Shown: one piece after another, positions 1 to 32,000 of the stretch
How positions within the stretch are numbered: position 1 is the stretch's first letter
Layout: each line of letters opens with the position of its first letter
Assembly: GCA_965194595.1 (NCBI GenBank)
Contig: CBDAEK010000001.1
Coordinates: 666,727 to 698,726 of the forward strand
Source: Oxalobacteraceae bacterium
GTDB taxonomy: Bacteria > Pseudomonadota > Gammaproteobacteria > Burkholderiales > Burkholderiaceae_D
Direction of reading: 5' to 3'
DNA: 32,000 nt
Translations under genes and position numbers: made by a program
The notes under the pieces: model-generated
Told to the model about the DNA's origin: nothing
Databases searched by the model: none
Seen by the model: the letters and a program-made list of their open reading frames with translations, nothing else

Positions 1-1272
1 CATCGCAGGGTTGGGTGCTTTAGCAGCAGGGGCTGAACTTTCGTTTATTTTTGAAGCCACGACAGTTGCTGCTGCTGGAATTGAAGCTTTTGCGGCAGTC
101 GATGTTTTTGCTAGTGCTGCAACAGGTTTTGCTGAAGCAGGCATAGACTGAGTTTTGTTGTCACCCCCTGAATGCAGCGGCGTAAATGCCAGCATGCGCA
201 GCAGGGTCATGGTGAAGCCCGCGTATTCATCCGGCGCGAGTCCCAGCTCTTGACGGCCATGAACGACAATTTGGTAAAACAGTTGTATGTCTTCTGCTGA
301 GAACTGTGCCGCCAAGCGCTGTATATCTTCCAGCTCAGGCAAATCATCAGGTAATGCCGCAGGCACGGCTTGTGAAATCGCGATGCGATTTAATAGCGTA
401 CCTAAATCTTGTAGCGCAGCGCTCCATGAAAGACTGCGTGCGGCCATATCATCAGCCACTGCAAATAATGCCGCTCCGTCTTGAGCGGCCAATGCATCCA
501 TCAGTCTGACTAAATAGGTGTGATCTAAAGCACCCAACATGCCTTGTACTGCTTCGAGCGTGACCTTACCCGCCGAATAAGCAATTGCTTGATCAGTTAA
601 CGACAAAGCATCGCGCATAGAACCTTGCGCGCCTTGCGCTAGCAAACGTAAAGCGGGCGTATCGAAAGTGATCTTCTCTTCTGCAAGAATATTTTCTAGA
701 TGCGAAACAATATGCCCGGGCGGCATTTGTTTGAGATTAAATTGTAGGCAGCGTGACAACACGGTCACTGGAATTTTTTGCGGATCTGTAGTCGCCAATA
801 TGAACTTCACATGTTCAGGAGGTTCTTCCAGCGTCTTAAGCATCGCATTGAATGCATGGCTGGTTAGCATATGAACTTCATCGATCATGTAGACCTTGAA
901 GCGTGCATTGGATGGTGCATAAATAGCTTGCTCAAGCAGCTGCGCCATTTCATCGACGCCACGGTTGGATGCGGCGTCCATTTCGATGTAATCAACGAAG
1001 CGGCCGGCATCAATCGAGGTACAGGCATCGCACAAGCCACAGGGATGAGCCGTGATATCGCCTTGCCCATCGGTGCCCAGACAATTCAGCGACTTGGCCA
1101 GAATACGTGACAGCGTAGTCTTACCCACACCGCGTGTACCAGTAAATAGATAGGCGTGATGTAAGCGCTTGTTTTCAAGCGCATGGGTGAGCGCGCGCAC
1201 CACGTGATCCTGCCCAACCAAGCTGTCGAAATTTTTGGGACGGTATTTACGGGCTAGAACCTGATAAGACAT
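1..1272 (-). CDS. dnaX: DNA polymerase III subunit gamma/tau, N-terminal ~424 codons (3' end runs off the window)
   Basis: The minus-strand frame is open from nt 1 to the ATG at 1272-1270. My translation starts MSYQVLARKYRPKNFDSLVGQDHVVRAL. It contains Walker A GTRGVGKTT, the Cys cluster HPCGLCDAC and MIDEVHML. It is absent from the ORF track because no stop lies inside the window. Confidence 0.9.
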   Translation of the reverse strand, partial: MSYQVLARKYRPKNFDSLVGQDHVVRALTHALENKRLHHAYLFTGTRGVGKTTLSRILAKSLNCLGTDGQGDITAHPCGLCDACTSIDAGRFVDYIEMDAASNRGVDEMAQLLEQAIYAPSNARFKVYMIDEVHMLTSHAFNAMLKTLEEPPEHVKFILATTDPQKIPVTVLSRCLQFNLKQMPPGHIVSHLENILAEEKITFDTPALRLLAQGAQGSMRDALSLTDQAIAYSAGKVTLEAVQGMLGALDHTYLVRLMDALAAQDGAALFAVADDMAARSLSWSAALQDLGTLLNRIAISQAVPAALPDDLPELEDIQRLAAQFSAEDIQLFYQIVVHGRQELGLAPDEYAGFTMTLLRMLAFTPLHSGGDNKTQSMPASAKPVAALAKTSTAAKASIPAAATVVASKINESSAPAAKAPNPAM

Positions 1273-1350
1273 AGACGGCACTGTGAAGTTCAAGTGCGTC
1301 ATTTTACCCGAGGGAGAGCTATGCGCAGGAAGAATACAGGACGATAAAGG

Positions 1351-1451
1351 CGAGCCTTGTCTGCGGCACTTGCAGTATATGGCTGTGGCTGCTTCGTTCC
1401 CGACCTGACCAGGTTGACCATGCCACAATGCGCAGGGGCCCGCCGGGCTCG
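1351..1451 (-). ncRNA. ffs: Signal recognition particle RNA (4.5S / small bacterial SRP RNA)
   Basis: The minus strand reads CGAGCCCGGCGGG...CCUGGUCAGGUCGGGAACGAAGCAGCCACAGCC...CAAGGCUCG. The core matches the conserved domain IV of E. coli 4.5S RNA (CCAGGUCAGGUCCGGAAGGAAGCAGCC). The 5' and 3' ends are complementary (cgagcc / ggctcg). It sits directly upstream of dnaX, a common arrangement. The ends are approximate, within about 10 nt. Confidence 0.75.
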
Positions 1452-1508
1452 ATTCTATCAGCAATCACGCACTCAAAAGCGCAGCAGTAGTGACTATGTG
1501 AATAAGTA

Positions 1509-3032
1509 TCAACCCAGATTCAAGCCCTGCCATATCGCATCAACACGCGACTTCACATCTGCATCCATCGCAATCGTGCGTCCCCATTCACGCGATGTCT
1601 CACCTGGCCACTTGTTGGTGGCATCAATACCCATTTTGCTACCTAAACCGCTTACAGGCGACGCAAAATCAAGATAATCAATCGGCGTGTTATCAACTAA
1701 TGTGGTGTCACGTATGGGATCAACTCGCGTAGTTATCGCCCAAATCACTTCTTTCCAGTCGCGTATATCGACATCGTCATCAACCACCACAATGAACTTT
1801 GTATACATGAACTGCCGCAAAAAACTCCACACACCAAACATCACGCGCTTAGCATGCCCCGGATAGGATTTTTTTATTTGCACTACCGCCATGCGGTAAC
1901 TACAACCTTCCGGCGGTAAGTAAAAGTCTGTAATCTCAGAAAACTGCTTTTGTAGCAGCGGCACGAACACTTCATTCAGCGCCACACCGAGTACTGCAGG
2001 CTCATCCGGTGGTTTACCGGTGTAGGTCGAATGATAAATAGGATTACGTCGCATCGTAATGCGATCGACTGTGAACACCGGAAACCAATCCTGCTCGTTG
2101 TAATAACCCGTATGGTCACCAAACGGACCTTCGAGCGCATGTTCAAAACCGGTATTCGGTGGTGGTGATACGCCATCGGGCACGACATGTTCAGACGTAG
2201 TCTCTGGGTAAATATGCCCCTCCAAGACGATCTCAGCCGAAGCTGGCACACGTAACTCGCTACCTATAGCTTTGACCAACTCGGTTCGGCTGCCGCGCAA
2301 TAAGCCAGCGAACTGGTATTCCGACAAACTGTCGGGCACCGGTGTGACGGCTCCTAATATAGTGGCGGGATCAGCCCCCAGCGCTACGGCTATCGGGTAG
2401 GGCTTGCCCGGATTGGCAAGACAATGTTCGCGGAAATCCTGTGCACCACCTCGATGAGCTAGCCAGCGCATGATCAGCTTATTGCGACCAAGGACTTGCT
2501 GGCGATAGATACCAAGATTTTGACGCTTCTTATTAGGGCCTCTAGTAATAACTAAGCCCCAGGTAATTAGCGGAGCAATATCACCCGGCCAGCAGTGTTG
2601 AATAGGTAGGCGGGACAAATCGACGTCTGCCCCCTCCCACACTATCTCTTGGCACGGCGCTGAACTCAGCTCCTTCGGCGCCATGTCCCAGACCGACTTA
2701 ACTAGTGAGCCCAGCCCAAGCACATCACGAAAGCCTTTCGGAGGTTCGGGCTCTTTGAGCCTAGCTAACAGGTGCCCGATGCGCCTTAACTCGCCGACGT
2801 CACTGGCTCCCATGCCCATGGCTACCCGCTTGGGTGTTCCAAATAAATTACCCAAGACTGGAATCGTGTGGCCGGTAGGTTGATTAAATAAAAGGGCCGG
2901 GCCGCCTGCACGCAGCGTTCGATCGCACAGCTCTGTCATTTCCAGATTCGGAGAGACAGGAGCATCAATCTCGACCAAGTCACCAGATTGTTTCAGCTTG
3001 GCAATAAAATCTCTCAGATCAGAATATTTCAT
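1509..3032 (-). CDS. ubiD: UbiD-family decarboxylase (4-hydroxy-3-polyprenylbenzoate decarboxylase)
   Basis: 507-aa ORF. The N-terminus [38 protein letters not shown] and the overall length are typical of UbiD. Confidence 0.9.
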
Positions 3033-3164
3033 CAGTTTTTGAGTTTTTTCAAAGTGGTATGTAGATGCTTAGCTAATTATTCTAAGTAGCTGATTTTATG
3101 GGTAATTGCTAGTTAATACATAAAATATCATAACTTATAGTTATAGATTTTCTTTTATTCAGTA

Positions 3165-3193
3165 TTGACTCGATATAAACGCAACCATACAAT
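3165..3193 (+). promoter_or_regulatory. Candidate sigma70 promoter (TTGACT - 17 bp - TACAAT)
   Basis: -35 TTGACT at 3165-3170, a 17-bp spacer, and -10 TACAAT at 3188-3193. An AT-rich tract lies upstream. The promoter sits in the 536-bp gap between ubiD and the transglycosylase gene. Confidence 0.4.
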
Positions 3194-3199
3194 CCGCAA

Positions 3200-3394
3200 A
3201 ATTTTAAAGGACAGCGGCTGGAGCGATCCAGACCAGAGGGGGAAGTAAAGCTGTCCCGCAACCAGGGGGAATCGTTCAAATTTGTTCGGTTCAATGTAAG
3301 CCCCACAAAAGATTGCTTTCGCACCCAAAGCGGTGCGTACCAAAGCAACACCGACATTTGCAAGGCCTGCAGTTTGGCTGCAAATGATTTTTTT
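3200..3394 (+). ncRNA. Candidate ~195-nt small RNA or cis-regulatory leader (family not recognised)
   Basis: Bounded by the promoter above and an intrinsic terminator at 3355-3394. There is no usable ORF: the only ATG, at 3293, is followed directly by TAA. Local stems include ggacagc/gctgtcc, ctgga/tccag and gcacc/ggtgc. Confidence 0.3.
3355..3394 (+). terminator. Rho-independent terminator-like hairpin
   Basis: The stem catttgca (3355-3362) pairs with tgcaaatg (3379-3386), with extra gcc/ggc pairs inside. It is followed by a run of 7 T (3388-3394). Confidence 0.5.
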
Positions 3395-3568
3395 GTCTCG
3401 CGGTGAATTGAAGCACGAAGCACGCTTGCAATTGGCCTCATCTCAGAGTGCCTGACAAAACATAACTGGCGACTTGCCATGCTAGCAACGGAGATTGCAG
3501 CATCGCAGGGAAGACACCAGGTAGGTTTTGCCAGGCGCTTTGAGGGCCGCGAAGATTCAGGAGGTAAT

Positions 3569-4444
3569 ATGAATACTCGACACAAAGTAGCAGCGTTGGT
3601 CGGTGCAGATAAATGGATGCAGCAACTCGGCAGTATTAGCAGCAGCCTGGCTTCTAAAGCTCACAACGCATTAACGTTGATGGGTTTGGCCTCTATCGCA
3701 GCCATGACCCTGATGTTTTTCAGGCCAGAGCTGACCGATCGCATCAAAGTACTCTCCCCTTTCTGGGATGAATACAGTTACGAGAGTCAAGCACGTGAAC
3801 TCGCGTTTGTCGACGTTGCTCACTTTCAAAACGATGCCGCGAATGCAGCACTATCAGCTAGCGACTCACTAGCCAATTCCGCATCAGCGAAAGAACAGGT
3901 CTATGTCATCAACTGGATAGCTAAGCGTTATCGCATCGCTCAGTCGGCCAGCAAGATGCTCGTGGAAACTGCGTATAGCTCTGCTCAAGAAGTCAAACTT
4001 GATCCACTGCTAGTGCTCTCTGTTATGGCGATTGAATCGCGTTTCAATCCTTTTGCAGAGAGTTCTGTTGGTGCCCAAGGTCTGATGCAAGTCATGGCAA
4101 AGCTTCATCAAACAAAATTTTATGACCATGGCGGCACTAAGTCAGTATTGAATCCTGTGGCTAACATTCAGGTGGGCGCTCAGATCCTAAAAGATTTGAT
4201 TCGCCGCTCGGGCTCGGTGGAAGCTGGCTTGAAGCTGTATGTCGGTGCTGGCAACTTGGAATCGGATGGTGGCTATGCGGCCAAGGTGTTAGCTGAATAC
4301 TCGCGACTACAGGCCGTAGCCAGTGGCAAGCGCGTACCAACGTTTACACCACAAGCACCTGCACCGGAAACTGATGGCCTACGCGAAGCCAAGGCACTGG
4401 AAGAATCAGCGCCTATCCGTATGCATGTGGACGAGCCGGCCTGA
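3569..4444 (+). CDS. Lytic transglycosylase (SLT) domain protein with an N-terminal membrane anchor
   Basis: The ORF 3479-4444 is trimmed to the ATG at 3569, which is preceded by caGGAGGtaat. It contains the SLT catalytic motif AIESRFNPFAESSVGAQGLMQVM and a hydrophobic segment LTLMGLASIAAMTLMFF. Confidence 0.8.
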   Translation: MNTRHKVAALVGADKWMQQLGSISSSLASKAHNALTLMGLASIAAMTLMFFRPELTDRIKVLSPFWDEYSYESQARELAFVDVAHFQNDAANAALSASDSLANSASAKEQVYVINWIAKRYRIAQSASKMLVETAYSSAQEVKLDPLLVLSVMAIESRFNPFAESSVGAQGLMQVMAKLHQTKFYDHGGTKSVLNPVANIQVGAQILKDLIRRSGSVEAGLKLYVGAGNLESDGGYAAKVLAEYSRLQAVASGKRVPTFTPQAPAPETDGLREAKALEESAPIRMHVDEPA

Positions 4445-4491
4445 TAAAAAACGATCTATAAAAAGAGTCGAGACTGACTCTTTGAACAAAT

Positions 4492-4521
4492 AAAAACCCC
4501 GTCACTAAGACGGGGTTTTTT
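4492..4521. terminator. Bidirectional intrinsic terminator between convergent genes
   Basis: Sequence aaaaaCCCCGTCactaaGACGGGGtttttt: a 7-bp GC-rich stem flanked by an A-run and a T-run. It lies between the + strand transglycosylase gene and the - strand EthD-like gene. Confidence 0.75.
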
Positions 4522-4559
4522 ATGCCGTTGAAGAAAATCTTCAGCGCATGAACAATGTA

Positions 4560-4892
4560 TTAGTCCAGCATCAAATAGTCTTCCACCACCAATGGATGAA
4601 TGCTGTCGGTAAAGTTCGGCAGATCGGCTAACAAGGTTTTCCCTTCCGGACTTCCGAGTGATGCCTTGAGTGACTCCTCTGAATCAAACCACAACTCAGA
4701 AAATCCATCGTAGCCAAAAGCGGCAACTTGTTCGCGGGCTACTAGGTTGACCGAGTAACGATGCATATTCGGCAGCTTCTTACACAACTCAGCGTGCACA
4801 TTCAGCCAATGATCGACAAATTGTTCGTAGCTCAGATCGTTGCGTTTCTTAACCAGACCGATACGTTTTACGAAGTTAGGTTTCATAGTCAT
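4560..4892 (-). CDS. EthD-domain family protein (small dimeric alpha/beta barrel)
   Basis: 110-aa ORF. The pattern KRNDLSYEQFVDHWLNVHAEL...RYSVN...GFSELWFDSEESL is typical of EthD/TIGR02118-like proteins. An SD-like aaaggag lies upstream. Confidence 0.65.
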   Translation of the reverse strand: MTMKPNFVKRIGLVKKRNDLSYEQFVDHWLNVHAELCKKLPNMHRYSVNLVAREQVAAFGYDGFSELWFDSEESLKASLGSPEGKTLLADLPNFTDSIHPLVVEDYLMLD

Positions 4893-4958
4893 CTCCTTTA
4901 ATTGTTATAAATGGGAAGGGGGGGGTGAAAAAAGTGATTAAGAAAAAGTCGCTCGTAA

Positions 4959-6137
4959 CTAATTTACGGGATGGTAGTTTCGAAAAAACTCAGTAAGTCG
5001 ACTGACCGCTTCGACCAGATTCTCCATCGAGGTCGCATATGACACGCGAATATAACGCTGCGCTGCATGCGTTCCAAAATCCGCACCCGGCACCAACACA
5101 ACGCCAGTACTTTCAAGGATATCGCTGGTAAGTTTTACCGCATCATCACTCCAATGACTGCAATCGGCATATACATAAAACGCGCCGTCTGGTAACACTG
5201 GAATGTCGAACTGTAGTTTTTTCAAAGCCGGCACAATGAAATCACGACGACGTTGAAATTCAGCCTTACGCGCCTCAAAGATCGTCGTTGCTTCGGAAGT
5301 AAAACACGCTAAGGCTGCGTGCTGCGCTACGCTAGAAGCACAGATAAACATATTTTGAGAGAGCTTCTCGATCGCCGACAGCATCTGTGGTGGCACCACT
5401 AACCAGCCTAAGCGCCATCCAGTCATGTTGAAGTATTTTGAAAAACTATTAATCACAATGACATCGTCACCCAACGCGAGGGCCGATTCTGGCGATGAGT
5501 CGTAGCTCAAGCCTTGATAGATCTCATCCACCAAGGTGAATCCACCTTTCGCACGAACCACCTCAACAATACGCGCTAATTCGTTCGCCGCAATCGATGT
5601 ACCGGTAGGATTCGAAGGTGATGCTAACAACACGCCTGATGTATGAGGGCCCCAATGAGATTCGACTTGATTCGCTGTCAGCTGAAAACGCTCTGCGGGG
5701 CCACTAGGAATTAACTTTGCACGTCCTTCGAATGCAGCAACGAAGTGTCGATTGCAGGGATAGCTAGGGTCGGGCATCAGCACTTCACTATCGCGCTCAA
5801 TCAATGCCGCGCATGCCAATAACAATGCACCGGATGCACCTGCAGTAATAACGATCCGTGACGCTGGCACATCCAGCTTAAATTTATTTCGATAATGATC
5901 AGATACTGCTTGCCGCAACGTCGGCAAACCCATCGCCGAGGTGTAACGCATGGCACCGTCTTCCAGTGCGCGCGCGGCGGCTTTGAGTACAGGTTCAGCA
6001 GTTGGGAAATCCGGTTCGCCTATGCCCATGTGAATAACGGAACGACCCGCCTGCTCTAATTCAGCAGCACGCTTGATCACTTCCATTACACGAAATGGTG
6101 CTATCTCTTGCAGGCGACGTGCGAGAGTGAAATTCAT
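4959..6137 (-). CDS. Pyridoxal-phosphate-dependent aminotransferase, class I/II
   Basis: 392-aa ORF with the PLP-lysine motif SFSKYFNMTGWRLGW and PSNPTG. Substrate specificity cannot be called from the sequence alone. Confidence 0.85.
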   Translation of the reverse strand: MNFTLARRLQEIAPFRVMEVIKRAAELEQAGRSVIHMGIGEPDFPTAEPVLKAAARALEDGAMRYTSAMGLPTLRQAVSDHYRNKFKLDVPASRIVITAGASGALLLACAALIERDSEVLMPDPSYPCNRHFVAAFEGRAKLIPSGPAERFQLTANQVESHWGPHTSGVLLASPSNPTGTSIAANELARIVEVVRAKGGFTLVDEIYQGLSYDSSPESALALGDDVIVINSFSKYFNMTGWRLGWLVVPPQMLSAIEKLSQNMFICASSVAQHAALACFTSEATTIFEARKAEFQRRRDFIVPALKKLQFDIPVLPDGAFYVYADCSHWSDDAVKLTSDILESTGVVLVPGADFGTHAAQRYIRVSYATSMENLVEAVSRLTEFFRNYHPVN

Positions 6138-6164
6138 AGCAAAAGTCAGTCTGGAAAGCCGAGG

Positions 6165-6629
6165 TCAACGACCTGCAGCGATCTCGGTGGCACGCAAACT
6201 ACCAGCGAGTTTATCCAACACGCCGTTCACGTATTTGTGACCATCAATACCACCAAATGATTTAGTGAGTTCAACGGCTTCATTGATCACCACTTTGTAG
6301 GGAATTTCGATGTGATGCTTGAGTTCAAACGCACCAATCAATAAAGCAGCGTGTTCAATCGGCGATAACTGATCGATAGAGCGATCGATCAATGGACTAA
6401 TTTCTGCCCGCAGTAGATCAACGTCACGGATAGTGCCGTGCAAGAGCACATCAAAATGCTCGGCATCGGCTTTTTCAAAACCAAACGCATTGCGGATGTG
6501 CGCATCAATCACTCCGGCATCATCGCGATTGATCAACCACTGATACAGACCTTGCAGCGCAAACTCGCGCGCACGATGCCGTGGCGTGCGATTTTTATTC
6601 GGATTAGCGTGTATAGATTTAAGGGTCAT
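6165..6629 (-). CDS. nusB: Transcription antitermination factor NusB
   Basis: 154-aa ORF containing [15 protein letters not shown] and ending [12 protein letters not shown]. It lies immediately downstream of ribH, the conserved arrangement. Confidence 0.9.
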
Positions 6630-6636
6630 TTTTTAC

Positions 6637-7122
6637 TTAGTCATCACCAGCATCATCAGCCAGCTCATCCAAGACCATAACCAGATTGGCCATTTCAACC
6701 GCCACTCGTGCTGCATCCGTACCTTTTTCTGACATACGCGCTTCGGCTTGCTCGTCATCTTCAGTCGTTAAGACAGCATTCGCTACGGGTATTCCAAACT
6801 CTTTTCCAATGTTGGAAATACCTCGACCCGATTCATTAGCAACCAATTCGAAGTGATAGGTTTCACCACGAATCACAGCACCCAGCGCAATCAACGCATC
6901 GAACTGTGCCGACTCCGCCATCTTCTGCAAAGCTAAAGGTATCTCAAGCGCACCTGGCACGGTGACTAGCAACACATCGTCATCTTGAACGCCCAGTTGT
7001 TTTAATTCTGCCAAACACGCTGAACGCAAGCCATGACAAACGTCTTCATTAAAACGCGCCTGTACGATGCCGATGCGCAAACCCTCGCCATCAAAATTCG
7101 ATTCGTAAATTCCTATACTCAT
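6637..7122 (-). CDS. ribH: 6,7-dimethyl-8-ribityllumazine synthase
   Basis: 161-aa ORF containing [18 protein letters not shown] and IRGETYHFE. Confidence 0.9.
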
Positions 7123-7135
7123 ATCGCCTCCTGCT

Positions 7136-8275
7136 TCAGAGTTCAGGACTGGCCTGATAGCCAGTCACTTCCAGATTGAAACCCGCCATTGAAGGCATTT
7201 TGCGGGGGTTTGCCAGCAACTTCATTCGTGCCACACCTAACTGTCGCAAAATTTGTGCACCTATGCCATAGGTTCGCAAATCCATGCGCTCGGTACGCGT
7301 TGGCTTAGTCGGCTGCGGTTGGCACAGCGCATTGAATTGCGCAAACATCTGCTCAGCCGACTCTTCACAATTAAGTAATACAATCACGCCGCGCTCGACT
7401 CGCTGTATGGCCTGCATAGCAGAGGCAATATTCCATGAATGCGTGGTCGCTTCGGTATCGAGCAAATCCAATATCGACACCGGTTGATGCACCCGCACCA
7501 GCGTTTCTTTGTCAGCGCTAATCTCGCCATGAACCAACGCCAGATGCGCACCTCGGCTAGGCGTATCGCGAAACGCAATCGCATGAAATTTACCGTAGGA
7601 GGTTTGCATACTGCGCTCAGCAACTCGCTCCACAATACTTTCTGTCTGACTACGATAATGAATCAGATCAGCAATCGTACCGATTTTTAATTCATGCTCA
7701 CGCGCGAATTCCATTAGGTCAGGCAAGCGCGCCATGCTGCCGTCATCCTTAAGTATTTCGCAAATGACCGCCGCTGGCGTCAAACCAGCAAGCTCAGATA
7801 AATCGCAACCTGCCTCGGTATGGCCTGCACGCATAAGCACGCCACCGCGCTGAGCGCGTAAAGGAAACACATGGCCTGGCTGAACAATGTCAGACGACTT
7901 GGCATGACGCGCAACAGCCACTTCTATAGTTTTGGAACGATCAGCTGCAGAAATCCCAGTAGTGACCCCCTCAGCCGCCTCTATCGATACCGTGAAATTG
8001 GTTCCGTAGGAGGTGCCATTGCGTGAGGTCATCAACGGTAGGTTTAGCTGATCGCAGCGTTCCTCGGTCAGGGTCAGGCAAATTAAACCGCGACCATTCC
8101 TGGCCATAAAGTTAATGGCCTCAGGAGTGACGAACTCGGCAGCTAAAACAAGGTCACCCTCGTTCTCACGGTCTTCCTCGTCAACGAGGATGACCATACG
8201 GCCGGCGCGTAGCTCAGCAATGATCTCTTTGGTACTGGATATGGACATGAAGGCGACTCTCGAACGGCTCGCCAT
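7136..8275 (-). CDS. ribBA: 3,4-dihydroxy-2-butanone-4-phosphate synthase fused to a degenerate GTP cyclohydrolase II-like domain (RibBA/RibBX type)
   Basis: 379-aa ORF. The N-terminal DHBP synthase motifs are [12 protein letters not shown] and HTEAG. The C-terminal half aligns to RibA but lacks the HSEC...CDCG cysteines. An alternative start at 8248 ([10 protein letters not shown]) is possible. Confidence 0.85.
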
Positions 8276-8341
8276 TTTATAGGATTTCGCCCGCGAGCCG
8301 TGACCAATCTCGCGAGATAACTGAAGGTCACCCCAGAGGAC

Positions 8342-8965
8342 TTACACTTTTTTTGACAACATTTCCGAACTCAGCATGCGTTCCACATAGCGAGCAATCA
8401 AATCAACTTCGAGGTTAACGAGGCTACCCACCTGTAAATGCCTGAGCGTGGTGACGGCAATGGTGTGTGGAATAAGGTTGATTGAGAGGGTGCAGCCTTG
8501 CTGACTATCTTGCACGCTATTCACAGTCAGCGAGACGCCGTTAACCACAACCGAACCCTTGTAGGCAAAGTACTTAGCCAACTCAATGGGAGCCAATACA
8601 TCCAAACGCCATGACTCTGCTACCGCTGCAAAATGCGTCACCGTACCCAAGCCATCCACATGACCTGACACCAGATGACCACCGAGGCGCTCAGCTAGCG
8701 TTAGTGCTTTTTCTAAATTGACTTCGCCCTCAGCATCTAATCCTGCTGTGCAATTTAAACTCTCACGCGAAACATCAACACTGAAACCCTGATCAGTTTT
8801 TTGCGTCACCGTCATACAAGCGCCGTTGATCGCAATCGAATCACCAATAGCCACATCGCCCATAGGTAAACCACCGCTATCGATCTGCAGGCGCACGCCG
8901 CCATTATTATCAAACGGTTCTATCTTCGCAATGCGGCCTACTGCTGCAACAATTCCTGTAAACAT
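8342..8965 (-). CDS. ribE: Riboflavin synthase (alpha chain)
   Basis: 207-aa ORF starting MFTGIV, with an internal duplicated lumazine-binding repeat (GDSIAINGACMTV / GSVVVNGVSLTV). Confidence 0.9.
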   Translation of the reverse strand: MFTGIVAAVGRIAKIEPFDNNGGVRLQIDSGGLPMGDVAIGDSIAINGACMTVTQKTDQGFSVDVSRESLNCTAGLDAEGEVNLEKALTLAERLGGHLVSGHVDGLGTVTHFAAVAESWRLDVLAPIELAKYFAYKGSVVVNGVSLTVNSVQDSQQGCTLSINLIPHTIAVTTLRHLQVGSLVNLEVDLIARYVERMLSSEMLSKKV

Positions 8966-9001
8966 AATTTGGTTTTATCCGACTGAAAAATTTTTAAATG
9001 A

Positions 9002-10093
9002 TCAAGACAAACGAACGAGCAAGCGCAGATCATCGCCAATAGAACGCACCTCATGAAAATGACAATTTATGCGCGCAGATAACTCACTCAACTCAGGCAA
9101 TCTTGCGATCCCCTGCGCTGGTCCTAAAAGACAAGGCGCCATGTAAATCAATAATTCATCAACGCAGCCAGCACGCAATAACGAACCATTTAATTTGAAT
9201 CCCGCTTCTACATGCAACTCATTAATCTCACGCTTAGCTAATTCTCGCATTAGCAAAGGTAGATCGACCTTATCAACATTCGAAGGTAAATGAATGATCT
9301 CAGCACCACGCGCAATCAATTCAGCTTCACGTGCATCATCGCGCTGCGCGCTGACTATCCAAGTACCACCACCTTCCAGTACGCGAGCTGAAGATCTAAT
9401 CTGTAACTGACTATCCAGCACGATTCGACGTGGCTGGCGCGGTGTATTCACTGCACGCACGGTTAACTGAGGATCATCTTGCTGAACCGTACCCATGCCA
9501 GTAAGAATGGCGCAAGCACGTGCACGCCAAGCATGACCATCAGCACGTGCAGGCTCTGAAGTAATCCATTGACTGACCCCATTCAACAGCGCAGTTCCCC
9601 CATCAAGGCTAGCGGCAATTTTCATGCGCACCCAAGGTCGGCCACGCTGCATGCGCGAAAAAAAACCGATATTCATTTCTCGCGCTGGTACAGCCAATAC
9701 ACCCACCTCGGTGAGTATTCCTGCTGCGCTTAGTCGCGCCAGCCCCTGACCTGCGACCATGGGATTCGGATCTTCAATGGCGGCGACCACACGAGCAACA
9801 CCTGATTGAATCAGCGCATCAGTGCACGGTGGAGTACGCCCATGATGGCTACACGGCTCAAGCGTCACATACACAGTGGCACCACGAACATCTACACCAC
9901 GCGCAGCTGCATCACGCAAGGCAGAGACTTCGGCGTGTGCCTGACCCGCAGGCTGCGTATGACCTTGAGCTATCACGACACCCTCTTTAACGATCACGCA
10001 ACCAACCCGCGGATTAGGGCTGGTGATGAAAAGGCCTAGCTCTGCCTGCTTTAGGGCGAGCTGCATGCCTTCGATGTCATTAGTAATTTTCAC
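9002..10093 (-). CDS. ribD: Bifunctional diaminohydroxyphosphoribosylaminopyrimidine deaminase / 5-amino-6-(5-phosphoribosylamino)uracil reductase
   Basis: 363-aa ORF with the CMP/dCMP-type deaminase zinc motif HAEV...PCSHHGRTPPC and a C-terminal reductase domain. Confidence 0.9.
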   Translation of the reverse strand: MKITNDIEGMQLALKQAELGLFITSPNPRVGCVIVKEGVVIAQGHTQPAGQAHAEVSALRDAAARGVDVRGATVYVTLEPCSHHGRTPPCTDALIQSGVARVVAAIEDPNPMVAGQGLARLSAAGILTEVGVLAVPAREMNIGFFSRMQRGRPWVRMKIAASLDGGTALLNGVSQWITSEPARADGHAWRARACAILTGMGTVQQDDPQLTVRAVNTPRQPRRIVLDSQLQIRSSARVLEGGGTWIVSAQRDDAREAELIARGAEIIHLPSNVDKVDLPLLMRELAKREINELHVEAGFKLNGSLLRAGCVDELLIYMAPCLLGPAQGIARLPELSELSARINCHFHEVRSIGDDLRLLVRLS

Positions 10094-10161
10094 GTGATGG
10101 CGAATTCAGGGTGTGCAAGACAAGGGTATGAACAAGCCGCGGGGGCGGAAGATTCGTCATT

Positions 10162-10743
10162 TTAACAAGTAGCGCTATCCTTATCGGGATCGCACACACG
10201 AACACGGCCTAAAAAACCAATAATGATCTTTAGACGCTGAGCACTGACTGCAAAAATGAATGACCCAATTTGCGGAATTTGGCTACTAGCTGCGCTGCGC
10301 GGACGTCCACTCGTATCAAAGGCAAGGTAGGATTTTTTACTATCGCGCAGCTTAGCTTCTACGGCCAATCCCTTAGTTTCTGCCTGACTGTGCTGCAGCA
10401 GTACATCGCATACATCCAATTGCTGATTATTGTTTGCGTCAATCAGCACCAACCATCCTTTACTCCAATCCTTAGAATCTGAGGGAATCACATCTACACG
10501 AGTCTGTCGCCGCATAGCCTCAGCTCGCGCTAGCAATATAGCTCTGTGAAACTCACTCATCGCCGAGGTAACACGTGATCGATCAACTACAGACCGAAAA
10601 TTGGACGATGTCATCAATAACAGAATCGCTGCGATCACAAGCGTCGCTAGATACTCAATCATGCCAAATCCTGATCGCGTATCCGGTCGAGTCAGATAAA
10701 AAAATCGCTGGCCATATCCATTGGTTAGAGCGTGCTTAGTCAT
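10162..10743 (-). CDS. GspH/FimT-family type IV minor pseudopilin
   Basis: Carries the prepilin N-terminus SG|FGMIEYLATLVIAAILLL, with Glu at +5. The ORF 10162-10785 is trimmed to the ATG at 10743, which overlaps the upstream stop as ATGACTAA. That overlap suggests translational coupling. Confidence 0.6.
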   Translation of the reverse strand: MTKHALTNGYGQRFFYLTRPDTRSGFGMIEYLATLVIAAILLLMTSSNFRSVVDRSRVTSAMSEFHRAILLARAEAMRRQTRVDVIPSDSKDWSKGWLVLIDANNNQQLDVCDVLLQHSQAETKGLAVEAKLRDSKKSYLAFDTSGRPRSAASSQIPQIGSFIFAVSAQRLKIIIGFLGRVRVCDPDKDSATC

Positions 10744-11269
10744 CCAACCACTCTCTCCAAGCGAGTTGACGTAGCTGTCGTTCACACGGATCCGTTAAAT
10801 CTTCCGGACACAACTGAATGGCGTAATCAGCCTGCGCAACAAATCGCGTCGTCGCAAACAAGCCACGACCTGTTGCTGTAATTCGAACAATACCTGCATG
10901 CCGAAAGGCGCTAACCATTTCAAACTGATACTCGGGCGGTGATTTCGATTGCATTCGACCGCCCGAGGGAAAGTTATCTCCTGTCACGCTGCCAAATTCA
11001 TATACGACGTCATTACTCAATAATGAAAGGGGGTCATCCATTATTTTCAAATGCTGATACGCATCGTGTAATGCCGCCTCTGCAGCTTCACAGGCAATCA
11101 ATCGATCGACATTGCCTACAGTGAGCGTTCGAAAATCATGTCCTATCCGAAGCGTGGTCAGCGATATCACCAGCAAAATCGATGTCAACACAATGCAAGG
11201 CAGCAAAGTGAAACCGCGGCGGCCATGGCATCCCCAGGAAATCTTAATCGATTGATTTTTCATCGTCAC
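10736..11269 (-). CDS. PilX-like type IV pilus minor pilin
   Basis: 177-aa ORF with the N-terminal RRG|FTLLPCIVLTSILLVISL hydrophobic helix. Its position after the pilW-like gene fits PilX. Confidence 0.5.
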   Translation of the reverse strand: MTMKNQSIKISWGCHGRRGFTLLPCIVLTSILLVISLTTLRIGHDFRTLTVGNVDRLIACEAAEAALHDAYQHLKIMDDPLSLLSNDVVYEFGSVTGDNFPSGGRMQSKSPPEYQFEMVSAFRHAGIVRITATGRGLFATTRFVAQADYAIQLCPEDLTDPCERQLRQLAWREWLDD

Positions 11270-11289
11270 GCAAAGAAGAAAGTCCGCTA

Positions 11290-12216
11290 CTAATTACGTT
11301 CGCTTTGTTGCAGCCCAGTTTGATGATTCAGTAATGCGTGATTACGTAAAAAAACTAACCTATCAAATACTCGACTCAAACGTTTTCTCTGTACTACTGG
11401 AAAATCCGACAAAGAAAAATGAGTACCCGGATCGATCGCAGCGTAAGCATCAGAGTAAAAACGCCCAAAGAGATCGAGCAAATCAGGTGGAGCTTGATCA
11501 ACTAAGTCTGCCTCTGCCTGCATGACTAACGCGATATGAACTGCAACGACATGCCGCCAGACACTGCCTTCAGATTGGCCGGCAGTATTTTCTTTTTGGT
11601 TAATCGTCGTAGCATTAAGAAACTGATTCGGCAAACCGTCGTTGTCTGTATCTAAGCCATAAAGAAATTGAAGCGTGACGACTCCACTTGCCAGCGATTG
11701 CGAATCCCATTGATAGGTTCCGCGATATTTACAGCGAAAATCTCCTGTGCCATTCGTGCCTCGGACTATATAAAAAACACTCCATCCACGATCGATTCCA
11801 TCGAGCGACGTGGGAGGCACAGTAAATCCTGCGCAATTATGCAAAATCATTTTGCTATCCAGACTCGAGGCTGAAAAATGAATCGCAAGTGCATCACTCC
11901 CATGAAACCCTGAGCCCGTCGTCACGCTAATCTCTTCAGCAGTGCCGCTAATGACGGTATTGTCCAGACCACGCAGCGCAATTGCGGAATCTTCTGCCAA
12001 ATCCAGTGGGTCGCTGTGACCCGCTTGCTGTATGGCGCGCGCCATGTGATCGAGCAGGAAATACGCATCCTGCTCGATGATGAAAATTTGTTCCTGCCTA
12101 AAATGCGTTACCACCGCTGCTCGAACAACTCTGGCAAGTGGCAACAAAATAAACAAGCCCAGACCAATAGCAATCAACATATCCAGCATTGCTATCCCCT
12201 GCCCTTGCTTTCTCAT
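11290..12216 (-). CDS. PilW-like type IV pilus minor pilin
   Basis: 308-aa ORF with the N-terminus GQG|IAMLDMLIAIGLGLFILL. Its size and its position between the pilV-like and pilX-like genes fit PilW. It overlaps the upstream gene by 4 nt. Confidence 0.55.
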   Translation of the reverse strand: MRKQGQGIAMLDMLIAIGLGLFILLPLARVVRAAVVTHFRQEQIFIIEQDAYFLLDHMARAIQQAGHSDPLDLAEDSAIALRGLDNTVISGTAEEISVTTGSGFHGSDALAIHFSASSLDSKMILHNCAGFTVPPTSLDGIDRGWSVFYIVRGTNGTGDFRCKYRGTYQWDSQSLASGVVTLQFLYGLDTDNDGLPNQFLNATTINQKENTAGQSEGSVWRHVVAVHIALVMQAEADLVDQAPPDLLDLFGRFYSDAYAAIDPGTHFSLSDFPVVQRKRLSRVFDRLVFLRNHALLNHQTGLQQSERN

Positions 12217-12743
12217 GGAATGATGCCTACGTTGAGCACAATCGATGGATAAAAATTGACCGCACCGCGACGATCAGGCCATCCCAGTTTGAGTACCCAA
12301 GGTGATGATTCATCCTCCACTGAAGGACACGGCCATTGAAATACTGCCGAGTCCCATGCTTTCCCATCGCGACACAGAACAACACGCGCACCGGGCAAAT
12401 CAGAGAGTAAGCGCCGTTGCCAATGCCACAAGTAAAACTCAGCCGCATCGCTTGCTGTGCAAGCTGACTGATAACAATCCAACGGCGCATCTAAATTTTG
12501 AATACGCTGCAAAAGATTCATCGATATTCCAGACAACGAATGCGCTCCACCCGCCCTTAGCCAAGTGGCCATCTCTACGCTAAGACGCCTGGCCGCATGC
12601 TCCTTTACTGCAACACGAATGACTACCTGCGCATGACTGGTAATAAACGCCATAGCCAATGTACTCGTCGTGATCACAACCAAGGAGACCATGACTTCCA
12701 CGAGAGCGAAACCTATCGCGTAGTGTTGACCGATCATGGGCAA
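12213..12743 (-). CDS. PilV-like type IV pilus minor pilin
   Basis: 176-aa ORF with the prepilin motif IG|FALVEVMVSLVVITTS, with Glu at +5. It is the first gene of the four-gene operon. Confidence 0.6.
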   Translation of the reverse strand: MPMIGQHYAIGFALVEVMVSLVVITTSTLAMAFITSHAQVVIRVAVKEHAARRLSVEMATWLRAGGAHSLSGISMNLLQRIQNLDAPLDCYQSACTASDAAEFYLWHWQRRLLSDLPGARVVLCRDGKAWDSAVFQWPCPSVEDESSPWVLKLGWPDRRGAVNFYPSIVLNVGIIP

Positions 12744-12905
12744 GAGAAAAAATCAAATCAGGAATGTGATCTGATAAAAATCGCTGCACAAGCTAAGTTA
12801 GTTTATTTCTAAAAAACTCAGCAGTCGTTCGGATTTTTGATTATTGGTTCGGTCACCAATAAATTTTGAGGGGATTATTTTGTAGCAATTAAAGAGTTAA
12901 AGCGA

Positions 12906-13394
12906 TTACTTAGGAAGTGAATCTTTACGTTTATTGGCCACGCGTTCTAAATCGACTTCATCAATCGCATCTCTGAATTCGGCCACATCTTCAAAGCTAC
13001 GATAGACCGAGGCAAACCGAATATAGGCAATTTTGTCCAAGCGCTTTAATTCGCGCATTACTAGCTCGCCAATCTGGCCCGACAAAATTTCACGTTCGCC
13101 CGAAGAAAGTAATTTTTCTTCGATACGATGAATCGCCGTATCCACGGCATCGGCTGACACAGGGCGCTTTCTTAGCGCAAGCATCAAACTTGCACGGAGT
13201 TTGGCTGGCTCAAATTCCGTGCGGCTACCGTTCTTTTTGACGATAACAGGCATTGCCAACTCAATCCGCTCAAACGTCGTAAAGCGTTTGTCGCAATCGT
13301 TGCAACGACGACGGCGACGGATACTGTCCCCTTCATCCGACGTCCGGGTATCCAGCACTTGTAAATCTTCATTCTGGCAGTAGGGACAACGCAC
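12906..13394 (-). CDS. nrdR: Transcriptional repressor NrdR
   Basis: Contains the zinc ribbon CPYC...CNDC followed by an ATP-cone. The track ORF starts at a TTG at 13415. A perfect AAGGAG at 13404-13409 sits 9 nt upstream of the GTG at 13394, which gives the canonical start (M)RCPYCQ. Confidence 0.9.
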
Positions 13395-13415
13395 GGGGAC
13401 AGTCTCCTTTAACAA

Positions 13416-14666
13416 TCAAGCTTGATACACAGGGAATGCGTCAGTCAATTTCTTAACCTCAGCCCTCACCTTAGCAAGATTGGCTTCATCATGCGGGTTA
13501 TCCAACACGTCGGCGATCAACTGACCTACCTTGGTCGCTTCTGCCACACCAAAACCACGCGTCGTCATTGCTGGACTACCTAAACGAATGCCGGATGTTA
13601 CAAACGGTTTTTCCGGATCATTAGGAATACCATTTTTATTGCAGGTAATGTGCGCTAAGCCGAGAACAGCTTCAGCTTCTTTACCGGTCATTTTTTTAGC
13701 GCGCAGATCAACTAGCATCACATGCGACTCGGTACGGCCCGAGACAATTCTTAACCCACGTTGTATCAGCGATTTGGCCAATGCATCAGCATTTTTTATC
13801 ACCTGCTCTTGATAGGACTTGAACTCGGGTGATAGCGCCTCTTGAAACGCCACCGCCTTTGCCGCGATTACATGCATTAATGGGCCACCCTGCAAACCAG
13901 GGAAAATAGCGCTATTAATTTTTTTGGCGATGTCTTCGTCATTCGTCAAAATGATGCCGCCACGCGGACCACGCAGACTTTTGTGGGTGGTCGATGTCAC
14001 CACATGCGCATGATTGATAGGGTTAGGGTAAACACCCGCAGCAATCAACCCCGAGTAATGCGCCATATCCACCAATAGGTAAGCACCAATATCTTTCGCT
14101 ACTTTGGCAAAAAATTCCCAGTCGATGCGAAGTGAATACGCCGAAGCACCGGCGATAATTAACTTAGGCTTTTTATCGTGCGCTAGTTTTTCCATTTGCG
14201 CATAGTCAATTTCTTCTTTGTCATTCAAACCGTACGAAATGACATTGAACCATTTGCCCGACATGTTTAACGCCATACCGTGCGTTAAGTGCCCGCCTTC
14301 GGCTAAGGACATGCCCATGATGGTGTCGCCAGGATTAAGCAAGGCCAGAAAAACAGCTTGATTCGCTTGTGAACCAGAATTCGCCTGCACATTGGCGAAA
14401 TTAGCTCCGTAGAGTTTTTTCAGGCGTTCAATCGCCAACGATTCAGCGATATCGACAAATTCGCAACCACCGTAATAGCGTTTACCCGGATATCCCTCAG
14501 CGTATTTATTCGTCAGCTGTGAGCCCTGCGCTTCCATAACAGCCGGTGAGGCATAGTTTTCAGAGGCAATCAGCTCGATGTGATCTTGCTGACGCTGATT
14601 TTCTTTCTGGATGGCTGACCATAGTTCAGGGTCAGTGTGGGCGATCGTATGATCTCTGGAAAACAT
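13416..14666 (-). CDS. glyA: Serine hydroxymethyltransferase
   Basis: 416-aa ORF containing ELIASENY and the PLP site [15 protein letters not shown]. Confidence 0.95.
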
Positions 14667-14991
14667 TATGCAACTCCAATCATCAGGAATGTTATGGGCT
14701 AAATCGAATGAGGTAATAGCGGCAGGTAAAGGTGCAGCCTTAAATAACGTACTGCAGGCACCCCAACCCTATGGCTGAATACGACGGAAGAGCTAGGGTG
14801 CTTTTGGGGGAAAGCCCACTATCTGAATCTCTCAGGTCATGCACGGCGGCTGTTATACCCGACAAAATGTGTCGAAATTTTAGAGGACGCCCGGTTTTTG
14901 GGCAAGAACTGCTCGCCGTCGCTTGTGGTGTTTGGGCTAAAATGGGGCGGTTTCCTGTTCATTCAAAAAAATCTTCTTACAAAGGGAACTG

Positions 14992-15741
14992 ATGATCGTT
15001 TTAATTACTGGCGCAAGCTCTGGGTTTGGCGCTGAAATGGCCCGTAAATTTGTATCCCACGGTCACCTCGTCATTGCGGCGGCACGACGCACCGATCGTC
15101 TCTCTGCGCTAGCGGCCGAACTGGGTAAAAACCTACTGCCCATCGAGCTTGATGTCACCAGCAAAACCTCCATAGACCATGCTTTAGCAACGCTGCCCAC
15201 CGACTGGCAAACCATTGACGTGTTGATTAACAATGCCGGCCTGGCTTTAGGATTAGAGGCCGCTCATGAGGCGCATCTCGATGACTGGGACAACATGATA
15301 GCCACCAATTGCCGCGGCTTGGTAACAATGACTCGCGCCGTCTTGCCACGCATGGTCGCGCGCGGATCAGGCATCGTCATCAATATTGGTTCAGTGGCCG
15401 GTGCCTATCCCTATCCCGGCGGCAACGTTTACGGCGCTACCAAAGCTTTTGTCGATCAATTTACCTTAAACCTTAGAGCAGATTTGGTCGGTACCGGTGT
15501 GCGCGCCACTAATATCGCCCCAGGGCTGGCGGGTGGAACTGAATTCTCTAATGTGCGCTTCAAAGGTAATGATGAAGCCGCTGCTAAGGTCTACCAAGGC
15601 ACCGTACCTCTAAATGCAGGTGATGTCGCCGAAGCCGCCTATTGGGTCAGCACGTTACCGCCACATGTGAATATCAACGGTATAGAAATGATGGCTACCT
15701 GCCAAGGCTTTGCTCCTTTCACTATTAAGCGCAACAGCTAA
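14992..15741 (+). CDS. Short-chain dehydrogenase/reductase (YdfG-like NADP-dependent 3-hydroxy acid dehydrogenase family)
   Basis: 249-aa ORF with the cofactor motif TGASSGFG, NNAG and the catalytic YGATK. Confidence 0.85.
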   Translation: MIVLITGASSGFGAEMARKFVSHGHLVIAAARRTDRLSALAAELGKNLLPIELDVTSKTSIDHALATLPTDWQTIDVLINNAGLALGLEAAHEAHLDDWDNMIATNCRGLVTMTRAVLPRMVARGSGIVINIGSVAGAYPYPGGNVYGATKAFVDQFTLNLRADLVGTGVRATNIAPGLAGGTEFSNVRFKGNDEAAAKVYQGTVPLNAGDVAEAAYWVSTLPPHVNINGIEMMATCQGFAPFTIKRNS

Positions 15742-16175
15742 TGGTTCTGGAGTTCCGCTGGCCGCAGAGGGTGTATTACGAGGATACCGACACCGGCGGT
15801 GTGGTGTATTACGCCAATTACTTAAAATTTTTTGAGCGCGCACGTTCGGAATGGCTGCGTAGCGCCGGCATTGCGCAACAGGTGCTAACGGAACAAGAAC
15901 ACGTCATGTTTGTAGTAAAAAATGCAGCCATCGATTACCATTTGCCAGCGAAACTAGATGATCAATTGGAGATCAGTGTTCGAGTAGAAAAGTTAGGTAA
16001 GGCTTCGGTGAGTTTTTACCAAGAAGCCTGGCGACAAAACAAGGATGCGCGCGAGCTACTGTGTCATGGCCGTATCCGAGTGGGATGCGTTCATACGGCC
16101 TCTTTACGTCCGACACCGATACCTACGGCCGTACTAGAAAAAATCGATCACCTTAGCGCGCCTCTGACCCATTAA
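15741..16175 (+). CDS. ybgC: Tol-Pal-associated acyl-CoA thioesterase (4HBT hotdog fold)
   Basis: 144-aa ORF containing RVYYEDTDTGGVVYYANYLKFFERAR. It lies directly upstream of tolQ. Its start overlaps the SDR stop (TAATG). Confidence 0.8.
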   Translation: MVLEFRWPQRVYYEDTDTGGVVYYANYLKFFERARSEWLRSAGIAQQVLTEQEHVMFVVKNAAIDYHLPAKLDDQLEISVRVEKLGKASVSFYQEAWRQNKDARELLCHGRIRVGCVHTASLRPTPIPTAVLEKIDHLSAPLTH

Positions 16176-16217
16176 AACGGCGCTCATAACTATTAAACCA
16201 ACCTCCTTCACACCACT

Positions 16218-16916
16218 ATGACTGTTACACAAGACCTTTCATTTTTCGGGATGATCAGCAACGCATCGCTGCTGGTGCAGTTAGTGATGGCCCTGCTATT
16301 GCTCATATCAGCGATGAGCTGGACATACATCTTTCGTAAAATGTTCACCATCCGGAGTGCGATTGCTCGCACCACTGAATTTGAAACCGTCTTTTGGTCG
16401 GGTGCTAATTTAAACAATTTATATGAAGACGTCACCTCGGGGCGTCGTCAGCGCAATGGTCAATCAGGCGCACTGGAAAGAATTTTCGAAGCCGGCATGG
16501 AGGAGTACCGCAAAGCCCGCCAAACCTTCACTGGTAAAGATATTGATGTGAGTGCTTTATTAGATGGCGCACGCCGAGCTATGCGTGCAGCCTATCAGCG
16601 AGAAATGGATGCGCTCGAATCTCATCTGGCTTTTTTAGCCTCCGTCGGATCAGTATCGCCTTACATAGGATTGTTTGGCACAGTCTGGGGCATCATGAAT
16701 TCATTTCGTGGTCTGGCGAATGTGCAGCAAGCGACACTAGCCTCGGTTGCACCCGGCATTGCCGAAGCCTTAGTTGCCACCGCCATTGGTCTGTTTGCGG
16801 CAATCCCAGCGGTAGTAGCTTTTAATCGCTATTCACACGATATCGATAGATTAGCTATTCGCTTCGAGAGCTTCATCGAAGAGTTTTCTAACATTCTGAA
16901 CCGACAGGCTCGCTAA
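16218..16916 (+). CDS. tolQ: Tol-Pal system protein TolQ
   Basis: 232-aa MotA/TolQ/ExbB-type protein containing LASVGSVSPYIGLFGTVWGIM and IAEALVATAIGL. Confidence 0.9.
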   Translation: MTVTQDLSFFGMISNASLLVQLVMALLLLISAMSWTYIFRKMFTIRSAIARTTEFETVFWSGANLNNLYEDVTSGRRQRNGQSGALERIFEAGMEEYRKARQTFTGKDIDVSALLDGARRAMRAAYQREMDALESHLAFLASVGSVSPYIGLFGTVWGIMNSFRGLANVQQATLASVAPGIAEALVATAIGLFAAIPAVVAFNRYSHDIDRLAIRFESFIEEFSNILNRQAR

Positions 16917-17338
16917 TGGCACACAGCTCAAGCCTGCGCGGTGGGCGTACTCGAAAATTCAAGGCAGAAATCAACGTCGTTCCTTATATCGACGTGATGT
17001 TAGTGCTACTGGTTATTTTTATGGTGGTCGCGCCCTTATCAACGCCCAGCATGATTAACTTGCCTAAAGCAGGCAAATCAAATCAGCCACCGACCGACTA
17101 CTTAGAAATTGAACTCAAACCAGATGGTTCAGCCACCGTCGGTATTCATGGCAAAAAAACACAAACAACCAGCAAGCGTGAAGAGCTTGGCATGCGCTTG
17201 CAAGAGCTGCATGAAAAATACCCTGAGCTGCCGCTAATGATATCGGCAGACAAAGATATTAAATACGACGAGGTAGTACAAACTATTTCGCAAGCCAACA
17301 AAACCGGCATAGGTCGAGTCGGTCTCTCCACCCGCTGA
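16916..17338 (+). CDS. tolR: Tol-Pal system protein TolR
   Basis: 140-aa ExbD/TolR protein containing INVVPYIDVMLVLLVIFMV. Confidence 0.9.
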   Translation: MAHSSSLRGGRTRKFKAEINVVPYIDVMLVLLVIFMVVAPLSTPSMINLPKAGKSNQPPTDYLEIELKPDGSATVGIHGKKTQTTSKREELGMRLQELHEKYPELPLMISADKDIKYDEVVQTISQANKTGIGRVGLSTR

Positions 17339-17345
17339 GAAAGTT

Positions 17346-18311
17346 TTGAACAGCGCCACCAGCCATTACCTTATTCCGGCCGAACCAGGCCGTGGAAGAG
17401 CGCTGGCACTCGCGGCACTCGTACATTTTTTGCTGCTGGTTTTTTTGTGGTTTGGTGTTTCTTGGCAAAGTGACACACCGACCGAAGTCGAAGCAGAAAT
17501 CTGGAGTCCCGTTGCGCGTGAAGCTGCTCCACCGCCACCGCCTCCGGTAGCTAAACCCATTCAAGAACCACCCAAACCTGTAGCAGCGGTTACACCACCC
17601 ACACCACCTGCACCCGTCGTCCAGCCTGCACCCGTCGTCCAGCCTGAACCCGCACAGCAAAAACTCGCTGAGCCTGACATCGCACTCGAAAAAGAAAAAA
17701 AACGTAAACAAGAAAAAGAAGATGCTGAACGCCTGAAAAAAGAAAAGCTCGCCGAGAAGAAAGCGCTTGAAGAAAAGCAAAAGCGCAAGAAAATTGCTGA
17801 TGCAGAAGCGAAAGAAAAAAAACGTAAACAAGAAAATGAAGATGCTGAGTTACTAAAAAAAGAAAAATTAGCAGAGCGAAAAGCCTTTGACGAAGAGCAA
17901 AAGCGTGCTGCGGTCGATAAAGCAGCGGATGACAAAATAAAACTGAGGATGCGAGACGACTTAATACGGCAAACGAAAGATGATGGCGCAGGTGATGCTG
18001 AAAAATCACAAGGGCCGCGCGGGGACAATAGCTACGGTCGCAAGGTGGCAGGATTAATAAAATCGCATACAATCTTCCCGCTGAACGATATTGCAGGCAA
18101 TCCCGGTGTCGAGTTCTTGATAGAGCTGCAGCCTGATGGTGGGCTTCGAAGCGAGCCAAAAATGACTAAATCATCCGGCATAGCAGCGTTTGATCAGGCC
18201 GTGAAACGCGCGATTGAAAAATCGACGCCTTTCCCAGCTGATCCATCGACTGGGAAAGTACCTGCAAGCATCAAAATCACTCATCTACTGAAGGACAGTG
18301 ATACGCGATGA
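17346..18311 (+). CDS. tolA: Tol-Pal system protein TolA (TTG start)
   Basis: 321 aa. It has an N-terminal anchor ALALAALVHFLLLVFLWF, a Pro-rich linker, a Lys/Glu/Ala-rich helical domain II and a C-terminal TolA/TonB-like domain. It lies between tolR and tolB. Confidence 0.85.
   Translation: MNSATSHYLIPAEPGRGRALALAALVHFLLLVFLWFGVSWQSDTPTEVEAEIWSPVAREAAPPPPPPVAKPIQEPPKPVAAVTPPTPPAPVVQPAPVVQPEPAQQKLAEPDIALEKEKKRKQEKEDAERLKKEKLAEKKALEEKQKRKKIADAEAKEKKRKQENEDAELLKKEKLAERKAFDEEQKRAAVDKAADDKIKLRMRDDLIRQTKDDGAGDAEKSQGPRGDNSYGRKVAGLIKSHTIFPLNDIAGNPGVEFLIELQPDGGLRSEPKMTKSSGIAAFDQAVKRAIEKSTPFPADPSTGKVPASIKITHLLKDSDTR
17607..17642 (+). repeat. Perfect 18-bp tandem duplication inside tolA (PAPVVQ x2)
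   Basis: The unit cctgcacccgtcgtccag occurs at 17607-17624 and again at 17625-17642. Confidence 0.9.
17691..17906 (+). repeat. Imperfect 120-bp direct repeat inside tolA domain II
   Basis: The sequence aaagaaaaaaaacgtaaacaagaaaa(a/t)gaagatgctga... starts at 17691 and again at 17811. The protein copies are KEKKRKQEKEDAERLKKEKLAEKKALEEKQKR and KEKKRKQENEDAELLKKEKLAERKAFDEEQKR. Confidence 0.85.
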
Positions 18312-19579
18312 AAAGATATTTCTTGAAGCTTATTGCTCTCGCCACTTTTTTGGCGGTCATGCCGTATGCACAAGCACAGCTCAAGGTCGACATTTCAGGG
18401 GTCGGCGCTAACCAGATACCTATCAGTATCGCCAGCTTTGCCGATGAGCCACTTACTGGACACTCCATTAGCGGCATCATTCGCGCCGATCTTCAGCGCA
18501 GCGGTCTGTTCAAAATAATTGAGGCTTCTGAGATTCTCAGTGAAACAGCGCCGGTTAATCTAGCAAGCTGGAAAGCCAAAGGCGCTGACGCTCTCGTCAC
18601 TGGTAGCGTTGTTAAACACTCTGATGATCGCATTGAATTGCGCTACAAGCTCGCTGATACGGTGCGTACCGTCGATCTAGCTGTGCATAGCGTCAGCACC
18701 CAATCGCAGTTTGCGCGCCTGGCCGCGCACAAAATCGCCGACGATATTTTTGAGAAGCTCACCGGTATTCGCGGCGCCTTTGCGACTCGCATTGCGTACG
18801 TCAGCCGATCTGCTGGTGAATACCGACTTGAAGTGGCGGATTCCGATGGTGAGAGCGCATTCGTTGCCCTACGCTCTAGCGAGCCCATTATTTCGCCCAC
18901 TTGGTCACCTGACGGCACTAAATTAGCCTACGTATCATTTGAACTTAAAAAACCCGTGGTCTATGTTCAAGATCTCGCCAATCGCCGCCGTATCGTCGCC
19001 GCCAATTTCAAAGGAAGTAATTCCGCACCTGCGTGGTCACCCGATGGAAAAAAACTCGCTATTGCTTTATCGCGCGAAGGTCTAACGCAAATCTATCTGA
19101 TCAATGCCGATGGGTCTGACGTTAAAAAACTCACCCGATCAAACGGTATCGATACCGAGCCCTGCTTCTCTCCTGATGGGCAGAGCATCTACTTCACCAG
19201 TGATCGCAGCGGCGGCCCGCAAATTTACAAAATGAACCTGGACGGTGCTGATCTAAAACGACTGACCTACGGCGGCTCCTACAATATCAGTCCATCGGTC
19301 TCGCCAGACGGTAAAATGATGGCCTATATTTCGCGCCGCGAGGGCAAGTTCCAATTGCACGTTCTTGATCTGATAACTTCGCAAGAACAACGACTCACTG
19401 ATACATCGCATGATGAATCGCCAAGCTTCGCTCCGAACAGTCGTTACATTTTGTTTGCAACCGAAGCCTCAGGACAGGGTTCATTGACCGTCGTATCGAT
19501 TGATGGCACAGCGAAATACACCTTATCGGCCAAGGCATCAAATATTCGCGAGCCCTCTTGGGGGCCGTTTTCCAAATAA
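18308..19579 (+). CDS. tolB: Tol-Pal system beta-propeller protein TolB
   Basis: 423-aa ORF with the signal peptide MKRYFLKLIALATFLAVMPYAQA and repeated WSPDG / FSPDG propeller motifs. Confidence 0.95.
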   Translation: MKRYFLKLIALATFLAVMPYAQAQLKVDISGVGANQIPISIASFADEPLTGHSISGIIRADLQRSGLFKIIEASEILSETAPVNLASWKAKGADALVTGSVVKHSDDRIELRYKLADTVRTVDLAVHSVSTQSQFARLAAHKIADDIFEKLTGIRGAFATRIAYVSRSAGEYRLEVADSDGESAFVALRSSEPIISPTWSPDGTKLAYVSFELKKPVVYVQDLANRRRIVAANFKGSNSAPAWSPDGKKLAIALSREGLTQIYLINADGSDVKKLTRSNGIDTEPCFSPDGQSIYFTSDRSGGPQIYKMNLDGADLKRLTYGGSYNISPSVSPDGKMMAYISRREGKFQLHVLDLITSQEQRLTDTSHDESPSFAPNSRYILFATEASGQGSLTVVSIDGTAKYTLSAKASNIREPSWGPFSK

Positions 19580-19613
19580 TTAAATACGTTAATTCACATG
19601 AGGGGAGAATTAC

Positions 19614-20171
19614 ATGCAATTTAGCAAACAAGCCGCTATCGTTACTGCGCTTCTGCTGCTGCTGTCTGCCTGTTCAACCGTCAAACTCGACGAGTCAGCA
19701 CCCGTAGAAGATCGCACAGGCAAACCTGTGCCTCAAATAACCACGCTTCCTCCCTACCCTGGTGATCCAGGCATGGGCGCCGGATCGAATGCCAACACAA
19801 CTGCCTCCTCGTCTAAGGATCCGTTGGATGATCCAGCCAGCGTCTTGGCCAAACGCAGCATCTATTTCGATCTGGACAGTTATGTGGTCAAGGATGAATA
19901 CAAAACCGTCATCGAAACGCATGCGAAGTACCTGATTTCACGCAAAGATCGCAAGATCATCATTCAAGGCAATACGGATGAGCGCGGTGGTAGCGAATAC
20001 AACTTGGCATTGGGCCAAAAACGTTCAGAAGCCGTTCGCCGTGCCCTGCAATTGCTTGGTGTTCCAGATAGTCAAATGGAAGCGATCTCTTTGGGTAAAG
20101 AAAAACCTAAGGCCACCGGTAGCGGAGAAGAAGCCTGGGCAGAAAACCGTCGCGCAGATATCGTTTACTAA
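19614..20171 (+). CDS. pal: Peptidoglycan-associated lipoprotein Pal
   Basis: 185-aa ORF with the lipobox LLLLSAC and a C-terminal OmpA-like domain (GNTDERGGSEYNLALGQKRSEAV...NRRADIVY). Confidence 0.95.
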   Translation: MQFSKQAAIVTALLLLLSACSTVKLDESAPVEDRTGKPVPQITTLPPYPGDPGMGAGSNANTTASSSKDPLDDPASVLAKRSIYFDLDSYVVKDEYKTVIETHAKYLISRKDRKIIIQGNTDERGGSEYNLALGQKRSEAVRRALQLLGVPDSQMEAISLGKEKPKATGSGEEAWAENRRADIVY

Positions 20172-20179
20172 TACTCACT

Positions 20180-20971
20180 ATGAAACGTAACCATCAAGCG
20201 TTATGCGCCGCCGTTATGGCGGCGCTTTTTATTGGTCTGCCTATGCAGGCCGACGCACTCTTTGAAGACACTGATGCACGACGTGAAATTCTTAAAATGC
20301 GTAAGCAAATTGAAGAATTAACCGCCAAGCTCGATGCCAGCGTCACTACTAAACTAGCGCCACTCAACACGCGAGTCGATGACAAAGCCGATAAAAAAAG
20401 CATCGTCGACATGATTGGCGAGATCGAAAAATTACGTAGTGACGTCGCCGCATTACGTGGTCAAGTTGAAGTGTTATCCAACGAGATCAACAATAGCCAG
20501 CGTCGCCAAAAAGATTTTTATAACGACTTAGATCAGCGACTACGAAAAATCGAGCCACAGAAATTAACTGTGGATGGCAAAGATGTCGAAGTCGATAAAG
20601 CTGAGCAAAAAGCTTTTGACGCTGGACTAGCGGAATTCAGAAGTGGCAATTTCGCCGCCTCACAACAATCATTCACTAGCTTCTTGCAGCGCTACCCCGA
20701 TTCTGGCTACTTACCTCAGGCGTATTTTTGGCTAGGCAGCACACACTTTGCAAAACAAGAATGCGACAAAGCTATTCCTGCCTATCAGACCGTCGCCACT
20801 CGTTTTCCAACCAGTCAAAAGGCTCCAGAGGCCTTGTTAAATATCGCGAGTTGTCAGCTTGATCTCAAAGACAAGACTGCTGCACGCGATACACTCGATC
20901 AATTGATTAAGAAGTATCCCTCGTCGAGCGCTGCCAGCATGGGTAAAGAAAGGTTGACTGAATTAAAATGA
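20180..20971 (+). CDS. cpoB: Tol-Pal system protein YbgF / cell-division coordinator CpoB
   Basis: 263-aa ORF with a signal peptide, a coiled-coil N-terminal half and a TPR-like C-terminal half. It is the last gene of the tol-pal cluster. Confidence 0.85.
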   Translation: MKRNHQALCAAVMAALFIGLPMQADALFEDTDARREILKMRKQIEELTAKLDASVTTKLAPLNTRVDDKADKKSIVDMIGEIEKLRSDVAALRGQVEVLSNEINNSQRRQKDFYNDLDQRLRKIEPQKLTVDGKDVEVDKAEQKAFDAGLAEFRSGNFAASQQSFTSFLQRYPDSGYLPQAYFWLGSTHFAKQECDKAIPAYQTVATRFPTSQKAPEALLNIASCQLDLKDKTAARDTLDQLIKKYPSSSAASMGKERLTELK

Positions 20972-21026
20972 ATTCGATGAACTTTTGTTGAAATTAGAAA
21001 CAACTGTTATGCACGAGTTGTTGCAT

Positions 21027-21056
21027 TTGACAAAACTTTCAGCAATTGCGTATAAT
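21027..21056 (+). promoter_or_regulatory. Consensus sigma70 promoter for tRNA-Lys
   Basis: TTGACA at 21027-21032, an 18-bp spacer, and TATAAT at 21051-21056. The tRNA starts 12 nt downstream of the -10. Confidence 0.7.
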
Positions 21057-21067
21057 TTCGTTCTTTC

Positions 21068-21143
21068 GGGTCGTTAGCTCAGCTGGTAGAGCAGCGGACT
21101 TTTAATCCGTTGGTCGCAAGTTCGAATCTTGCACGACCTACCA
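21068..21143 (+). tRNA. tRNA-Lys (anticodon UUU), CCA encoded
   Basis: The sequence gggtcgttagctcagctggtagagcagcggacttttaatccgttggtcgcaagttcgaatcttgcacgacctacca folds as a cloverleaf. The anticodon loop is CUUUUAA, the T-loop is GTTCGAATC, and the acceptor pairs GGGTCGT with ACGACCT. Confidence 0.95.
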
Positions 21144-21163
21144 AAATTTAATGTTTTAATTCA

Positions 21164-21194
21164 ATGACTTACTGCGAAGTAGGTCATTTTTTTT
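21164..21194 (+). terminator. Intrinsic terminator after tRNA-Lys
   Basis: The stem atgacttac / gtaggtcat is 9 bp including one G-U pair. The loop is tgcgaa, and a run of 8 T follows. Confidence 0.75.
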
Positions 21195-21303
21195 GCCTAT
21201 TTTTTAAGCAAATAAAACGTTACACAGTCGTTGCACAGTTCAACTATTTGCCCTGTGTGAATTTTTGTCTTACACTCGTAAAACGTAAGCACAAACAGCC
21301 CAA

Positions 21304-22686
21304 ATGCCAGATATATCAACAACTACGGTCGTTCTCAAAGAGCAGGAACTAAATCTAGTTCTGCGCCCTGAGACAAAGAACTGGCAGATACATTACAAAA
21401 TTGGTGCTTCAAAAACGTGGCATAGAAAGACATCAGGCACTGCAGATTTAGATGAAGCAAAAAAAATTGCAGATGATGTTTATCACGAAGCGCGAGTGCT
21501 TGATCGTCGTGGCTTAGCAATCGTTAGTAGAAAATTTAAAAGTGTTGCAGAAGTTGTTAGCAAACGTTTTCGAGATGATGTTGCTGCTGGAACTGGAAAA
21601 AAAAGTTACGCAGACTACTATCGTGCAATCGATAGTTACCTCATCCCCTTCTTTGGTAACTACAACATTGATCGCGTCACTCCTGCTGTTATCAATGACT
21701 TTCATCGCTGGCGTAAAGAGAAAGTGGGCTATGAACTCAAAGCCAGCACACAGAACAATCACAACGCTGCATTGAATGCTGTTTTTGATTACGCCGTTGA
21801 AAAAAGTTATCTGGTCGAGAGCCAACGGCCAAGTCTCAAGAACACAGGTGCTGCCACTGCCAATCGAGGCTCATTCACCACCGACGAGTTAATTCAACTA
21901 CAAACGTTTATTCAGCAGTGGAGTGCCAACGCACGTAATGAGCGCAGCCGCTGGCTACGAGAGCTCTTGGGACTCTATGTAACCTTTGTGGCGTGTACGG
22001 GTGTTAGACCAGGCACTGAGACGGAGGATCTGTGTTGGAAGCATATTGAGTTTATTGAAAAACCCAATATGCGTGTGATCCACATCACGCTGCCCAAAGG
22101 CAAGCGTGGCAGCAGAACGCTGATTGCTAGAAATGAACTCTGGCCCTTGTTGGACAAACTGCGTCAGCTGGATCCTGAGCTGGCTGACATGACATTGGAA
22201 GATTTAATCAAGGCCAAATCACCCAAGCTACTTTTTAGAATGCGCGATGGAACCCAGCCATACAATCTAGTTAATTCATTTGCCGACTGTCTTGAAACCT
22301 GCGAACTTAGCAAAAGTGACAGGGATGGCAAAGACCGCAGCTTGTACAGCCTTCGTCACTACTACGCTACGCAGCGGATATTGGAAGGAGTTAGCTACGG
22401 ACAGCTGGCGAACCAGATGGGAACATCGGTCTTGATGATCGAGCGGCACTACAGCCATCTAAAGCCCTTGATGATTGCCGAGCAGTTGGCAGGCGCCATA
22501 CCCGACGCCAAGACTGCTGAAGCTGAAGAAATCCGACGTTTTGCCCAACTAACGCCCATTCAAGCCGACGTGATGAGCTTGATTGCTGCCACAACAGGTG
22601 TACACATCGCTTTGGCTCAAGCTAACCCCAGAGCCACAGACGAATTGCAAAACGCACTTAAAAAATCCAAAGCCAAAGCCCGCTAG
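21304..22686 (+). CDS. Tyrosine-type site-specific integrase (phage integrase family)
   Basis: 460-aa ORF. It has catalytic-domain motifs (TGVRPGTE, LRHYYATQ, ERHYSHL ending in the nucleophile Tyr region) and an N-terminal SAM-like core-binding region. Confidence 0.85.
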   Translation: MPDISTTTVVLKEQELNLVLRPETKNWQIHYKIGASKTWHRKTSGTADLDEAKKIADDVYHEARVLDRRGLAIVSRKFKSVAEVVSKRFRDDVAAGTGKKSYADYYRAIDSYLIPFFGNYNIDRVTPAVINDFHRWRKEKVGYELKASTQNNHNAALNAVFDYAVEKSYLVESQRPSLKNTGAATANRGSFTTDELIQLQTFIQQWSANARNERSRWLRELLGLYVTFVACTGVRPGTETEDLCWKHIEFIEKPNMRVIHITLPKGKRGSRTLIARNELWPLLDKLRQLDPELADMTLEDLIKAKSPKLLFRMRDGTQPYNLVNSFADCLETCELSKSDRDGKDRSLYSLRHYYATQRILEGVSYGQLANQMGTSVLMIERHYSHLKPLMIAEQLAGAIPDAKTAEAEEIRRFAQLTPIQADVMSLIAATTGVHIALAQANPRATDELQNALKKSKAKAR

Positions 22687-22808
22687 GTAGCAAAAAAATG
22701 CTACTGACGCTAACCTATCGCCTAACCCAGTAATTCTTGCTTACAAAACCCAAGAGCATCCTCACGAGCGACACATCTTATGAGTGAAGACAATTCATAC
22801 AGGAGGTT

Positions 22809-23195
22809 ATGGTGACAAGGGAGATTTTAGGAGAGCAACAGATACATCCTGCGATACGTCAGATGGTATCGTCTCACTTTCGCGATACAGTTGAGGACGT
22901 AAAAAATGCCACCGCTGAGCACAGAATAGTCATCGTTGGTATGTCGGGTAACCCCTTTGTATCTAAAGCAAGACAAATACTGCATGACCGAAATATTTCT
23001 TACAAATATTTAGAATACGGTAGCTATCTTAGCCAATGGCGACGACGCAATTCACTTAAAATGTGGACTGGCTGGCCCACGTTCCCCATGATATTTGTCG
23101 ACGGTGTCTTAATCGGTGGTTATCAAGACCTTCAATCATTAATACATTCTGCAGAATTAATTGGGCAACTTGCATCTGAACGCCGATACGATTGA
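22809..23195 (+). CDS. Glutaredoxin-fold protein without any cysteine (monothiol-Grx-like scaffold, active site replaced)
   Basis: 128 aa. WPTFPMIFVDGVLIGGYQDL matches the WPTFPQ..V.GE..GG.D signature of Grx4/GrxD-type glutaredoxins. The position of CGFS is occupied by GNPFVS, and the whole protein contains no Cys. AGGAGG at 22801-22806 is only 2 nt from the ATG, so the GTG at 22812 is an alternative start. Confidence 0.55.
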   Translation: MVTREILGEQQIHPAIRQMVSSHFRDTVEDVKNATAEHRIVIVGMSGNPFVSKARQILHDRNISYKYLEYGSYLSQWRRRNSLKMWTGWPTFPMIFVDGVLIGGYQDLQSLIHSAELIGQLASERRYD

Positions 23196-23202
23196 TAAAC
23201 AC

Positions 23203-23682
23203 ATGAGCCAAGAAGTCATTGATTATTTCAACGAACTTGCCAAGACAGCTGTCAATCGCTGTCATGATCGCGTTGCGGACTTGAAGTTTTTTGAAAGTGT
23301 AAAAGCAAGGCTAGCTGCTGGAGAAGATTTAAGCGGTGAGCTTCCACAGCTGAAAAACGTCAAATCTAGTGACGCCATCTTCGTTGTGGAGAAACTGATC
23401 AAACGCTGCTACGACGACATGGCAGGTTATTGGGATATTCCTAGCAGCGGTGGGATTGACTGCAAGGTCACGTACGAGATGGCTGACAACGAAATCATCC
23501 CACGATTTTCTGCTGTATACCGCATAAAAACAGACGTCGGCGCAGTCACCTTCACCTTGGCTAGTAAAGGCAACCACGTCGACTTGGATGTTGATACGGG
23601 AAGTGTCAAAAATAAGGACACTACGACTGCACTAAGGGAAGTTAGTAGCCTCTTGCTATTTGCTCGTTTACAGCAGAATTAA
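23203..23682 (+). CDS. Hypothetical protein (159 aa), co-oriented with and 7 nt downstream of the Grx-like gene
   Basis: The ORF 23161-23682 is trimmed to the ATG at 23203 (MSQEVIDYFNELAK). I recognise no motif. Confidence 0.45.
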   Translation: MSQEVIDYFNELAKTAVNRCHDRVADLKFFESVKARLAAGEDLSGELPQLKNVKSSDAIFVVEKLIKRCYDDMAGYWDIPSSGGIDCKVTYEMADNEIIPRFSAVYRIKTDVGAVTFTLASKGNHVDLDVDTGSVKNKDTTTALREVSSLLLFARLQQN

Positions 23683-24172
23683 CAAGCTCAAGACGTTGCA
23701 AAGCAAACAAGGTCTCTATTCGAAGATCATTTAGGTCTACTAACGACATACTTTCTTCATCAATCAGTGCCGAATATTTTCCATCTTCAAGCATGAGTGA
23801 AGGGACTAGATTTGAGTTTATATGCTCATAATTAATTCGGCTGTACTCATATATCTCAAGATCAATAATGTAGTCGTATACCTCATCTCTCAGCGGCGTT
23901 GTATCAAAATGACGTCCCGAATCATCCATATTCCACCAGTGCTGAATAATTGCAGTGCAATTATTTAATTTATCAAATTTTTTTACTATCCAGCCACTTA
24001 TACAAATAATTTTTTTATTGGTAAGCTTACTCTTTTCAGCAATGTCATAGGCATTAGTAAAACAACGCTTGGCTAGCCCCCCGCCAACATTTTTTATATC
24101 CGAGCGAAAAACAATTGGCTTGCCTGAATAAGCTTGTCGGGCTTTAATAAAATCTCTCGTTGCTTTATACAT
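23642..24172 (-). CDS. Hypothetical protein; possible transglutaminase/papain-fold cysteine peptidase (Cys37-His78-Asp90 pattern)
   Basis: 176 aa with a strong SD (aAAGGAGaatcaatATG). The pattern KRCFTNAY ... ISGW ... IIQHWWNMDDSGRHFDTTP resembles the C..FA ... H.W.E ... W..FD.T core of transglutaminase-like peptidases. This is a by-eye assignment only. Confidence 0.3.
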   Translation of the reverse strand: MYKATRDFIKARQAYSGKPIVFRSDIKNVGGGLAKRCFTNAYDIAEKSKLTNKKIICISGWIVKKFDKLNNCTAIIQHWWNMDDSGRHFDTTPLRDEVYDYIIDLEIYEYSRINYEHINSNLVPSLMLEDGKYSALIDEESMSLVDLNDLRIETLFALQRLELVNSAVNEQIARGY

Positions 24173-24206
24173 ATTGATTCTCCTTTCAAATTTAAAAATT
24201 AAAAAA

Positions 24207-25688
24207 TTATTGTTCAGATTTAGAAAATCCCTCTAACCTATTTCCCTTGATTGAAAAGTATGGGTTTTGCATTTGGGTCTGCATTTCGCCAATGATTTCG
24301 TGTTGAACATCAACAGATAATTTGTAGCGAACAATAAAAGCGTCATGAATATTGGCAATGGGCCTAATGCTGTACTTGGCCAATACAGCCCTAGCCACAT
24401 CCATCGCTTGGGTTTCGCAGTGTTGATAGAGGTACGCTACTGCTCTTGATTTACTGGGATTTACATTCGGCGTCACCAATGGGCTGAAGTAAATATCAGG
24501 CATTCCATCCTTCATCCCTTCGGCCAAATACTTGTCCAGTTGTGCCTGCTCTTGAATAAACTGTTTGACGATGGGGCACGATAGAAATCGCTCACGCTGT
24601 TCCTGATTTTGTATAAGACTTACCAAGGATGGATTGACCCATTCACCATTAGCTTCACGCCAGCCGTTGTTGTTGGCTCTAGCACCAAACCCAATAGCAG
24701 TGACTGCTTGCTTGATTAATGAATCCTGATAATCAACCGCCAACCCCGAATCCCGACCAAAAGTCTCAGATCGCACATCTCGCATGAATTCTTTGCGATT
24801 AGTCACGTACAAGATAGAGGCCCAATACAGTCGATCAGAGTCTTTTTCTGGATAGAGCTCTCGAGCTAATTCCTTTGCAAAGGTCAGCTTCCAAGTCACC
24901 ACTGCTGAACGAATATCGTATTCCCAGCAATTGCCTAGCATGGCTCGCCTCAAGGTTTTATTAACGTTTTGAACGCTAATCCCCGAGTAGTACATGCGTC
25001 CAAATTCACTGGGTTTACGACGTTGTGGAAATAACCCATTCGTGGTTTTTGCAACCGCTAAAATCGTCATTGCCTGTTCGGTGTATGACCTAACGGTAGA
25101 AGGGGAAAGCTTTGTGGCTTTGGTAGTAAGCCAGACGATATACGCTTGTAATGAGGCAATATCGATTGGGGCATCATCAAATGTAGCTAAGCGCTGCCGC
25201 TTATCAATCATGGTGAAATAATCTGGATAAAGCTTTGCAAACACATCTGCATTAGCTTTTGTATCCATGCATAGCAACTCATCCAGCGAACTCTCCGATG
25301 TGGCGCCGTTAAGTGTTTTGGCTACTGCATCTGCACCACCTTTGAGGGTAACTAACTCCGTTAACTTAACCAGAGAAACTAGTCCCGTTAGGTTGTTACC
25401 AACCTCTACAATCCTGACCAGTTCTAAGTGATTGGCTTTAAGCCACGCATGAAGCCGCTCCTTGCCCGCATTTAATTGCGGACCTTTATGCGTTAGATCC
25501 GCTACTGGGATGGAATACAGATTAAATTTTTCTTCATAAGCGCTGCGCCCGCGCAGAATGGATTTAAAAATCAAGTCTTCTAACAAAACCCGATATTTTT
25601 CCAATGCCTTTTCCGCACATCGAGGTGGCTTGGGATAACTCGAGCGCAACTTAGTGAGCACAATGGGATCAATATCAATTGTGAACAT
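24207..25688 (-). CDS. Family-A (Pol I / T7-like) polymerase-domain protein, stand-alone, no exonuclease domain
   Basis: 493 aa with SD GAGGA 7 nt upstream. FGRMYYSGISVQNV aligns gap-free with Klenow TGRLSSTDPNLQNI. The motif A candidate is WEYD258IRSAV. ETFG-x14-K326QAVTAIGFG aligns gap-free with EVFG-x14-KAINFGLIYG (O-helix). Motif C is NIHD449AF. The K-to-D spacing is 123, versus 124 in Klenow. Confidence 0.5.
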   Translation of the reverse strand: MFTIDIDPIVLTKLRSSYPKPPRCAEKALEKYRVLLEDLIFKSILRGRSAYEEKFNLYSIPVADLTHKGPQLNAGKERLHAWLKANHLELVRIVEVGNNLTGLVSLVKLTELVTLKGGADAVAKTLNGATSESSLDELLCMDTKANADVFAKLYPDYFTMIDKRQRLATFDDAPIDIASLQAYIVWLTTKATKLSPSTVRSYTEQAMTILAVAKTTNGLFPQRRKPSEFGRMYYSGISVQNVNKTLRRAMLGNCWEYDIRSAVVTWKLTFAKELARELYPEKDSDRLYWASILYVTNRKEFMRDVRSETFGRDSGLAVDYQDSLIKQAVTAIGFGARANNNGWREANGEWVNPSLVSLIQNQEQRERFLSCPIVKQFIQEQAQLDKYLAEGMKDGMPDIYFSPLVTPNVNPSKSRAVAYLYQHCETQAMDVARAVLAKYSIRPIANIHDAFIVRYKLSVDVQHEIIGEMQTQMQNPYFSIKGNRLEGFSKSEQ

Positions 25689-25875
25689 ACGTAGTCCTCG
25701 TTATTTTTTGTTTAAATTCTTAAAAAATACACACACTTATAGTAAGAAGCTCCGCTTCCAAAAGCCCTGTGCTTGCCCGATGCAAGTGAAAAGAGAGAGG
25801 CGAAGCCGAGGTCAGACCCTCTGCTCCTTTTTTTAGAGGTGAGGTATCAGTAGTGTTTTTGACGGTCAGAGGCGT

Positions 25876-25912
25876 CAAGTATCTGGACGCTAATTGCCCG
25901 TCCAGATACTTG
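25876..25912. repeat. Perfect 14-bp inverted repeat (hairpin) between the 322-aa gene and the polymerase-like gene
   Basis: The arm caagtatctggacg (25876-25889) is the perfect reverse complement of cgtccagatacttg (25899-25912), with a 9-nt loop. No U-run follows on the transcribed (minus) strand. Confidence 0.8.
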
Positions 25913-25927
25913 CGCTACAGAGTTTTG

Positions 25928-26896
25928 TTACTTGGCTGCACCAAAGCCCACTTGCTTCTCAAGCTCACCTACCAACTCCGAGAGCTCAGAAGTGTCAGCA
26001 CCCATACGCTCAGCTATCGAGCCCAACAACTGATCTTCAAACGAGCGATCAAACACGTTGCCTTGCACAACGTGATACTTGCCCGTACTAGGGTTACGCA
26101 CCGACATAAACAGTACAAAGCGACCTGCTTCGTACTTAGGGTCCACCGTGTCGTCCTTGTTACCTGCCTTGCCTTTCTTTGCAGGTTTCTCAGGTACCCA
26201 GTTGTTTAGGACGTCGTTATAATCCAGCGTCGTTTGTGCGCTGTGCGCCAAAATTGTGTACAAACGACCTACCAGATCAGTACGTGAGTTTTTATCATCA
26301 CGTAGAGTTTTGGCCAGTACCTCAGCGTTAGCTAAATCGTCAGCTTCGTGATCAAAGACTTTCTCAACCACTTTAGTAACACCGCCGTGCTCAGCTAGAA
26401 AATCTGCAAACTCGTTTGTTGCCACACCCAGTGCTGCTGCCTTTTCTAAAGCAATCGTATAGTTGTTACGTGACTGACGTGATTGGTCAGAAAACACATA
26501 GCGCACAGCAACAGCCATCGTGCTTGCATTAGTGGGTACTGACTGCAGATCACGCTGCTGTATTGCTTTAATCAGCTCTTGCCGTGTCTCACGCTTTAAG
26601 GGTGAGCGCTCTACAGAGTCACCGTAGGCATAGACCTGTTCTAGCAAAGACCACAGTGCACGGTCAGAACGATCCAATACGTCAACCTTTAGCTTGCTGT
26701 AGCTCTCAACCAAAAAGTCAGCGTGCGAAATCGCTTGCTGCACACCAGGAGTTGTTGTGCCAAGTGCTTTGCCAACTGCACTGGCTAAGGGCTTTAAACG
26801 GAAAACATTGCTCAAAGGGGTTTTGATAGCTGCGCCCGAAGTTGCAACGAAAGCGTTGGTCGAGACAGGTGCTGCTGCGAGAGTAGTTGTAGACAT
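25928..26896 (-). CDS. Hypothetical protein (322 aa), first gene of the minus-strand module
   Basis: A long ORF with protein-like composition and an Ala/Thr-rich, probably disordered N-terminal ~60 aa. I recognise no motif. Confidence 0.5.
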   Translation of the reverse strand: MSTTTLAAAPVSTNAFVATSGAAIKTPLSNVFRLKPLASAVGKALGTTTPGVQQAISHADFLVESYSKLKVDVLDRSDRALWSLLEQVYAYGDSVERSPLKRETRQELIKAIQQRDLQSVPTNASTMAVAVRYVFSDQSRQSRNNYTIALEKAAALGVATNEFADFLAEHGGVTKVVEKVFDHEADDLANAEVLAKTLRDDKNSRTDLVGRLYTILAHSAQTTLDYNDVLNNWVPEKPAKKGKAGNKDDTVDPKYEAGRFVLFMSVRNPSTGKYHVVQGNVFDRSFEDQLLGSIAERMGADTSELSELVGELEKQVGFGAAK

Positions 26897-26994
26897 GGCG
26901 ATACCTTTTTAAAATAAAGTTAATAAGTTATTACTATCGATCCGCGGTATTGCGTTTCGATACGCCATTAGACCAATTCATAACATTTTTAATC

Positions 26995-27003
26995 TGATAT
27001 AAT
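26995..27003 (+). promoter_or_regulatory. Extended -10 promoter element (TGaTATAAT) upstream of the 330-aa gene
   Basis: tgatataat lies at 26995-27003, 32 nt upstream of the ATG at 27035. It sits in the 138-bp divergent intergenic region. Confidence 0.45.
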
Positions 27004-27034
27004 TTTTCCTGTTATGAATTACAGAAATTAGCCC

Positions 27035-28027
27035 ATGACTACCCCCAGAAGCCGCTTTTACAAAGGCCTCACTGGCTTTACGGCGAGTACAGAGGAAGAG
27101 ATTTATGAGATAGCGGACAACAGCATTTACCGCTGGTGGTGGGAGTTCATGCGCCTTAGCCCGATCTTTTGGTATGCGGGCAAAACTGGCCATCAACCCA
27201 TTAAAGACAGCATGGCCAAGACCTACCAGTCAGCTGGCAATTTAAAGTTGATTTCGTTTACTGGATGGTGGGATCAGTTCGGAAAATACATCTTTGAAGA
27301 ACCACAGCGCCCAAGACCTGCACGAAAAGTAGACATAGAACAGCTACAACAGCACAAGCTGTATAAGAAAAGTATCTTGGTAGAGATACCGTTAACAGCC
27401 ACCAATAAAAAAATACACAGCGATATTAAGAAAATACTTAAAGCCGAAGGTCATAATCTCACTGCCTTGTCCGTAGTACAGGCCAGCGAATCTATGCTTA
27501 AACTGCACAGCAAAAAGTATCATTCGGCAGCCATAGAAAATGAGTATTGGGTTTTGTTATACCGAATACTTTATCCAAAGACTCCGTTGTGGAAAATCGG
27601 CGATAGATTACAAATCAATCCCACAAATCGAGTTCGAGGATTAAATCCAAGAGAGGTCTCTGACGAATATTATCGAGGCAGAGGTCCCATTGCAAAAATG
27701 CAGAGCGTGGTTGGACGTTGCTACTACAAGGCTCGATTCGCTAGGTACCATGCTGAGCATGGGAGCTTTCCGAACTACACTAAAGTTGATGAGGAACTAG
27801 ATTTCAAGCCGTTTGGTGCAGAAATACACCCAGATTTTTTAGCTGCAACTGATGAATCAACGACTAAAGATTCGGCTTGGCAAAAACACATACGTCGTTT
27901 GTATGAAGAGAAGCTTCACGATCAAATTCTTCATAAAAATAATATCACGGGATTATTGGTCACCGAGCTAAAAGCTTCAGGTCGATTGAAGCAATTTACG
28001 TCAGGAGAAATAGACAGCATTAATTAA
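27035..28027 (+). CDS. Hypothetical protein (330 aa) with a Trp-rich N-terminal motif and a possible central HTH
   Basis: It has the N-terminal motif SIYRWWWEFMRLSPIFWY, a central segment TPLWKIGDRLQINPTNRVRG that looks helix-turn-helix-like, and KARFARYHAEHGSFPNY. It is transcribed divergently from the polymerase module. Confidence 0.45.
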   Translation: MTTPRSRFYKGLTGFTASTEEEIYEIADNSIYRWWWEFMRLSPIFWYAGKTGHQPIKDSMAKTYQSAGNLKLISFTGWWDQFGKYIFEEPQRPRPARKVDIEQLQQHKLYKKSILVEIPLTATNKKIHSDIKKILKAEGHNLTALSVVQASESMLKLHSKKYHSAAIENEYWVLLYRILYPKTPLWKIGDRLQINPTNRVRGLNPREVSDEYYRGRGPIAKMQSVVGRCYYKARFARYHAEHGSFPNYTKVDEELDFKPFGAEIHPDFLAATDESTTKDSAWQKHIRRLYEEKLHDQILHKNNITGLLVTELKASGRLKQFTSGEIDSIN

Positions 28028-28192
28028 ATCCTGCATGTGTCCATAGTCTGGACAACTCAAGTTTGTCCAAAGCACTTTGTGCGTCATTTATATGTAAGGT
28101 CGACAGGCGTCAATAATCTTGACAGAATTGGGCTGCAGTCGTCAGCAATAAATGCCCCTTGGGTAAATACAATACCCAAGGAGATAACGCAC

Positions 28193-28564
28193 ATGAGATT
28201 TTATGAATTTGCCCCAGCTAAGCCTGTACTAAAAATCAGCCAACAGCAACAAGCACAACAAGCTGGGCTGCAAAGCACCACCCCTCCAACACCTTGGCCA
28301 CAGAATACGCAGCCAACACCCGCACCACGATCAGTCAAGGTGTATCCCGAGAAGTGGCAGCGCCAGTGGGTTCAAAAATACCTAGCTGCGAAAATCGCCC
28401 AAAATGCCCAAACTGTTCGACCCAGCAAAGAAGATCTGATTCGGGCTTACATGCTGTATGGCGAAGCTCGACGTAAAGCCAATCAAGATTATGAGGAAAC
28501 ACAGGGGAAAGATGAAGAATCTGGCTGGGGAAACGATCACCGCTGGACTCGTCGAGATAATTAA
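28193..28564 (+). CDS. Hypothetical protein (123 aa), Gln/Pro-rich N-terminal half
   Basis: The ORF 28037-28564 is trimmed to the ATG at 28193, which is preceded by cAAGGAGataacgcac. Its stop codon overlaps the stop codon of the convergent recombinase gene. Confidence 0.4.
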   Translation: MRFYEFAPAKPVLKISQQQQAQQAGLQSTTPPTPWPQNTQPTPAPRSVKVYPEKWQRQWVQKYLAAKIAQNAQTVRPSKEDLIRAYMLYGEARRKANQDYEETQGKDEESGWGNDHRWTRRDN

Positions 28565-29226
28565 ACCAACTCCACCGCCCTACGCTTCATATCGTCATTA
28601 ACGTCAATGTAGGCTTGGGTGGTGCTGATTGACCTATGTCCAGCTAAACTCATCAGCACACGCACACCAACGCCTTTTGCTGCCAAGTTAGTGATGAAAG
28701 TACGCCTACCCGAATGACTACTACCACCAGCAATGCCCGCTCGTTTGTACAAGTAATGAAAGTGCTGTGCTAGGGTGTTAGGGGTGAACCCCTCACGCTT
28801 TTGTGTGTAGAACAGTGGTGAGTTAGGATTAGTGGGTTTGTGGCTGCGTACATAAGCCTCAAGCTCACGCTTTAGTTTGGCATTGACGAACACAGTACGA
28901 GCATGACGCCCTTTGGTCTGTGCGGGTTCTAGCTGTATCTCATCACGTATCTTGCCCACGTCATCCACTACGTCTGCATATCTCAAATAAGCCACTTCAC
29001 CTACACGCATACCAGCCCAATGCGTTACTAACAGCATTGTGCGATTACGAAGTGCATGTTTGTGCTGTGCGACATAATCAAGCACTTGCTTCAAATTTTG
29101 CTGCGTTAGTGTTTTTGCTTGCTTGGGCATAGTTTGTTTTCGCTCCCCTAACCAAAACTTTGCTATGCGTACAGCGTAATTTCTTTGTTTTGTTTGGGCG
29201 ACCTGTTTTTGGTGGTTTTTTTTCAA
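28561..29226 (-). CDS. Short tyrosine recombinase, mostly catalytic domain (about 190-221 aa)
   Basis: Catalytic motifs are present: WAGMRVGEV (Arg I), HSGRRTF (His-x-x-Arg) and AGHRSISTTQAYIDV (His/Tyr nucleophile region). There is no long N-terminal arm-binding domain. A TTG start at 29226 has SD GAGGA 7 nt upstream. An internal ATG (MPKQAK) is an alternative start. Confidence 0.75.
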   Translation of the reverse strand: MKKNHQKQVAQTKQRNYAVRIAKFWLGERKQTMPKQAKTLTQQNLKQVLDYVAQHKHALRNRTMLLVTHWAGMRVGEVAYLRYADVVDDVGKIRDEIQLEPAQTKGRHARTVFVNAKLKRELEAYVRSHKPTNPNSPLFYTQKREGFTPNTLAQHFHYLYKRAGIAGGSSHSGRRTFITNLAAKGVGVRVLMSLAGHRSISTTQAYIDVNDDMKRRAVELV

Positions 29227-29411
29227 ATTTTCGTCCTCTGTAAATTCAATGACTTAGCTACTGATTACAGCAAAATCAAATCAAATGCTAATTCTGTTTG
29301 ATTTGTATATTTAGCTAATCTGTTGCTGATCTCGCAGGATTTTGTGCTGAAAATTCAGGCACAGCGAAAGAGTTGATTGAAATAACGAGATCGAGTTGCG
29401 AAATTTCGCCG

Positions 29412-29434
29412 TTATTCACAAATTATGTGGATAA
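29412..29434. promoter_or_regulatory. Pair of inverted DnaA-box consensus sites
   Basis: TTATTCACA at 29412-29420 matches TTATNCACA. TGTGGATAA at 29426-29434 is the reverse complement of TTATCCACA. They are separated by 5 bp. The 12-bp palindrome GCGAAATTTCGC (29398-29409) lies immediately upstream. Confidence 0.5.
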
Positions 29435-30253
29435 CTCAGTGCGACTGCGTACACACCCTACAAGCTGTTTTCGCTCTGTATAGCTGCCAAAGCACTACTG
29501 ATGCTTTTAAAGCTGCTGTAGAGCTTGTAAAGCAGCACATTGCTGCTGGGTTTTGTGTGACCGCAGCTCGGCATTTGTAGTGTTTGCTGTTTTACTGATT
29601 ACGAAATAGCTAAGTGATGTTGAGAGCGAACTGCGTTCGCTGTGCCTTCGCTATCTTCGCTCACTCGCGTTCGCTTAGTTAGCTCGTCACAGATATTTCA
29701 AGTTCTAGATTTCAAATGCTTGGAAGTATTTCGAAATTGGTTTGTTTGAAATCATGTTATGTGTTTGGCTTTCGCTAGATTCAACCCACACTGAGCCTTA
29801 CACAGCAGGCTCAGTGTGAGAGAAAGATCTTTCGCTGAGTTCTTTACTCCACTGCACTTCGGCACAACCTCTACGAGGTCAAGGGCGGTTTTGCTGTCTC
29901 CTTTTACGTGCTGCTGAATTAAAACGCAATCCACACCACAGCCGAAGTGCCGACCATGGCAGGTTTGTAGGTTGCCGTGTGAGCATTGCCTACTCGTGAT
30001 GCTCTGCCGTTGAGGCAGCATCTTTGTGCTTGATATTTCATTCTCTGGTCAATTGGGCTAGCAAAACCCAATAGCATCAAGGGTAGTGACCATGAGTCCC
30101 TGCTACTGCTCAGGATTTCCGTCCCTGCGATCATGTCTGTCCAGGTCTAGGGTGCCATTAGACTGAGTGGCACTGCTCGTTATCAGTAGTAATACGGGAT
30201 AGCACAGACTGTTCATTGCTGACGTCCCTCACAGTTATTTAGTCAAACCAAAC

Positions 30254-30290
30254 AAAACCCACGAAAAATCTAATGGGTTTTGTGGGTTTT
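30254..30290 (+). terminator. Terminator-like hairpin at the right end of the ORF-free region
   Basis: The stem aaaacccac (30254-30262) pairs with gtgggtttt (30282-30290), and an alternative inner pairing aaaaccca/tgggtttt is possible. T residues follow on the + strand, and TTTTGTTTGGTTT follows on the - strand. Confidence 0.4.
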
Positions 30291-30396
30291 AGACAGCAGC
30301 GTGGCAATCTCTCACAAAATCTGCGTAATTTTGGTCGTTCTTTGACCAAATCAGTCATAACTTATGTGTGCAGTTCAACTTTTAAGGAGAGCACAC

Positions 30397-30837
30397 ATGA
30401 ATGCATTAACTGGATTAAAGCTAGTCGCTAGCAAGAAAAATCGTACCCTTTCCCCAGTAGCCCATCGCCGTAACAAACTCGTCAACAAGCTGCATGAGCA
30501 GATTGAGTTATGCGAAGCACAAAAAGCTGGTGAGATTTATGCACCCCGTCGTCTGCGTACTGTCACTAACAAGCAAACTGGTGAACGTGTGACTATTGAA
30601 GCTGTCAAGCGTGTGAAGGAATGGTTTTGGATTAATGACGCTGGAAAAATCAATCTTGCTGTGCGCTATGGCAGCAAAGTGCTGGAACTAGCCAAGGGCA
30701 AGAATGCCATTGAGCTTGGCAGTGGTGACGAACTAATAGCTGCCTTACATGCACTTAAAGCAGCGGCACTGGCAGGGGAACTTGACGCACAGATTGAAGC
30801 TGCCAGTGGAGCGTTAAGGGCTGGGTTTGTTAAGTAG
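30397..30837 (+). CDS. Hypothetical protein (146 aa)
   Basis: The ORF 30364-30837 is trimmed to the ATG at 30397, which is preceded by tAAGGAGagcacac. The sequence MNALTGLKLVASKK...AGELDAQIEAASGALRAGF looks like a conserved island/ICE-associated protein family, but I cannot name it reliably. Confidence 0.55.
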   Translation: MNALTGLKLVASKKNRTLSPVAHRRNKLVNKLHEQIELCEAQKAGEIYAPRRLRTVTNKQTGERVTIEAVKRVKEWFWINDAGKINLAVRYGSKVLELAKGKNAIELGSGDELIAALHALKAAALAGELDAQIEAASGALRAGFVK

Positions 30838-31203
30838 TGGCGTTGCAGACGCCACGCCAATTGGTGCAGCTAGCACCAATGACCCAGCTTGTGGCAAACC
30901 CAGTGTCAAGCTGACGCTGGGTATTTCAACATTCGTAGCTGCGAATGTTGATACCACAAGCATTGATTTGGTTTAATCAGCACAGCTAGTGATGATTGAA
31001 GCAAACTAACTTTACTAATAGAGGGCGCCGCTGGCGCCCTGTTAGCTGGCGTGTACGCTGGCGACAGTCAGCAAAGCTATAAGACGACAATGACAGCCTC
31101 CCAGCGAGGCGTGTTTTGGCATTGAGACGATCTATCTCTGTAAGCCTGGGCCCAGGCACGATTTGAAAGAGGTAGAGGTAGCAAAGCACTCATTGCCTCA
31201 AGC

Positions 31204-31410
31204 TTAAATTCCAACGTTTACCGCTAACTTGTCTTTTACATCAGAAATCCTCCTACATACAAGATTATGCATCTCGTTATGGGATGCACTTTCCGGGGGG
31301 ATGCACTTTCCGGGGGCAAGCTCAACATCGGCAAAGCTAAGCATGCCCTGACCATTCTGCAGAAACGTTTGGCACCCACCAAGAAAAAGTGTCAAACTCA
31401 AAATCGGCAT
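31204..31410 (-). CDS. Possible small lipoprotein ORF (68 aa) interrupted by, or created by, a 17-bp tandem duplication
   Basis: The N-terminus MPILSLTLFLGGC has a lipobox. The reading frame passes through the duplication at 31282-31315. With a single copy, the ORF would stop after about 41 codons. Confidence 0.25.
   Translation of the reverse strand: MPILSLTLFLGGCQTFLQNGQGMLSFADVELAPGKCIPPESASHNEMHNLVCRRISDVKDKLAVNVGI
31282..31315. repeat. Perfect 17-bp tandem duplication
   Basis: The unit ggatgcactttccgggg occurs at 31282-31298 and is repeated exactly at 31299-31315. Confidence 0.95.
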
Positions 31411-31521
31411 TGCTGTAAGTAATGTGGACAGTTTTTAATGAATAGAGTCTAGATTTAAGGCATGATTAAAACAGCGAATACTATTTGCCAAAAGCAAAAG
31501 TCATAACAAAAACGATTTTTT

Positions 31522-31803
31522 CTACATAGATTTGCCTAACCAAAATTTACGTTCAATAAGTGAATATTTCCAACCTTTTGATGCCATACAGTCGCGAAAT
31601 TTTTCGCTGATGTATATGGTTTGCTTAGGATCTTCGGCATTCGCAAAAACAAACAAATTTTTACTATTGCATTCACGTTCCGAAGACTCAAAGCTAAGTT
31701 TGGAAGCACTTTTGATATCGACATGGGTAATTTGATAAACACCGCCACAACCGGAAATCAAAGCACTTGCGAGGCTAAAAAAAATTATTAATGATTTATT
31801 CAT
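31522..31803 (-). CDS. Small lipoprotein (93 aa)
   Basis: The ORF 31522-31827 is trimmed to the ATG at 31803. The signal peptide MNKSLIIFFSLASALISGC has a lipobox. Confidence 0.55.
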   Translation of the reverse strand: MNKSLIIFFSLASALISGCGGVYQITHVDIKSASKLSFESSERECNSKNLFVFANAEDPKQTIYISEKFRDCMASKGWKYSLIERKFWLGKSM

Positions 31804-31823
31804 AATGATTATAGTTCGTGGTT

Positions 31824-32000
31824 TCAAGTACGAAGTGCAACACGGTTTAAAGATTCATGAAACACCTGATGAGGAGTTTTAAATCCTAATCGTTTTCTAG
31901 GGCGGTGATTCAATCGATCTTCAATCATTTTAAGCTCGGCATCAGTAACAGTCGATAAGTGCCGCTTTTTAGGAATGTACTGCCGTAATAAGCCGTTGTA
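31824..32000 (-). mobile_element. IS30-family transposase, C-terminal ~58 codons (the rest lies beyond the window)
   Basis: My minus-strand translation reads YNGLLRQYIPKKRHLSTVTDAELKMIEDRLNHRPRKRLGFKTPHQVFHESLNRVALRT*. The L(N)xRPRKxLGFKTPxxVF tail is characteristic of IS30-family DDE transposases. The stop codon is at 31826-31824. Confidence 0.7.

What the first reader, a model, noticed from the sequence alone, without database searches (positions are those of the whole stretch)
23642..26896. Three-gene orphan module: 322-aa unknown, polymerase-like protein and putative Cys-peptidase-fold protein
Three co-oriented minus-strand genes form an apparent operon.
- The gaps are 239 bp and 34 bp.
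- The second and third genes have strong SDs.
- The 239-bp gap contains a perfect 14-bp-stem hairpin.
- The module is transcribed divergently from a 330-aa putative DNA-binding protein.

The last gene has a Cys37...His78...Asp90 pattern (KRCFTNAY / IIQHWWN / RHFDTTP). This resembles transglutaminase- or papain-like peptidase cores. The first gene is a complete orphan with a disordered N-terminus.

I do not recognise a polymerase plus peptidase-fold protein plus unknown partner as any described defence, replication or conjugation module. The 3' end of the module overlaps the 3' end of the convergent 159-aa ORF by 41 bp (23642-23682), so transcriptional interference is possible.
Basis: inference. 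Interest (0 to 1): 0.7.

Follow-up and report, generated by a model that had tools for sequence, protein, structure and literature searches.

The report
Mobile-island backbone with hidden DNA polymerase
The three genes are real but are not one fixed module: they are a slice of the backbone of a tRNA-inserted mobile island common in freshwater Burkholderiales, and its centrepiece is a very divergent, unannotated DNA-polymerase-I-like enzyme that probably copies the island.

Summary

The "three-gene module" reading does not hold.
- In 93 related loci the 493-aa gene travels with a short tyrosine recombinase, a DUF6641 gene (once fused to it) and an almost invariant 23-nt box upstream of its start.
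- The 322-aa gene is locked to the divergent 330-aa gene. It sits next to the polymerase gene only in this subclade.
- The 176-aa gene is variable cargo. It is present in 7 loci and occurs elsewhere without the polymerase gene.

The 493-aa protein matches no Pfam, PHROGs, NCBIfam, PADLOC or PDB sequence profile. Its AlphaFold model matches only family A DNA polymerases (Klenow E = 2e-6), and the catalytic Asp258, Lys326 and His448-Asp449 are invariant down to 18% identity.

The whole structure is an island at tRNA-Lys. Best reading: an exonuclease-less TV-Pol/CcPol-like replicase or primase-polymerase of an excisable island. This is a new variant of a known kind, and the family is large and undescribed in the literature searched.

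The parts
21068..21143 (+). tRNA-Lys(UUU): the integration target and left end of the island.
   Evidence: ARAGORN and Rfam tRNA at 74 bits. It follows the chromosomal tolA-tolB-pal-cpoB genes. In related loci the homologous integrase abuts tRNA-Asn, Lys, Val or Arg.
21304..22686 (+). Large (460 aa) tyrosine integrase, facing into the island.
   Evidence: Phage_int_SAM domains and phrog_1 integrase at 1.7e-30. Homologues sit at the tRNA end of 24 related loci.
23161..23682 (+). Conserved 159/173-aa gene that always accompanies the large integrase. Function unknown; possibly an excision or regulatory factor.
   Evidence: Found next to the integrase in about 20 loci by an iterated HMM. No Pfam hit. 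It overlaps the 176-aa gene tail-to-tail by 41 bp.
23642..24172 (-). 176-aa accessory protein with an invariant Cys37/His78/Asp90 set. Variable island cargo, not a partner of the polymerase.
   Evidence: 32 homologues. Invariant columns are listed. The family is present in only 7 of 93 loci and occurs beside restriction-modification genes without the polymerase gene. No Pfam or PDB sequence match.
24207..25688 (-). 493-aa divergent family-A-fold polymerase with no exonuclease domain.
   Evidence: AF2 model with pLDDT 85. The top 50 Foldseek PDB hits are all family A DNA polymerases, best E = 1.9e-6. R231, R247, D258, K326, G335, E425, H448 and D449 are invariant in 58 sequences down to 18% identity. 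The family has 781 clusters at 50% identity.
25722..25745 (-). Conserved 23-24-nt box, TTACTATAAGTGTGTGTATTTTTT, with its conserved TACTATAAG core about 55 nt before the polymerase ATG (62 nt from the start of the 30-nt scoring window). Promoter-like or operator-like.
   Evidence: A box matching aTTACTATAwGyGTGTGACTTTTT lies upstream of the polymerase gene, on the same strand, in all 84 loci with a known start. There is no information upstream of it. Extra copies precede other island genes in the same orientation.
25872..25912 (-). Hairpin (14-bp stem) overlapping a conserved palindrome, GCGTCCAGAwwCTGGACGC, just after the 322-aa stop codon.
   Evidence: The palindrome or hairpin is kept in 8 subclade loci, and 3 pairs show compensatory changes.
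25928..26896 (-). 322-aa conserved protein of unknown fold, with a disordered N-terminus. Obligate divergent partner of the 330-aa gene.
   Evidence: 156 homologues. AF2 pLDDT 79. No structural match in PDB or BFVD, best E = 0.85 and 0.28. Paired with the 330-aa family in nearly all of the 32 loci that carry it.
27035..28027 (+). 330-aa conserved protein with an N-terminal LYxWWxxFLRxSxDYW motif. Divergent partner of the 322-aa gene; function unknown.
   Evidence: The family is found in 40 loci. Alignment A4. No Pfam hit in 34 members.
28561..29226 (-). Short (221 aa) catalytic-domain-only tyrosine recombinase. The most constant protein companion of the polymerase gene.
   Evidence: Phage_integrase at 5.8e-27. 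Present in 54 of 93 loci, including the minimal four-gene inserts L006, L007 and L016.
30364..30837 (+). DUF6641 small protein (likely start ATG 30397). The usual immediate downstream partner of the polymerase gene, relocated in this subclade.
   Evidence: PF20346 at 4.9e-8. Directly downstream of the polymerase gene in most of the 54 loci that carry it. Fused to it in P0304.

Best explanation
The region is part of the conserved backbone of a genomic island inserted at tRNA-Lys. The island family is widespread in freshwater Burkholderiales.

**The 493-aa protein.** It is a highly divergent family A (Pol I-like) nucleic-acid polymerase without an exonuclease domain. It is transcribed from its own conserved 23-nt box. 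With the small DUF6641 protein, it most likely acts as the island's own replicase or primase-polymerase: it copies the circular form after one of the two tyrosine recombinases excises it. This is how TV-Pol and CcPol-MP enzymes are thought to work.

**The 322-aa and 330-aa genes.** They form a separate, conserved divergent pair, probably regulatory or initiator functions.

**The 176-aa protein.** It is an exchangeable accessory gene that happens to sit behind the polymerase gene in this lineage.

**Shown here:** the polymerase fold, the invariant catalytic residues, the gene linkage, the box and the island context.

**Inferred, not shown:** polymerase activity, priming, excision and replication.
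For: **Fold and active site**
- The AF2 model has pLDDT 85.
- All top 50 Foldseek hits are family A DNA polymerases, with probability 1.00.
- R231, R247, D258, K326, G335, E425, H448 and D449 are invariant across 58 sequences.
- A weak hhalign alignment to Klenow places FGR231 on TGR668, SVQNV on NLQNIP and R247 on R682.

**Mobile context**
- tRNA-Lys lies next to the integrase, downstream of chromosomal tol-pal genes.
- Homologous islands sit at tRNA-Asn, Lys, Val or Arg.
- Several genomes carry two or three copies.
- Minimal inserts exist with only the short integrase, the polymerase, DUF6641 and one more gene.

**Linkage**
- DUF6641 is found in 54 of 93 loci and the short integrase in 54 of 93.
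- One protein is a polymerase::DUF6641 fusion.
- The 23-nt box is present in 84 of 84 loci with a known polymerase start.

**Replicative role**
- Homologues occur in small tailed-phage contigs beside EndoVII or AAA ATPases, with no canonical polymerase in the fetched parts.
- A 767-aa homologue occurs in a 142-kb phage (hhalign probability 97%).

**Precedent**
- TV-Pol (PMC2579912) and CcPol-MP / PolA-SSB primases (PMC7581432, PMC10061031).
Against: - No sequence profile links the family to PolA. The assignment rests on a predicted structure (TM-score about 0.4) and on motif logic.
- Only one of the two basic residues of the canonical RxxxK fingers motif is conserved.
- No helicase, SSB or origin has been identified in the backbone.
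- The fold of DUF6641 is unknown.
- No circular or extrachromosomal contig was found.
- No homologue was found in 72,556 plasmid records.
- No attR repeat lies in the window.
- In the window itself DUF6641 is 4.7 kb from the polymerase gene.
Confidence: 0.6

Rival explanations
1. The 493-aa enzyme is not a DNA replicase. It is a minimal single-subunit, site-specific RNA polymerase or RNA primase, and its cognate promoter or initiation site is the 23-nt box. It transcribes, or primes at, box-marked genes of the island.
For: - The box is nearly invariant over 23 nt, although the proteins are only 35-66% identical to the window's. It has no -35 element and also precedes other island genes.
- The sigma-70 scan finds no promoter at the box.
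- The core TACTATAAG recalls T7-type (CACTATAG) and yeast mitochondrial (ATATAAGTA) promoters (my own knowledge, not tested).
- Motif C reads IHDAF, like T7 RNAP IHDSF. It is the only hhalign match to T7 RNAP.
- No Glu lies at Asp258+5, where Pol I has its steric-gate Glu710 (plus established knowledge).
Against: - All top 50 structural matches are DNA polymerases, not RNA polymerases.
- The GR...QN...R motif matches the Pol I primer-terminus motif.
- At 493 aa the protein lacks the promoter-recognition N-terminal domain and specificity loop of T7-like enzymes.
- The box contains a usable host -10 hexamer (TACTAT).
- The box has a GTGTGAC half-site that is repeated in inverted form in some loci, like an operator.
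Confidence: 0.12
2. The genes form an anti-phage or anti-plasmid defence system. The polymerase-like protein is the effector or sensor and the Cys-His-Asp protein its partner.
For: - Related islands carry defence cargo: type I and Eco57I-like restriction-modification genes, a reverse transcriptase and a protein kinase.
- The 176-aa family sits beside restriction-modification genes in L090 and L092.
Against: - No PADLOC match for any of the proteins.
- The polymerase gene belongs to the backbone, not the cargo. It is found with only a recombinase and DUF6641 in minimal inserts, and in phage replication-type neighbourhoods.
- The 176-aa gene and the polymerase gene do not co-occur beyond one lineage.
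Confidence: 0.08
3. The polymerase-like protein is a catalytically dead relic kept for a structural or DNA-binding role, for example as an origin-binding initiator that recruits host polymerases at the 23-nt box.
For: - One basic residue of the RxxxK motif is missing.
- The family is extremely divergent from active PolA enzymes.
Against: - Both metal-binding Asp residues, the motif C His, the fingers Lys and two primer-contacting Arg residues are invariant in 58 sequences down to 18% identity. That pattern is the signature of a retained active site.
Confidence: 0.1

Closest known systems
TV-Pol family (Iyer, Abhiman and Aravind 2008, PMC2579912)
   Same: - Standalone 400-600-aa proteins that carry only the minimal family A polymerase core.
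- No nuclease domain.
- A beta-hairpin with an invariant Arg and two catalytic Asp residues.
- Encoded in bacterial mobile elements next to lambda-type integrases, in insertion hot spots that also hold restriction-modification genes.
- Predicted primase-polymerase function.
- That paper also describes an all-helical companion protein encoded by an adjacent gene. This recalls the mostly helical 322-aa protein.
   Different: - The defining RxxxK fingers motif is not conserved; only Lys326 is.
- PSI-BLAST and HMM links to Pol I, which defined TV-Pol, are absent here.
- There is no D5-like helicase association.
- tblastn at E <= 10 found no match to phage Ma-LMM01, which carries a TV-Pol.
- Membership could not be tested directly, because no TV-Pol reference sequences were at hand.
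CcPol-MP / PolA-SSB primases of SCCmec and other Bacillota elements (PMC7581432, PMC10061031)
   Same: - A truncated family A polymerase encoded by an integrative element.
- A small protein of no recognisable family encoded immediately downstream (here DUF6641, once fused to the polymerase).
- A site-specific recombinase nearby.
- CcPol-MP has shown primase activity, which offers a concrete mechanism.
   Different: - The host phylum differs (Pseudomonadota, not Bacillota).
- The recombinases are tyrosine rather than serine type.
- There is no helicase gene in the operon.
- CcPol is recognisable as PolA by sequence, whereas this family is not.
- Whether DUF6641 has an OB fold is untested.
Tycheposons / PICI-like tRNA-targeting islands (10.1101/2020.12.28.424599)
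   Same: - An inward-facing tyrosine integrase lies next to a full-length tRNA.
- A small replication module sits at or near the opposite end.
- Cargo varies, including defence genes.
- The hosts are planktonic bacteria with small genomes.
   Different: - The backbone gene set differs: PolA-fold enzyme, DUF6641, DUF6876, the 322/330 pair and a second short recombinase.
- The integrase lineage was not compared.
- No partial-tRNA attR was found in the window.
- There are no capsid-interference genes.
Pipolins / casposons (self-synthesising elements with family B polymerases; PMC5695915)
   Same: An integrative element that carries its own DNA polymerase and a tyrosine recombinase, often at tRNA genes.
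   Different: The polymerase belongs to family A by fold, not family B, and shares no homology with piPolB.

Membership tests
Family A (Pol I-like) DNA polymerases | Right-hand thumb/palm/fingers fold of the Klenow polymerase domain | tested here: met
   The AF2 model (pLDDT 85, pTM 0.75) matches Klenow, Taq, T7 DNAP, Pol theta and related enzymes. E = 1.9e-6 to 2.5e-4, probability 1.00, TM-score 0.30-0.41.
Family A (Pol I-like) DNA polymerases | Two metal-binding Asp residues (motif A, and motif C 'HD') | tested here: met
   D258 and H448-D449 are invariant in 58 sequences down to 18% identity.
Family A (Pol I-like) DNA polymerases | Motif B: RxxxK...F/Y-G in the O-helix | tested here: not met
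   Only K326 and F334-G335 are conserved. The residue 4 before K326 is variable and the residue 4 after it is Thr. So one of the two basic residues is missing.
Family A (Pol I-like) DNA polymerases | Recognised by sequence profiles (Pfam DNA_pol_A, or PDB PolA chains) | tested here: not met
   No Pfam hit for 40 members even at E <= 10. Profile searches of PDB sequences return no polymerase.
Family A (Pol I-like) DNA polymerases | 3'-5' exonuclease domain N-terminal to the polymerase domain | tested here: not met
   By my own motif arithmetic, only about 70 residues more precede motif A than in the Klenow polymerase domain alone (D258 here against D705, with the domain starting near residue 520). 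I saw no DEDD motif in the sequence. No separate domain search was run on the N-terminal 215 residues.
TV-Pol | Standalone 400-600 aa minimal polymerase core with a beta-hairpin invariant Arg | tested here: met
   The protein is 493 aa. The hairpin is formed by strands 219-226 and 232-234, with invariant R231.
TV-Pol | [quoted passage not shown] | tested here: not met
   See the motif B row above.
TV-Pol | Encoded in mobile elements next to an integrase, resolvase or transposase | tested here: met
   A short tyrosine recombinase is present in 54 of 93 loci and a large integrase in 24.
TV-Pol | Detectable sequence similarity to named TV-Pol members (Sputnik V13, Ma-LMM01, Brucella, CcPol) | tested here: inconclusive
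   tblastn against 50,697 phage records at E <= 10 gives no Ma-LMM01 hit. No TV-Pol reference sequences were available for a profile-profile test.
PolA-SSB (CcPol-MP) primase | Small partner protein encoded immediately downstream of the polymerase gene | tested here: met
   DUF6641 lies directly downstream in most of the 54 loci that carry it and is fused in P0304. In the window itself it is displaced to 30364-30837.
PolA-SSB (CcPol-MP) primase | Partner adopts an OB (SSB-like) fold | not tested
PolA-SSB (CcPol-MP) primase | Helicase in the same operon | tested here: not met
   No helicase domain appears among the backbone genes in the annotated contexts.
PolA-SSB (CcPol-MP) primase | Primer-independent DNA synthesis | not testable with these tools
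   Needs biochemistry.
Tycheposon-like tRNA island | Inward-facing site-specific integrase next to a full-length tRNA, with a replication module and cargo | tested here: met
Tycheposon-like tRNA island | Partial tRNA repeat at the far end (attR) | tested here: not met
   No second copy of the last 23-32 nt of tRNA-Lys occurs in the window with up to 3 mismatches. The island may run past position 32000.
Transglutaminase/papain-like Cys peptidase (176-aa protein) | Conserved Cys...His...Asp in that order | tested here: met
   C37, H78 and D90 are invariant in 31 sequences.
Transglutaminase/papain-like Cys peptidase (176-aa protein) | The fold itself, or a profile match to a member family | tested here: inconclusive
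   No Pfam match among 31 members at E <= 5 and no PDB sequence match. No structure prediction was possible.
Known anti-phage defence systems | Match to a PADLOC model | tested here: not met
   No hits for any of 7 island proteins at E <= 0.1.

The most novel reading that the evidence does not exclude
The 493-aa protein is the smallest known sequence-specific single-subunit polymerase of the Pol I / T7 lineage. It would recognise the 23-nt box aTTACTATAwGyGTGTGACTTTTT by itself or with DUF6641, and start RNA or DNA chains de novo there. The island would then carry a private transcription or priming system of one small enzyme and one short site.
Probability: 0.12. Interest if true: 0.9.

Novelty: new variant of a known kind. 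Interest (0 to 1): 0.6.

Why it matters
**Scale of the family.** It is large: 781 clusters at 50% identity, 318 of them with E <= 1e-30. The genome hits are nearly all freshwater Burkholderiales, including Limnohabitans and Polynucleobacter, and some small phages also carry it. Yet no domain library used here recognises it. The parts I read of two recent surveys of family A and bacterial polymerases do not describe it (PMC10201439, PMC12926913).

**What it would add if active.**
- A new, very divergent branch to the Pol I lineage, lacking half of the canonical RxxxK motif.
- A second, independent example of a family A polymerase paired with a small partner in an integrative element, this time in Proteobacteria.
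- A defined island family, with its backbone genes and a 23-nt cis element, that shuttles defence and other cargo among key lake bacteria.

**Why it is testable.** The enzyme-plus-box pair is compact enough for direct biochemistry. It might also be useful as a tool.

Tried and rejected
- **Domain libraries.** Pfam, PHROGs, NCBIfam and PADLOC scans of all island proteins found nothing for the 176-, 493-, 322-, 330- or 175-aa proteins. Scanning every member of alignments A1, A2 and A4 against Pfam gave only noise.
- **PDB sequence searches.** Single-sequence and profile searches with A1, A2 and A6 found no polymerase or peptidase.
- **hhalign to reference enzymes.** Alignments of A1/A6 to E. coli Klenow, T7 DNAP and T7 RNAP as single sequences had probabilities of 5% or less. 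I used them only as motif guides.
- **322-aa model.** Foldseek against PDB and BFVD gave no match.
- **Other collections.** Nucleotide search (megablast) found the region in no complete E. coli genome. tblastn found no homologue of the polymerase-like protein in plasmids at E <= 0.01. In phages it found nothing at E <= 0.01 and, at E <= 10, only a remote hit at E = 2e-3.
- **Circular contigs.** No whole-contig locus has terminal overlaps.
- **Ends of the minimal element L006.** No convincing att repeats.
- **attR in the window.** None found.
- **Polynucleobacter-1 RNA as a backbone element.** Rejected: it is absent from 7 related loci.
- **CAAAACCC as a family-wide iteron.** Rejected: it is enriched only in this lineage and in L050.
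- **Box-like hits in viral contigs L098/L099.** Rejected: they are the reverse complement of an ordinary TATAAT -10 hexamer.
- **Literature.** No paper mentions DUF6641 or DUF6876.

Full report
**1. The observation**

The gaps are 34 and 239 bp.
- AAGGAG lies 7 nt upstream of the 176-aa start. GAGG precedes the 493-aa start.
- The 239-bp spacer holds a perfect 14-bp stem with a 9-nt loop, at 25876-25889 and 25899-25912. No T-run follows it, and the terminator scan does not call it.
- The convergent ORF ends at 23682, which gives the 41-bp overlap.
- Cys37, His78 and Asp90 of the 176-aa protein are invariant in 31 homologues of 37-92% identity.
- The N-terminal 45 residues of the 322-aa protein are predicted disordered.
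- One claim is wrong. The 322-aa protein has 156 homologues of the same length, so it is not an orphan.

**2. Where the region sits**

Positions 1-21000 hold ordinary chromosomal genes: ubiD, ribBA, ribD, glyA, tolA, tolB, pal and cpoB. They end at a tRNA-Lys(UUU) gene at 21068-21143.

A 460-aa tyrosine integrase follows directly at 21304-22686. Everything to its right has no match in complete E. coli genomes, phage or plasmid collections at normal thresholds.

The finding therefore lies inside a genomic island inserted at tRNA-Lys. No second copy of the tRNA 3' end occurs in the window, so the far end is probably beyond position 32000.

**3. The 493-aa protein**

It matches nothing in Pfam, PHROGs, NCBIfam, PADLOC or PDB sequences.

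It nevertheless belongs to a large family.
- At least 567 homologues were found, capped by the number of candidates scored.
- A profile search of 1.84 billion cluster representatives finds 781 clusters at 50% identity with E <= 0.001, and 318 with E <= 1e-30.
- None carries a Pfam domain or an informative name.

An AlphaFold2 model built on 40 sequences is confident (pLDDT 85, pTM 0.75). The 50 Foldseek hits listed, of 75 with E <= 0.001, are all family A DNA polymerases: Klenow, Taq, Bst, M. smegmatis Pol1, T7 DNAP, Pol theta and the apicoplast polymerase. E-values run from 1.9e-6 to 2.5e-4, with probability 1.00 and TM-score 0.30-0.41.

In an alignment of 58 family members reaching 18% identity, the invariant residues are R231, R247, D258, K326, G335, E425, H448 and D449.
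- Position in the model and spacing identify D258 as the motif A aspartate. K326...F334-G335 is motif B, and H448-D449 is motif C.
- A weak hhalign alignment to Klenow (probability 5%, used only as a guide) pairs FGR231 with TGR668, SVQNV with NLQNIP, and R247 with R682.

Three departures from the canonical enzyme stand out.
- There is no 3'-5' exonuclease domain.
- Only one basic residue of the canonical RxxxK motif is conserved.
- No Glu lies at D258+5, where Pol I has its sugar-discriminating Glu710 (established knowledge).

Profile searches against PDB sequences still find no polymerase, even with the broad alignment. The relationship is therefore visible only in the predicted structure and in the motifs.

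**4.

I collected 92 related loci and analysed them together with the window (93 in all). They came from exact look-ups and from a scan of one genome per species. The genome hits are almost all freshwater Burkholderiales: Limnohabitans, Polynucleobacter, Comamonadaceae and Oxalobacteraceae. Several genomes carry two or three copies.

Iterated HMM searches of all ORFs in these loci gave the following counts of loci carrying each family.

| Family | Loci |
|---|---|
| Polymerase | 81 |
| DUF6641 | 54 |
| Short tyrosine recombinase | 54 |
| 330-aa family | 40 |
| 322-aa family | 32 |
| Large integrase | 24 |
| Its 173-aa neighbour | 21 |
| 176-aa family | 7 |

- The commonest order is: short integrase (-) ... 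polymerase (+), DUF6641 (+), [cargo], 330 (-), 322 (+), [cargo], 173 (-), large integrase (-), tRNA. The tRNA is mostly Asn, but also Lys, Val or Arg.
- The 322-aa gene is directly upstream of the polymerase gene only in the window's subclade, about 14 loci. There DUF6641 has moved next to the short integrase, as in the window and in L010.
- The 322-aa and 330-aa genes keep their divergent arrangement everywhere.
- Minimal inserts contain only the short integrase, the polymerase, DUF6641 and one 209-aa gene (L006, L007, L016).
- One protein is a polymerase::DUF6641 fusion (P0304).
- The gene after the polymerase gene varies. It is usually DUF6641. In the window's subclade it is an unrelated gene of 97, 157 or 196 aa, or the 176-aa gene.
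- The 176-aa family also occurs in islands with no polymerase gene in the DNA fetched, next to type I and Eco57I-like restriction-modification genes.

The three genes are therefore not a co-inherited module.

**5. New cis elements in the 239-bp spacer**

The spacer length is conserved at 235-263 nt within the subclade.

*The box.* A 23-nt box, aTTACTATA(A/T)G(C/T)GTGTGACTTTTT, lies upstream of the polymerase start codon on the same strand.
- It is present in all 84 loci where the start is known. The distance is usually about 105-113 nt, and 42-76 nt in the window's subclade. The proteins are only 35-66% identical to the window's.
- The window copy is at 25722-25745.
- No sequence information lies upstream of the box, so there is no -35 element.
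- Of 95 strict matches with a scorable downstream ORF, 76 precede a polymerase gene. The other 19 include an Xre-like repressor, a QSregVF_b gene, a small serine recombinase and transporters, all in the same orientation.
- In some loci GTGTGAC is followed by inverted GTCACAC copies or iteron-like repeats.
- I read the box as a portable promoter or operator. Its recogniser is unknown: host RNA polymerase plus an island regulator, or the polymerase itself.

- RNAalifold on eight loci predicts this palindrome as the shared helix. Three pairs show compensatory changes, for example GTCAAAA-A-TTTTGAC in L002.
- The spacer folds better than shuffled controls (z = -2.8).

A conserved structure after the 322-aa gene, plus a dedicated box before the polymerase gene, argue for two transcription units rather than one operon. 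This is an inference.

**6. The other proteins**

- **322-aa protein.** The model (pLDDT 79) is a helical domain followed by a small beta/alpha domain. It matches nothing in PDB or BFVD, with best E-values of 0.85 and 0.28.
- **330-aa family.** It has a conserved N-terminal LYxWWxxFLRxSxDYW motif but no Pfam match in 34 members.
- **176-aa family.** Its motifs are GGGxxxKCFxNA, SGW, IIQHWWN and FDTTP. They look like a transglutaminase-type Cys-His-Asp core (my recollection), but no profile or PDB sequence match supports this.

**7. Relatives in phages**

- A 767-aa protein of the 142-kb Nitratidesulfovibrio phage SRB7757 is a remote homologue over the catalytic core, with hhalign probability 97% and E = 3e-11.
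- IMG/VR holds eight contigs with homologues of 28-34% identity.
- Contig L096 is a small tailed phage with large terminase, portal, scaffold, major head protein and endonuclease VII.
- In L098 the homologue is followed by two AAA ATPases.
- No canonical polymerase was seen in the fetched parts of these contigs. This fits a replicative role.

**8. Comparison with known systems**

| Known system | Shared features | Differences |
|---|---|---|
| TV-Pol (PMC2579912) | Minimal family A cores of 400-600 aa in bacterial mobile elements, next to lambda-type integrases; predicted primase-polymerases | RxxxK motif not conserved; not detectable by sequence |
| CcPol-MP / PolA-SSB primases of Bacillota elements (PMC7581432, PMC10061031) | A truncated family A polymerase plus a small downstream partner makes primers | Tyrosine not serine recombinases; no helicase; different partner (DUF6641, fold unknown); different host phylum |
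| Tycheposons (10.1101/2020.12.28.424599) | Same overall island architecture | Different backbone gene set |

- The sections I searched in a 2026 survey of bacterial polymerases mention only the A-family groups PolA1-3 (PMC12926913).
- The 2023 PolA reclassification defines 19 clusters and mentions CCPols separately. I read it only through term searches (PMC10201439).
- No paper in the library mentions DUF6641 or DUF6876.
- I therefore rate this a new variant of a known kind. Formal TV-Pol membership remains untested.

**9. Verdict**

- The real object is the backbone of a mobile island family whose hallmark is a hidden Pol I-fold enzyme, its DUF6641 partner, a short recombinase and a 23-nt box.
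- Confidence by claim:

| Claim | Confidence |
|---|---|
| Fold and island context | about 0.85 |
| Full explanation, including replicase or primase-polymerase function | about 0.6 |
| Box-specific RNA polymerase or primase | about 0.12 |

Noticed in passing
window 30045-30178 (- strand): Full-length match to the Rfam family Polynucleobacter-1 RNA (RF01718): 84.7 bits against a gathering score of 37, E = 2.6e-17. It lies in the 1.1-kb non-coding stretch between the short integrase and DUF6641. It is absent from 7 related loci, so it is not part of the island backbone. It suggests a Polynucleobacter-like host.
   Followed up: partly
window 22744-30282: The 8-mer CAAAACCC (extended form about AACAAAACCCAATA) occurs 9 times, all inside the island and on both strands. 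Only 1.2 are expected in the whole window, and none lies in the 21-kb chromosomal part. It is not family-wide: only the near-identical L008 and L050 share the enrichment. It remains unexplained.
   Followed up: partly
window 17000-18500: A strong AT skew (+0.30) coincides with the tolA gene (TonB_2 C-terminal domain). Its repetitive, charged middle region explains the skew, so this is ordinary.
   Followed up: yes
window 31281-31314: A perfect tandem duplication of a 17-nt unit, GGGATGCACTTTCCGGG, occurs twice near the right end of the window.
   Followed up: no
window 28037-28564 and 28561-29226: A 175-aa gene abuts the short integrase tail-to-tail with a 4-bp overlap. Homologues keep this position in 5 other loci: L010, L011, L028, L029 and L034. 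It has no Pfam match.
   Followed up: partly
window 22809-23195: A glutaredoxin-domain protein (PF00462, 4.4e-8) lies between the large integrase and the 173-aa gene. It was found in no other locus, so it is lineage-specific cargo.
   Followed up: partly
L096 5756 and 15696 (- strand): A small tailed-phage contig that carries a polymerase homologue has two identical 33-mers, ATTACTACTATAAGCCGCACACCTTTTTGTAAA. They resemble the island box but lie on the strand opposite to the genes. Their reverse complement reads like a TTTACA-15-TATAGT promoter.
   Followed up: partly
L092 16207-16422; L088 676-738; L002 4391-6232: Related islands and their flanks carry a group I intron next to the large integrase, a Betaproteobacteria toxic small RNA, and a 613-aa reverse transcriptase (RVT_1). 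A Ser/Thr kinase and a TPR gene are also among the cargo.
   Followed up: no
L018, L043, L053, L056 (leader between the box and the polymerase start): Some loci carry 2-4 iteron-like repeats of (A)GTCACACACCT...TTTGCA downstream of the box, in inverted orientation to the box's GTGTGAC. This suggests binding sites for a dimeric DNA-binding protein.
   Followed up: no

Follow-up and report, generated by a model that had tools for sequence, protein, structure and literature searches.

The window analysed here, a stretch of 32,000 nucleotides from an Oxalobacteraceae bacterium, contains an island that is integrated at a tRNA-Lys(UUU) gene and encodes POL, a protein of 493 aa (Table 1). A Logan contig of 10,731 nt which is 100% identical to the window spans exactly the interval given for the island, the G+C content of the island is 0.41-0.48 as against mostly 0.46-0.54 upstream of it, and two related elements flanked by repeats of the tRNA 3' end (40 nt or longer) measure 9.5 and 12.2 kb. 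Related elements are inserted at genes for tRNA-Asn, Lys, Val, Ser, Arg and Met. A copy of the tRNA-Lys 3' end that would mark attR was not found within the window. An exact 14-nt repeat with copies at 21158 and 29243 is unlikely to be the att site, since the copy at 29243 belongs to a region upstream of Int221 which is conserved in locus L001, and L001 has no copy after its own tRNA. The search for iteron-like repeats in the island returned nothing beyond short low-score arrays and one 17-nt duplication, and the promoter and terminator scan gave no signal above background. The Polynucleobacter-1 RNA, considered as a part of the system, is missing from 16 related loci and was rejected.

Table 1. 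Features of the island and of the POL gene, in coordinates of the window
Feature	Position	Strand	Basis
tRNA-Lys(UUU), integration target and left island boundary	21068..21143	+	ARAGORN, Rfam
Island, approximate extent with a presumed right end	21115..31845	.	Logan contig, related elements, G+C
Int460, large tyrosine integrase beside the tRNA attachment site	21304..22686	+	phrog_1 E 2e-30; Pfam SAM-like domains
o173, conserved small gene accompanying Int460	23161..23682	+	homologues in 18 loci, always just inside Int460
POL, minimal family-A polymerase (TV-Pol-like), 493 aa	24207..25688	-	ORF, homologues, model, Foldseek
POL motif C, H448-D449-A450	24339..24347	-	conservation; alignment to H881-D882-E883
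POL motif B/O-helix end, K326-x3-T330-x3-F334-G335	24684..24713	-	ungapped hhalign register; conservation
POL D258 codon, presumed motif A metal ligand	24915..24917	-	231/232; strand from model
POL R231 codon, equivalent to Klenow R668 (TGR)	24996..24998	-	232/232; hhalign; model hairpin
GAGGA ribosome-binding site (Shine-Dalgarno), 6 nt 5' of POL ATG	25695..25699	-	read from sequence
o322, conserved element gene, here directly upstream of POL on the same strand	25928..26896	-	homologues in 26 loci
o330, conserved element gene	27035..28027	+	homologues in 31 loci
Int221, small catalytic-domain-only Xer/FimB-like tyrosine recombinase, the second of the element	28561..29226	-	PF00589 E 6e-27
DUF6641 protein	30397..30837	+	PF20346 E 5e-8; phrog_31551 E 2e-29

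A set of 80 related loci was retrieved with POL as the query, and POL is found in all 80 by construction because it served as the query. The survey of gene neighbourhoods, which had been proposed along with an earlier sequence-only reading of this DNA, shows that the recombinases, DUF6641 and tRNA sites recur across related loci, with a conserved order of Int221 / DUF6876 / POL / DUF6641 / o330 / o322 / o173 / Int460 / tRNA in dozens of them. The element carries two tyrosine recombinases, a DUF6641 protein and often a DUF6876 protein. Homologues of Int460 are tRNA-proximal in 21 loci; Int221, for which NCBIfam Xer and invertase matches fall below their cut-offs, lies upstream of POL in 36 of the 46 loci whose sequence extends for 5 kb or more on that side. 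Among 62 informative loci, 45 have the DUF6641 gene immediately after POL in the same orientation and 12 lack it; it is also absent from all phage contigs, and it is fused to POL in one protein (P0152). In the window it lies 4.7 kb from POL, not adjacent to it and on the opposite strand. The DUF6641 model (pLDDT 71.7) has no significant structural match, the best having an E value of 0.1, and so speaks neither for nor against an OB-fold SSB. No match to o322 was found in Pfam, PHROG, NCBIfam or PDB, and none to a known family for o330 in the searches. The conserved genes of the element include neither a helicase nor any other recognisable replication gene, and no Walker-A ORF is conserved inside the elements.

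POL is a core gene of this tRNA-integrating element of about 10 kb, which is abundant in freshwater Betaproteobacteria. The family occurs in Limnohabitans, Polynucleobacter and Oxalobacteraceae, often in several copies per genome, and several genomes hold the maximum of three. Distant relatives (26-34% identity) are encoded in podophage-like viral contigs together with terminase, portal, capsid and tail genes; tblastn of POL and divergent members of the family against GenBank phages and PLSDB plasmids gave no match except a weak one to a Desulfovibrio phage.

Family, fold and active site of POL

The 493-aa open reading frame is real; it starts with an ATG codon, and M1 is invariant across homologues. 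At least 567 homologues were found, and the family forms 785 clusters at 50% identity. POL is composed of a family-specific N-terminal alpha/beta domain (residues ~1-140) and a conserved thumb/palm/fingers core (~140-490), and the phage relatives align to it from residues ~139-192 onward only. Pfam searches with POL gave no match at E values up to 10, neither to DNA_pol_A (PF00476) nor to T7-like RNA polymerase (PF00940), the two profiles to which the sequence-only reading had pointed, and PF00476 was likewise absent at E up to 0.01 among 36 divergent members of the family. Searches of Pfam, NCBIfam, PHROGs, PADLOC and PDB sequences with POL or family profiles returned nothing informative, and the sole PDB profile match of the family, an FNIP-repeat protein, was judged spurious. 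The family is annotated everywhere as hypothetical, as no Pfam, NCBIfam or PADLOC model describes it. No nuclease domain was detected in Pfam searches with POL and the 36 divergent members, in agreement with the earlier claim that exonuclease domains are missing.

The AlphaFold model of POL (pLDDT 84.3) was compared with known structures by Foldseek. All of the top 50 PDB matches are family-A DNA polymerases and none is an RNA polymerase; the best is Klenow (1kfd, E 6.8e-7, probability 1.00, TM about 0.4), so the structural comparison suggested with the sequence-only reading came out in its favour. In BFVD the first three matches are uncharacterised members of the POL family, followed by Zamilon V6BPG7, a Qinghai Lake virophage 'helicase/primase/polymerase' and proteins of Pyramimonas orientalis virus (E 1e-9 to 1e-10), with an rmsd of 4-7 Å for the virophage and giant-virus proteins as against 12-19 Å for most of the PolA matches listed. 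The polymerase part of the virophage "primase-helicase" fits the POL model better than Klenow does (E 1e-9 to 1e-10 vs 7e-7). It is the N-terminal part of such V13-type proteins that was defined as a TV-Pol, a class of minimal PolA/T7-RNAP-like polymerases found in small viruses and in mobile elements that carry an integrase or resolvase (Iyer, Abhiman and Aravind 2008, Biol Direct 3:39, PMC2579912). The POL model runs from an Arg-bearing beta-hairpin (219-226/232-234, with R231 in its turn) through palm strand beta-1 (254-260), which holds D258, a helical fingers insert (263-438) and a helix to a beta-hairpin in which H448-D449 lie between strands 445-447 and 450-453. The topology of the model is the layout that Iyer et al. 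describe for TV-Pols.

Conservation was counted in 232 full-length homologues with identities down to 22%, of which 229-232 (99-100%) retain each of R231, R247, D258, K326, F334, G335, Q422, E425, H448 and D449. Alignment of the POL family by hhalign with a profile of 12 PolA sequences (P 2.3e-4 over 224 columns) gives the expected registers for motif 2, motif B, Q849 and motif C; this profile restored the register of motif B, which was shifted by 4 with the single E. coli PolA sequence, and hhalign against single E. coli PolA, T7 DNAP and T7 RNAP sequences was too weak. Two pairings proposed from the sequence alone, FGR231...Q240N with TGR668...Q677N678 and H448-D449 with H881-D882, were reproduced by hhalign. 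The third, ETFG-x14-K326-x7-F-G with EVFG-x14-K758-x7-Y766-G, is ungapped with the 12-sequence profile, although its Phe is residue 334 and not 333 as first numbered. Within motif B, K326 (231/232) is equivalent to K758, T330 (207/232) to F762, and F334 (231/232) and G335 (232/232) to Y766-G767; in motif C, H448 is kept in 231 and D449 in 230 of the 232 homologues.

The proposed catalytic residues D258, K326 and D449 turned out to be conserved across homologues (231, 231 and 230 of 232, respectively), and their spacings of 68 and 123 residues, compared with 53 and 124 in Klenow, had been calculated correctly. The registers of K326 and D449 are recovered by hhalign, whereas the pairing of D258 with D705 is missing from an alignment in which motif A is locally misaligned; D258 is presumed to correspond to D705 because it is invariant and is placed in palm strand beta-1 of the model. 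The retention of catalytic residues in at least 99% of 232 sequences indicates selection on catalysis. What is inferred for POL is its catalytic activity, its priming, its template and its sugar specificity, together with the role of DUF6641. Structure, conservation and hhalign thus agree with the initial view of POL as a stand-alone, nuclease-free, family-A-like polymerase domain on a tRNA island.

The family also departs from PolA at several key positions. Residue 322, four before the O-helix Lys and equivalent to R754, is variable and non-basic (E/D/V/N/T) in the 232 homologues, which means that the RxxxK Arg is missing, as had been noted for POL itself. Residue 450 is A, G, C or S and never E, so that HDA stands in place of HDE. 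At the tabulated positions 259-267, from which residue 265 was left out, no conserved acid occurs in the 232 homologues; this upholds the claim that the steric-gate Glu (E710) has been lost, but its counterpart, given as Val, may be either V263 or K267. Thr (T330) stands at the position of F762. Out of the full motif B (R-x3-K-x3-F-x3-Y-G), the steric-gate Glu and HDE, POL keeps only K326 and F334-G335. The likeness of its IHDAF motif C to that of RNA polymerases is real but not diagnostic, given the absence of RNA polymerases from the 50 best structural matches, an hhalign alignment with T7 RNAP that covers only 36 columns around motif C (P 0.04), and the QHDG found at motif C of MAP_030 from the Microcystis phage Ma-LMM01, which we take to be the TV-Pol of that phage. 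The sequence link between the POL family and MAP_030 is weak (P 0.02-0.05), and the motif pattern is common to both.

The role of POL in the element

Sugar choice aside, POL is most likely the replicase or primase-polymerase of the element, and among the functions offered by the sequence-only reading an element-specific replicase or primer-synthesising enzyme is the best supported. The more specific proposal that POL is a TV-Pol-type replicase of the ~10-kb tRNA-integrating element is given a probability of roughly 0.6. In its favour are the fold, the hhalign link to PolA, the conserved residues of the active site, the siting on a mobile element beside recombinases and DUF6641, the occurrence in several copies, and the distant relatives in viral contigs. 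Int460 would excise the element as a circle on which POL would start and extend DNA synthesis, probably as a primase-polymerase by analogy with CCPol-MP of SCCmec, an A-family primase-polymerase that is likewise encoded on a recombinase-bearing element (Bebel et al. 2020, PMC7581432). The linked small DUF6641 protein possibly helps POL, and the Xer-like Int221 would resolve multimers. No helicase is encoded by the element, which would leave unwinding to the host or to strand displacement by POL itself; a helicase is usual in TV-Pol and CCPol modules, and its absence here counts against a replicase. The missing RxxxK Arg, the weak sequence link to MAP_030 and the uneven presence of DUF6641, which is not next to POL in the window and has no significant structural match, also weigh against this proposal.

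A DNA product is not assured, since the equivalents of E710 and F762, which favour dNTPs and are kept by CCPol, are absent from POL. It is tentatively suggested, at rather low probability, that a TV-Pol subfamily lacking E710, F762 and the RxxxK Arg may use ribonucleotides, and would represent an RNA primase or RNA polymerase of family-A fold with a core of ~350 residues, perhaps pairing with DUF6641 in a novel priming system of two proteins, on an integrative element or satellite that has no helicase and resides in freshwater Betaproteobacteria. That POL makes RNA, either as a miniature single-subunit RNA polymerase for the element genes or as an RNA-primer primase for a host DNA polymerase, is unlikely. 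Its HDA/G motif C resembles HDS of T7 RNAP and not HDE, yet none of the top 50 PDB matches is an RNA polymerase and the alignment with T7 RNAP does not extend beyond those 36 columns around motif C. The lack of a conserved acidic steric gate after motif A and the Thr at F762 would fit ribonucleotide use, as would the retention of both E710 and F762 in the dNTP-preferring CCPol, but the equivalent of the 2'-OH reader Y639 of T7 RNAP is F334. The exchange Y639F in T7 RNAP relaxes rNTP selection. A length of 493 aa would moreover offer limited space for a domain that recognises promoters, or for a specificity loop, as in T7 RNAP, and the small-phage relatives occupy the place expected of a replicase, even though Yutin et al. 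(2024, PMC11348598) raise the option of an RNA product for the divergent phage polymerase divPolA2.

It is quite unlikely that POL is cargo, in the form of a repair or translesion-type polymerase or a nucleic-acid-synthesising anti-phage effector that is dispensable for propagation of the element. Islands at tRNA genes often carry defence and repair genes, the neighbours of POL are proteins of unknown function and the element is without a helicase, but the position of POL relative to the recombinases and DUF6641 is conserved across related loci, up to three copies occur per genome, and the homologues in phage genomes adjoin structural genes. The option of a defence effector raised at the outset is unsupported, as POL and six neighbours have no match in PADLOC (PADLOC-DB 2.0) at E up to 1 and POL belongs to the core genes of the element and occurs in multiple copies. 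A catalytically dead polymerase fold reused for DNA binding or structure, to which the missing RxxxK Arg and third acidic residue (motif C) might point, is very improbable in view of the two metal-ligand Asp residues, the O-helix Lys, the Y/F-G pair, the hairpin Arg and the Q849-like Q422, all of which are kept in at least 99% of the 232 homologues.

Naming the POL family would allow an entire class of ~10-kb tRNA islands in freshwater bacteria to be recognised as probable self-replicating elements. The subfamily is large (~800 clusters at 50% identity) and ecologically prominent, and its altered nucleotide-selection residues make POL a compact test case for sugar choice and de novo chain start in family A.

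Comparison with known systems

T7-like single-subunit RNA polymerases (PF00940) belong to the same superfamily as POL and share with it HD followed by a small residue at motif C and the K-x7-aromatic-G of motif B. Unlike them, POL is about half the size and has no N-terminal promoter-binding domain, carries Phe in place of the 2'-OH-sensing Tyr, and has neither a Pfam match nor a top structural match to this group. The divPolA2 proteins of barbaviruses and Vibrio phages, divergent PolA enzymes whose DNA or RNA product is unsettled (Yutin et al. 2024, PMC11348598), are like POL exonuclease-less and equipped with a novel N-terminal domain, but have FDE at motif C and are phage-borne beside a regular PolB; a kinship with POL was rejected, as hhalign aligns 38 columns only (P 0.036). 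With the DNA polymerase I domain (Klenow, Klentaq, T7 gp5; PF00476) the POL model shares its fold, and POL has equivalents of TGR668, Q677/N678, R690, K758, Y766-G767, Q849 and H881-D882. It differs from PolA in the absence of a Pfam match and of exonuclease domains, in a distance from motif A to motif B that is 15 residues longer, and in the positions of R754, F762, E710 and E883, which are unconserved in the POL family.

The sequence-only reading knew of no precedent for such an enzyme, but both CCPol-MP (PMC7581432) and the TV-Pols (PMC2579912) precede it. CCPol is, like POL, an exonuclease-less A-family polymerase encoded on a recombinase-bearing element, and each has a small protein linked to it, in the case of POL one of unknown family, DUF6641, directly downstream in 45 of 62 loci. 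The partner MP of CCPol is a predicted OB fold and the helicase Cch2 is next in the operon (PMC7581432), whereas the DUF6641 model has no significant structural match and the POL element no helicase. CCPol furthermore keeps E710 and F762, which are lost in POL, and prefers dNTPs (PMC7581432), and its recombinases are serine-type whereas those of the POL element are tyrosine-type. PolA-SSB pairs also occur in mobile elements of Bacillota (Rice lab 2023, PMC10061031). Among the relatives of TV-Pols, CCPol-MP is the only one that has been biochemically tested.

A role in copying small mobile DNA elements was predicted for the TV-Pols in 2008; the family includes the N-terminal domain of Sputnik V13 as well as stand-alone forms in bacterial integrase/resolvase elements (Iyer et al., PMC2579912). 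POL differs from them in that it lacks the fingers RxxxK Arg, which is reported to be highly conserved across TV-Pols, PolA and T7 RNAP (PMC2579912), in that no D5-type helicase is linked to it, and in its N-terminal domain, which is alpha/beta in the model as opposed to the all-helical TV-PolN described. In other respects the likeness is close: POL consists of a nuclease-free minimal thumb/palm/fingers core with no nuclease among its conserved neighbours, its model shows the beta-hairpin Arg (R231), an RRM-like palm with two Asp and the fingers inserted after strand 1, it is encoded by an integrase-bearing mobile element and has relatives in phage contigs, and virophage proteins of the V13 type are the annotated structures that match its model best. 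POL therefore most likely fits the TV-Pol family and is not a new kind of enzyme but a member of a known, barely characterised and largely anticipated one.

Fold and active site of the polymerase-like protein

POL is a 493-aa protein with a GAGGA ribosome-binding site 6 nt 5' of its ATG. The sequence-only reading treated it as an orphan, but at least 567 homologues, all unnamed and none with a Pfam domain, are present in a collection of 5.8 billion proteins, and an HMM run exhaustively against 1.84 billion cluster representatives matched 785 proteins at E values up to 1e-3. Neither POL nor its family profile is recognised by Pfam, NCBIfam, PHROGs, PADLOC or the PDB sequence set, and the anticipated match to family-A DNA polymerases emerges from structure comparison with Foldseek and not from Pfam. 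The AlphaFold2 model (33 homologues as input, mean pLDDT 84.3) has the family-A fold: its top 50 PDB matches are all family-A DNA polymerases with no RNA polymerase among them, led by Klenow (1kfd, E 6.8e-7) and followed by T7 gp5, Taq, Bst, Pol theta and the apicoplast polymerase. Among predicted viral structures the first three matches are uncharacterised proteins of uncultured tailed phages (TM at most 0.71, 25% identity). The next block comprises virophage and giant-virus replication proteins (E 1e-9 to 1e-10, rmsd 4-7 Å over ~340 columns), including the Zamilon 'DNA replication protein', the Qinghai Lake virophage 'helicase/primase/polymerase' and a protein of Pyramimonas orientalis virus, while ordinary PolA matches less well (about E 1e-6, rmsd 12-19 Å for most listed matches). 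The first ~140 residues of the model form a family-specific alpha/beta domain; phage-borne relatives align to POL only from residue ~139-192 onwards. Residues 1-170 contain no invariant acidic residue in the homologue alignment and a Pfam search found no nuclease domain in POL, as expected from the reported lack of an exonuclease.

The catalytic set is conserved in 232 full-length homologues with identities down to 22%: R231, R247 and G335 occur in all 232, D258, K326, F334 and H448 in 231, E425 and D449 in 230 and Q422 in 229, which bears out the near-invariance of the proposed catalytic residues D258, K326 and D449. Aligned with hhalign to a profile of E. coli PolA, T7 gp5 and ten diverse phage PolAs, the family matches over 224 columns (P 2.3e-4, family 226-473 against Klenow 663-904). 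Here FGR231 pairs with TGR668, Q240 with Q677, Q422 with Q849 and H448-D449-A450 with H881-D882-E883, and ETFG pairs with EVFG and continues ungapped to K326 (K758), T330 (F762) and F334-G335 (Y766-G767). The registers read by eye for FGR231, K326 and H448-D449 are thereby reproduced; the O-helix block keeps its ungapped register with the Phe at residue 334 and not 333. A single E. coli PolA sequence as partner displaces motif B by four residues, a shift settled by the 12-sequence profile and in agreement with the O-like helix of the model, which ends at residue 333 directly before F334-G335. Motif A is the weak spot of the alignment, as D258 and D705 are not aligned with each other by hhalign; D258 is accepted by inference as the motif A ligand because palm strand beta-1 (254-260) has no other invariant acid.

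The departures of POL from PolA are real. The Arg of the R-x3-K motif is missing as reported, position 322 (four before the Lys) being E, D, V, N or T; residue 330, the counterpart of F762, is Thr in 207/232 homologues and residue 450 is A, G, C or S, never Glu. No conserved acidic residue occurs at the tabulated positions between 259 and 267 (residue 265 lies outside the table), so that, judged from the alignment, the steric-gate Glu is missing in either register, with V263 or K267 as the candidate residue at that site. Losing the counterparts of E710, F762 and E883 would suit a POL that synthesises RNA as a mini-RNAP or RNA primase, but this is disfavoured by the structural matches of the model, the small size of POL and a Phe at its Y639-equivalent position.

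The element and its conserved genes

Features of the window (positions in the window)
Feature	Position	Strand	Details
Small SRP RNA (RF00169, bacterial)	1346-1444	-	76.7 bits; host chromosome, unrelated to POL
tRNA-Lys(UUU)	21068-21143		island start, just past pal and cpoB
Direct repeat AATTCAATGACTTA, first copy	21158-21171		exact, 14 nt, just past tRNA
Glutaredoxin-domain protein (PF00462)	22809-23195	+	E 4e-8; gene overlaps start of o173
POL	24207-25688	-	493 aa, ATG start
Inverted repeat	25876-25912		perfect, 14 bp, 9-nt loop, no T-run; between o322 stop and POL start
Gln/Pro-rich protein	28037-28564	+	175 aa; related to the Pro-rich protein after DUF6641 in canonical elements
Inverted DUF6641-Int221 pair	28561-30837		on the other side of POL
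Direct repeat AATTCAATGACTTA, second copy	29243-29256		just upstream of Int221
Polynucleobacter-1 RNA (RF01718)	30045-30178	-	full-length match, 84.7 bits, E 7.5e-17
Tandem duplication of GGGATGCACTTTCCGGG	31281-31314		perfect, 17-nt unit, near presumed right island end

POL is a core gene of a multi-copy element that integrates at tRNA genes. The 80 related loci found in GTDB genomes are nearly all from freshwater Betaproteobacteria (among them Limnohabitans, Polynucleobacter, Oxalobacteraceae and Comamonadaceae), with three copies in several genomes, and show a conserved order around POL, the recombinases and the tRNA. The canonical order is Int221 (a small Xer/FimB-like tyrosine recombinase, divergent from the others), DUF6876, POL, DUF6641, a Pro-rich protein, o330 on the opposite strand, o322, variable genes, o173, the large integrase Int460 and the tRNA, which may be tRNA-Asn, Lys, Val, Ser, Arg or Met. 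Two related elements of 9.5 and 12.2 kb are flanked by tRNA 3'-end repeats of at least 40 nt; no attR was found within the window. G+C is 0.41-0.48 in the island compared to mostly 0.46-0.54 upstream. Logan contig ERR15093866_49 (10,731 nt) is 100% identical to 21115-31845 and holds the island alone, starting in the T-arm of tRNA-Lys and stopping 155 nt short of the window end, which fits an island of ~10.7 kb. Its ends may lie at the island borders, where the assembly graph would branch between strains with and without the island, or reflect an excised form. That POL is cargo, as a repair enzyme or defence effector, is disfavoured by its conserved position among the core genes, its multiple copies per genome and the lack of a PADLOC match.

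POL is linked to DUF6641 (PF20346) and two recombinases. In 45 of the 62 loci with enough sequence DUF6641 is the next gene downstream, encoded on the strand of POL, and P0152, a 650-aa member of the 785-protein set, joins POL (residues 1-~478) to DUF6641 (residues 509-645, E 5e-37) at its C-terminus, in keeping with the usual gene order. The model of DUF6641, a candidate SSB-like partner, begins with a long helix, is rich in beta-strands in its middle and ends with two helices (pLDDT 71.7); it gave no significant structural match. About 40 loci have DUF6876 (PF21781, E 4e-31) upstream of POL and on its strand (~0.4-1 kb away in, for example, L003, L005 and L015); it is absent from the window. 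The elements of the related loci lack a helicase: none of the proteins conserved within them has a Walker-A motif.

Relative to the canonical loci L015, L019, L036 and L064, the DUF6641-Int221 pair is inverted to the other side of POL in the window, L001, L040 and L074; in the window POL comes after o322. Int221 is similar both to small invertases of the FimB type and to Xer recombinases. The second AATTCAATGACTTA copy is kept in L001, where the first is absent; the repeat may be a recombinase site or due to chance (E 0.007). The inverted repeat upstream of POL may serve as an operator or fold into an RNA hairpin. Polynucleobacter-1 RNA, an orphan Rfam family (Weinberg et al. 2010), falls in a 1.1-kb ORF-free gap between Int221 and DUF6641 and, being absent from 16 related loci scanned, is ruled out as a fixed part of the element.

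POL also has relatives in small phages, 13 IMG/VR viral contigs encoding proteins of 26-34% identity. Terminase, portal, major capsid and tail genes are present in those examined, with a podophage adaptor domain among them, and none carries DUF6641, Int221 or DUF6876. In three podophage-like contigs of 28-39 kb (L083, L084, L087) the relatives (31-34% identity) lie beside endonuclease VII, terminase, portal, capsid and tail genes, and recombinases are lacking.

Predicted function

POL is predicted to be an active TV-Pol-type polymerase (probability about 0.9), and the near-perfect conservation of its active site disfavours a dead enzyme. It is rather more doubtful, if still the favoured reading, that POL is the replicase of its element, and de novo priming is put forward tentatively. 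Int460 would excise the element, whose circular form POL would then replicate, priming and extending possibly with DUF6641 by analogy with TV-Pol predictions and CCPol-MP; unwinding would come from a host helicase or strand displacement and Int221 would resolve multimers.

Comparison with TV-Pol and CCPol

The features of POL match the TV-Pol family defined by Iyer, Abhiman & Aravind, whose core has a thumb, a beta-hairpin with an invariant Arg, and an RRM-like palm with two Asp and the fingers inserted after its first strand (PMC2579912). TV-Pol never carries a nuclease; it is fused to a D5 helicase in small viruses (e.g. Sputnik V13), stands alone in bacterial elements that encode lambda-type integrases, resolvases or transposases, and was named in the genome of Microcystis phage Ma-LMM01 (PMC2579912). 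The topology of the POL model follows this description and its virophage matches back membership. A 506-aa hypothetical Ma-LMM01 ORF beside transposases, which we presume to be the TV-Pol of that genome, gives weak pairwise statistics against the POL family (P 0.02-0.05) and shares its motif series (G-x-R-x-Y...Q...R; Y-D; V-K-T-A-V-L-A-V-x-x-G-A-R; L-L-Q-x-x-E; Q-H-D-G). Like POL, it lacks the Arg four residues before the Lys and the Glu after HD. The 'RNAP-like' motif C of the sequence-only reading, correct as to the missing Glu, therefore seems common to at least one other presumed TV-Pol and no sign of RNA synthesis.

The polymerase-like ORF recognised from the sequence is confirmed by fold, conservation and registers, and POL is probably the element's replicase or primase as suggested; it is not of a new kind or without precedent, TV-Pol having been described in 2008 with CCPol as one biochemical precedent. 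The new part is modest: POL belongs to a large subfamily without annotation in which nucleotide-selection residues are altered, DUF6641 is the partner and a helicase is lacking, and this subfamily defines a class of tRNA islands that is widespread in fresh water. Profile comparison showed no specific similarity to divPolA2, another divergent phage PolA (PMC11348598). CCPol of SCCmec, the sole biochemically tested relative, belongs to the A-family polymerases, has no exonuclease and turns into a primase that uses dNTPs once bound to the small MP protein encoded just downstream (PMC7581432), and PolA-SSB pairs of this kind are widespread in Bacillota elements (PMC10061031). Unlike the POL family, CCPol keeps both E710 and F762 (PMC7581432).

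Follow-up and report, generated by a model that had tools for sequence, protein, structure and literature searches.

We describe here the stretch that separates two genes, one for a small tyrosine recombinase and one for a DUF6641 protein, within a window of 32,000 nucleotides (the whole stretch of DNA that was analysed). A direct check of the sequence found every string picked out by an earlier sequence-only reading at the place where that reading had put it, and these strings are collected with the features identified by us in Table 1. The hexamer TTCGCT occurs seven times against 0.39 copies expected from shuffles, a number that none of 2000 shuffles reached. The conservation of the palindrome at 30330-30350 is confined to near-identical relatives of the window, and as a conserved operator this candidate was dropped.

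The region had been read as free of protein-like open reading frames, and this is borne out, the longest stop-free frame being 98 codons. Decayed protein-coding genes, to which two minus-strand open frames of 89 and 71 codons might point, have in our view a negligible chance of being the explanation. Among 42 homologues the 3-base periodicity of coding sequence is absent (variability by codon phase 0.167/0.168/0.184), the indels are mostly not multiples of three (322 of length 1, 237 of length 2 and 46 of length 0, modulo 3), and the longest open frames change both frame and strand from one homologue to another; the strong structural covariation described below also speaks against decayed genes. 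We conclude that the minus strand from about 30230 to 29770, and probably on to 29620, is very likely a single gene for a large structured non-coding RNA. With equally high confidence, the left third (29620-29130) is the recombinase gene's upstream and leader region, which contains a conserved promoter-like box and two DnaA boxes, the latter in the window's clade.

Table 1. Features of the region and its flanking genes, in window positions.
Feature	Position	Strand	Remarks
Catalytic-domain-only tyrosine recombinase gene	28561..29130	-	189 aa; Pfam Phage_integrase, E = 5.8e-27
AT tract	29271-29330		73% A+T; holds a conserved CTAAATA promoter-like box
Second CTAAATA box	29308..29314	-	Candidate promoter of the recombinase gene, inside the AT-rich tract
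Inverted copy of hairpin-2 left flank, AGGCACAGCGAA	29357..29368	.	Perfect 12-bp inverted repeat
Palindrome GCGAAATTTCGC	29398-29409		Nested in AATAACG/CGTTATT arms
Two inverted DnaA-box matches	29412..29434	.	TTATTCACA (29412-29420) and TGTGGATAA (29426-29434)
TTCGCT copies	29470, 29636, 29647, 29656, 29670, 29771, 29831
Two-hairpin module	29620..29692	-	Conserved in both class A (islands) and class B (phages)
Hairpin 2, AGCGAAC-GCA-GUUCGCU	29625-29641	-	Covaries across loci
A/T-rich linker	29693..29768	-	Variable length
Whole conserved structured core	29769..30230	-	Rfam part, 5' lead and 280-nt 3' extension; 5' end estimated
R2, GAAUCU + AGCGAAAG	29769..29782	-	Second co-varying direct repeat; covers TTCGCT at 29771; 3' edge of the conserved core
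Clamp hairpin, CACACUGAGCC/GGCUCAGUGUG	29787..29818	-	11-12-bp stem between R1 and R2
R1, GAACUC + AGCGAAAG	29829..29842	-	First co-varying direct repeat; covers TTCGCT at 29831
Long-range helix GCACUU(CGGC)/(GCCG)AAGUGC	29854..29950	-	Arms GCACTTCGGC (29854-29863) and GCCGAAGTGC (29941-29950)
Polynucleobacter-1 motif, Rfam RF01718	30045..30178	-	Model positions 1-141 of 141
ATTGGG/CCCAAT stem	30052-30072		Covaries across loci
CTAAATA box	30236..30242	-	Candidate promoter of the RNA, T4-type late-promoter-like; role inferred
Hairpin with T-run	30254..30290	.	Hairpin here in only some relatives
Palindrome TTTGGTC-N7-GACCAAA	30330-30350
DUF6641 protein gene	30397..30837	+	146 aa; Pfam PF20346; divergent from the RNA; constant island neighbour

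A covarying RNA of the Polynucleobacter-1 family

The sequence-only reading had seen a structured RNA of several hundred nucleotides in the right two-thirds of the region, belonging to no family that it could name and ending at a terminator-like hairpin at 30254-30290. The RNA itself is upheld by our analysis, while its family, strand and end are corrected. A cmscan search returned a full-length, untruncated match to the Polynucleobacter-1 motif (RF01718) scoring 84.7 bits where the gathering score is 37 (E = 7.5e-17); this was the sole Rfam model found at E <= 1. The G-U/G-C alternations seen in many helices place the RNA on the minus strand, the strand of the RF01718 match, and in helices 4, 7, 9 and 11, which belong to the RF01718 motif, each with two to five pairs that change on both sides, the G-U alternations likewise fit this strand. 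The RNA thus runs leftwards, and the hairpin at 30254-30290 lies upstream of it, on the 5' side of its promoter-like box, and is not its terminator; this hairpin is also absent from the output of a terminator scan.

Relatives of the element are found in two settings, bacterial islands (class A) and contigs of freshwater T4-like phages (class B), and 138 loci were retrieved with the core pattern. Across these related loci the covarying structure continues for about 280 nt beyond the Rfam model and ends sharply at 29770, such that the 141-nt entry is about a quarter of the length of the whole element and only the 5' third of its conserved structure. In blastn alignments to class-A loci, identity runs at 72-76% and breaks off sharply at 29767-29770 in more than 60 of them. 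Along the core, conserved blocks are interspersed with variable ones, and the flanks of the original alignment, including those of its Polynucleobacter genome entry, align with the window far past the model (Weinberg 2010, PMC2864571). The 5' and 3' ends that we give for the RNA are estimates.

Our structure model of the RNA comprises 109 pairs, with 94.9% of the cells paired. Changes on both sides of the pair are seen at 41 pairs; shuffles gave 25.4 +/- 2.3 and slid controls 12-21. Such double changes amount to 264 cells, compared with 68.6 in shuffles, and the observed values were not attained in any of 500 shuffles. Compensatory pairs are seen in the long-range helix (GC 36/CG 5/AT 1; AT 41/GC 1; CG 41/TA 1; TA 36/AT 1), which encloses local stems and an invariant block, UAAAAGGAGA...AAACCGCCCUU. 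When the class-A model of the extension was run on class-B loci at E < 0.01, it gave eight hits, seven of them at the expected position; these are a minority of class B, so that visual alignment carries part of the case for a homologous extension in the two classes. To the published motif we add its 3' extension, the repeats R1 and R2, the terminal hairpins, a promoter-like box and the setting with DUF6641 and recombinase genes.

Twin repeats, linker and terminal hairpins

At its 3' side the core carries R1 and R2, direct repeats with identical, purine-rich segments of 7-8 nt. The clamp hairpin that stands between them (helix 23) is invariant save for A-U/G-U changes, and was flagged as a possible terminator in the original description of the motif (Weinberg 2010, PMC2864571). 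The two repeats co-vary: at least six of nine bases are shared between R1 and R2 in 112 of 117 loci, and about 20 distinct variants occur, in both classes. A complementary partner of R1/R2 was found at no consistent place inside the loci. We rejected the repeat as a guide to the tRNA integration site, because islands at tRNA-Lys and at tRNA-Met share AGCGAAAG and two tRNA-Lys islands differ; a search for attR as a copy of a tRNA 3' end gave none of at least 12 nt. Downstream of R2, the linker has 67% A+T compared with 50% in the core, and its length ranges from 22 to 251 nt (median 82, 90 loci). The stems of the two-hairpin module that follows covary, with 31 distinct 5' arms, and the loop of hairpin 1 carries AGCGA repeats. 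The TTCGCT cluster falls within this conserved hairpin loop and stem, and its copies are therefore parts of hairpins and not iterons.

In ColE1 RNA II and the T4 R-loop origins a long folded RNA is followed by an A/T-rich stretch, and an upstream segment of the RNA recurs on the coding strand further down. Here too a folded RNA is followed by an A/T-rich linker, with the sequence of R1 recurring downstream as R2. On the model of ColE1 RNA II or T4 oriF/oriG, the element would be an RNA-primed replication origin: the structured RNA would act as a pre-primer, and its R1 would pair with the template strand at R2, where the coding strand has R1's sequence, thus anchoring a persistent hybrid from which synthesis starts into the linker. 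The downstream hairpins would serve as single-strand initiation signals on the displaced strand, and carrier islands would be replicated by the machinery of the infecting phage. Direct-repeat co-variation of R1 and R2 is a prediction of such template-strand pairing, and the purine-rich repeats, the A/T-rich linker of variable length, the hairpins following at 22-251 nt and the DnaA boxes nearby in two clades are in keeping with it, as is an island in which no ORF matches a Rep, primase or helicase family in Pfam, PHROGs or NCBIfam. We nevertheless consider an R-loop origin unlikely, because the invariant unpaired nucleotides and the complex fold exceed the known needs of a pre-primer and this pattern of conservation suggests more than a primer, while the conserved hairpins are equally well explained as the 3' end of the RNA. 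A partner like the antisense RNA I of ColE1 was, moreover, not found here.

The stems of hairpin 2 show no strand signal (five G-U against four A-C), and the module could therefore act as DNA. In one relative (L080), 98.5% identical to the window over the aligned segment, a 1.8-kb insertion of three ORFs lies exactly at hairpin 2, between two copies of the hairpin. We dropped an integron-like cassette array downstream of the RNA, since a second hairpin site is present only in this locus. In the window's clade (WIN, L087 and L121) the 12-bp inverted copy of the left flank of hairpin 2 has its partner at 29636-29647, with 267 bp enclosed, and the orientation is the same in all three. These observations bear on a second alternative, compatible with the RNA reading, in which the small tyrosine recombinase uses the module, as DNA, for recombination or inversion. 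Hairpin 2 would be the palindromic core site and the AGCGA repeats accessory sites (compare the Tn4430 IRS and attI), and in the window's clade 29369-29635 would be an invertible switch like fim. The flanking hairpin copies of the insertion favour this, as do the direct repeats followed by an inverted repeat and the perfect 12-bp repeat beside a recombinase of FimB/E size; in the fim switch, too, a recombinase of about 190 aa lies beside short inverted repeats around some 270 bp. Unlike fim, the inverted repeat here is specific to one clade, no inverted variant was observed among its carriers, and one arm overlaps a hairpin of the RNA. Phage contigs without a tyrosine recombinase in the vicinity conserve the module just as well, and its stem varies freely with pairing kept, in the manner of a folded strand and unlike a fixed protein site. 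The recombinase is, in addition, missing from about half of the class-A loci with sufficient flank (see below), and a single insertion event was seen. We therefore regard a recombination site as an improbable account of the module.

Gene neighbourhoods and promoter-like boxes

The sequence-only reading had tied the region to its neighbours and had placed a polymerase-like module on its right. The first of these proposals finds support in the DUF6641 gene, which adjoins the RNA in 72 loci and in almost every one of these is placed 213-280 nt upstream of the motif; the second does not, as the right neighbour is this DUF6641 gene and the island ORFs have no polymerase match in Pfam, PHROGs or NCBIfam. 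ORFs of 493, 322, 330, 175, 176 and 173 aa have no matches at all in these three collections, and a search of PDB sequences, made for the 493-aa ORF alone, gave none either. The AlphaFold model of the DUF6641 protein has a mean pLDDT of 76.6, and Foldseek searches of PDB and BFVD with its fold gave nothing at E <= 0.001. Our literature search returned no mention of DUF6641, and the Polynucleobacter-1 motif was mentioned only in the 2010 paper. The lone viral DUF6641 locus (L001) is without the RNA.

In the phage class the RNA lies downstream of a gene for a domain-only GIY-YIG endonuclease of the SegE type (144 aa, with the domain spanning residues 3-129). This SegE_GIY-YIG gene, which is GOS11034-like, occurs only in class B, in 42 of 52 loci; the class-B neighbours also include the T4 baseplate hub and a gp46-like ATPase. 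The published context of the motif is downstream of GOS11034 genes (Weinberg 2010, PMC2864571), which we identify here as the SegE-type GIY-YIG genes of phages. The window lacks this context and has the divergent DUF6641 gene as neighbour, and because the Polynucleobacter entry of the original alignment resembles the window in its flanks, context does not define the RF01718 family. No match to the region came up by blastn in GenBank phages or PLSDB plasmids, nor did one to the class-B RNA among phages, and two strict DNA patterns found nothing in IMG/VR.

The recombinase aligns only to the C-terminal halves of the XerA, XerC and XerD models, and no relative of it was found in IMG/VR. In 23 loci its gene shares the strand of the RNA and follows it at +780 to +7241; among class-A loci with 3 kb or more of downstream flank, about half lack the gene. 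The RNA could be a guide or bridge-type RNA for enzymes without DNA-binding domains. As twin guides, R1 and R2 would lead the phage GIY-YIG nuclease, or the island tyrosine recombinase, to DNA with a matching core of 7-8 bp. Consistent with this are the bare catalytic domains of both enzymes and the hypervariable yet identical repeats, whose length is that of a tyrosine-recombinase crossover region. There is also a general likeness to the IS110 bridge RNA and the omega RNA of IscB/TnpB (HEARO), in which a structured RNA beside a small recombinase or nuclease holds variable segments in a conserved scaffold. Unlike in those systems, no IS ends were found here, the enzymes are a tyrosine recombinase and a GIY-YIG nuclease, the variable segments are identical and do not match two different DNAs, and the recombinase is not always present; an IS110-type bridge RNA system was rejected on the tyrosine family of the recombinase, the lack of IS ends and its absence from half of the loci. 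The same absence weighs against any guide RNA, as does the failure of the repeat to track the adjoining tRNA gene; a homing endonuclease gene beside a conserved RNA gene has an ordinary explanation, and recombinases of FimB/E size work without RNA. A guide function is thus very unlikely.

Both the RNA and the recombinase gene are preceded by a promoter-like box. In 35 of 37 class-A sequences an [ACT]TAAATA box stands at a constant place, 75-100 nt ahead of the motif start, and the opposite strand has none; the recombinase start has an NTAAATA box 154-221 nt upstream of it in 23 of 24 loci. Compared with the late-promoter consensus of T4, TATAAATA, and of cyanomyoviruses, NATAAATA (PMC2984593), CTAAATA matches at 6 or 7 of 8 bases, and a conserved -35 element is absent; no sigma-70-type promoter was predicted on either strand. 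On these grounds both boxes may be promoters of the T4-type late class. In the phage contigs, (C/A)TAAATA upstream of ORFs in general shows no clear enrichment (36 of 351 against 27 in the reverse-complement control), so that it is the invariance and the position of the boxes that suggest late promoters.

The AT-rich tract, the DnaA boxes and the clustered hexamers had been taken by the sequence-only reading for a DnaA-dependent origin with iteron-like repeats. The two DnaA boxes are real, one of them perfect and the other fitting only the relaxed consensus TTWTNCACA, and in 10 of 24 loci, from two clades, the recombinase gene has a perfect TTATCCACA box upstream; the background is 0.1 relaxed boxes per kb. 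Neither iterons nor a Rep gene were found with them: of direct repeats of about 17-22 bp at regular spacing there are none, only hexamers, irregularly spaced (11, 9 and 14 nt) and set within hairpins that are also conserved in phages, and no island ORF is recognisable as a Rep gene. The left third thus shares with iteron/DnaA plasmid origins its inverted boxes 5 bp apart, an AT-rich tract nearby and clustered short repeats, and differs from them in these respects and in the presence of boxes in only two clades. The box is absent from the other 14 of the 24 loci with the recombinase gene, the AT-rich tract holds the conserved promoter-like box, and one or two boxes before a gene would fit DnaA-dependent regulation equally well. 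An island origin of this kind in the left third has, in our estimation, very little likelihood.

Proposed mode of working and implications

Taken as a whole, a large structured RNA gene together with the mode of working set out here is probably the best explanation of the region; the mode of working itself, by late-promoter boxes and pairing of R1/R2, we offer tentatively as a possibility. The RNA and the recombinase gene each lie behind an invariant (C/A)TAAATA box with no -35 element, which has the form of a T4-type late promoter. From this form we propose that the island RNA would be made during the late transcription of a T4-like phage; such phages themselves carry a version of this RNA. 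In the folded core, R1 and R2 are identical purine-rich strands of 7-8 nt flanking the clamp hairpin. Since the repeats vary between lineages and yet stay identical to each other, we propose that both recognise the same partner. This would occur most simply by base pairing to the complement, 5'-CUUUCGCU-3' in the case of the window, which may be supplied by a nucleic acid in trans or by the DNA itself; we infer the pairing role from the co-variation of the repeats. A bolder form of the proposal, which we hold to be rather unlikely, is a programmable recognition RNA: R1 and R2 would pair with a short DNA or RNA core present in two copies, and would thereby either direct enzymes that lack binding domains or anchor an R-loop for the use of T4-like phage replication machinery by the island.

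GOLLD and ROOL are large phage-associated non-coding RNAs without known function. The RNA described here is like them in its length of several hundred nucleotides, its complex covarying fold with invariant unpaired blocks, and its occurrence in phages and mobile elements. It differs from them in having no sequence or model similarity (RF01718 being the only model at E <= 1), and we know of no counterpart of the twin co-varying direct repeats.

Polynucleobacter-1 has been an orphan motif since 2010, and now appears as the 5' third of a covarying RNA of about 450-620 nt. This places the RNA among the few very large bacterial and phage RNAs without known function, and such RNAs have often proved to be ribozymes or machines. 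The co-varying direct repeats are an unusual signal and provide a direct experimental handle on the recognition target. The RNA is common to T4-like phages and to chromosomal islands of abundant freshwater bacteria, and it may be switched on by phage late transcription; if it mediates an interplay between phage and island, it would represent a new kind of phage-responsive element in freshwater Betaproteobacteria.

A large Polynucleobacter-1 RNA on the minus strand

Our analysis shows that the window encodes a large structured RNA belonging to the Polynucleobacter-1 family, read leftwards and far longer than the database model. The sequence-only reading had matched the region to no RNA family; a scan with Rfam returned a full-length match to Polynucleobacter-1 (RF01718) on the opposite, minus strand at 30178-30045, with 84.7 bits where the gathering score is 37 (E = 7.5e-17), and no other Rfam family at E <= 1 in the region bar one chance miRNA match. 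Since the family is already in Rfam, the RNA is a new member and not a new family; the novelty lies in how large it really is, in the two settings where it occurs, in its terminal hairpins and the direct repeats that co-vary, and in the promoter-like boxes. Polynucleobacter-1 was described as a candidate RNA of unknown function from Polynucleobacter and aquatic metagenomes, mostly downstream of GOS11034-family genes (Weinberg et al. 2010, PMC2864571), in the sole paper that we found to mention it; the flanks in its printed alignment, compared by eye, match the window well past the 141-nt model.

Relatives retrieved with a degenerate pattern for the motif core comprise 18 loci from genomes chosen as species representatives, chiefly those of freshwater Betaproteobacteria (Limnohabitans, Comamonadaceae and Burkholderiales MAGs), and at least 120 further loci from metagenomes. 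They split into two classes, A (about 85 among the matches listed, the window included) and B (52 listed). Class A shows 72-76% blastn similarity to the minus strand of the window, from 30290/30194 to a sharp end at 29767-29770, and in an alignment of 42 non-redundant class-A sequences stretches of conserved and of variable sequence take turns between about 30290 and 29770, beyond which conservation collapses. The view of 29227-30396 as non-coding is upheld: the longest stop-free frame spans 98 codons, 3-base periodicity is absent among the 42 homologues (0.167/0.168/0.184), indel lengths modulo 3 number 322 (1), 237 (2) and 46 (0), and the longest open frames switch frame and strand between homologues, and decayed protein genes were rejected as an explanation.

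The covariation proposed as a check on this region was found in the same alignment. The consensus structure has 109 pairs, and 94.9% of its cells are paired; shuffles give 89.2 +/- 0.2 and slid controls 32-38%. Both sides have changed at 41 pairs (25.4 +/- 2.3 in shuffles, with 0 of 500 as high, and 12-21 in slid controls), and double-change cells number 264 against 68.6 in shuffles. Helices with good support occur inside the segment covered by Rfam as well as in the 280 nt past it (helices 13, 14, 15, 17, 19 and 22). At many pairs G-U alternates with G-C or A-U (CG 23 / UG 19, GC 21 / GU 18, AU 23 / GU 19), and as these alternations fit no other strand, the RNA is assigned to the minus strand only. 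The several-hundred-nucleotide structured RNA read by eye has a covarying fold, but on the minus strand and within a known family. All strings named in that reading were present at their coordinates. The long-range complementarity between 29950-29941 and 29863-29854 proves to be a genuine helix that covaries (GC 36 / CG 5 / AT 1; AT 41 / GC 1; CG 41 / TA 1) with better support than RNAalifold's alternative, the stem at 30052-30072 is the final hairpin of the Rfam model and covaries (helix 11), and the stem of 11 bp at 29787-29818 hardly varies.

Islands and T4-like phages as settings

The RNA family is common to T4-like phages and islands. In class A a DUF6641 gene diverges from the RNA in 72 loci among the matches listed, and in almost every case it lies 213-280 nt upstream of the motif. 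The DUF6641 family is large, with 2828 hits at E <= 1e-5, and its predicted model (pLDDT 76.6), which combines a five-stranded sheet with one long helix and two further helices, has no structural relatives in PDB or BFVD at E <= 0.001. A 25-kb IMG/VR viral contig (L001) carries a homologue at 42% identity and lacks a nearby Polynucleobacter-1 RNA, so the protein need not be accompanied by the RNA. A small proline/glutamine-rich protein follows DUF6641 on the same strand in 24, 16 and 6 of the class-A loci listed (three clusters); its relative in the window, a 175-aa ORF at 28037-28564, lies beside the recombinase instead. A homologue of this small recombinase is found downstream of the RNA on the same strand in 23 loci among the matches listed (+780 to +7241), and is absent from about half of the listed class-A loci with at least 3 kb of downstream flank. 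The window's copy, 189 aa from the ATG at 29130, consists of the catalytic domain only, aligns to the C-terminal halves of XerA/XerC/XerD models and equals the FimB/E invertases in size.

The island begins at tRNA-Lys(UUU) (21068-21143, plus strand), followed by a 460-aa integrase gene, and a second sample yielded a 10.7-kb contig with the same island. The 14-nt sequence AATTCAATGACTTA is repeated exactly and in direct orientation, once 15 nt after the tRNA (21158-21171) and once in the small recombinase gene's leader (29243-29256), with about 0.02-0.04 chance matches expected; either coincidence or use as a recombination site may account for it. The roughly 680 nt after the DUF6641 gene (30838-31520) hold no ORF of at least 90 aa and may contain the island's far end; a palindrome (30926-30951) and a perfect tandem 17-mer (GGGATGCACTTTCCGGG x2, 31281-31314) occur there. 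A search for a copy of the tRNA 3' end, of 12 nt or more, came back empty. The C-terminal end of a transposase (...LNHRPRKRLGFKTPHQVF...), which from its motif we take to be of the IS30 family, is cut by the window edge at 31826-32000 (minus strand), and a bacterial small SRP RNA lies at 1346-1444 (minus strand). A polymerase-like module had been placed next to the region; in the whole island our searches found no such protein. The idea may have come from the NIHDAF stretch of a 493-aa ORF (24207-25688, minus strand), which matches nothing in Pfam, PHROGs, NCBIfam or PDB sequences and has no homologue in the other loci.

In class B the motif begins about 45 nt past the stop codon of a 144-aa SegE-type GIY-YIG protein (PF19835, E = 2.1e-31; 42 of the 52 listed loci), which comprises the GIY-YIG domain and little else and is evidently the GOS11034 of Weinberg. 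A gp46-like SMC/AAA ATPase gene lies upstream and a convergent T4 baseplate-hub gene downstream, some contigs are 160-183 kb long, and these are T4-like phages. The SegE gene may be a plain homing endonuclease gene lodged beside a conserved target. When a covariance model was built only from the class-A extension, 7 of the 52 listed class-B loci scored at E < 0.01, with 8 hits in total, seven of these hits at the expected position (three strong, at 64, 64 and 33 bits, and four weak); with so few hits, homology of the extension between the classes partly rests on shared layout. The loci with the three strong scores (L029, L057 and L115), first assigned to class B, may be intermediate forms.

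Direct repeats and terminal hairpins

Features of the RNA gene, in window coordinates
Feature	Sequence	Position	Strand	Remarks
TAAATA box of the RNA		30242-30236	minus	fixed position in class A
R1	GAACUC-AGCGAAAG	29842-29829	minus	one side of the invariant hairpin
R2	GAAUCU-AGCGAAAG	29782-29769	minus	other side of the invariant hairpin
Two-hairpin module		29692-29620		conserved in classes A and B; after an A+T-rich linker

TTCGCT occurs seven times in 29227-30396 against 0.39 expected, a count that 0 of 2000 shuffles reached. Two copies, placed near 29831 and near 29770 (true start 29771), belong to the direct repeats R1 and R2. Their 7-8-nt block varies among loci, both repeats changing together: in class A it reads AGCGAAAG, AUCGAAAG, ACCAAAAG, AUCAAAAG, GACAAAAG, AUUGAAAG, AGCAGAAU or GCAAAAU, and in class B GGAUAAU, AGAUGAU, GCAUAAU, AGAUGAG, GGAUGAA and others. 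R1 and R2 share at least 6 of 9 positions in 112 of 117 loci among the matches listed, with about 20 distinct variants. Two copies that are identical yet free to vary must both fit one partner, which could be a complementary strand or a protein with co-evolving specificity; no complementary partner was found at a consistent place within the loci. The repeats do not track the tRNA gene adjoining the island, and such a dependence was rejected. We favor a trans-acting RNA in which R1 and R2 would be displayed so that a single short complementary sequence can pair with them; the chief alternative is an RNA-primed origin, in which R1 would pair with the template strand at R2.

The TTCGCT cluster, taken for iterons in the sequence-only reading, is instead formed by two hairpins, also conserved in phage class B. 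The linker after R2 is 67% A+T, against 50% in the core, and 22-251 nt long among the matches listed. Hairpin 1 has a G-AGCGA-nn-AGCGA-A loop and a covarying stem (GUGAU/AUCAC, GCUAU/AUAGC and others). Hairpin 2 follows directly, with a short loop of G-N-A type, and keeps its pairing through AGCGAAC/GUUCGCU, AGCGAGC/GCUCGCU, AGUGAAC/GUUCACU, AGAUGUAC/GUACAUCU and more, with 31 distinct 5' arms in all among the matches listed. The RNA likely ends at or near these hairpins; no strand signal is seen in their stems, so the folded form may be either RNA or single-stranded DNA. One relative (L080), 98.5% identical over the aligning segment, has a 1.8-kb insertion exactly at hairpin 2 (oriented positions 1110-2912), with three same-strand ORFs (109, 77 and 124 aa) and two flanking hairpin copies, AGCGAAC-gca-GTTCGCT and AACGAAC-tcta-GTTCGTT. 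From this arrangement the hairpin-2 site can evidently recombine; a role as a recombination site would be compatible with both the trans-acting RNA and the RNA-primed origin. A cassette array at hairpin 2 was rejected, as a second hairpin site was seen in L080 alone among the loci retrieved.

The recombinase leader and promoter-like boxes

The left third had been read as a DnaA-dependent origin. Its two DnaA-box matches are real, and a perfect TTATCCACA box precedes the recombinase gene in 10 of 24 loci from two clades, at about -302/-322 from the start codon in one and about -171 in the other (background, 0.1 relaxed boxes per kb). No iterons were found in the region and no Rep, primase or helicase gene among the island ORFs, and an origin here is therefore possible but not supported. 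The boxes lie within 267 bp enclosed by a perfect 12-bp inverted repeat (29357-29368 and, in the left flank of hairpin 2, 29636-29647), beside a recombinase of FimB/E size. This segment could be an invertible switch; the repeat is restricted to the window's own clade and has the same orientation in all three carriers.

No sigma-70-type promoter was predicted on either strand in 29000-30500. An invariant TAAATA, mostly CTAAATA or ATAAATA, precedes the start of the motif by 75-100 nt in 35 of the 37 class-A sequences, and the RNA is likely transcribed from this box; the hairpin at 30254-30290, proposed as its terminator, would then lie upstream of the RNA. Most class-A loci share a short conserved block, GG(A/G)CAACC (CGACC in the window, about 30322-30316), between the DUF6641 gene and the RNA, some 80-90 nt upstream of the box. 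The AT-rich tract is present as claimed and includes a box of the form CTAAATA (29314-29308, minus strand); in 23 of 24 loci the recombinase start is preceded, at 154-221 nt, by an NTAAATA box. Late promoters read TATAAATA in T4 and NATAAATA in cyanomyoviruses (PMC2984593). The class-A box resembles the T4 type in form, with no conserved -35 element, and we consider the case for such a late promoter evenly balanced. Several class-B contigs have a TAAATA-type box after hairpin 2, 10-25 nt before the next ATG; by a crude count, boxes precede 36 of 351 phage ORFs against 27 in a reverse-complement control, with no general enrichment. If the late-promoter reading is true, the island's RNA and recombinase would be expressed in the late phase of a T4-like phage.
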